Shown here: positions 1 through 64,000 of the stretch, in pieces
Layout of the letters: every line of letters begins with the position of its first letter
How positions within the stretch are numbered: position 1 is the stretch's first letter
NCBI GenBank assembly: GCA_002189035.1
Contig: CM007989.1
Span: 1,364,001-1,428,000, forward strand
Direction of reading: 5' to 3'
Length of the DNA stretch: 64,000 nucleotides
DNA from: Utricularia gibba
Taxonomy: Eukaryota > Plantae > Magnoliophyta
Notes under the pieces: model-generated
Told to the model about the DNA's origin: nothing
The model's input: only the letters and a program-made list of their open reading frames with translations
Databases searched by the model: none
Translations under genes and position numbers: made by a program

Positions 1-12212: not shown

Positions 12213-13526
12213 ATGGCGAATCCCCACGGCAATACCCGTAGCTGTGATCCCCAAGAACAGGATGAGATTTCTCTCTTTCTGCGGCAAATTCTTCTCCGCT
12301 CTTCTCCTTCTTCTTCTTCTTCTACCCACAATTTGATTCTTCTTCGACTACTCCTATTTTACCCAAGTATCAAACTTTTCCGGGTGCGGGATCTGGGTCT
12401 GAATCTCGCTCCACGGGTGTGAATTGGGCTCTGGAAGGCACCGAGCATGACTGTGAAAGCGAGGTACTGGGGGTCTATTTTTGAATAAATCTCGTCGCTT
12501 TCATCTCAACGGCGGTGTTTGACTGGATAATGTGAAAGGGGGCAGGGGAGATTATGGCGGCAGAGGAAGCGGCAGCGAGGCCGATTATGCCGCCCCGGAG
12601 TTCTTCTAAGAGGAGCAGAGCAGCCGAGGTACACAATCTCTCGGAAAAGGTACATTGACATTGTTCTGTTTCCAAACTTGAGATTGGTTTTGAGTTTGTT
12701 GATTGTTCGCAATACAGAGGAGAAGAAGCAAGATCAATGAGAAAATGAAGGCACTCCAGAATCTAATCCCTAATTCGAACAAGGTTTCCACATCTGCGTT
12801 AACTTACATCGTGTTGATACTTGGAGATCATGAACTCTGAATCCTCTACTCTCATGTACAGACGGATAAGGCGTCAATGCTGGATGAAGCTATAGAGTAT
12901 CTCAAGCACCTCCAGCTGCAAGTTCAGGTAACTGGACTGAAACCCTTTTCAAGCTTCAGGAGTTCTGATTCCTAGTCATGCGGCTTCGACTGATACTGCA
13001 GATGCTGACATTGAGAAATGGATTGAGTCATTACCCCATTTGCTGCTTTCCAAATGCCAGAATCAATACATTTGTGCAGCCTTTGAACGGTACCATCTCC
13101 ATGGATCAGAGAACCCCCCTTCCATCAGAGACCATTCCGGCCACGTTCCAATCATCTTCTCAAGTATGGAAAGCTCTTTCTCTTTCTCGCTCTCCCCCTC
13201 TCTGCAGTACATTCGTTCAAATGAAGATGGTGTGCTTATTTTTCACTCCTGGAAAGGATATTCTTCTTCAGGGGCTGCCACGATTCGACCAACCAGTGCA
13301 GGAAGATCGCTCATCTGAAGGTTGGAATACCATGAAGCAGTTTTTTTACCGTGTCTGCATTGTCTGAATTATATCCGCTTTTTTCTGTGTAGGAAAAGCA
13401 GGGACTGCGCTGTGGCCTTACGACAGCATGGTCAAGGAGGAGTTGGAGTCTGAGTCCACAGACATGGCTTGGCCCGAGCATCTGCTATCGGACTTTGAGA
13501 ACACCCCATCTTCTCATCTGAGCTGA
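12213..13526 (+). CDS. SPT: bHLH transcription factor, SPATULA/ALCATRAZ-like (one apparent frameshift at about 12325)
   Basis: DEISLFLRQILLRSS motif, HDCESE acidic motif, SSKRSRAAEVHNLSEK|RRRSKINEKMKALQNLIPNSNK|TDKASMLDEAIEYLKHLQLQVQ|MLTLRNGL. One extra C at CCC 12325-12327 joins the first-exon frames. Confidence 0.85.
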
Positions 13527-14133
13527 GTGTGCGAGGGAACCATCTGGTAACCAGTCACAAGTCTTCATACTTGTCTTTGAAGTGGAGACGATGCATGGAA
13601 GCATCATATGTACCTTCCAGAATAATGAAAAACAGGAAGAAGAAGGTGTATTTTCTAACACAAGTTCCAACCCAACAACAAACATTCGAAGTGGGAGCAT
13701 CAGAGATGGTATTCAGACATAGTACCGACGTAGGCGTCGTTATTACATAAATAAAATGGATATTCGATAAATGTAATGACGTGTAAAATAGTGACAACTA
13801 TTTATGGGCTACATGAGCCCAATAAAAAATGTATGGGCCGGCATGATACACACTCCTAAGACGGGGCCCATTTTAGAGGGACTTGGGGGGTTATTTAAGG
13901 CATTCATTTACGAATAGAATTGACAGTAAGCGTCTGTCTTCAGGAGTCTGGACGCTTTTCTCCGTCCGCGCGATTGTCCTTCCCCGTGTTTCTCCGATGA
14001 CATAAGCTACGGCGCTGCTAGTAGAATTGAACTGGAAAGGGTGATGGATGCTTGCAATTTGGAGTTGTAACTGTTTAGTGCGCGCGACTAGTTTTGAAAT
14101 TAGTGAAAACCCTAGGTGATCTTGTTAATCGAT

Positions 14134-17100
14134 ATGGATTTGCGTTTCCCGTATTCTCCGGCGGAGGTTTCCAAGGTCAAGGTGGTGCAGTTCGGCATCA
14201 TCAGCCCGGATGAAATTGTAACTTCTTGTGAACTTCTCTTGTTTTTTACTCCACATGGAATTTTGGAGTGGTTGATTGGGTGCTAAAGTGTTAGAATTTT
14301 TTTTTTTCCCTTTTACAGAGGCAGATGTCTGTTGTGCATATAGAGCACAGTGAGACTACTGAACGGGGGAAGCCGAAACCAGGCGGGTTAAATGACCCAC
14401 GACTGGGAACGATTGATAGGAAGCTAAAGTGTGAGACTTGCATGTCTAGCATGGCTGAGTGTCCCGGTCACTTTGGCCATCTTGAGCTTGCAAAGCCCAT
14501 GTTTCATATTGGCTTTATGAAGACTGTCCTCAGTATACTTCGATGTGTTTGTTTCAACTGCTCCAAAATTTTGGCTGATGAGGTATTTTTTTTTATGTGC
14601 CTAATAAATTACTCATAAACAGAAGAAATTTCGGATTCATAAGTGATATAGAAAATGCCTTAACTCTGGATAGATTGTAATGATGTAATTTATAATGTGA
14701 AATTCAAAAATAAAATATTTACTGTGGTTGTCATCCATTTTTAACTGGTCGCTGAGCTCTTATTCTACCAGGAAGAACCCAAGTTCAAGCAAGCACTAAG
14801 GATCCGAAATCCTAAAAATAGGCTAAAGAAGGTATTAGATGCCTGCAAAAACAAGTCGAAGTGTGAGGGGGTGATGAAATTGACGTCCAAGGTGCAGATG
14901 CTGACGAGCCCATGAAAAAGTCTAGGGTGGATGTGGTGCTCAGCAGCCTAAGATAAGTATTGATGGCATGAAGATGATTGCTGAGTACAAGCTTCGCACA
15001 AAGAAAGGTGATGAACAGGAGCAGATGCCTGAACCTGTTGAAAGGAAGCAAGTTCTCTCTGCAGAGAAGGTGAAACACTTCTAAAGTATTAGAATAACCA
15101 AATTCACACAGAATATTAAACAGAAGAAGGTCTTATCCCTAGTTTGTCATTTTTTTTCAGGTTCTTAGTATTTTAAAGAGAATAACGGATGAAGATTGTC
15201 AGTTGTTGGGTTTGAACCCAAAATATGCCCGCCCTGATTGGATGATTCTGCAAGTGCTCCCCATACCTCCTCCTCCTGTTAGACCCTCTGTAATGATGGA
15301 TGCTTCTTCTAGGAGTGAGGTAAGATATTGCTGGTTGTTTACTATCTGTGATTGGTGCGCTCAGTCAGAATATGCTCATTTCAAACACTTGACGCAGGAT
15401 GATTTAACGCACCAGCTAGCAATGATAATCAGACACAATGAAAATTTGAAGAGGCAGGAACGGAACGGTGCTCCTGCACATATAATATCCGAGTTTGCCC
15501 AATTGCTGCAGTTTCACATTGCCACATACTTTGATAATGAATTACCTGGGCAACCGAGGGTATGGTGTTATTCTTTTATTCCCAGTTTTTAAACATTTTT
15601 CTTGCTGTCATCTCACAAGCTCCTCTGTGAAATCTAGGCCACACAAAGATCTGGTAGGCCTATAAAATCAATCTGTAGCAGGCTGAAAGCGAAAGAAGGT
15701 AGGATTAGGGGTAACCTAATGGGAAAGAGAGTAGATTTCTCGGCTCGTACGGTGATCACACCTGATCCAACCATCAATATTGACGAACTGGGAGTGCCTT
15801 GGAGTATTGCGTTGAATCTAACATATCCTGAAACCGTAACTCCATATAATATCGAAAGGTTTCTCATTTTTCTGTTTTTTAAATTTCTGTACATTTTTTG
15901 GTTGGTCATTTAGCTCATATAATTGTGAATCAGGTTGAAAGAATTGGTTGAGTATGGCCCTCATCCCCCCCCTGGTAAAACTGGTGCCAAGTACATAATT
16001 AGGGATGATGGACAGAGGCTTGACCTTCGTTACCTGAAGAAAAGCAGTGATCAACATTTAGAACTTGGCTATAAGGTGGAGAGGCACCTGAACGATGGAG
16101 ACTTTGTTCTGTTCAATCGGCAGCCTAGCTTGCATAAAATGTCAATTATGGGGCATAAAATTAAAATCATGCCTTATTCAACTTTCCGACTGAATCTGTC
16201 TGTAACCTCACCTTATAATGCTGACTTTGACGGGGATGAAATGAACATGCACGTTCCTCAGTCATTTGAAACCAGAGCTGAAGTTTTGGAGCTGATGATG
16301 GTGCCAAAGTGTATCGTGTCACCTCAGTCAAATCGTCCAGTAATGGGTATTGTTCAGGATACACTCTTAGGATGCCGAAAAATTACAAGAAGGGATACAT
16401 TTATTGAGAAGGTGAAGACTTCGACTTATTTGTTCCCCTTTTCATGTATGGCATACAGCAATTCGAGTTTCTGTATTTTTTATGCAGGATGTTTTCATGA
16501 ACATTCTGATGTGGTGGGAAGATTTCGATGGCAAAGTTCCTGCTCCAGCAATTTTGAAACCCAGGCCTCTGTGGACGGGGAAGCAAGTGTTTAATTTGAT
16601 AATTCCAAAGCAGATAAACCTTTTGAGATATTCGGCGTGGCACCAGGAAACTGAGAAGGGATTTATTACTCCTGGTGATACGCAAGTGAGAATAGAAAAG
16701 GGTGAGCTGCTCTCGGGCACTCTCTGCAAGAAGACTCTGGGTACATCCACAGGAAGTCTTATACATGTAATATGGTATGTCTCCAGCAATTTAAGTTTCT
16801 TCAAGGATATGTTGGTAGTGTCCATGGCACGTGACTTATCTAAAGTGATGCTTCCTTTTACATTTCTAATCGTGGTTTTGATGAAGTGTTTGTATTTATC
16901 AAACAAAACTAGACTATAGTGTGATATGGAAGTGCCTAGAATGGAAAACTTGATATATATAATATGACACATGGAAAGCATGCTGTGTGTCTTGGCATGA
17001 GCAATTGCTTTTAGTGTAGGTACGATATTCTATGTGCTTTGATTATTCTTTACTGGCACCATAGCCTCGTTGGATGAATTAGTGTGTAGCATCAAGTATA

Positions 17101-20100
17101 ATCAACATTGATGTTATCAGGGAAGAGGTTGGTCCAGATGCAGCTCGCAAGTTTTTGGGACATACACAGTGGCTTGTCAATTATTGGCTCTTGCAGAATG
17201 GCTTTAGCATTGGAATTGGTGACACTATTGCTGATGCTGCGACAATGGAGAGAATAAACAAAACTATTTCAGATGCAAAGAATCAAGTGAAGGAACTCAT
17301 CAGGGCAGCTCAAGAAAAGCAATTGGAGGCTGAACCTGGTCGAACCATGATGGAATCTTTTGAAAACAGGGTTAACCAGGTACTAGACGTCCACCCCTCC
17401 CTCTGAATTCGGTTATAAAGCCTTATGTTGGACTAATGTTATTTGTATACATCAGGTGTTGAACAAGGCTCGTGATGATGCTGGAAGCAGCGCTCAGAAG
17501 AGTTTGTCAGAGAGCAATAACTTGAAGGCGATGGTGACTGCAGGTTCCAAGGGAAGTTTTATCAATATTTCACAGATGACTGCTTGTGTGGGGCAGCAGA
17601 ATGTGGAAGGAAAACGAATCCCCTTTGGCTTCATAGATCGTACTCTACCACATTTCACCAAGGATGATTATGGTCCTGAGAGCCGTGGATTTGTGGAGAA
17701 CTCCTATCTCAGGGGCTTGTCTCCTCAAGAGTTCTTCTTCCATGCCATGGGTGGTAGAGAAGGTCTTATTGATACTGCTGTGAAAACCTCCGAGACAGGT
17801 TATATTCAGAGGCGACTGGTGAAGGCAATGGAGGATATCATGGTTAAATATGATGGGACTGTCCGTAATTCATTGGGGGATGTTATTCAGTTTCTGTATG
17901 GCGAAGATGGAATGGATGCAGTTTGGATTGAATCACAACCACTGGAGTCCTTGAAGCTGAAGAAATCAGATTTCAATGACATGTACAGATATGAAATCGA
18001 TAATCCTAACTGGAATCCTAACTACATGCTACCTGAAGCAGTTGAGGATCTGAAAACAATCCGGGAGATACGAAGTGTATTTGATGCGGAAGTTAAGAAA
18101 CTTGAGGGTGACAGATGTCAACTTGGTACGGAAATTGCAACAACTGGTGATAACTCTTGGCCCCTACCTGTGAATATTAGGAGGCTTGTCCTGAATGCAC
18201 AGAAGACATTTAAGGTTGATTTCCGAAGGCCCTCTGATATGCACCCTATGGAGATAGTGGAAGCTGTGGATAAGTTGCAAGAAAGGCTCAAAGTTGTTGT
18301 AGGTGACGATTATCTGAGTATGGAAGCTCAAAAGAATGCTACTCTTTTCTTCAATATTTTGCTTCGCAGTGCCTTAGCAAGTAAAAGGGTGTTAAAGGAA
18401 TATCGACTCACACGTGAAGCTTTTGAATGGGTTATTGGAGAAATTGAGTCTCGTTTCTTGCAATCCCTTGTGGCACCGGGGGAAATGATAGGGTGTGTTG
18501 CTGCGCAATCTATTGGTGAGCCTGCTACACAGATGACGCTGAACACATTCCACTATGCTGGTGTTAGTGCAAAAAATGTCACATTAGGTGTTCCAAGGTT
18601 GAGGGAGATCATTAACGTTGCCAAAAAAATCAAAACACCTTCTCTGTCGGTATACTTGAAGCCAGAAGCTAGTAAAACAAAGGAAAGGGCCAAGAGTGTG
18701 CAATGTGCTCTTGAATATACTACTTTACGCAGTGTTACACAAGCAACGGAGGTATGGTATGATCCAGATCCTATGAGCACGATTATTGATGAGGATATTG
18801 AATTTGTGAAGTCGTATTATGAGATGCCCGATGAAGAGATTGACCCTGACAAAATCTCTCCTTGGTTGCTTCGTATTGAGTTAAACAGAGAAATGATGGT
18901 AGATAAAAAACTCAGCATGGCAGACATTGCTGAAAAGATCAATCTTGAGTTTGATGATGACCTCACTTGTATATTCAATGATGACAATGCTGAAAAGCTT
19001 ATTCTGCGTATTCGCATTATGAATGATGAAGTCCCAAGGGTGAATTGAATGATGAATCAGCAGAGGATGATGTGTTTCTCAAGAAGATTGAGAGTAATAT
19101 GCTGACAGAAATGGCACTTCGAGGCATACCAGATATCAACAAAGTGTTCATAAAGAACAGCAAGGTGAATAAGTTTGAAGAAAATGAAGGATTTAAAGCT
19201 GAGAATGAATGGATGTTGGATACAGAGGGCGTTAATCTGCTGGCAGTTATGTGCCATGAGGATGTTGATGCTACAAGAACAACAAGTAATCACCTGATTG
19301 AAGTTATAGAAGTTCTGGGGATTGAGGCAGTTCGCAAAGCCTTGTTAGATGAGCTGCGTGTTGTCATATCCTTTGATGGGTCCTATGTGAACTATCGGCA
19401 TTTGGCCATACTGTGTGACACCATGACATATCGAGGCCATTTGATGGCTATAACTCGTCATGGGATTAATCGCAATGATACAGGCCCCATGATGCGATGT
19501 TCCTTTGAGGAAACAGTTGATATTCTGCTTGACGCTGCTGTTTATGCGGAAACTGATTATCTTAGGGTGTCACTGAGAACATAATGTTGGGTCAGCTGGC
19601 TCCAATTGGAACAGGAGACTGTGCCTTGTATCTGAATGAGGAGATGTTGAAACAAGCTATTGAGATCCCATTGCCCAGTTACTTCGATGGAGGGCTTGAT
19701 TTTGGCATGACTCCAGCTCGCTCTCCAATGGCTGGAAGTCCATATCACGACAGCATGATGTCGCCAAACTATTTGCTAAGCCCGAATCTACGGTTATCTC
19801 CAATCACTGATGCTCAGTTTTCTCCCTATGTTGGTGGAATGCCTTTCTCTCCTTCATCCACCCCAGGGTACAGTCCATCATCTCCAGGATACAGTCCATC
19901 GTCCCCTGGTTACAGCCCCACCTCTCCAGGTTACAGCCCCACATCTCCTGGTTACAGCCCCACCTCTCCTACTTATAGCCCCAGTTCACCAGGATACAGC
20001 CCTACAAGTCCTTCATATTCTCCCACCAGCCCATCTTATTCACCCACTTCTCCTACCTACAGCCCCACTTCTCCCAGTTATAGTCCGACGTCGCCAAGCT

Positions 20101-21004
20101 ACAGTCCCACATCTCCAAGTTACAGTCCCACATCTCCTAGCTACAGTCCAACTTCTCCGGCTTACAGCCCGACGTCACCTGCTTATAGCCCTACCTCTCC
20201 TGCTTACAGCCCAACCTCACCATCCTATAGCCCAACCTCTCCATCTTACAGTCCCACATCTCCATCTTATGCCCCGACTTCACCGTCGTATAGTCCTACA
20301 TCTCCATCTTACAGTCCAACCTCGCCTTCATATAGCCCGACGTCACCTGCTTATAGTCCTACTTCACCAGGCTACAGCCCTACATCCCCAAGCTACAGCC
20401 CTACTTCACCAAGCTACAGCCCTACCTCTCCCAGCTACAATCCATCAGCTAGATATAGCCCTTCCCTTGCGTACTCACCAACAAGCCCAAGAATATCCCC
20501 ATCCAGTCCATATAGTCCGTCTTCGCCAAGTTACAGGTGAGAAAAATCTTTTGCTTACGGTAGTAACAGCTCATGCTCATATAGAAATTAATGCTTGTTT
20601 GTGTTTTGCAGCCCAACCTCGCCATCCTACTCTCCTACCTCACCATCCTACTCCCCGTCTAGTCCAAGCTATAGTCCCAGCAGGTATGTGTGTATGTGCT
20701 TTTACTGTTTTGCTCTACGTGAAAACAACTTGCCATATTGTAATAACAATGCACTGCTGTACAATGATTCTTTGCAGTCCTCATGGTTCTGGTGCAAATC
20801 CGGACTACAGCCCCAGCTCGCCACCATACAGGTGAGGGATAGTTTGTGCACTAGATTTTGAATTTTGACATGAAGTTCCTTAGCTAAACGTGGCTTCTGG
20901 TCAGCCCCAGCGCCAGGTATTCTCCCAGTGCTCCAGGATACTCCCCTTCCTCTACTGGCCAGTACACCCCACGAACCTCCAACGATGACCCAAAAAGCCA
21001 ATAG
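14134..21004 (+). CDS. NRPB1: RNA polymerase II largest subunit (four apparent single-base frameshifts)
   Basis: [28 protein letters not shown] start, zinc-binding [14 protein letters not shown], catalytic [11 protein letters not shown], bridge helix [29 protein letters not shown], trigger loop [13 protein letters not shown]-terminal YSPTSPS heptads, ending ...[16 protein letters not shown]. Confidence 0.98.
19869..20435 (+). repeat. Pol II CTD heptad array (27 contiguous YSPTSPS-type repeats)
   Basis: Counted in ORF 19584..20540. Position 7 varies (G/T/A/S) and one repeat is YAPTSPS. Further degenerate heptads lie in the downstream exons. Confidence 0.95.
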
Positions 21005-21258
21005 CTCTTCCATCCGTCAGGTTCACAGAACAAAATTATCTTGTGATTGGAGCTTCTATATTGTTGCCTTGTGATACTGTCGTATTCCGTAGTTCTATGC
21101 GATGAGTACAGGACGATGTAACAAAAAACTATTGTGTAAGGAGAGCTTAACTCCATGCATATTTGAGCAAACTGTAAATGTGAACATTATTTTTGCGGCA
21201 TCAAATGTTGGAAAAAAGTGCAAGTACAGGAACACTCTTCAAACAAGCACTGTTGCCA

Positions 21259-23033
21259 TCAGAAGGGCGAATTGCTGCTGCCATCTAAAGTCAAAAGCAC
21301 CTTGTATAAATCCGGACGCCGATCGCGGAATACTCCCCAACTGCTTCTCTTTGCCTTGATCTTGTCAAGATCAAATTGTGCAGTGAGAATAGCTTCTTCC
21401 TTATCATCAGCTTCAGCGACTATTTCACCCGTTGGCCCTGTAAACTGGAGTCATTGAAACAGAGATGCAGAATTGAAAAAGGGTGAGCCCCTTGGGACTA
21501 GTTCATCCTTACCAGCTATAAATGACTTCCCATAGAACCTGATCTCGCTGTTGCCATGCTCTGTTTCTATCACTTCTGTGCCAACTCGGTTTGAAGCCAC
21601 TAGAGGCACCTGGGGTCACATCCAAACACAAGAAACGATAGTGGGGAGGATGCAGTAGATATCCTAACTGTCTGATGATATTCTAGCATTAAGAAACTAA
21701 CCAAATTGGCTCCAGCATGACCTTGCATCACACGCTGCCAGTGATCTCGAGAATCAAGCTCCTTGTCTTGAGGTTCTGAACCAATGGCAGTGGGGTAGAA
21801 GAGAATCTCCGCACCTTGAAGAACCATTGCTCGAGCTGCCTCAGGGAACCACTGATCCCAGCAGATTCCTGGCAAGTAGAGCACACCTTATCTCAACCTT
21901 ATGCACCACAAAACTTTGATGAAGTCGAACATGAACGAAAAAAATCATTGAAGTTGTCTTACCAACTCCGATTTTTGCAAATTTTGTTTGGAAAGCCTGT
22001 TTTCATTGAGAAGTCAAATGGAAAACAACAAAAGGGCAATATATACAGCAATGGTAGCAATGGAACTAGTCTGACCTTGAAACCAGTGTCACCTGGATTG
22101 AAGTAAAATTTCTCCTGGTAACCTGAAGACGGCATAACATAAGCCTGAGCTAACTCACTAAGTGAAAAGTTTTCACTATATGAAACTAATCATCACATAC
22201 AAACCTGGTCCATCAGGGATATGGGATTTCCGATAGAGCCCAAGATCAGTTCCATCGGCATCAATCACCACAACTGAATTGTAATGTGCATTATTCAACT
22301 CTTCAAAGAAGCTGACTGGTATTACTACTCCCAGTTCTATAGCAAGCTTTTGCATTCTGGGAGCCAATGAAGGTTAGAATACAAAATACGGGAAAAAATA
22401 TCGGCCAACAAGGTTTCTCACCTAAGTATGGTGGGGTGATCGTTACGAGGTTTCGCTCGACTAAAGAAATCCTCCCTTTGAGCTTGACAGAAGTAGTAAC
22501 CCTCGAACAATTCCTTAAAAAAACAAGGGGACATGTTTACTTGACATCTCCAACAATTCTTAATAAGATTCAGTTCTCCTCCAAGTTGAAGATAAAACCT
22601 GTATAAGAATTATATTTGCCCCCTCTGATGGGCAGCTCTCACCAATCTGCATCAAGAATAATATTCCATTAGGAAAGTACATTTATTCTCAACTGCATGA
22701 AATCTGATATAAACACGAATCTTTAAATAAAAAAACGAGAGAAAACAGAAAAAGCATCACAGGGCACGTAGTTATCGCATCTGAAAACATCAAATAGGCA
22801 GCAAAAACAAAACTTTAACCCAGAACATTCAAAGAAGCCCAGCTAGCAAATCAGCGAAATCACTTCATGAACTGGGCCGTGGCAGTAACCGAAATAAAAA
22901 AAACAAAAAAGAGAGATGGGGCTGGTGCAAAACGAGGTTCTTACGCTTCAGCTTTATCCACGTTTGTAGATACATCATCAGAGCAAGCGAACTGCAGAGC
23001 CGCGACGCTAACGATTCTGCTCTTCGCCGCCAT
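21259..23033 (-). CDS. CPA: N-carbamoylputrescine amidase (nitrilase family, polyamine biosynthesis)
   Basis: MAAKSRIVSVAALQFACSDDVSTNVDKAE..., LYRKSHIPDGPG, ICWDQWFPEAARAMVLQGAEILFYPTAIGSEPQD, C-terminus WGVFRDRRPDLYKVLLTLDG. Confidence 0.94.
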
Positions 23034-24062
23034 CTGACCGCCGAAAAATGATGAGCCACCCCTCAACAACCACTTTCTGCAATTTGCGGAAGCAAAGTCC
23101 AATATGTAAGAAAATTGGAGACAGTTGTTCGAACGAAACATAAAATCATTATTAGATTAATGTTTTAAAAATTATTTATTGAATTAAAATAAAAAATAAA
23201 TTCAATCTATTGAAATATTAATTTATAATAATATTTCAACTAGAGTGGCTCAAGTCCATTTTTAAACTATTGGATTTCCCACGAACAAAACATAATGCTT
23301 ATGTAAATAGTTTCCATTATTTAATTAAATGTCATAATTAATCTTTAAAAATAATATTTTTATATTGGTTTCCATGCTGGTCGTTCCACTTCACCGCCAA
23401 CCCCATCGTCCCCACACTCTCGCCGCTCACATGCCGCCTGCATGCCTCCATTGCTCGTCGGGCGTTGATCGTTGGGCAGGGGTATTGGTCGCCGTCTCTG
23501 GCGGCGGCGTTGTTGGGCCGCGGCGGTGCTCAGGTGCGTGGGAGATGGTGGTAAATGATCAATTTTGTTAAATTATAAAATAGTATAAATTAATTATGTT
23601 TTATTTTTAAATAGTATTTTTTAATTATGATTCCTATTAAAATAATGAAGATTAAAATTAATGAAAATAAAAAAAAATTAGAAAACTGATATATCAAAAC
23701 ACTACAATCTTGAAACGTTTGGTGTCAGTTTAACACAGTTTAAAATAAAATTGTGAATAAAAAATTGAATTTCACAAAAATAAATTAATATTTTATTTGA
23801 CAACAAGGTCTAAAAAGGTAAAACCCACTGGACCCGTCCTTCAGGGGCTCTACTCGTCGGCGGTAGGGTTTCTGCCGTCGTCTTTTACACAGTCGTGTTT
23901 TTTTTTTTTTTTTTCTCGGCAATCTCTGTCTAATGTTGTGCACCATTTATTCAGAAAATTTTTCTTAGAAGTAGAAAGTTGATCAAGGTTGCTGCGTCTT
24001 CGCTCCGGCACTACCGCTTCAACGAGTGTTCTTGCAGGTGCAACAGGGGAGTTGGTGAAGAC

Positions 24063-27000
24063 ATGGAAGCCTCTCTTGAAAAGACTGAGATTGAAGTGAA
24101 CAACCTGAATGAGGGACCTACGGCGCAGCCCCTTGATCACGATGATTTCAAGATCATTAAAGAAGGGGAAGCTGAGATTTTGATGCACGCTAGAAACGCC
24201 GTGTTTTATAATAAAGCTCAGGTTTTTGCTTAGTTATCTATTTCTGCTTCGGAAGTTGTGATTTTTTTATTGTGCTCTTGAATGTTGGTACGCCAAATAG
24301 AAAACGTGGGTGGTATTTGCAATTTTATGTCAAGTTCCCTTTTTGTACGTTAGTGTCCCTTTTCCAATTTTGCCGAAATTTGAAGTTTTTGCTGTTGGAA
24401 ATCTTCGGCAGGTTAATAACAGAGACATGTCTATTGCTGTGTTGAGGAAGTTTATATCTATCCGGAAACAAGAGCATGATGATTTTCTTTCCAGGCGAAA
24501 GAATGGAAAGAAAAATGACCTCAAGGCCACAGGGGAGCTATGCCATGACACCGAATCTTCTGCTGTTGCTGTAATGCATAATGGGGACTCAAGTGCTGGC
24601 TGTGAAGGCACTAGAGAAATACGTGAAGATGAAGCATGCAGTAACACAAAGGATGAGGACAAAGTTCCGCATGAACTGAAGCCACCCCGAGTATTAGAGG
24701 TCATAGTGGCCTCTTATTTGATGGCATCCATGTACTCAGATGCACGCATTCCACATTCCATCTACGCATGCATTATTTATGCTCATTAGCTTTTTTTTAT
24801 GGTTTCAGGCTCTAGCAGCTTCTGGGTTGAGAGCCCTAAGATATGCACGGGAAATAGATGGAATTGGTCAAGTTGTGGCACTTGATAATGATCCTGGTAA
24901 ATTGTGTTTAGCAATCTCTCAGTCTTGCAAATTAATATATGATGGAAAGAGTGTCTCGTCCGGGCATATTCTTCTCCCATCATGATTTCTTAGTGCGATT
25001 TGCATGATACATGTTGAATTGCACCCGTTTGTAGTGTCAGTGGAAGCTTGCCAGCGAAACATTAAATTTAATGGTTCTGCGGTGAGCTCAAAGGTGGATT
25101 CGCACCTTGCTGATGCTCGTGTTTACATGCTCACCCACCCTAAAGAATTTGATGTGGTATGGACTTTGAAATAATCATATGGATATAATATCATATTTCA
25201 TAACCAATTTTATTTGATTTGTACTTCATACTTTTCAATGTTTGTAGGTTGATCTTGACCCGTATGGTACTCCTTCAATTTTCCTAGACTCTGCTGTTCA
25301 ATCAGTGGCTGACGGGGGCTTGTTGATGTGCACGGCAACTGATATGGCAGTCCTCTGTGGAGGAAACGGCGAGGTCTGCTATTCCAAGTAAGGTTCACCT
25401 TCTCAATGGCTGAAATATTTTTAATTACTTCAGAAGCACAAAGGTTAGTTTTAATGATATTTTTTCTCCACTCAGATATGGCTCTTACCCACTGAGAGCA
25501 AAATATTGCCATGAGATGGCTTTGAGAATACTTCTAGCATGTATTGAGGTATGTCATTTCTACTATCCTAAATGGGAGCAAGTTTCAATGGACTTGTTTA
25601 TGCGTATGTTTCTTCTGGGTTACTTGATTAAAAGAAACCATGACACGTGCAGAGCCATGCAAACCGGTACAAAAGATATATTCTCCCTGTGCTCTCTGTG
25701 CAGATGGATTTTTATGTACGAGTTTTTGTTCGTATATACACGTGAGTGCTATTTTTCATGGTAAAGCTAGTAAATATTCATGTTATCTCAATTGCCATGA
25801 CTACTCGATGATACTTTGGTTAATAGTCTTTCCACAAGTATGTTATGAGATCACCACGGTTCTGCTATTGCAATGAATAAAATCTCTCGGTAAATTGTTC
25901 CTTGTTTAGCTTCCAAGGGTTTTTGACACTTGTGATTGTTGTGATAGTTCTGCAAGTGCAATGAAGAACACTCCCTTGAAGCTCTCATATGTTTATCAAT
26001 GCACTGGCTGTGATTCGTTCCATCTTCAGCCGCTTGCAAGGACGGTGTCTAAGGTAAAGATTGGCATCTTTTGCATGTTACTCTTCGGTGGACAATTCTT
26101 GTTAATTTGTGGAAGCCATTGACTTATCTCAGTAGCTTTGTTCACACATATTGAGTTCTTATTACAGTCTGAATACATCTTAAATATCATTTCTCATGTT
26201 GTTATTTCTAGATTATCAAACAAAGCAATTGCTATTTCCACGTCAGTATGATTTATTCGGAATCAGTTTTCGCTCACCTGCGTTGTTGAATGAGCTGTCT
26301 GACTTGTATTTTGTTGTTTCCATTTCTACCTTACTATTCTTTTCAGAATACCAGTGTAAGGTATCTTCCTGGTTTTGGTCCTGCTGTTTCTCAAGATTGC
26401 AGCGACTGTCGAAAGAAATACAATATGGGCGGGCCAATATGGTCTGCTCCAATTCATGATCAGGAATGGGTGGCGTCCATTGCTGAAGATGTGAAGTCTA
26501 TGAAGCACCATTATCCAGCTTATGATCGCATCTCTGCCGTATTAACTACTGTTTCAGAGGTGTGCTGTTTCACATACTTTTTCAATGTTGTGCTTCTTTA
26601 CGCCATTCTTCCACGAATTTTTGGTTGGCTGGTTTATCAGCGAGCTATGTAAGAAAGAAAGCATCTTTTCCACCTTTTTGTTATGTTACACTTTCAATGT
26701 CAGCCTGAAAAATGACATCTCTGATATTTTCTTGCAGGAGCTACCTGATGTTCCACTTTTCCTTAGTTTGCACAACCTTGGTGCAACACTAAAATGTACA
26801 TCACCGTCTGCTGTTTTGTTCCGTTCAGCTGTAATCAACGCTGGATATTCTATTTCTGGAACTCATGTAAACCCTCTTGGCCTCAAGACGGATGCTCCTA
26901 TGGACGTTATCTGGGATGTTATGCGCTGCTGGGTAAGAACATCTAATTTTTCAGGATCTAAAAAACTATGAGGGATGCACCATTTGTTTATTAACCGATG

Positions 27001-27444
27001 CACTTCTGTTTGTTATTTCAGGTAAAAAATCATCCCGTAAAACCACAGCCTGCCGATCAGCCCGGGAGCATAATCCTTGCCAAGGAACCGGTGCTAAAGG
27101 TGCCACCAATAAAAAATCAATTTATTCTTTCCCATCTGTGGAGATTTTATGCATGCTCCTTTATCTTGCTTGTAATTGGATTTGGAGCTTAAGAGCTATT
27201 CTGGTTAACACTCGCAGGCAAACTTCGCTCGGGCAGCTGCCTCTCTTAACAAAGCGAAGGCAAAAAAGGTTAAAAGATTTCTTCCCAACCCAGAGAGGTA
27301 TTGGGGCCCAAAATCAAGGCTGGTCGTCAAATCACGAGCAAGCATGTGTCTCTGCTAGGTGCAGAGGCCATTGCTGACTTAATGAAGCATGATAAAGAAG
27401 ACGATGAACCTGAAGTTAAGCGCAAAAAGACCTGTGATTCATAA
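24063..27444 (+). CDS. TRM1: tRNA (guanine26-N2)-dimethyltransferase (one apparent frameshift at about 27307)
   Basis: [11 protein letters not shown]...VFYNKAQ|[99 protein letters not shown]. Confidence 0.95.
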
Positions 27445-27878
27445 GAAGCAACTTGATGAAGTTAAGAGCAAGAAGACATGTGATCCAAAAGAAGCAGCTT
27501 GTTGGTTCAAAGGTGACCCGGCTATGATCGTTTGGATACCTGTCCCTGTTCTCTCGCCTTTGCTCATGCAGATAAACTTGTGGAGACAAGTGGCGCTGAT
27601 CTGAGAAGGCATGGAGGGCAGCGTCTGGACGACCAATATCAGCTTTGTTTCTCGTGGGCTTCCAAATTTGGCTTGTTCATGATGCTGTGTTACCAGCCTG
27701 AGTTTATATGAACTTGATTAGTTTGATGTGTTGCTAAATTATAGCCTCGCACATGTTGCCATCTTGTCTCCGGGAGGAATAGTTGCGTCTATTCAGGTTT
27801 TGCTCCACTTCACACACACAGAGTAATCTTATTTTTCCACAAAATCCACTGGGAAGTTACAAAGCAAACTCTCGGACA

Positions 27879-30220
27879 TCAGGCCTCCAAATCTGGAGCA
27901 ATCACAGTGAGAAGTGAATACTTGACACCCAGCGATATCTTGCCGCCATCGACTAGAAGTCTTGCACCAGAGACAACCCAGTACCCAGGATGGTCCTGAG
28001 GTCCTCTAGTCATCTCTGTTGTCTCCACGAACCTTAAAAGTTTAAGCTTTGAAGCCGGCATCGGAGGGCCATCAGGATATAGAGCAGAGTTGATGTTCAG
28101 ATCCGGTGGATGTTGTGGCTTCTGTGGAGTGGAGAAACTGCGGCTGATCATACCTGAGAAAAAGGATGATTTATTACTTTGCGAAGAAGGACCATCCCAT
28201 TCGGACTTCTTCATCACTGTTGCTCCCTTGACATGGGAGTATTGGAGGCTCAAGAACAGGACTTTTTTTGAGCTGTGTTCCCGAACATCCAACCGTGCTC
28301 CGGTGACTATAGATAACTCATCATCAGATTCAACTGGAGCCGTGCATACAAGTGAAGTACTCTTCCAATAAACCTTCTCCCAATATCTAGAGTCATATGA
28401 CATGTGATTCTTCATTGGTGGCTGATTTTCGAGTTCAAAAGCATCTGGCAATGAGGAGAGGTGTTGCATATGGATAGCCAAGGTGTTGCTTTTCTTTCCT
28501 TCCATGTAGAGTCTGAGACCAGTCACAGGGGTATTCTCAACATCCACCTGCACAAACACCAGTGTTCTAGTAGTTACTTCAGCAAAACATCAGAAAAGCA
28601 GAAAGACATCAGTGCACCTACTTCGTTTGTGTTGACATAGAGCTTGGGCCAGTGAGACCGATCTTGAGAAATGAGCAGGTCTGACCTTGTCCATCAGGTC
28701 CTAAAGGAACATCACCCAAAATAGGAGCCCATTTTTTTGGAAGTTGAAACGATAAGAACTGCTCAAGTTCTTCCAAAGGTGGCTTGTCTAAAATCAGTGA
28801 AAGCTGGTGTTATTCTGAGGCATCAACAAGGAACTCCGCATGAGAATGAAACGAGGCGCTTACGGCGTAAGTACAGATTGATGGCATGAGTCAAGAATCC
28901 ACTCCCATCAATACCGCTCAAGAGTGAGGAAATTGGAACGAAGGTCATTGCTATCACTTCAGGCTCCGATTGAACAGCTTGACACCACCTTTCATGAGGC
29001 ATGCTCTTGCTGCTGCCACCGCCTTTTCTCCTCCAGAAGAATGTAACTTGCTGCAGGTTTTAATAAAAGCATGTAAAAAGGCGATGCTTTCTAAAAGCAT
29101 TTAGAAAAACAATACCTCTTGGGTGGAATGAACAACGGGGCAACAGAGTCCAAGGAAGCAACAATTCCTTCATTATTGTACTGAAAACAGAGCATCCGAC
29201 CACTTGATGTTAGGCACAGAAGGATCACTGGGTATCACAGAATCCATGTTCTGGTCATGAACTGGAAATGAAAATGTTGGTGGTGTGAATACACTACCTT
29301 GGAGCTTGAACTAGGTTGAAAACCTCCATTGCTAAACCGCTTATCTGCGAAATCCCTCAATCTTCTCTTAACATCATTAAACTGAAGAGGAGATGTATAT
29401 TCCTGCTTCATATACACAACATCCTTCCCACCCATCTTTACACCGGCAACAATGTGAGTCCCATACTCTCTGATGAACCTGAAATGCAAGAACATGGTCT
29501 ATTATCTTACAGGCACAACTGCAATGATTATGACAATGGATTACACTGATGCTAACTTTGCCAATGCAGCTGGGTTCCAGGATGATGGAACTCCTCTCTT
29601 GATGTGATCCCGGAGAACAACGTGGGATTTTTCTAATTCCAGGGAAAATAGGGTGATGAAGACGCCGTCTAAAGCTAGAGACTTTGTGAGGGAGGCATCT
29701 TTCTGCCAATTCCCGCTGAATTCAAATGCGGCATTGAAATGGCCACTTGGAATTTTTCCACCAACCGATAGCTGCTGGTTCAACAGTTCACACATCTACA
29801 TGGAAAAACGAAGGTAATGCTCAAGAAACCAAAGTTCACTGAAAGATCAACCTGATACGCGATCTTATGAATCGGATCTCCATTTCGATTTGCAGGAGAG
29901 GTATTATGTACCTGACGGAATGTGAGGACATCAGAGCTGAATCGCACACGTTCACCTTTATCGCACTTAATGGACGTGGGTACATTTTGTACCAAAATCC
30001 CACCAGGAATAACAACATCCCTAACATTATCATGATCGATCGCGATCATTCGTGGATCATCAGGATGCTGTTTCTTGCAATAATTAAGACCCAACTCAAG
30101 AGTCAAGTCATAGCCCAATCCAATACATCGCACAGCTTCCTCCGCCGCCGCCCGGAGCCTCAAGGCTACATCTTTACGACCGTCGCTGCTTCTTTTGCTT
30201 CCTTCCCCGTGATTCGACAT
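27879..30220 (-). CDS. MACPF domain-containing protein (CAD1/NSL1 family; one apparent frameshift at about 28646)
   Basis: AAEEAVRCIGLGYDLT, KCDKGERVRFSSDVLTF, GKIPSGHFNAAFEFSG, FIREYGTHIVAGVKMGGKD (MACPF signature), GSGFLTHAINLYLR, GPQDHPGYWVVSGARL. Confidence 0.92.
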
Positions 30221-31267
30221 GGCGGCCAGAAGAATCAAGCTCAACCAAGAGGAAGAGACAGAGGATAGAGGGGAGATTGAACCCAAAAAAGCCTAGTCAA
30301 GGTGAGCAATGTAAGTGGGGCAATAGTAACAGGGAGCATGGCCAAGTCAGAAATGTCGCCGGTGGGTGTACGCAACACAAATTTGACTGGTTCGGAAGGT
30401 GGCGGCTTCAGCCGCACTGTTCAAACAAAGCCTTTTGTCTTCATCACTCCCAAAAAGAAAAAATCAATCAGTCACCGGTCGTTGGAAAACAAACTTGAAA
30501 GTTTCGATTTTTCCTCATAGTCGGCAACATAATTATGTAATATTAATTTAAATGCTAATCGTGATATATTTAAATATTAACATTTAATTACAAAGATACA
30601 AATTTGACATCACTTACGTTAATAAATTAATTCAATTAATAGCATACTTAAATTATTTATATTCAGATAAATATAATAATTGAGTGTATTATAAAAGTGG
30701 TCCCCTCATGGATATATAATAAAAATAAATATCGATAATATAAAAATTTTATTTCACTTTGTAATAAAAACTATAACGGATGGTTACTTTTTGAAATAAA
30801 CCTAGAGTAACTATAATTGAAAATATGGTTAACAAAACATATACAAAAGGAATTATACTGCACACTGCAGTATAATTATGTATAATTGACAATGCACACT
30901 TAAAAACATACATTAAGCATCATTTCAGAGTTTTTAAAATTAATCATTTCACAATTATATTCTTGTAGCCACAAAAATAATTGAGAGAAGAGAATTTCCC
31001 TAACCAAATGACAATTAGGGATTCAAAAACCCAACACAAAAGATGATCATTTTCTATGTTCCACAACCAGAAAACACAACAAATCTTAAATACCTTTGAA
31101 ATTGTTCGCAGGACAAAATTTAACATGTCTGTGAAACTAATCAAAAATACAAAAAAAAGGACAGGGAAGAAACAGAGCAACCTCCCTACAAGAACAACAG
31201 TAGCAGAAAGAACCGACCACATGGGACACAAAATCTTGATACACCATTACCTGTGTCTCCCGGGACT

Positions 31268-34200
31268 CTAAAACAGGCTTTTGCACCCAGAGACATCCGG
31301 TGCCTGAGAGTCCAGCAGCGCACTTCCGTTGGGATCGAACGAACAGCGTCGACGGCAGCAGTGAACACGATCTTCTGATAATAGTCATCTCCCAACTTGG
31401 ACAAAATCTCCTTGAACGCCTTGAAATCCAGTTGTCTCAACAGGATGAAGTTACCAACAACTTCACCAAAACTTGATGGTGCTTTAGGTAGGTCAATAGC
31501 CAAATCCTCCAAGGCTGCAGCATAGAGGAGGCATCCGTTGAAAAGATCACTCCCAGTAATGATGCTCTTCTCGATCAAGTACACCAGCAGTTTCACAACC
31601 AGCCCAATGACCAGTGGGGAGCTTTTCTCCAACCCAGGTAGATGGTCCCCTTGACAAGGTGGGGATGATAGGCAGGGGATTTCAAATCTTCTACACACAG
31701 CGCAGCCTCTTCTAGACTTCTGATGTTAAAGTACTCCTCTAAAAGAGAGACCGTTTTCTTCTTAAGGAAGTCCATATCCAAGCGTGCAGTTGAGGCTGAT
31801 TGTTTCTCTACCGGAGCAGGAGACTGCCAGTTAGGAACAGAAGATTTAGGTGTGGGTTCTGTGGCATGAGCTCCAACATTAGCTGGGCGTTCAGGTGATG
31901 GGCCACCAAACTGCAACAGGGGGCTGTTTCTGGCACCCATGTAGCCCGCACTGCCCTGTGGTAGAAGCCTCTGGCTCATTGATGATGACTTCCCTACCAG
32001 TGGGGATTGGACACGCCCAGCATTTTGAGGGTTTGAAGCATCACCTCTCGACGTGGCCCTAGACCTAGGAAGTTCCCAGTTGTCATGGTCCACTGTTGGC
32101 ATGCCTGGCATCTTTTTTGTGGATGGCATCCCTGGCATCATACCACCAGAACCAGGACGGTTCAGTGGGAACCCAGTAGTGTTCACATTCCCCGACATAC
32201 CAGAAGCAAGGGCTCGGCTGCTCCTAATGCCAGCTGCGGCTCCCGGGCGTAAACCCAATGTCTTTTCAGCTTCTGAATGTATCTCACTGATAGTTTTAGC
32301 TTTCACTTCCTCTCTTCTTGGAATCCAGTTGTTGGCACGGAGATCCAGTACATCACGAATCATAAATCGGAGGCGTGCGACCAACTGAGGATTAGTTGAC
32401 AGATCCTTTAATCGACTGAAGTATGCCTCATTGATACGCTTAGATTTTTGGTTTTCATCAAGCTGTTTGCCGATAGTGCTAAAGAACTGGCATATTGCCT
32501 CAACATTTTCCTCAGCTGGACAGATCTGGTTGTCTTTTCCAAGTAGTTCCTGCACAGAAACCCCAAGCATTTCATTAAGTAAATCGATATCTAGAAAGAG
32601 AAGGCTTGATAAGATAAACTCTTCACCTACAGAGAATGGTACAAAAATTAAATGAAACCTGGACAATGTGGTGAACGATCTTTTCTGGAACCATCTTCTG
32701 CTTCAAAAGTTCTCCAATTAAACGAATATTTCCAAGCGTTCGGAGTTTCACCGACCTTTCTTTATCTCTCCGCTCAGCTTCTTGCTCAGGAGCTGTCATC
32801 TGTGAAACTTCAAATGCCTCAAATGCATCTTGGCAGTTATTCAATAGCACTCGCTTAAAAGTTACTTCTTTTCCACCAGGTTCTTCTGCTGGGAAAGGAG
32901 GAAGCTTTTCATTCAGATCTGAGCACAACATTGCATACATGGGACAAAATGTAGGCTCCAGTACTGCTTTATCGAATATCAAGGAAATAACCTCCTGCAA
33001 AATATGAACAATTAAATTTAGCATCTCCAGAGAACAAACACAACCAAAGGACACCATCGCTGACTGAGCATGTGGTGATACCTTCAAAATGTCAGCGGAT
33101 GTAATTCCTGAGTCAATCAACTGATCCTTCAGGAGATCAAACTTCTCGGGTGTTAGCTTGTTAAGTATACTGGAAGAAAAGAAAAACAAAAACACACCAA
33201 CCAAAGTGGTAGGGATGTAAACAATTCAGTGTACAGTGAAGGAAGATGAGAATTGTAATCCATAGGATGAAAAAATAACCTAGAAAATCAAACAATGGCG
33301 ATTACCAAGTTCAGTATTAGGTAACATTAATACCAAATGGATGCGGAAATGGAATGAAAAACATATCTGATATTTGAAATCACATATCTAATAATATGCC
33401 GGACATGCACCATTAATGTAGAACAGCTTACCCCTTGACAGTTTTCAGAACACGTTCCTTTTCAGATAGACTACCCCTTCGTGCAGACCATGGCACTTCA
33501 GCCTTTATCAGAGCAGGTGCAGCCTGTTGTTTTGATAAATAAAACAAGATGAGGACCAGTTGAGATGCATCGCATGATCATAAACCAATCATCCATGCAT
33601 TAAATTGCCATAATGATAGTGTTCATTAACTAAATTCATGTAATAGTGATCCTCAGACTCGTTCTACTAGCGGAATTCACTCAGCGGCACCTCCCTGAAA
33701 CTTACGCCTTGACTAGGAGAAGCTGTAGGTCTACCATACTGTGAGGCCAGCTGCTCCTGCTTATTGTACTGACCCATATCCTGCAGTCTCGGGTCAAACC
33801 GTCCACCAAACTCATGGTCACGAGATGCTTCCCATGACCTCTCATCTGCAGGGTGTGCAGGACGATTTCTCCAGTCCCGGTTGTCAGTATCAGAGTATTT
33901 TCCAGGGCCCTAAATCAGAAATTCAAGAGTAGTAAAACACAACTGAATGGGGAAATTAGAAAAAAAAAGGATAGAAAATGGGCTAGAGAGACCACAAAAA
34001 TATTGTTATGGATTTACACCAGAGTAGAAATATGATACTATGGAATAAAAGAGGCAAGCGAACATTTGTTGCATCAAGGAAAAATTTGAAATTACAATGC
34101 TTTCTCCACGATTCCAGTTGGGTCTGAAGCAAAAAATTCAGCTTCAACTTCTTTCTTAGCTTTAAGGATACTTTCTGGAGGAATGGCCACCTATAAAGAA

Positions 34201-35501
34201 AAGTATAATCAGATCTAGGATCATAAGAATAATTTAATTGCAGTTGTATTCAGAAGATGTGAAGCACCACATCTACTTAATTTTCTTTGACATGATAGAG
34301 TTTCATACATGAGTTTTGATGATTATAACAACGCCCAGTGGCAACAAGAAGCCAATAAAATTGAGGAGAGAGGCACCATATCACCAAACCACACAGACAA
34401 TTCGGATGAATTAGACATACCTCTCTCAGCTCCATAAGCTGGTCTCTAGTATAACGAATCCGTTCACTACCCTCAAAACGGGCCTCGCCAGCCTGAAATC
34501 AATTCATCAAACATAAATTAGTTCATCATCTAAACTATCAACAATGATTAATGTCAAAATCTAACAATGGAAGCACGTAGCATATAGAAAAACTGTGACC
34601 GAGAAAAAAAAATCCACACTTGGGCGGAAATTTAAAAAACATTAGCCAAAAAAGTGATAAATCCAATTCGAGACAAACTGAAGGATGCATATACGGCGGA
34701 TTCCAACCAGCTTAGAGAGTGAACTCATACTAACAGCTTCAATTGCAAAGTGTTTATATTTGTAGGGTCTTTATGGGCACTTCAATCCTCCTTACATGCC
34801 CACCTAAAGCCTACTATTTGTTTTGCGTCCATATTTACAGCATTGCACACCTTACATGCCATGCCAAGAATTAGGACCTCAAACTACATGATTTTAGGCA
34901 AGCAGGAATGGCTCCGTATGCTGGGATGCCCTAAAACTTTTAAAAATCCTGACTCTCAAGAAAATTGTGAGAAAAGACGGTCAGACGAGTCAATGAAACA
35001 TCTTGCCATTACACGACTCGTAATGCCCACTTCATCATGACATACGTACTGCAAAATGTTTTTTTATACCTCCAAGACCAGTTTTTACGTATTTTTAAGC
35101 ATGGGAATAAAAAATGAAATCCTAAAACTCCAAAATGGCATATATGCCTCGCAAAGAATAAGGTTAAACCGAAAGCACAATTACTATATCACGAGGTTAC
35201 AAAATCAGATAACGGGCAGAAAAGGTTTTCCCACAAAATCGAACACATCCTAAAGGGGAAAGCAATAGCTTCCTAAACGAAACCCTAATAAACGAATTGG
35301 AGATAGATCTGATCACAAATCTTGTAAAAGACCAACCTTGAGCGCAGGGTTTGATGATGCAGCACTAAATCCATGGGTGCGCGATAGCGAAAGATCAGAG
35401 CTAGCAGCCGCCGATGAATCGAAGCGTGGGCCAAATACCCGCCCTCCACTGCGAGTTCCTCCACCTGGTCTCAAGCTCAACACCGTCTGATCAGCCTGCA
35501 T
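31268..35501 (-). CDS. eIF(iso)4G: Eukaryotic translation initiation factor iso4G (three apparent frameshifts)
   Basis: [15 protein letters not shown] start, eIF4E-binding motif [15 protein letters not shown]4G domain [11 protein letters not shown]...[17 protein letters not shown]...[26 protein letters not shown]3 domain [10 protein letters not shown]. Confidence 0.95.
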
Positions 35502-36312
35502 AACTTGCAAAATCGAAAGCTCGACGTCCAATCAACCGCCAGCAACAAAACACGATCTCTGTATCTCTATCTAGAGGAAAAAGCGAAACCCAATTCGGGA
35601 TCCGTCCCCCGGTATATGGATATAAATTATGAAATTATTGATACAAGATAACAACGGATGTGAAAATCTAGAGAGAGAAACCTCCCTCTCTCTAACGGTG
35701 GAGGAGATAGTGAGGAGGGTCCAATATATACGACGCGCAGAAAGAAACCCTCATCCATTGTGGACCGAAAAGTGCATGGATTTAAACTATTGGGGCCTTT
35801 TTGGAGATTTAACCTTTATTGGGTAATTTCCGAATAAAGAAACATTTCTAGGGCAAATTTGCAATACAGCGGATGAAATCCAAACGGTGACAAAGCCCAT
35901 GCCTTTTGGGCTTGGGGCCCGACAACTAAAAGTGTTTCAAGTTGCTTTTCTTTTTTAGTTTCCATGGAATTGCATCACGCAAAAATGAGGACGAGATTAT
36001 GATTCACGGGAACTGTAAAAGAACGGCCTTCCGCGGTAAAAATCTTGATTTTCTTTTTGGGTATCTCTCTCCTTCAAGGTTTTTTTAGTCGATGATGGAG
36101 ATTGGTATTTTCTTGTATGGTTTTTGAAATGTTGGATGATGATAATGGTATCGCTCTCCATTTTTTGTAAGGAGTGAGTTTGGAGTTCGCATCATTTATC
36201 AGTGGCAACCGGCCAACCTTTAATTGGAATACAGAATAGTATTACCATCATGAGCTCTTTGAGTTCTGTGATTCCTCCTGATTATGAAGATGGTGTACAT
36301 TGAGTGCAGAAG

Positions 36313-37692
36313 ATGGAGTTAAGAATGATTAATTGTTCACCATATGTTGCGGATAACTCTCTTGAGATTTCCTTGAGAGCGGCTTTCTGTTTTCTGAAAC
36401 CCAAGCTTAGGCCCCCTTTTCCATTGAGCATCTTAACAGTGGAAGAGTACACAGAAATGAATAGAGCAATTCTTTATGGAATTCTGTGTGAACAAGGTAT
36501 GATTGAAGTTCATATTAAGCATCTACATGGCATTATCACTGATGGGTATCAGTATTTCACGAGCATGCTTGTCAAGGTTGTGAGTGAATTGTATGGGAAG
36601 CTAGTTGCTGATTCTAAAAAGCAGTTGTTCAGGATAACTCATGAAATGGTTGATGCTTCAGCCATTGGAGTTGACACATTGCTTGTGGGGCTTATGAGGC
36701 AGATAGTTAGTGGAGATTATGGTGAGGACAATTTGTGGCTGTGTTCGGAAGTGATCAGTATTCTTTCAAGCAAATGGGATTGTTTGCTGGAGCTTGAAGA
36801 GCCCTTGGTTTTATCTGGTGCTCTTTATGTGTTCTTAAGGTTATTAGCTGATCATTTTAAGCTGAGGAATGACCCAAAGATTAACTCTTTGATAAAACTG
36901 GAGATTTCTTTCTGTGTTAGAATGTTCAGAGAGAGATTCTCCTTGTGTTTGAGGATTGGGAGAGACATTATTCGGCTTTTGCAAGATTTGGTTAAAATAC
37001 CAGAGTTTCAGGAAATATGGAAAGACCTACTGTACAACCCACATGCCTTTGGGGCTGATGGATTTGTAGACATATCACAGATATACAGCACAAGAACATC
37101 AAGATGGTACTTTTCACTGCGGTTGACTCCTGAAATGGAATCTCAGTTGCGGTTCTTACTCACCAATGTTAAATTTGGCGGTCAAAAGCGTTATCAACTT
37201 TGGTTTGTGAAGAAGTTTCTTTCTACGCCAGAGAGAAGCCCTACAGTGATCGACATTGTGAGATTTGTATGCTGCGGTCACTATCCATCAAATGATACCA
37301 TCAACTCTGATATCCTTCCCAGATGGGCACTAATAGGATGGCTTCTGCTTCATGACCCAAGGATTCATGTTCAAGCAAACTTGAAGCTTGCTCTTTTATA
37401 CGACTGGCTTTTCTTTGATGAAAAAGTGGACAACGTTATGAACATCGAGCCTGCAATTCTGTTGATGGTGAATTCCATCCCTAACTATATAGATATCACA
37501 CACACCCTTCTTGAGTTTCTTTTTTTGTTAGCAGAATACTATGATCCTGATAGGAGGCCAGTCTTATGTCGTGGGATATCAACTGCTTTACATACTCTTA
37601 TCAGGAAGGGGGTGATCCAGTCACTTGATGTGTTACTTAATTGTGATAAGATTTCTCCCCTTGTCAAGGAAAGGTTAAGAAATTGTTCATAG
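36313..37692 (+). CDS. INTS3: Integrator complex subunit 3 (SOSS-A) homolog, intronless
   Basis: LEISLRAAF..LKPKLRPPF...NRAILYGILCE, LTPEMESQLRFLLTNVKFGGQKRYQLWF, DIVRFVCCGHYPSNDTINSDILPRWALIGWLL, KLALLYDWLFFDEKVDNVMNIEPAILLMVNSIP. Confidence 0.9.
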   Translation: MELRMINCSPYVADNSLEISLRAAFCFLKPKLRPPFPLSILTVEEYTEMNRAILYGILCEQGMIEVHIKHLHGIITDGYQYFTSMLVKVVSELYGKLVADSKKQLFRITHEMVDASAIGVDTLLVGLMRQIVSGDYGEDNLWLCSEVISILSSKWDCLLELEEPLVLSGALYVFLRLLADHFKLRNDPKINSLIKLEISFCVRMFRERFSLCLRIGRDIIRLLQDLVKIPEFQEIWKDLLYNPHAFGADGFVDISQIYSTRTSRWYFSLRLTPEMESQLRFLLTNVKFGGQKRYQLWFVKKFLSTPERSPTVIDIVRFVCCGHYPSNDTINSDILPRWALIGWLLLHDPRIHVQANLKLALLYDWLFFDEKVDNVMNIEPAILLMVNSIPNYIDITHTLLEFLFLLAEYYDPDRRPVLCRGISTALHTLIRKGVIQSLDVLLNCDKISPLVKERLRNCS

Positions 37693-38479
37693 GTTATCCC
37701 CATATTGGATTTAGCAGCTGATCAAATGCAATTTAGAAAACTAAGACTTTAGAGTCACAGGTGGCAGAGATCGACAAAGTTGGTCTGTTCACCATTTAGT
37801 TGGTGTGTGTTTGTTCATGTTGGTGTATGTATTTGTAACCTTCATGTGCAATTTCTTGAGGAAATCAAACCTCAGTAGAATCTATCACCACTTCACTTCA
37901 CCTTGTATTACGATAAAAGGAGCTACGTATGGTACAACTATTTGTACAGAATAAAAGAGCATAATCAGCTGTCCATTTTTAATCTATTCCATTACCAATT
38001 AAGCAGCACAAACAAGATTACATGGAGAACACATTATGATGCCTCTGATCTGTTGTTGGACTGCTTTTTGTGCAAGACTGATAAGAGGAGAAGTGCATGG
38101 CAGCGACAGAATGGTTTTCCTTTCACTGTTCCATGTTAAAAGAGAGCAAAAAGCAGCAGTAGCAGCTTCCACCTGCTTTTCTTGATTCCGAAACCAAAAA
38201 CTTTTCATGTGTTATCCAGTTCACCTTCACCTTTTACCATCCGCAACTGTAATTAACTTCAGTCTTGGGTGTTTTTGCTAATTAAAAAAAGTGAATTTGG
38301 GGGCAACTTCAATTTCAAATTTTCTTCCTACTGAATTTCACAAAACAAAAAACATACATTCTGGAGCCAAAATTGAGTCTTGGGTCAGAGATGGTCTGCC
38401 TTCTTCCTCTCCTCCGTGAAATCTGACCCGACCCTACAACCAAAAGAAAAAAACACTTGACTCTTCTGTCTCTACTCTC

Positions 38480-38950
38480 TAGTATTTACGCAGGGGGCTG
38501 GGGGGGTGTGAGTCCCAGTGAAAACTTCAAACTTGTCTCCTTTTTCTTTTTTCTCCAAAAGACTCATTCGCATATTTTTGGCATCTACGGCGCTCGAAGC
38601 AGCTAATGCCGGAGGAGAAAAGGCAGTTGAATGGAGAAGATGAGGTAATGGGTGCTCCCAAAATTTTATCTTTTCGGAGTCATTGGTGACCGTGGCGACG
38701 GTGCCGGCCGCGGCCGCGCCGTCGACGGAGTGATATTGGCGGAATGGCTCAATCCCCGGTGCTTTCTAACCCTCTTGTTTTACTTGCCGTCGCTTTATTT
38801 GCCTTCACTTGCTTGAAAAGTTGTTCATCATATTAATATGCATTGTCCAAAGCTCTGCTGTTGTAGAACTCTCTCCTTTATTTCTTGCATAATTTTGGAT
38901 TATTGGTGTAAAAAAACATTATAAATTGTAAAGCTGTAATCAATTACCTC
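38480..38950 (+). ncRNA. Candidate lncRNA / small-ORF transcript carrying a miR171 target-mimic site (boundaries approximate)
   Basis: TATTTA element at about 38483, pyrimidine-rich leader, only short ORFs (27 aa and 30 aa), AT-rich 3'-like tail, and the bulged miR171 site at 38729-38754. No matching hairpin arm nearby, so not a MIR171 precursor. Confidence 0.55.
38729..38754 (+). promoter_or_regulatory. miR171-complementary site with 3-nt bulge (target-mimic architecture)
   Basis: AGTGATATTGGCG[GAA]TGGCTCAATC versus the perfect miR171 target (AGT)GATATTGGCGCGGCTCAA(TCA). Apart from the GAA insert the only difference is one C>T giving a G:U pair. Confidence 0.8.
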
Positions 38951-39255
38951 CCTTCAAGGTTTAAATCTTTGGATTAACGAATAAAACATGCATGGGAACA
39001 CACACACGGGCCAAAAGAGCAAAAAGATGAAGCATGTACAGTCCATGAAGGCCACGATGCTGTCATATGAGTAACCCATTTTGCAGCTTCAAATTCCAGT
39101 CTCGAGAGTTAAATTTCATGAACACCAAATGCTCTCTGCAACTTCAAGTCTTCAAGTAGCCATTTTGGCTGTTTGTTTTAGAGCTTAAGTTCGGGATACA
39201 ATACCTTGAACAAGACTTGGCAACTGAAAGATTTGGCGAGTTTCCTAACAGTCCA

Positions 39256-41549
39256 CTACTTCTTTCTCCTTGATGCTACTTCCAGTGCCCAAGATTTTCC
39301 AAGTTCAGTTTGAAACTTGCCTACATGATTAATTGATGCAAGTGAACGATTCGAGGACGAAGTTTATGAAGAAAACTAGCAGGGTATTAACCTGCGGTCG
39401 ACACGAAAAACTCCTCTAAGTCCTTCCCCTGATCTGCAAAAGAGTAAAGAATGTGAGTCAGTTTCTAAGACATTGATCCAACTGTTGGGGAAAATGAGGA
39501 GGCTTCGGTAAACATAATGATTAGATGATCGGCTAGGTTTGGGTCCCCAAACTCAGGTCAAGGAATAAGCAGACTCAGATTTGGCATATCAATGCAACAA
39601 CGGAGGATAGGTCCAAAGAGCAGGATTCCATTCCCCATCCATCAAAGAAAAGGTTAAAAAAGACAGATGGATAGGATCACAATGTAGTATAAGGATACGA
39701 TGTAAGGTCTAGAATTTGAAGGATTGGGTCTCACCAATTCGACTGGAAAACTATTTATACAAATGAAAGTGACCGACTTTGACTCATTCCTGCCTGTCCC
39801 ATGGTCCCCATTTATTGGTTGAGTGTTATCATGAAGAAAACAACATATTCCTGGGGCTATGGAGCTATAAACGGCCAGGACAATAAGTGTCCATGCAATC
39901 GATGGGAGAAGACATTCATAATAGTGCATTTGTAAGCATTCACACCATGATGAGGAAATAGATGAAGTTCACTGCATCATGGCACAATGAAACATGAAGA
40001 GGTGAAATAGGTACGCCACAGCTGGATAAAGGCGATCAGAGAGTACCAACAATGAATCACGTGGTGCGGATGCTTTGGATTTGATCAAAGGTGATTGTGG
40101 TTTTTACTGTAGCGGGTGAGAAAATGACTGACACTAAGAGCTTTAGGCTATAGAAAACAGACTTTGGGGGTAAAGGTGCTTGGAGGTGACAACAGGCCCA
40201 CTAATTGCAAATGCCTGATGTTGCATAGTGAATGCGATTAATCATGGAATTCTATATCATTGGTAGAGAGACGTCCAGACACCATCAAATTCTCTCAAGA
40301 ATAAATTGGTAACCAAATAAAGATTGTTGCAGTAACTTACCTTTTCATACTCTAGGGCTTGAAGTATCATCTCCACCTGCAATGCCACAGAAGCAGTTAA
40401 ACACGCACTTAAAAGATCATCTAGAGTCTGCTTCAGATCCAAGTATCATTCGGGATCCATTCAATTCAATGGCAATTTGTACCTTATCAAAGTCCTTCAC
40501 AAGTTTAGCTTCTACCGAAGAATTCTCCTCGTACTCTAACCACAACTCACTTATTTCTTTAGCTGCAGAAGATCGATTGTGATCAATCAAACATTTATAT
40601 AATAATACAACCTAAACAGGCATAGCACAGAAAATGTTTAAAACACCAAAATACCTCGTGCCCCACCACCAAGTAGCTCGCACATGCTATCTAATGCTTC
40701 TCGCTCACGACGACTCTTTTCCTCCTTTGGAATCCCATCAGATGGAGTAATATCGCCAATAATAGCTATCCAAATAAAAAGAAGAGCAGCGCAGGATTAG
40801 CAACATAAAGCCCCTCCCACTTCACTCCGCATGGAAATGAAGCATAACCTTCTTCCATTCCGACACATAAAAGAATGCATGAGTGGGCAGCAGTCACTCA
40901 CCTTCAGCAATATCATGCACAATTGCCATTTTTATACACCTAGATTGCAGAATTTACTCAATTACATCTGCATTTTGTTCTCCTTATTCAAGCAGAATAG
41001 GAAAAAAAAAAAGACTCACTTGTCACGGTTCACGCCAGGAATATCAGAAGCTACGAGGGCCATTAACCCATTCGATACATGTGGTCAGCTATAGATTCAG
41101 GTTCCTGAACGCCTCTCCGCACCCACCCAGCTCTCTTTGTCGTCTATAAATTTTCATACACAAGGATAAATAGACCTCCTTTTCAAAAGGGCAATCCAAT
41201 TATAAACTTCATCACTACATTTTACCACCCAAAAATAAAATTCCATCCAAATTCACCAATGCAATACATTTTCGACTCCCTCCCGAGTCTCATCGCCCTA
41301 CTGAAAATCCAAAGCCCCATCACACATCCAAACGAGCGGAAATACCTTAAGCCGGTGGCAGAGAGTGAGAAAATCAATGGCCGACGATGGGGGAGTTGAT
41401 GAAGACGACGAAAGTGACTCCGCCGCCATCCTCAAACCCCTCGACGCGTATGCCGCGGCGCGAATCGGCACCAGCCCGAACTGAGTTGAAGTGTGAGAAG
41501 GCGAGAACAAAGTTTTTGTTACGCTTATCAACAATACTCTTCCCCCCAT
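39256..41549 (-). CDS. HDDC2: HD-domain protein 2 (HDDC2-type 5'-deoxynucleotidase) with putative organellar transit peptide (one apparent frameshift at about 41067)
   Basis: [116 protein letters not shown]. Confidence 0.93.
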
Positions 41550-42264
41550 TTCGCGGCCAAGAGTAGTGCATTTCTTTCCCTCCATTTCTAACCTTTCTTC
41601 CTCCAAGCAATCTATTGGGCCTACGCGTTAATCCGGCCCATAATTTGAACTCCAATTTAACACATCCCACATACCCGGGCTCCTCAACAAGGCCCAAATG
41701 CAACCAACATGAAAAATCAACTATATTAATTTATTTTTTACATTTTATATTATTTAATAATTTTTCTTTATTGCACGATTATGTGGATTTATCCATCATC
41801 TTATGTAGCGTGGAGACCCTGATCCATATTGCACTTTTATTTAATAGATCTCCAAATTAAATCCGATGCTATAAAATTAATGCAAATAATTGCCTTCTAC
41901 CAAGTGCCCAACCAGACCATAGTTTCATACCTTGTTCTATGACTTGGGCCCCACAAAAAAGAAAAAGGATTAAATAATTCACAAAAGCTTTTCATAAAAT
42001 AAAATAAAATATTCAAGTGGCAAAAGTCTGAGGATTCACCCAGCTGGAATGGATAAGGAAATACAAAGGGAGTGTCCGAGTGTCGGCCCCGCGATGGTCA
42101 AAATTGGGAAAGGGGGGCGGTGGGATTGTATATAATTATTTTCCAAATTTATATACATGATAATATTTGCTAAATTACATCTCTATCTAATAACTTGTAT
42201 ACAAAAGTGTGAACGGTAAATAAAAACACGAGTTATCATAATCGATAAAATAACTCTCAATTAT

Positions 42265-42576
42265 TTTTTTATAAAAATTCAAAATAATCAATTTATTTTA
42301 AAGATGATCGATCAATCATATTTATAAGTTATCAATATATAAAGATACAAGAGTAAATATATTTAATGGATTAAATTGATTTGAATGGATAAATATTCTA
42401 TTGAATATTATAAAAAAATTATATAAACACATGTACCGTACATATATTATATTTATATTTAAATATATCTAGTTTTATTTTATTTTTAAAAATAAAAATT
42501 TATTAAAGATAAAAGGTTTTGATTTTTTTATTTCTCTTTTTTATAAAAATTCAAAATAATCAATTTATTTTAAAAG
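42265..42576. repeat. About 40-bp direct repeat pair in AT-rich intergenic DNA
   Basis: TTTTTTATAAAAATTCAAAATAATCAATTTATTTTAAA at about 42265 and about 42537. Confidence 0.7.
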
Positions 42577-43518
42577 CGACCAAGCATATTTATTATTTCG
42601 GTTATTTCTATATAGTTACATAATCCTTGTGATCACATCCTATGGAAGTCAATGAAGTATGTCTATGGCCTCAAATTTGTATGATATATGTGAAATATAT
42701 ATATAGATGCATAGATTGGAATATGGGGGGTGTAAATAATTGGGGGGCATAGGGACACCTACGTAACTACTCCTAAGTCCTAGTGAGAGTCTGTTGCACT
42801 TTGATTGGTTTAAAATAATTCAACTTAGAGATATGATGACATCCTCCCAACTCCCTACGTGACACGGCGTATCTTGCATCGACACTACTCCAATCATTCA
42901 CTCGGGACTCGCCTCCAGAGTAACAAATGTCACCGTCATAGTTAACCCACACACGAAGACATCTCGTGATCACAATTAATCACCAATGATTGTTGTTCTG
43001 TAGAGTTTCTCAAATCAAATGCATAGTAAATTTAAGAATTCATTTTTTAATTATTACCCATTATAATGGAATAGATGGCAGGAATAAAAATAGTCACACA
43101 ATTCCAAGAACATTCGTTTTCAATATTATATGTTTTTATGATCCAATTATCACGATTATACATTCTTATCTTTCATGAAAAAGATCTAATTTAATTAATA
43201 TGAGATAACTTCATTAGATCTATGATCTTATATTACGTAAAAGAAAATAACATAAAATTATGAATGTTAAATATACAAAATTTAAAATATCATTGTAATA
43301 ATATGATAATTATATTTGATTATAAAATATTTTTAAATTTATGAATAAAAAATTGATTTTGAAACGTTTTTTTTTTAATATAAATGGTTGTAAGCGAGGC
43401 CGGTGTCGTTGAAGAGTCTACTTCTATTTTCCCCCTTTTTATTTTTAACAATTTTTTGTAACACAAAAAGGGGGAAATGGAATAAAATTAAAATACACAA
43501 TTTTTTTATCTGATAATT

Positions 43519-44823
43519 TCATACAGCTCGGCGGTGGTTGTACCCATAGTACGATAGGTACCACTTGACGAACTTCTTCAGCCCCGTCGTCAAGTCGGTC
43601 CCCGGTTTATACCCCAATTCCGTACGTGCTGCCGTGATATTCGCGTGTGTGAACGGCACATCGCCGTTCCCCGGCATATCCACAAAATTCCTCTTCGCCT
43701 TCAGCTTCAAATGCTTCTCAAGGATGGCCACCATCATCGGCACCGTCACCGGCGACGTATTCCCTAAATTGAAGATCCGATACTGGGCTGGCCGCCGTTT
43801 CTTTCCGCCGGAGCCCGTGCTTTTCTCCGCGGTATCCAGCGAGGCTACGCACCCTTTCACGATGTCGTCGATGTAAGTGAAGTCCCTCGCCAATTCCACA
43901 TGATTCTTCCCTCTGTAGATCGTAATCGCCTTCCCCTGCATAATATTCCTCGTGAAAGAGAAATACGCCATATCCGGTCGTCCCCACGGTCCGTAAACTG
44001 TGAAGAATCGCAACCCGGTGATCGACAATCCGTAGATATGGTTATACGTATGGGTAATCTCCTCGCCGGCCTTCTTCGTGGCGGCGTAGAGGGACGCCGG
44101 TTGGTCTGTCCGATCGGATTCCGAGAACGGTGCTTTCTCGTTCAAGCCGTAGACAGAGCTCGAGCTTGCCCAAACCACCGCCGGCTGCGGATCGGCGGTT
44201 TTACAGATCTCCAGAAGCGTCACCAGACCGGCAATGTTGCTGTGGACATAAGAATGGGGATTTTCCATTGCGTACCGTACGCCTGCCTGGGCCGCCAAGT
44301 GCATAACGTGAGTAAATTGCCCTAATTCGAAAAGCTTCGTCAACAATCGAGCGTCGTTGATATCGCCCTCCACGACGAAGATCTTTCTGGAATTGAGAAT
44401 CTTACGCCGCGCGCGTTTCAGTGACGGGTCGTAGTAGCTATTGAAGTTATCAATTCCGACGACCCCATCTCCGCGTTTTTTCAACGCCAGCGAAACGTGC
44501 GTGCCGACGAATCCGGCGGCGCCAGTTACCAATACGGAAAATCCATTGTCACGGTGGATCTGAGCGGAGGCGAGTACCTGTCTCTCCCATTGGATTCCCC
44601 CCCAGGCGGTGGTGAAATACCTGCTACCGGAATCGACGAACGATTGAAAACTGACATACGCCGCCGTGAGGGCGACAAGGAAGAGTGCCCATAGGAACAT
44701 CGTGCTCGTGGAGGCGAAGCAGCGGTGTAGATGTCGGTTAATTGAAGTGGATCTATCTTTGAACTTCCCCGGCGTGGAGGGGAGAAAGAGCTCCTCCTCA
44801 GCCGCCGCCGCCGACGACCGCAT
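43519..44823 (-). CDS. GAE1: UDP-D-glucuronate 4-epimerase 1, intronless
   Basis: PSTPGKFK, HRCFASTSTMFLWALFLVALTAAYVSFQSFVDSGSRY, Rossmann motif VLVTGAAGFVG, catalytic YAATK, FFTVYGPWGRPDMAYF. Confidence 0.96.
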   Translation of the reverse strand: MRSSAAAAEEELFLPSTPGKFKDRSTSINRHLHRCFASTSTMFLWALFLVALTAAYVSFQSFVDSGSRYFTTAWGGIQWERQVLASAQIHRDNGFSVLVTGAAGFVGTHVSLALKKRGDGVVGIDNFNSYYDPSLKRARRKILNSRKIFVVEGDINDARLLTKLFELGQFTHVMHLAAQAGVRYAMENPHSYVHSNIAGLVTLLEICKTADPQPAVVWASSSSVYGLNEKAPFSESDRTDQPASLYAATKKAGEEITHTYNHIYGLSITGLRFFTVYGPWGRPDMAYFSFTRNIMQGKAITIYRGKNHVELARDFTYIDDIVKGCVASLDTAEKSTGSGGKKRRPAQYRIFNLGNTSPVTVPMMVAILEKHLKLKAKRNFVDMPGNGDVPFTHANITAARTELGYKPGTDLTTGLKKFVKWYLSYYGYNHRRAV

Positions 44824-45329
44824 TTTTCGCCGATGGAAAAGCTCCGATTGGGAAGAAAAGCAGTTGCGAAGGAACGAAGAAAGCGCACCTGCTAAGGAAA
44901 GAGAAGGGGGGCAATTATAAATAAATGGAGGGGGGCCATAGAAAGCGCGTGCGTAGCCAACGCGCTGGATCACAAAAATAGAAAAATCGGGTAACGAGAG
45001 GAGCATTCTATAATTTCCCAAAATTAATTAATTGTTTTAAAAATATATATATGGCTTGGGCTTCGAAAAGTGGGCCTGGACACCGAGTTGAAGAGAAGAG
45101 GCATTTCGCGTTAGGAGATAGGGTGCCCACGGTAAGACTTTTTCTACAACCTGTTGTTTCAGTTGCCCATAACCTGTTTGAGAATATGCGCGTCTGAATT
45201 TTCCTAACCTGTTTGTTACTTGGTGTCGCCCTCTTGAATGGGGCACTTTAGAAGTGGACTGTTATTTTCAAGGTCCACGGGAGTAGCTGAAAGTTCGTTG
45301 CTGCTTCGTGGTTAATCAAAATCAAAGCC

Positions 45330-46820
45330 ATGAGCATCACATGGCCGAGGGTTCTGACGCCGACCCATCTCTCGAAGCTAATGCGCACACAGAAAAACCC
45401 ATTGAAGGCTCTGGACATCTTCAATGAAGCTAAAGTTAAGTACCCTAATTACCGCCACAATAGTTTGGTTTACAGTACCATGATCAAGGCATTGGGAAGC
45501 TGTGGTAGAGTGGCTGAGGTGAAAGAGGTACTCAGAATGATGAAAGAAGACCCGTGTCAGTGTTATGGTTCGGTATTCGTTGAAGCTATAAGGAGTTACG
45601 CGAGGGCTGGTTTATTGGATGAAGGGATATTGCTATTCAATAGTTTACCTGAGTTTAATTGTGTGAATTTCACTGAACCGTTCAATGCTCTTCTTGAGAT
45701 TATGTTGGAGGAGTCCAAATTAGAACTTTGTCATCGTTTTATTCTGGAGAATTTTCATCGTTGCGAGATAAAGTCCAGGCTTCGTTCCTTTAATGTGTTG
45801 ATGGATGCACTTTGTGGGATAAACAGATCTGACCTTGCGTTGCAGGTTTTTCGAGAAATGAGTTACCAATGGTGCTACCCTGAGAGGAAAAGTTTCAAGA
45901 TTTTAATGAAGGGGTTGTGTAAAGATGGAAATTTTACAGAGGCTGTTGATCTGTTGAACACAATGATCAGTAACAAGAGTTGTGTTGCTGACATATCCGT
46001 GTACAGAATTCTGCTTGAGGCTCTGTATGAAAAAGGTAACGTAGATGAGGCTCTGGAATTGCTTGAAACTGTATTGAGAAGGGGTGTGAAGGCTCCAAAA
46101 AGGTACTTCAGGGGCTTAGATTTGCACTTCAAACAAGTTGCAAGTGTTGAGCAGGCAAAGGCTTTGATTAATGAGCTGTTGGTCAGAGGCTCAACGCTGA
46201 GTTCAGATAGTTACGAGGCCATGATTGTTGACCTTTACAACGAAGGAAGGATTAATGAGAGTGGTTGGCTAATCAAGGAAATGCACAAGAAAGGCTTCAA
46301 AGCATCCTCTCCAATCTATGAAGCCAAAACAGCAGCACTCTTTACATCCGGTGAGGTTGAGGCGGCAATGGATGTTGTTGAACGGGAAATGATCGAAAAT
46401 GGATGCCTTCCGACTCTGAGGCTCCATAAAATTGTCATTAAAGGACTCTGCGATACAAGACATGTTCCTCGAGCATTAGATCATCTTGAGAGGATGTCTA
46501 AACCGCTTGGTTGCGTCCCTGACAAAGAAACATACAAATACATTGTTGATGGACTCTGTTGTGATGGTAAGTACATGGAAGCCAGTGAAATTCTAGAAAA
46601 GATGCTAAGGAAAACCTTATGGCCTGAAGATGAAATGTACACGAAAGTTATACACGGTTTATGTCATACACAAAGGCCACATATAGCCGCGATGTGGCTA
46701 GAGGAGATGATTAGTCAAGCTAAAGTCCCACCAGTTTCAGTGTGGAGTTCTTTGGTATCTGCTGTTTGTGACAACAACTTTACTCCAAACAAGATTTTCA
46801 TGGCTGCACTCACAGGGTGA
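45330..46820 (+). CDS. P-class pentatricopeptide repeat protein (resembles At1g05600 as I recall it)
   Basis: 496-aa intronless ORF starting MSITWPRVLTP, with tandem 35-aa motifs such as VYSTMIKALGSCG, SFKILMKGLCKDG, TYKYIVDGLCCDGKYMEASEILEKM. Confidence 0.92.
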   Translation: MSITWPRVLTPTHLSKLMRTQKNPLKALDIFNEAKVKYPNYRHNSLVYSTMIKALGSCGRVAEVKEVLRMMKEDPCQCYGSVFVEAIRSYARAGLLDEGILLFNSLPEFNCVNFTEPFNALLEIMLEESKLELCHRFILENFHRCEIKSRLRSFNVLMDALCGINRSDLALQVFREMSYQWCYPERKSFKILMKGLCKDGNFTEAVDLLNTMISNKSCVADISVYRILLEALYEKGNVDEALELLETVLRRGVKAPKRYFRGLDLHFKQVASVEQAKALINELLVRGSTLSSDSYEAMIVDLYNEGRINESGWLIKEMHKKGFKASSPIYEAKTAALFTSGEVEAAMDVVEREMIENGCLPTLRLHKIVIKGLCDTRHVPRALDHLERMSKPLGCVPDKETYKYIVDGLCCDGKYMEASEILEKMLRKTLWPEDEMYTKVIHGLCHTQRPHIAAMWLEEMISQAKVPPVSVWSSLVSAVCDNNFTPNKIFMAALTG

Positions 46821-47299
46821 CAAGCTTGCAAAGTTGCTTGTCTTCTTGATTTTGGAGGTTGGACCCTTCTGACGATACCTCTAGTTCAAGCGTTTGTCAC
46901 ATGTTTCCTGCTAATCATACTTTCAGCCAACCCGTAAACGCTGGAACCGAGCCATCACCAGAGAGGACCACCCTGAGTAAATTGGTTTCGCCTGAAAGAT
47001 GAAGGTGGAGACTTTATAGACAATGATGTTGCCATTTCTATGTGCTTGACGTTTATATGGATTTGCTGGTATTGATACATCACATGCTGGTAGGGGCTAC
47101 CGGCAGAAATTGTCTTGACAACCAGTACGACGAGTTCGCCACGTAATACGCCGGAAATTTCCTTCAAAACCTAAAGAAGTAGACTTTTACGAACCCCACT
47201 GACGTCTTTGAATTCTCCACAGATTTGTGATCTTGCTTACTTGAATCAGTTTTCGTAACCGGTGGTCTCCTTTGTTCCGTTTCTTGAATCTGAGGAAAA

Positions 47300-48545
47300 A
47301 TGGTGCGATGCAGCAACAACTTACTGGGGATACTCAACATTGTCACTCTCCTACTCTCGATTCCCATAATTGGAGGCGGGATATGGCTGTCACGGCAGGC
47401 GAACACCGAATGCGAGCGGTTTCTCCAGTGGCCGGTTATTGCTCTGGGGGTCTTTATTCTCATAGTTTCCATCGCTGGGATCGTGGGTTCATTTGGTAGA
47501 GTCAGTTGGCTTCTCTGGCTCTACGTACTGGTGATGTTCTTGTTGATTTTGTTGCTTATCTGCTTCACCATCTTCGCGTTTGTGGTCACGAATAGGGGAG
47601 CGGGGCAAGCGATTTCGGGAAGGGGGTATAAGGAGTACAGGCTAGGAGATTACTCCAATTGGTTGCAGAGAAGGGTTAATGAGAATTGGGGAAGAATTAG
47701 TAGTTGTTTGGAGCAGAGTAGGATATGCCAGAGTCTTGTTAATGCTGGATCAACACCGATTGAACAATTCTACACCTCACACCTCACTGCACTTCAGGTA
47801 TACAGATGGATCAAAGGTGGCTAAATCTTTATCATCTGGTTGAACTTTGAGATTTTCATTGTTGGTGGGTTTTTGTTGTGGAAAGGTTTTATGTTGTTTA
47901 CCCTTTGATGAGTTGTTGACGATCCCCTGGGGTTCAGGTAGCTGCTTCTTTGATCTCAATTATTGAGCAATGGTCACGTGTCTAGTGATAAAAGGAAAGC
48001 GATATGCTTTTTTTTTTCTACAATCTTTTGCTTCTTTTGTAAAGTTGATTGCTCTTTTTTGTGCTTCTTCGAATTATAAAGGTAGTTGCTGAATTTCAAG
48101 ATATGGATAATGCTTTCCAGCATGAAAGTACCTGCATTTACACTCTGGTGTTATGTCCTCCATACTTTCTATCATGTTTCTCATTGTTCTTTATGGTTTT
48201 CAGTCTGGATGTTGTAAGCCACCTGAAACTTGCGGCTTCACCTACGTGAGCCCGACCAACTGGACTCCCCCACAATTCTCCAACTCGACAAATCCTGATT
48301 GCACCACATGGAGAAATGACCCGGGCTTTCTCTGCTATGCCTGCAACTCGTGCAAGGCAGGTCTGCTGGATAACATCAAGAGTGACTGGAAGAGGGTCGC
48401 TGTTATCAACATCGTCTTCCTCGTCTTCCTCATCATCGTCTACTCAGTCGGCTGCTGCGCTTTCAGGAACAACAGGGAGGACAATGCATGGAAGAGTAGG
48501 TACCTTGAGGACCATACACACACACACACCCACCCATTCAGATGA
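47300..48545 (+). CDS. Tetraspanin (TET8/TET7/TET9 clade), 2 exons
   Basis: Exon 47300-47797 [13 protein letters not shown]...[20 protein letters not shown]; exon from 48204 SGCCKPP (plant tetraspanin GCCK/RP motif)...[10 protein letters not shown]...WKRVAVINI. The true stop may be at 48508 if one C is missing (RYP*). Confidence 0.93.
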
Positions 48546-50035
48546 CTGATTCATGTGCCTTGAAACTGTGTTCGTCCACTTGTATAGCTTGTTGTTGGCC
48601 TTTGCTTTGTGTTTAGACATACACATGGTATGTGATTCGCACTTAGCACAAATGGACAAGTAATAAACCAATTCACCATTCTCTCAAATTCTCCATTTAT
48701 TGACAGCCCTGTTCTTTTTTGCTTAAATGCCACAGTCAATAAAATCACATTACTGCTTTGTTTCTGTGTCTTTAGTAATATTATTTGCCTTCACCGCCAT
48801 GGCTGCTGCTGCATCTCTGTTTGGATGGCCATCGGAGGTACATTACTGTATTTGAGGTTACTATCCTTCACATTCTATGCACTTGCCCTGTGTTCTCCAC
48901 ATGGGAGCCTGCACATTTCCAGTCTCTTTGTGTTGGTGTTCTTACACAAACATGCTGTACCTCAAGACATGGATACAGGGAAAATGGACAAATCCAGGGA
49001 AAATGGAGTCCTATTGTGTCTTTTGCCCCCGCCGGGGCTCACTTCCACCAGTTCGTGGTTTCATCAACGCAGGCGGCTGCCGGAGGATGTTCAACGGCTA
49101 GGATGCTGCCACGTGAACCTAAATAAATCCACAGTTAACAATTATGATATTCATTATTTCCACTCATGAGTAGTCAACTCTTTCAAAATTAATGTCGTGG
49201 ATGGTATCGTTTAGAAAATCATTTTTTAATAAGTTTTTTAAAAAATTAAAAGATATGATTTTTAACTTATTAGATTAAATTTTTTTTAAAAAAATTGATC
49301 TTATTTAAAACATCTTATGATTATAGAAGTGAGCAGACTAATTACTTTAAAATAAAGGATATACTCAAATATTTGAAAATCCATTGAACTCATCAAACTA
49401 ATTACTTTTTCATTTTTTATGATTGATATTATAAAAAATAATTTTAAAAAAATAAAAGCATATAAGTTATTTAATTTTAAAACACACCATCACACTGCAC
49501 GAGGGTATTGATTTTTCTGAGGGAAGAAATAGATTAAATTGTTTTTATTATTTATTATTGGGGGTTCGTGGAGTGTAGTCACATCGGAATTTGAATAGGG
49601 GGAAATCGGAATTGGAGTTCCTTTTGAATTTGCATTTGCAGGCTGCAGAGGCACAGTGCAGGGGCAGTTGCAGGGGGCAGAAGAGCCCCAGCAGCAAGAA
49701 GTAAATGCAAACAATGAATGCGGAGTCAGGCGAGTAGGAGCACTCCGACTCGGACCGGATACCGGGACTCGAACCCGGTCCAAACACCGCCCAATTCTCT
49801 CAAACCCTACTCGTTTCTGCGTTTAGCACACATTTAACTCCGAAATAAAATCCTAATTGGTGAAATTAATATCATTTTAGGGCCATGTTAGTGCATGAAT
49901 ATGATGTACGGCCTAGGGTTTAGGGGCATGTACTACAAAGACAGCTGCTATACGTTGAATTTCACACGCAAAAGGCTGAAAAAATATTAGAATTATTCTA
50001 AAAAAAGGACAAAAAAAAACCAGCGTCCGTCTCTC

Positions 50036-50042
50036 TATAAAT
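50036..50042 (+). promoter_or_regulatory. TATA box of TAS3
   Basis: TATAAAT 42 nt upstream of the TAS3 uORF ATG. Confidence 0.75.
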
Positions 50043-50083
50043 GCTCCTCATTTGTTCTTCGGTTTCCTTATCACTCGTCTTCC

Positions 50084-50206
50084 ATGGAGCACCGCCACCC
50101 TGACTCCCCGGCGCCGGAGCGTGTGCCGGAAGATGATGTCATTCGACTGCCGCCGGAGACTGCATCCAAGACGGAGATTGGTATACTGCGGTGCTATCCT
50201 CATTGA
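50084..50206 (+). CDS. 40-aa TAS3 upstream short ORF
   Basis: MEHRHPDSPAPERVPEDDVIRLPPETASKTEIGILRCYPH*. Good start context (tccATGG). Stop TGA 50204-50206 lies inside the 5' miR390 site. Confidence 0.6.
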   Translation: MEHRHPDSPAPERVPEDDVIRLPPETASKTEIGILRCYPH

Positions 50207-50210
50207 GCTT
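50190..50210 (+). promoter_or_regulatory. 5' miR390 site (central mismatches, non-cleavable type)
   Basis: Versus the perfect complement GGCGCTATCCCTCCTGAGCTT: mismatches at miRNA positions 9 and 10, G:U at 8, 11 and 19. Confidence 0.9.
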
Positions 50211-50231
50211 ATTCTTTTTTTTTATTTTATT

Positions 50232-50252
50232 TTCTTGACCTTGCAAGACTTT
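50232..50252 (+). ncRNA. tasiR-ARF (targets ARF2/3/4)
   Basis: TTCTTGACCTTGCAAGACTTT matches the conserved tasiARF core TTCTTGACCTTG(T/C)AAGAC. Confidence 0.92.
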
Positions 50253-50347
50253 AAACGCACGTACTCTCATTTCATGTGCGTTTGTGATGTCTTGTTAGGT
50301 TTTTGTGTATATTTTTATCCTGTTCAAACCTCCCAACTTCTCCATTC

Positions 50348-50368
50348 TCGTCTATTCCTTCTGAGCTT
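50348..50368 (+). promoter_or_regulatory. 3' miR390 site (cleavable type)
   Basis: Positions 1-17 paired (G:U at 9 and 13), 10/11 Watson-Crick, 18-21 unpaired. Predicted cut between 50358 and 50359. Confidence 0.9.
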
Positions 50369-52366
50369 GGGCATGTAATGCCTTCACCTTGTAACTCATC
50401 TTCGTTTATACAGTTAATTTTTGTGCATTTACTTTCTTGTGCTCTATTTTTTTTGTATGCATTCTGCACCGAAAAGACAGCGGTTCTTGGTTTCCCACTC
50501 TCGCCAACAGTAGCATGTAATAAGAAATTTGTATGACGTAATCATGATTAAGCGCATTCTAATTAAATTTTGTACTAAGCACCATTACGTGCGTAAGGCA
50601 TAATCGGAAAAGCTAGCCTCTAAACGTGATACTCGTCTCCCATGTACGGACAGTGATGTGTCCGAGAAGTTGGTGGAAAAATTACTGCGAAAAGTTACTT
50701 TCAACCGTAGAAATTTTTTAACTGATTTTGCCGTCTTTTTATTTTTTATTTTCTGGTAATTCGGTTCCGCTGTCTTGTTCACAAAGAGATGGGCGCAGCG
50801 TTGCGGGCCGTTGAGTGGTCATAAGTATCAAGTGCGAATGTGCGGGCTCGGTCCAGTAGTTTAATTGAGCCCAGTGAAACACATAAATTGGGCCTTGTCC
50901 GTTACGGCCTACTAACGTTACAATATAATAATAAAAACCAAGTACTTTAAAAGAATATAATTTAAATTTTAATCCAATATAATTGTTATACATTAAAAAA
51001 GAAAATGGGAAACTTGTCATTTACCCTAAATAAACACAAATTTTTCAATTTTTAATATCTTTTTTCAAATGTTTAACATATTTAAAACCAATTATATAAT
51101 AAATATGTTTTTGAAGTTGTTTGATTTTTATTTTTGTACTAATTAAAATTATATCTCTAGTATTTGTAAAATTTCAAAGAAATATAAATTCTCATTTTAA
51201 TCAAAATAAAAACGAAAATGGGTTGGTACTTGTAAAGTTTAGGACAATATGAATCTGTCATAAATTTGTAAAAGGAGAAATAATTCGATTTAATGATGAG
51301 ATAGAGACGTGCCTCCTAGTTGATATAATAATAATAATTAATATTATTATGAAAAAAACGGATTCGAAAACGCTAATAGTTATTTAAAAAATAAATAAAT
51401 GACATCTAAGAAGTAGCTTCTACAGTCCATTTGGTAACTTACGTTTTTAACCTCGTCCCTCTTTTAAGGAGGTTTGGAAATCAAGTGTGTCTGAACATGT
51501 TTGCTTGGATTAAATACTTTCTCCAGCCTTGCCGACAACCCTTTTTTCTATTATTCAAGAAAAAAAAAAGAAATTGGACCACTTTGTTTTTTTAAAGATA
51601 ATGTACTATAATAATAATATATAATAAACCCGAGACATGTCCGGATGCAATGAAGAGTCGACACGAGGATTTAATGTGCTGGGGATTTAAATGAAGTGGG
51701 ACAATCGGAAGCCAATGGCAACACGTGCACGGTTGCGCCACGACACATCCTAGCCGTCCGTTACCAATTATTAAATAAATATTATGTTAAAAAATCCTTT
51801 CCATAGTTATTCCAGTAATATTAAATTGTGGACAGGGCAGAGGGCACCCCATGTGGGTGTGGGTGTGGGTGTGTGTGTGTCAACACCCTTATTTTTATAT
51901 TGTAAAATATATCCTTTTTAAAAATAGTTATAAAAGTGATCGTAATTATTATTTAAAATCAAATGAATAATAAATATTTCAAATAATTTAAATTGACATA
52001 AGTATATAAATTAAAAAATAAAAGTAATTAGTAAAACTTTGTTATTTTTGGGTGTTTCCATTTAAGTACTTTCTTGTTTAAGAAATTGAAATGGTACGGG
52101 TCCCACAACTGGAAAAATATTAAAATAATCAAGATCTTTTTGGACAGTCAAAATTTTGTCACGGACAACGGATGTTGCCCACATAATTATATTCCGTTAG
52201 GTGATTTATTCTCTTCATAAAATAAATGTTGAAATATTAAATTCCGAAAACCAAAAAAAAAGTATGTGAATTTTCTTTTTGGCATTTTATGTTCCTCAAT
52301 GTAAATATTTACACATTTACCCCATATAAACCCGAAATACAACTTTTTACCATGGACATCAACACC

Positions 52367-55300
52367 CTACACCAAGATGCTCTTGGGCAACCAATCGGCG
52401 TTGCCCTTCATCTTCCCTCGGTTGCAACAATCCGATTCCACCACAAGGCGGACTACCGTGCTGCTCCGATCAGCGATCGGCGGTAGCTGCGACTTGAGCT
52501 CTTCGAAGCTCGGCTTGACGACGCTGTCGATCCATTTGTCTAGACTTGTTCTGTCATGCCATATCCCACCGAGGATCTTCTCTAGCACATCATCTCCGAT
52601 TTCGATCGACAGCTTCTCGTCCATTACCGTAGAGAACTCCACGGATATCCTCCGCCTGATCTCGCGTCGAACAGATGCGGATTCCACCGGCTTGAATACG
52701 ATTGATTCATCCATATGTTTGGCTAACTCTTGTGGCACGGATGTGATGAAATGCGCTTCTGGAGGGTCGGGTTCATCGTCTTGATCGACTGTTACTTCAC
52801 TGGAGTTGAAAGACCCATCTGTTCTGTCATCCTCTGTGCAAGAACCTGCTGCAAGATTGAGATCCAACAGGATGCTCGCCTCCGTCCCCATCCCCGTTTC
52901 TTTTCTTCGCGTTTGTGGCCTCTCCTCGTCTAGCGTCCAGCTTGGTCTCCGTTTGGCTCCCTTGTCTCTCAAAATTAGTCCCAACTGCCAACTCCCACCG
53001 GCCACTGTGGCTAATCTTTTCTCATCAACAAATTGGCCTCCTCGCAGGGCTTCTTGGTCCAATGTCGACCAGTCGCCGGTGACGATGACGATGGCATTTC
53101 CGAGGCCAACTTCACGGCCATGAGAGTCCACAAGCCTGCCCCGTTCCGTTGCTCGTTTGATGCTCCCACGAACCAGTATGTCCGCTTCGTCTATGTCCTC
53201 TAGCATGATCACTGAAAAGGGATTCTTTCGAACCGCCTCTGCTATACGATCGATCGCCGTCTTCCCACGAAAATTGGTCTCAATTTCCTCCTCATCTCTT
53301 CTCTTGCCAAGAGATATCACAATGGGGCTCGTCCCACAAATCTGCTGTGACACGACTGACGCCATCTTCTTCTTGCCAACTCGTTCTGGGCCCGTGAAGA
53401 GGAGCCACGCATCACCTCGTGAAACGCCTCCCTGTATCTTTTCACTCTGCCCGAATCTGAACCGCGTGATCGCGGATGCGACTGCTGTGGCAGCTTGCGG
53501 TTGCCACCATGCATTCTCCATTAGCTTTTTGTGCAGTTTCTTGTAAGCCTCTGCATCCAAGTCATTGACAAACTTACCCAGATGCTTGGTTTGCGATTCA
53601 GAGGAGATGCAGCCCAAGAAATCTGCCGTGCAATCTTCGCCACGGCTGTCATTTACGACACTGGAGCTTTTCCTTCCCAGAGCAAGCTCTGTTCCCACAG
53701 GACACTCAGCAGGGCTACTGAAGGGACTCACATTCAACTGCGGAGCTCCACCAAGCGGCCTTGCTTCCGGCTTCATCTGGAAAGGTGAACTTAGAAGCAA
53801 GTTTGGACTCCAGGATCCCTTCGTGGACGGAGCAGGAAGGCTGGTCTTATGCATGCCTGAATTTCTGTGGAAGTCAGGATGAAGATGCAAACATGTGTCC
53901 CTCCATCTCTTCTGCAAATCCTGAACCTTTTGATTCCACACCAACTCCTGATGTTTACCCTGAGAAGAATGTAAAAGCAGTACTCTGTTTAACATATACA
54001 CAGCAACAGCTTCAATGTTCATAATTGAATCATACCCCCATTGCATCCATTGATTTGGCATCAAATGTAGCAGATTTCAGCCACTGTGGTAGTGTTGGCC
54101 TCGACGACGCCTCTTCTCTTGATTCGAAAATGGACTTTTCATGTTCCTTTAGCTTCTTAATTTCCTTTTCGTAGCTTTCAGTGCACTGAGGGCAAAAATT
54201 GGATCTTTGAGTTTTAGGATGCCCATTTCCCCAAGCAGGCATCGTTGGAGTGGTCTTCAACGAGTTCAGAGACTCCAATGGACTGCTCACTGGTGTTGCA
54301 AGCCTTTGAAACAAACAGTCAGAAAACAGCAGAGGATCAACACAAGTTCAGAGATATTGCTACTTTGTGGGATGATACTTGGCGAATTTGAACAAAAACA
54401 GGTGCTACCTTGAGAACGTTAATTGACGAGGCGATCTGGAAGCAATAGGAACAGGTTGCAAATCCCAGTCAGCTTCCATGGTGGAATGATGAACTTGGCA
54501 TCTCAAATAAGTTTCACAAGTTGCAGTGGCGATGAGCCAAACACCGTTGCCGCCCTGATCTCCACCGCTGAACTTTTTGAGTAGTTTTGTCAATTCTGCC
54601 ACCGCCGCCTTTCCTGTTTCCGATGCCACCTGCTGTGTCGGCACCGTGGCTCCGGGAGGATGGTCCACAAACAACTTGAGATCACCCAAATCAAGAATCA
54701 CACTTCCAGATTTGAGCTTACTCTCAATTGAACCTCCAAGTTCTGCAATCTTGTTTGCCAGCTGATTATTGTCAAATGGAAGCTCTTTCTCTAAAGATAG
54801 CACCTGAAGATTTCTGAAAACCCCCCAATTGCTTCCTGTTCTTTGTCCGAAATTTTTCTCAGTATCTCTTTCACCACAATCTCAGGCTCTGAATCCCCAA
54901 CCAACACGGGGTTCTTTTTCTTGATTCTTCCCATTATCTCCAACACCTTTTTCACATCTTCCCCTTGTTGATTCTTGATCATTCCAGAGACCCCTTGTTG
55001 CAGCCGTGGGTTGAGATACATATTCCGATTGGGTACGGCTGTAACCATCGTCGGCGGCGACAATAACTGAATCGGGTTGGGGATAACTCGCGGTGGTCCA
55101 ATTCCCGCAAAAGCGTCATTTCCACCGGCCAAATGATGCTGATGGTGGTGCGTGTTGGCACTTGAATTATTCAACGATTGCTCGATGCTGGCTTTCACGG
55201 CTGGGCTCGAAAAACTGGCTTCTCTCATCACACGGCTGACGCTGGGATCATCAAGAATCGAAATAATCAGCTGTTCAAGCTCCACTTTGACAGCTAAAAG

Positions 55301-55675
55301 AGGCTGCTGCTGCTGCTCCGGGCACCCACGTCGCTGATGCGCCTGCGCCCGTTTCAAAGCCGCCATAAGCGCGTTTGATATAGGAGGCTCTGCCGTCGTC
55401 GCCGCCGCGTTCTGGGCTGTCGGCAGTCGGTCAAGAGCTACACTAAAACAGAGCTCCAAAGCGCGGCACTGAAGTGGATGACTCGAATTCGGATGGGAAC
55501 GGATACAGGCCTGCCGTAAATACCCCGTCGGCGAAGCCAACAAGGTGGCCGCCACATGTAACGGCGTCGTCTGACCATGATTCCGCCGGCCAGCCTCCGC
55601 GATTGATTGATTCAAAACAGCCGCAGCTTCCTCAGTCAAGGTCTGCTGAACAGTGCTCAAACTCCCAGCTCTCAT
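52367..55675 (-). CDS. SMAX1: SUPPRESSOR OF MAX2 1-like ClpB-type repressor of karrikin/KAI2 signalling (one apparent frameshift at about 54821)
   Basis: [46 protein letters not shown]...[54 protein letters not shown], degron motif FRGKT, EAR-like LDLN, WLPKSI end. Confidence 0.93.
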
Positions 55676-56422
55676 ATCCCTCAAATGGATTCCCGACACT
55701 GAAATCAGCAACCGTAGAACCAATCCGAAATTAAAAAAAAAAAGTCAAACAAAAAATCCCAACCTCCGCAAGAACGCAACACCAGATTCCGATTCAACTC
55801 CGACTCTCAACCAGGGCGCGATTTTTAACCTAAATTCCCACTGTTGTTCAACAATCAACACAGAAACCCCTCCCCAAACCTTTTCAGAAATGCCCACTTT
55901 TCTTCTCTCTTATGATTCAGCCTCCAGATGTATCCGACCAAAAAGCTGAACCCGAAAAAATCAGCACACGCTCTGCTGCTACTGCTTCTTCAAGTCTTCA
56001 CAAACAATCCCTTTACTTTCTCTCTCAAGAAACCACTCCACTTCTCCCTCCCTCCCTCTGCACCCTACGAGGAGATAGATGATGACATCAAAACAAATGA
56101 AGGTAAATACAAAACGATGCATTTTCTTTTCATTTATAAATAATAAAAAAACCAAGTGAATTAAAGAGACGGTGATAGGCATTGGCTTCATTAATTTCTA
56201 CTTTTACTTTACCTAATTTACCGAAGCTTTTTAACTATACTTCTACCTAACACCTAACATGCTACGCCACCGCTCCTCCACTCAACATCACCTCAAAAAT
56301 TCTATTTTAAGTATTTTATTTCATAAATCTCAAATCTTATGTTATAAAATTCATCATTTTCAATACTAAATTTTTGTCGAAAAAGACTCTTACAAGACAC
56401 GAACCGCTTTGAGATAATTCTT

Positions 56423-56442
56423 CACGTGGGAATTGACACGTG
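56423..56442. promoter_or_regulatory. Two closely spaced G-boxes upstream of SMAX1
   Basis: CACGTG at 56423-56428 and 56437-56442, about 750 bp upstream of the SMAX1 ATG. Confidence 0.45.
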
Positions 56443-56803
56443 CACAATTACCCAGGTTCACCCATGCCCCGGCTATTGAGGGGGGTTTCCACGCCGCACC
56501 GTGTCCGCCACCGGACACGTAAACTTTCCTTTTTCACCACCCAATAATATAAACACGTTTTTTACAATATTAGCTATTTTTAGCTCGAACCTATTTTTCT
56601 GCTAAATTTCGTTATTATAGTAAATTTTCAATAATTTACAGTTCGGGACACAAACTGCCCCGGTTGAGCAGTCAACGACACTGCCATCGAAGGCCAGTTG
56701 TATTATTATATGTTTAGTGCGAATAGTTTTATATTGTAATTGGCTGCAAATAATTGTTTCCGCGAGGCAGCATGTGGGTCAATGGAGTTTATTCTTCTGA
56801 CCC

Positions 56804-56822
56804 GGGGGGGGGGGGGGGGGGG
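56804..56822 (+). repeat. G19 homopolymer
   Basis: Read directly. True length uncertain given the homopolymer errors. Confidence 0.85.
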
Positions 56823-58900
56823 TCTTGTTTTTTTTACCGCAGTGAAAAGGCATGTAACTGGGTGTCGGTGAAAGTAAATTACCTCCCATTCCATTCCATG
56901 CCACACGTAGAGCTTCTAGAATTGATTTGTCCGAAAGCCAGAGTGGGTGTCGGTATATCTGCAGCATCCCACTTGCGTGCTATTACTACTGCGATTTAAT
57001 GAAAATGAAATAAAGTAAAAAGACGTTTTTATACCAAGTGGGTCGGGTAATATAAATAAGATGGACGTTGATTCATGGACAAAGGTATTTTTGGTTTTCC
57101 TTCATTTTAATTTCTAATTTTTAACTACATTATTTATAATACCGTTGAAAAATGAATTACGTTTATTGAAGTAGTAGTATACTTGAAAAATTATTTATGC
57201 TTATTTAATATTTCAAATTGAGAATCACCAATTCATTGTCATGCACGGAGTACGGCAAACCCACACCCCGGATTCGCAAGTATATTGTTTTTTATTTTTA
57301 ATTTAATATTTTAATCAATAGTTTTAATAATAAATATTTATTTAATTAATTAACTAATAAAAAATTAACTCATTTATTTGATTTTTTCATATTTTTATTT
57401 ATCTTATTATATATCAATAATCATTGTTTTCTATCATTCAAAGTCGGATGATCGTTCTTCATCAGTCATTACTTTTTTTTGTATGAATTTTTAATTTTTT
57501 ATGTTTTATTTGATTTTATTTTTTATAGAATTTTGAACAATAAAATTTCAATTTTTATTACTTTTTAACTAATATTTTTTAAAAATAATTTAAATATTAT
57601 AAATTAAAATTACTTTGACGTATCCATAATTTTTAAATGGATGTAAAGGAATCCATGCACTCCATACCTATATATCCTATATTTAAAATCAAATACGTGT
57701 TTTTTTTTCTAAAGTCAAAATAATCCAAGCTGAATTACAGTAGGCAGCAGTGGAGGGACAAGAGACAGGTTGTGTCACGCGGGCGACCTCGAGAACCTTC
57801 CAGAGAGCCGTGTTTGGGTTTTAGGGTTCCAACTTTTTCCCATGCGCCTGCCCATAACAACCAGAATCTCGTCTCCTCTCTGCCATCGCACGCATAATTG
57901 CCCTTCCTTTAACCCCAAGGACACGGACACGCCACGCGACTCGCCGCGGACCCGCCTCTTTTCTAACCTCCAGCCACCGCCACTCAAACTGAATACCTCC
58001 AAATTTTATTACACGATTCATTTGTTAATATTGCATTTAATTAATCATATATAAAATTATATTTGGCAAATAGGTATGTATTTAAAATAGATCGAACCCA
58101 AAAAAATAATAATAATTCGTCTACAAATGTTATACGAAAATCATGTACGTATTTTATACCATACATGCACACATATGTACGATAAGATGGCGATAGTGGG
58201 AGAATTTTAATTACTGGGGTGGGTGACTTTCGTAAGATTCGCGACTTTATGCAAAATGAAATGCGCTTTCTCTTTAAAAGTAGGACATCGCATCATCATC
58301 ATCATCTCTTCCATTTCGCCTTTCCCGCAAGCACGCTTTCTCTTGTCTTTTTGGTCTTGCCCATACCCCTGCCCTGTCCTGCCCCGCAATTATTTTTATT
58401 CTTTTTTCAACTTTTTTATTCATTAAAATATTTTAAACCGCATGCGCAATAAATCATCCACTTGAATGAAGTGGTTGATGAGATTGAAGATAAAAATGCC
58501 TGTTTGTATTTATACAGCGGTTGTAAGTGTCCCTTGCTCTTCAATGCTGTGGTTCTGTGGGGTGTTGTCACGTGTGTCATTCTTGGGCCTAATGAATTGT
58601 TCGTGACGGCCCAAGACTTGATCTCTCCTTCATCTGCTCTCCCTGCCCACGTGTGTATGTATTTCTGTTTCCTTCAGCTCATCAAGGAGCTCAACATTGA
58701 GGAGGAAAAGAGGGCATCAAATCAAATATTTTCGTATTTGCTCAACACTTTTTGACACGTGTGGGCGGGATGGGATTTGGATACTGCAGGCCCAAAGAGG
58801 ATTGAAGTTGGGCCGACACTACGGCCCAACAAGAGGACGTGTGCGTACGGCCATGTCAAGAAAAGAGCCTTGAAAAGCGGAATCTTGGCGCTGGACTGCA

Positions 58901-60777
58901 TCAAGCAGGACGAAACACAACGTGCTGAAAGAGAGGGGGAATGCGTGAGAAATTATGGGCCAATGTGAGCAAAGTGGAGGACTGGAGGAGGGTGTTGGAG
59001 AAACCTTGATCTGTGTCCTGTTGTAGGTGTACGTGATGTGGACCAAGCCATCGGAGTCCTGGACGACTGCTGGGTATGAGAACTCCATGCCAGAGGTCTC
59101 CTCCAGCGTGGCGACATCGTCCCAGGAGTCGCCATCATCCGAGGAAACCGCCACCTTCAGCACACCACGGGAGATGGTGTTGTATGCCAGCACAAGACGC
59201 CCGTCGCCCAGCTTCACTCCATCAATCCCTGTTGCATTGGGATGGTTTACACGTTTGCTAGCTGTGGGAAATGTATGGACATTGCTCATGAGAACCTGAA
59301 TTTGGATTAGGGAGTGCAGTGGGAGTGGCGTAGCCCCAGGAGTGGCCACCATCAAAGGATTCAGAGATGCAAACCCTGTCGATTCCGGAGAAGGATCGCA
59401 AGAGAACACGAAGACTCCCGGATGCTGTTTTGAAAGGAACAGGCTGAATCACGCTCAGGGGCTGGTTCTCTATCTGTATGGGTCCATATTTCCTCCAAGA
59501 CCTTCCCAAATCTTGAGTAACCTGTTGAGAAATTCACAGAACTTGTAACAACGGATAGCAGGATTGGAGGTTGAGAATGCTGTATGAGTAACCTCCATCC
59601 ATGCACCCCAAGAGTTCCAGCTTTCGACGGAGGATCCGCATAGCAAGGTGTCCTTTTCGATCAACAGAGGCTGCAGTTGAACAGATGAGACAGTATAGTA
59701 ATAATGTAACAGATACATGGGTGCGAGCAAATGCTCACACACCTTGTTCTTTATGGGTCCTAATATGCCTGGAGGAAGCTGTTCTCTAGCTGACCAACTC
59801 ACTCCACCATCAAGAGAGCGTTTCATAAATCCACTCCATCTACAAGAATGAAGCTTCATGGACTCTGAATCTTGTCTGATTTACAAAGAAAAAAAGATAA
59901 ATGAATCTTACTTTTGAACCTCTTGTCCAATTCTGTAGAACAGCAGCAACTCTTTGTTAGGGTGTTTAAATAACACAGGATTCCACATTGGAACACCGGG
60001 TTGCTCATCAGCAACAACAGGTGGCTGCCACTGGCCATCCTGCAATTCGTCTGGGTGAGTATGAGCGCCAACAAGAGCACATTCTGTTAAAAGGATGGTA
60101 TATGAGAGCTCACCTTGTATGTCTGAATCCAAATTTTAACATCAGGAGCACCTTCTGCTGAACCACCAAAATAAGAAACCATGAAATGATCTTTACCCAC
60201 CTTCAACAAACAAGAAAATATCCAGATTCAAGCAGAGAACAATAAGGTTGTTCATTGAAGCGAAATGCTGAAAATGTCAGTGCTCATAAGATACCTCTAC
60301 AAAAGTAGAAGCATGGCAGCTCTTGAAAGGGACAGCACCTGCAGAAAATGTGTATTCTTCCAGAAGAGGCAACCAAGAGGATATGACCCTTTTCATATTT
60401 GGAAGCTTTGATGCCTTTTCCTTTATACTCTTCAATTCACTGCACTCGATGCCAATAAGCAATTAAATACAAGGGAAAGAAAAGAAACACCGGACACGAC
60501 GTCTCCTTGAAAAAGGAAACCACTCCTTGAGAAATCATCCAAGAAACATAAATAAGAACAAGATATTTGTCCCTTAGGTACACTATACCCAACGCGGCTA
60601 TGCTTACCTGGAGGACAAGAAACGGGGGAAGGGAACTAAAGTTCCATTATTGGGTTTCAAGTCTCTATCTTTGAGCAACAAACTAGAGGTTCCAAAAAGT
60701 GAAAACGAGGAGTGTGGAAGCGCGATGAACAACACTAAAAACAAGACAGGAAAAACCCCGAAACCCCACTTCTCCAT
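58901..60777 (-). CDS. BNR/Asp-box repeat sialidase-like beta-propeller protein with N-terminal signal/anchor
   Basis: [29 protein letters not shown], Asp boxes [33 protein letters not shown]|[20 protein letters not shown]. Confidence 0.92.
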
Positions 60778-62296
60778 TTGATGAAAACAGTGCGCAATCC
60801 ACGCATGCGATCTCTGCAATGAAACTCTACCGCACGAAACGCAACTTGAAAATGTGCAACCACTTCCACAATTTGAGGTTTTCAATCAAGAATGCATCAA
60901 TTACAACGCTGAACAACACAACCAATGCGAGTAAAGAAATTCAAGAAAACGAATTTTACCAGTCAGAATAACACAGGACGTAAGGATGGCTCTGTGCTGG
61001 TCTCTTCCTTCAACATCGAGTTGCATTCCACTACTGGCTTCTGCGCACAGGAACCATCTTGAGATGAAGTCGACAACACAGAGATCTTGCACCCCCATGT
61101 AAACAAAAATTGTTGGGTCGATCTCCATTGTTCCAAAAGAGCTATTGAGGCTTGAGCAGGTTATTCTCCGCCCATGCCCATCCAATGATATGGGCGCGTC
61201 CAAACAATACGATATTAGAACTGGGCTAATACTTTCGGACAATTTCCAAAGATTCCAGGCCGCAACAACGGCCTGGCCCCAATCTCCATCCTCACCCAAT
61301 TCCTAATTTTTATTACTCATCATCTACATTCATTTTTTGTGTTTAGTCCTCGAACTTACTGAAAACATCCATTTGCTCCCCCAACCGGTTGTAACACATA
61401 ATCAGTATTACTCTCCCGCTAAGACGGACATGTGATAACGCAAACTCGAGTCGTCATTAAAATAACCTCATTACATAAACATTGATTTTGAAACTCGATG
61501 TGGGATATTGAACTTATCCAAAACTCCAACAATAAGAAAACACAATGTGTTCTAATACCTAACCTGTGCAAGGCTCGTCCATTCATGGTGCAAAAACCAA
61601 CTCATAGATAGGAATGTGTTGTGTGGACATATGCGGTAACCGTACATCCACAGATGGAACAACAGGGCCAAGCCAAAACCGCAACTTGTTTCTTGATCTC
61701 TCTTTGTACTACCAGTGGGTATGGGTATGGGAGTACAGATATGGTAGTACAGGCGTACTGGCTACAAACTCGACTGCACGCAAATGAAGAGCCAGATTTC
61801 CATTTCCCATCTACTCGAATGCCTGGATTTCTATGAACGCTGCAAGAAAAGACAGTCTCTGAGGATTGGTAAAGAATGAACGCACTACGATCACCACGGT
61901 TGCACGGTTCATTTAAACAAATAGTCACCCATGCATTCTTTCTTTCTTTCTCCGAATGCCCAGATTTTACCCCATTCTGTGAAACGTGCGTGCTTACAAG
62001 AATCCAAGTAAATCGAAGAAGAAGCCCTAGACTCGGAGTCCAACACCCATTATTTAAAAGCCACTGTCCTAACGAATTGAATGATGGGAGATGGAGAACT
62101 TGTCCGCACAAACACGGAAACATCACCCCTCGCCCATGAAAAAGATGACACAGATGCGCACAAATGTTTCCACTTTTACCCACACACTAAAATAAAAAAA
62201 GATTTTGCTTGGATTCATTACCGCTTGCTTTCCCTTCTTGTGGGAGGGAGGGAGGGAGGGAAACCCTCATCCTCCTCCTCTGCCCTAAAAATAAAA

Positions 62297-62300
<4 letters not shown>

Positions 62301-62332
<32 letters not shown>
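62301..62332. repeat. (AT)16 microsatellite
   Basis: Read directly. Confidence 0.9.
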
Positions 62333-62336
<4 letters not shown>

Positions 62337-62589
62337 GTATTATTGTTTTTTGGACATGTTTAAATGTAATAAATTATATTACAAGTCGGGTAAAGGCCGG
62401 CCAATTGGAACTACATTTAGGAGGTGGAGAAACGACAGGCGGGTCTAGATGGAATTTACATTTTTCTCCCCGAAGAAAAAGTGCACAAAGTAAATATGAT
62501 GAAAATTGAGAGCAACCTAATTAAAAAAAAATTACTACGAAATTACGATGGGACGACCCGGGACGGGACCCAGATCCGAAGCACCAAAA

Positions 62590-63780
62590 TCAGTTGAAGA
62601 CCGACGGAACGACGCCGTATCTGGATCTGGGATCCGGTTCGGCGAGGAGGAGGCCGCCGACGGCCTCGTCGTCGGCGGTGGGGGTTCTTTTAGCGAACCG
62701 GCCTTTCACTCTGGGCCTTGCTTCTGCGTACGCCTTACGTGATGCGTAGCGTATGGTCTTTTCAAATTTCCTTCTCTTTCTCTTCTCCTTGTACCTTAAA
62801 ACCCTAGCTTCCCGGTCAACGTCGCCTTGATTCTTGGGGACGTCGATGCAGATGGATCGGGGAAATGGGTGGGATAATTCCGACATCGAGCTGCCGTCCG
62901 GCACGACGCCGTAGTCGATCGACGGCGACGATACCTAGGCGAGGCAATCAAGAATAACTTCCCAAAACAAAAATAAAATAATAAAAATATTTTTAATTTC
63001 AACATATTACAGATAGGATAATTTTATTTTAATTAAAATATCTCAACGTGAGATTTCGTGTATGCAAATGGTTTTAATTTTATTTTTAAGAAAATTAAAA
63101 AATAGGTTTAAAAATCAGAGTGGAGAAAATGAGCTTACAGTGTAGCTAAGCGATGGATTGTTGTTGCTGGAGGCGTAGGAATTGAAGTGGGAAGGTGGAA
63201 ACTCAAGCTTGATGCCGTTCTCCGGCGAGAAATCCTGGAGAAGCCTGGCGGTGGCCGGCGGGGGTTCTGGAATAGGCCTGCAAGGAGCTACGCCCGGGTG
63301 CGATGAGATACTGTAGTAATCGAGATCGAGGAAATTTTGAGGCGAGTCGGAGTCCAGCAGCATCAGCTCAACAGGCTGAGGCGGCGCGTTAAACGCACCC
63401 ATCATCTTCTCGGCCGTGTGGTAGAACGCGGACAGAGACACGCGCTCGTGTCGACTGGCGAGTGGGTTCGCCGAGTGGATGTCGCTGTCGCAGGCGGAGC
63501 AGAGCGCTGCCGAATCGGCTTTGCAGGCGAGGACCGCGGGGCTCCGTTCGCAGACGTCGCATATCCAAACCCTTTCGTGGAGCGGTTTGTTGACGTGGAG
63601 CCTCGAGTCGCAGGAGACGCAGAAGAAAGCGGCATCGGACACGCAGAATAGAATCGCGGGGGCCGCGTCGCAGCAGCTGCACAGCTTCCTCCCCGGATTA
63701 TGGCCGCCGGGGAAGAATCTAGACCTGATGGCCGCGGCGGCTGCGGCTGCGGCGCCGTGGTCGACGGAGAAGATTCCCAT
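62590..63780 (-). CDS. CONSTANS-like B-box/CCT zinc finger protein (COL5/COL4-like), 2 exons
   Basis: Two B-boxes ([25 protein letters not shown]; [40 protein letters not shown]), intron 63138-62935, CCT domain [44 protein letters not shown], terminal YGVVPS VP motif. Confidence 0.94.
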
Positions 63781-64000
63781 AGTCGTTCGGAAGGTGTAAG
63801 CAAGATCTGTTTCTATTATGCGAGTTAAAGAGAGGGGGAGACACATCCCCCCCTGTGGGGTTAACACGTGACACTTCCACGCCATTAATTTATGTTATCA
63901 ATCCACTGGGATCGTCAACTCGATCAGTTCAATTTTCTGAAACCCTCCCTCCAGCTACAAGAATGAATTAGTGACTTAATCCCCCTTTATTAGCTGATTA

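Follow-up and report, generated by a model that had tools for sequence, protein, structure and literature searches.

A GAA-bulged miR171 site in a short RNA between INTS3 and HDDC2: a candidate endogenous target mimic

Introduction

The HAM/SCL6 regulators, which act in meristem maintenance and branching, are under the control of miR171. The miRNA is described as conserved across land plants, and artificial MIM171 and STTM171 lines have been reviewed (PMC8910752). Natural miR171 mimics have already been established (PMC9171120, PMC5599236); the mechanism itself is known. Here we describe a locus in a Lamiales plant that may provide another such mimic. It lies in a 64-kb stretch of DNA, which as a whole we call the window.

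The mimicry of miR399 targets by IPS1/At4 (Franco-Zorrilla 2007, as described in PMC6162444 and PMC5599236) is among the closest described systems. Like IPS1/At4, our locus appears to give rise to a short non-coding Pol II RNA with a single site that is perfect save for a 3-nt central bulge, and that is expected to be bound without being cut. The two systems differ in the miRNA involved (miR399 there, miR171 here) and in the place of the bulge, which lies at 10/11 in IPS1/At4 and at 11/12 (or 8/9) here. There is no sequence similarity between them.

In Lilium pumilum, lpu-eTM171a and lpu-eTM171b are proposed to sequester miR171 and spare SCL6, and have been tested with overexpression and point mutations (PMC9171120). 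Both are endogenous transcripts proposed as miR171 decoys, as is the RNA of our locus. Unlike our RNA of about 390 nt, the lily decoys are monocot cDNAs of 1.4–1.9 kb.

The rice MIKKI RNA has mismatches at positions 11 and 14, escapes cleavage by miR171 and mimics its target (PMC5599236). MIKKI and our locus have in common a non-coding transcript with a miR171 site that is imperfect next to the slicing position (11), and the site in MIKKI is uncleaved. MIKKI, however, is a spliced transcript of an LTR retrotransposon; its site is made by splicing and contains mismatches instead of a bulge. The transcript described here is unspliced and we saw no features of transposable elements in it. A search of the window and of eight related loci for further copies of the 500-nt region found none, and we therefore also reject the possibility that the locus is a copy of a repeat or transposon.

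Rules for endogenous target mimics (eTMs) have been formulated in PeTMbase after Wu et al. Under these rules miRNA positions 2–8 pair perfectly, three target bases stay unpaired somewhere between positions 9 and 12, and no more than three other mismatches occur (PMC5148581). Experiments have shown that decoys with bulges of 1–5 nt at positions 10/11 inactivate miRNAs (PMC3121747).

The miR171 Site

A sequence-only reading of the window had quoted a bulged miR171 site on the + strand. Re-reading the sequence gave identical letters, AGTGATATTGGCGGAATGGCTCAATC, in which GAA separates two blocks complementary to miR171 (Table 1). The T at 38745, right after GAA, forms a G:U wobble with position 11 of the miRNA in the canonical register and with position 8 in a shifted register. 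The pairing that had been claimed for both registers was reproduced by a pairing scan and by RNAduplex. The canonical isoform UGAUUGAGCCGCGCCAAUAUC pairs at positions 2–21, with a mismatch at position 1 and the G:U at 11. Its bulge falls between positions 11 and 12, and the duplex has a dG of −30.1 kcal/mol, 77% of that of the perfect duplex. The shifted isoform UUGAGCCGCGCCAAUAUCACU pairs at all 21 positions, including one G:U at position 8; here the bulge falls between positions 8 and 9, and the dG is −32.2 kcal/mol (82% of the perfect duplex). The two isoform strings are both printed in dozens of papers, including papers on the Lamiales Osmanthus and spearmint. For the exact sequence of the site, a search of the literature returned unrelated primers only.

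Table 1. Position, strand and basis of the features around the miR171 site (window coordinates)
Feature	Position	Strand	Reading and basis
TATA-like TATTTA, candidate core promoter	38483..38488	+	candidate, from sequence read and contig start
Host RNA, discrete, unspliced, ~390 nt	38512..38905	+ (probable)	Logan RNA contigs
GC-rich palindromic hairpin containing GCGGCCGC	38690..38728	+	fold centroid structure, self inverted match
miR171-complementary site with central bulge	38729..38754	+	AGTGATATTGGCG-GAA-TGGCTCAATC; direct read, pattern count, pairing scan, RNAduplex
GAA bulge, 3 nt	38742..38744	+	direct read, pairing scan, RNAduplex
ATG ORF, 30 codons, start codon formed by bulge	38744..38836	+	ORF list
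HDDC2 last exon and 332-nt 3' UTR	38924..39319	-	RNA contigs, domain search

The bulged miR171 site is genuine and goes beyond chance. The pattern GATATTGGCGNNNYGGCTCAATC occurs once in the 64-kb window and in none of 100 dinucleotide-preserving shuffles. For one isoform, 25 bulge layouts and the base composition of the window, about 4.5e-6 equally good sites are expected per 64 kb, in line with the earlier judgement that the match is very unlikely to be accidental. Even over a genome of roughly 100 Mb, the expected number of miR171 sites of such quality stays well below one. An unbulged miR171 complement is absent from the window, even if three mismatches are allowed. Within the host RNA the site is about as accessible as the remainder of the molecule (mean unpaired probability 0.40).

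The bulge itself could have been an assembly artefact, a possibility that the sequence-only reading had raised. RNA contigs from four runs cross the site without any base difference, and therefore we regard the GAA insert as real.

The Host RNA

We placed Logan contigs from four RNA runs (X1–X4, from three studies) on positions 36600–41900 of the window; these contigs carry no direction. In each run a separate unspliced contig spans the site, at 38512–38905 in X1, 38572–38874 in X2, 38524–38873 in X3 and 38547–38885 in X4. Abundance is low, with word depths of 4.5–7.8 across the four runs. Positions 37839–38369 have no depth in any run, the INTS3 contig stops at 37724, and nothing joins the host RNA to INTS3 or HDDC2. 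The same observations lead us to reject the idea that the RNA is part of the INTS3 3' UTR. Hence, the site resides in a discrete RNA, about 390 nt long and distinct from both INTS3 and the main HDDC2 mRNA, and the unannotated transcript that had been proposed between these two genes at 38.5–38.95 kb does exist. If the RNA is read from the + strand, the site lies about 217 nt from its 5' end.

Small length differences occur within the host RNA. There is an extra T in the T-run after 38546 in X1 and X3, and an extra CT after 38868 in X4; the site is invariant. Directly 5' of the site lies a stable palindromic hairpin (Table 1), which forms a sharp local GC peak of about 0.6 amid a GC content of 29–45%.

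One of the runs, X3, comes from a divergent accession. Its contig has no differences in 351 nt over the host RNA, compared with 11 differences in 981 nt of HDDC2 introns. This contrast may be a weak hint of within-species constraint on the host RNA.

A target mimic is expected to be non-coding, and the ATG ORFs in the host RNA all have 30 codons or fewer. The longest open frame is 54 codons long, starts with GTG and reads VILAEWLN across the site. It belongs to no Pfam family and has no real homologue among 1.84 billion proteins, where phmmer returned two low-complexity matches only. The ORF of 30 codons, whose start codon is formed by the bulge, is preceded by three tiny ATG ORFs (2, 5 and 12 codons). 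A similar site in another plant, described below, reads GAAAGG at this point. Because the ATG is missing there, the 30-codon ORF is probably non-coding.

The sequence-only reading had also argued that the flanks of the site are unlike the GRAS context of natural miR171 targets, and that there is no complementary arm nearby, so that the site is not a miRNA precursor. We agree on both points. We reject a decayed GRAS/HAM fragment, because no GRAS similarity is found in Pfam at E<=10 and none by phmmer among the 1.84 billion proteins. We reject a MIR171 precursor as well: no inverted arm lies within 400 nt, the fold of 361 nt shows no excess stability (z of −0.39 against shuffles), and a search of Rfam at E<=10 yielded no MIR171 match.

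Strand of the Host RNA

Only if the site lies in sense within a transcript can the RNA act as a target mimic. The RNA is present in four runs, in contigs without direction, and its strand is the least secure part of the case; indirect cues, among them a TATA-like box and the base skew, favour the + strand. TATTTA begins 29 nt upstream of 38512, where coverage starts. Over 38650–38900 the + strand has more T than A, and the skew changes sign at 38900–38950, at the onset of the - strand HDDC2 3' UTR. The ratio of host RNA depth to HDDC2 depth varies from about 0.14 in X1 and X2 to about 1.6 in X4. Because of the TATA-like box, the flip of the skew, the lack of a joint with HDDC2 and the variable ratio to HDDC2, we are fairly confident that the host RNA is transcribed from the + strand. 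The + strand is further favoured because a - strand RNA would leave the very existence of the site unexplained.

Proposed Action

How well the site follows the eTM rules depends on the register. With the canonical isoform UGAUUGAGCCGCGCCAAUAUC, positions 2–8 pair perfectly, the three-base bulge lies at 11/12 and thus within 9–12, and the imperfections outside the bulge number two (the mismatch at 1 and the G:U at 11), where three are allowed. The shifted isoform, in contrast, has a G:U at position 8 and its bulge at 8/9, outside the prescribed interval. The eTM architecture that had been claimed for the site is therefore found in the canonical register, with all pairing rules, and not in the shifted one. 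Overall, the decoy interpretation of the sequence-only reading stands in part. The discrete non-coding RNA, the lack of GRAS similarity, the lack of a precursor hairpin and the eTM rules in the canonical register speak for it; transcription from the + strand, escape from slicing and any effect on miR171 or HAM levels are its presumed parts.

We propose the following course of events. In the gap between INTS3 and HDDC2, a small and independent Pol II gene would be transcribed from the + strand into an unspliced non-coding RNA, about 390 nt long and with one miR171 site. AGO1 loaded with miR171 would bind this site through the perfect seed (positions 2–8) and the perfect 3' half. The extra bases GAA, together with the G:U beside the scissile position, would distort the central helix. 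The distorted RNA would then be held and not sliced, like IPS1 holding miR399. As a consequence miR171 would be titrated or destabilised, and the HAM/SCL6 GRAS targets would be freed from repression.

Counted from the scissile bond, the bulge is one base away in one register and two bases away in the other, and the site is likely to resist slicing. Resistance to slicing is an assumption on our part, because the bulge is at 11/12 (or 8/9) and not at the experimentally tested 10/11. Taking the evidence together, we hold with moderate confidence that miR171 is bound by the + strand, non-coding RNA of about 390 nt and leaves it uncut, and that in this way the RNA buffers the action of miR171 on HAM/SCL6.

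Related Sites in Other Plants

A pattern scan of metagenome contigs returned 52 stretches, which are mostly bacterial chance matches. Several are AT-rich, non-coding and plant-like. One of them, at L059:3247–3278, carries AGTGATATTGGCG-GAA-A-GGCTCAATC, with the same GAA bulge, in an AT-rich non-coding contig. The same site is found at L028:1042–1073; L028 and L059 are identical over the full 3,052 nt of L028. In 27 of 29 bases the L059 site is identical to the site in the window (AGTGATATTGGCG-GAA-N-GGCTCAATC-YCC), while the flanks cannot be aligned. The two loci are alike in combining a non-coding context with a GAA-bulged miR171 site. They differ in the base after the bulge, which is A (a mismatch) in L059/L028 and T (the G:U) in the window. 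L059/L028 come from a different plant, and no common neighbouring genes were detected. More than 15 RNA runs, of a much-studied plant (organism D) and also of organism E, contain the region of the L059 site in full. Judging from sequence and these runs, the site is likely to be an expressed miR171 mimic in its own plant.

Other inserts occupy the place of the bulge elsewhere: GGA in L033 and L034, TAT in L010, L031 and L039, and CAATA in L021 and L045, all within short open frames. L033 and L034 are 67% alike over 223 nt, whereas L010, L031 and L039 are 92–99% alike among each other. One match to GAA among four loci, at a probability of 1/64 each, would be expected by chance with a probability of about 0.06. 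The common GAA bulge thus hints, weakly, at common descent of the sites in the window and in L059.

Conservation that is confined to the site is the pattern described for conserved mimics. One could imagine that our locus belongs to an ancient eTM171 family of which several copies have been retained, and in which the bulge (G-R-A) and the pairing have been kept since before the split of asterids and rosids. This reading arises because the same GAA is present in the expressed L059 locus and GGA in L033/L034. We consider it doubtful, and put it forward as a tentative idea. If it were true, then multiple copies would have been kept in a very compact genome, which would mean that miR171 dosage buffering is under strong selection, and the sequence of the bulge itself would be functional.

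Alternative Explanations

It is unlikely, in our view, that the site sits in a + strand lncRNA and has no regulatory effect. Such a site might be what is left of a HAM target, captured or decayed, and it would be either sliced normally or too scarce to titrate miR171. The low depth of the RNA would fit, and so would the position of the bulge away from the canonical 10/11. The insertion is also in frame with the HAM reading (ILA-E-W-LN versus ILARLN), and positional conservation was not found in the other Lamiales examined. Yet the flanks show no GRAS similarity, either to Pfam or in the HMMER search against 1.84 billion proteins, and nothing but the 26 nt of the site stands out, as in known mimics. 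Moreover, the same GAA-bulged site is present in an expressed non-coding locus of another plant, and in MIKKI mismatches near position 11 alone are enough for mimicry (PMC5599236). Somewhat less probable still is that the RNA is a low-level read-through product or long 3' UTR isoform of HDDC2, transcribed from the - strand. In such a transcript the site would have the sense of miR171 itself and be unable to bind it, which would leave it as an inert relic or a coincidence. This reading would fit the right end of the host RNA (38873–38905), only 19–50 nt away from where HDDC2 is polyadenylated (38924), and the depth in X1 and X2, about 1/7 of that of HDDC2; the contigs, moreover, are without strand. 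However, the contig of the host RNA reaches the HDDC2 contig in none of the four runs, and in X4 the depth of the host RNA exceeds that of HDDC2. Coverage of the adjoining HDDC2 3' UTR is missing in X3 and X4, although holes in contigs prove nothing. A TATA-like box of the + strand matches the left end of the host RNA, the AT skew agrees with the + sense, and a site for which chance predicts only about 1e-6 occurrences would go unexplained.

The remaining explanations are much weaker. The locus could be a small-peptide gene, in which the ORF of 30 codons is what matters and the match to miR171 is secondary. The ORF begins with the ATG that the bulge forms and encodes a hydrophobic core like that of a signal peptide. 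Three upstream ATGs open tiny ORFs before it, though, the ATG is missing from the L059 look-alike (GAAAGG), and homologues were not found among 1.84 billion proteins. We think that a peptide gene is very improbable. Finally, the site on the - strand resembles miR171 with an insertion, as it would in a decayed MIR171 precursor, but nothing else points to such a precursor or to a chance match. With about 5e-6 sites expected per window and 0 of 100 shuffles, and with no inverted arm, no stable fold and no Rfam match, this explanation is effectively refuted. Our preferred reading thus remains that of a + strand decoy for miR171.

If the decoy is real, a Lamiales plant with a compact genome has in this locus a further natural brake on miR171. 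With about 390 nt and one site the locus is small and clean, and it would be well suited to measuring the importance of endogenous decoys. Combined with the GAA-bulged look-alike of another plant, it could help to show whether miR171 decoys are an old conserved gene family or scattered accidents.

Gene Neighbourhood

INTS3, the host RNA, HDDC2, GAE and PPR are packed into about 10 kb (36304–46820). In protein collections, INTS3 is most similar to Paulownia and Sesamum (at best 71% identity), and GAE to Genlisea (at best 87%). For comparison we used the INTS3 loci of Sesamum (L001/L002), Paulownia (L003), Erythranthe (L007) and Castilleja (L008), and the GAE loci of Castilleja (L004), Salvia (L005) and Erythranthe (L006); a look-up of INTS3 in Andrographis gave no result. 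The sequence-only reading had suggested comparing the interval between INTS3 and HDDC2 in related genomes for conservation of the site. Positional conservation was not found: INTS3 and HDDC2 are not adjacent in Sesamum, Paulownia, Erythranthe or Castilleja, and the eight loci, with the DNA downstream of Castilleja HDDC2 among them, contain no bulged miR171 site (penalty <=3). One scaffold of Castilleja carries both its INTS3 locus and its GAE–HDDC2 locus, about 1.4 Mb apart. The adjacency of GAE and HDDC2 is kept in Erythranthe and Castilleja. That the neighbourhood of INTS3 and HDDC2 is not shared is consistent with a rearranged, very compact genome.

HDDC2 itself is encoded on the - strand. 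Every intron reads CT..AC, an HD_3 domain is present, and the stop lies near 39259. Its 3' UTR ends at 38924–38934, which leaves about 19 nt to the host RNA, and the two would lie tail to tail. X3 is the only run with contigs over the HDDC2 introns (39406–40369). These contigs show about 1% differences and a deletion of 7 nt at 39439, and could be unspliced RNA or DNA of the divergent accession. The same run lacks coverage of 38901–39254.

In the RNA contigs of X1, X2 and X3 there is an extra C after 41066, in an HDDC2 exon on the - strand. Without this C, the frame of HDDC2 breaks between exon 1 (MAAESL...CHRLK) and the exons of the HD domain. The missing C at 41066 is probably a 1-nt deletion error of the assembly rather than a sign of a pseudogene.
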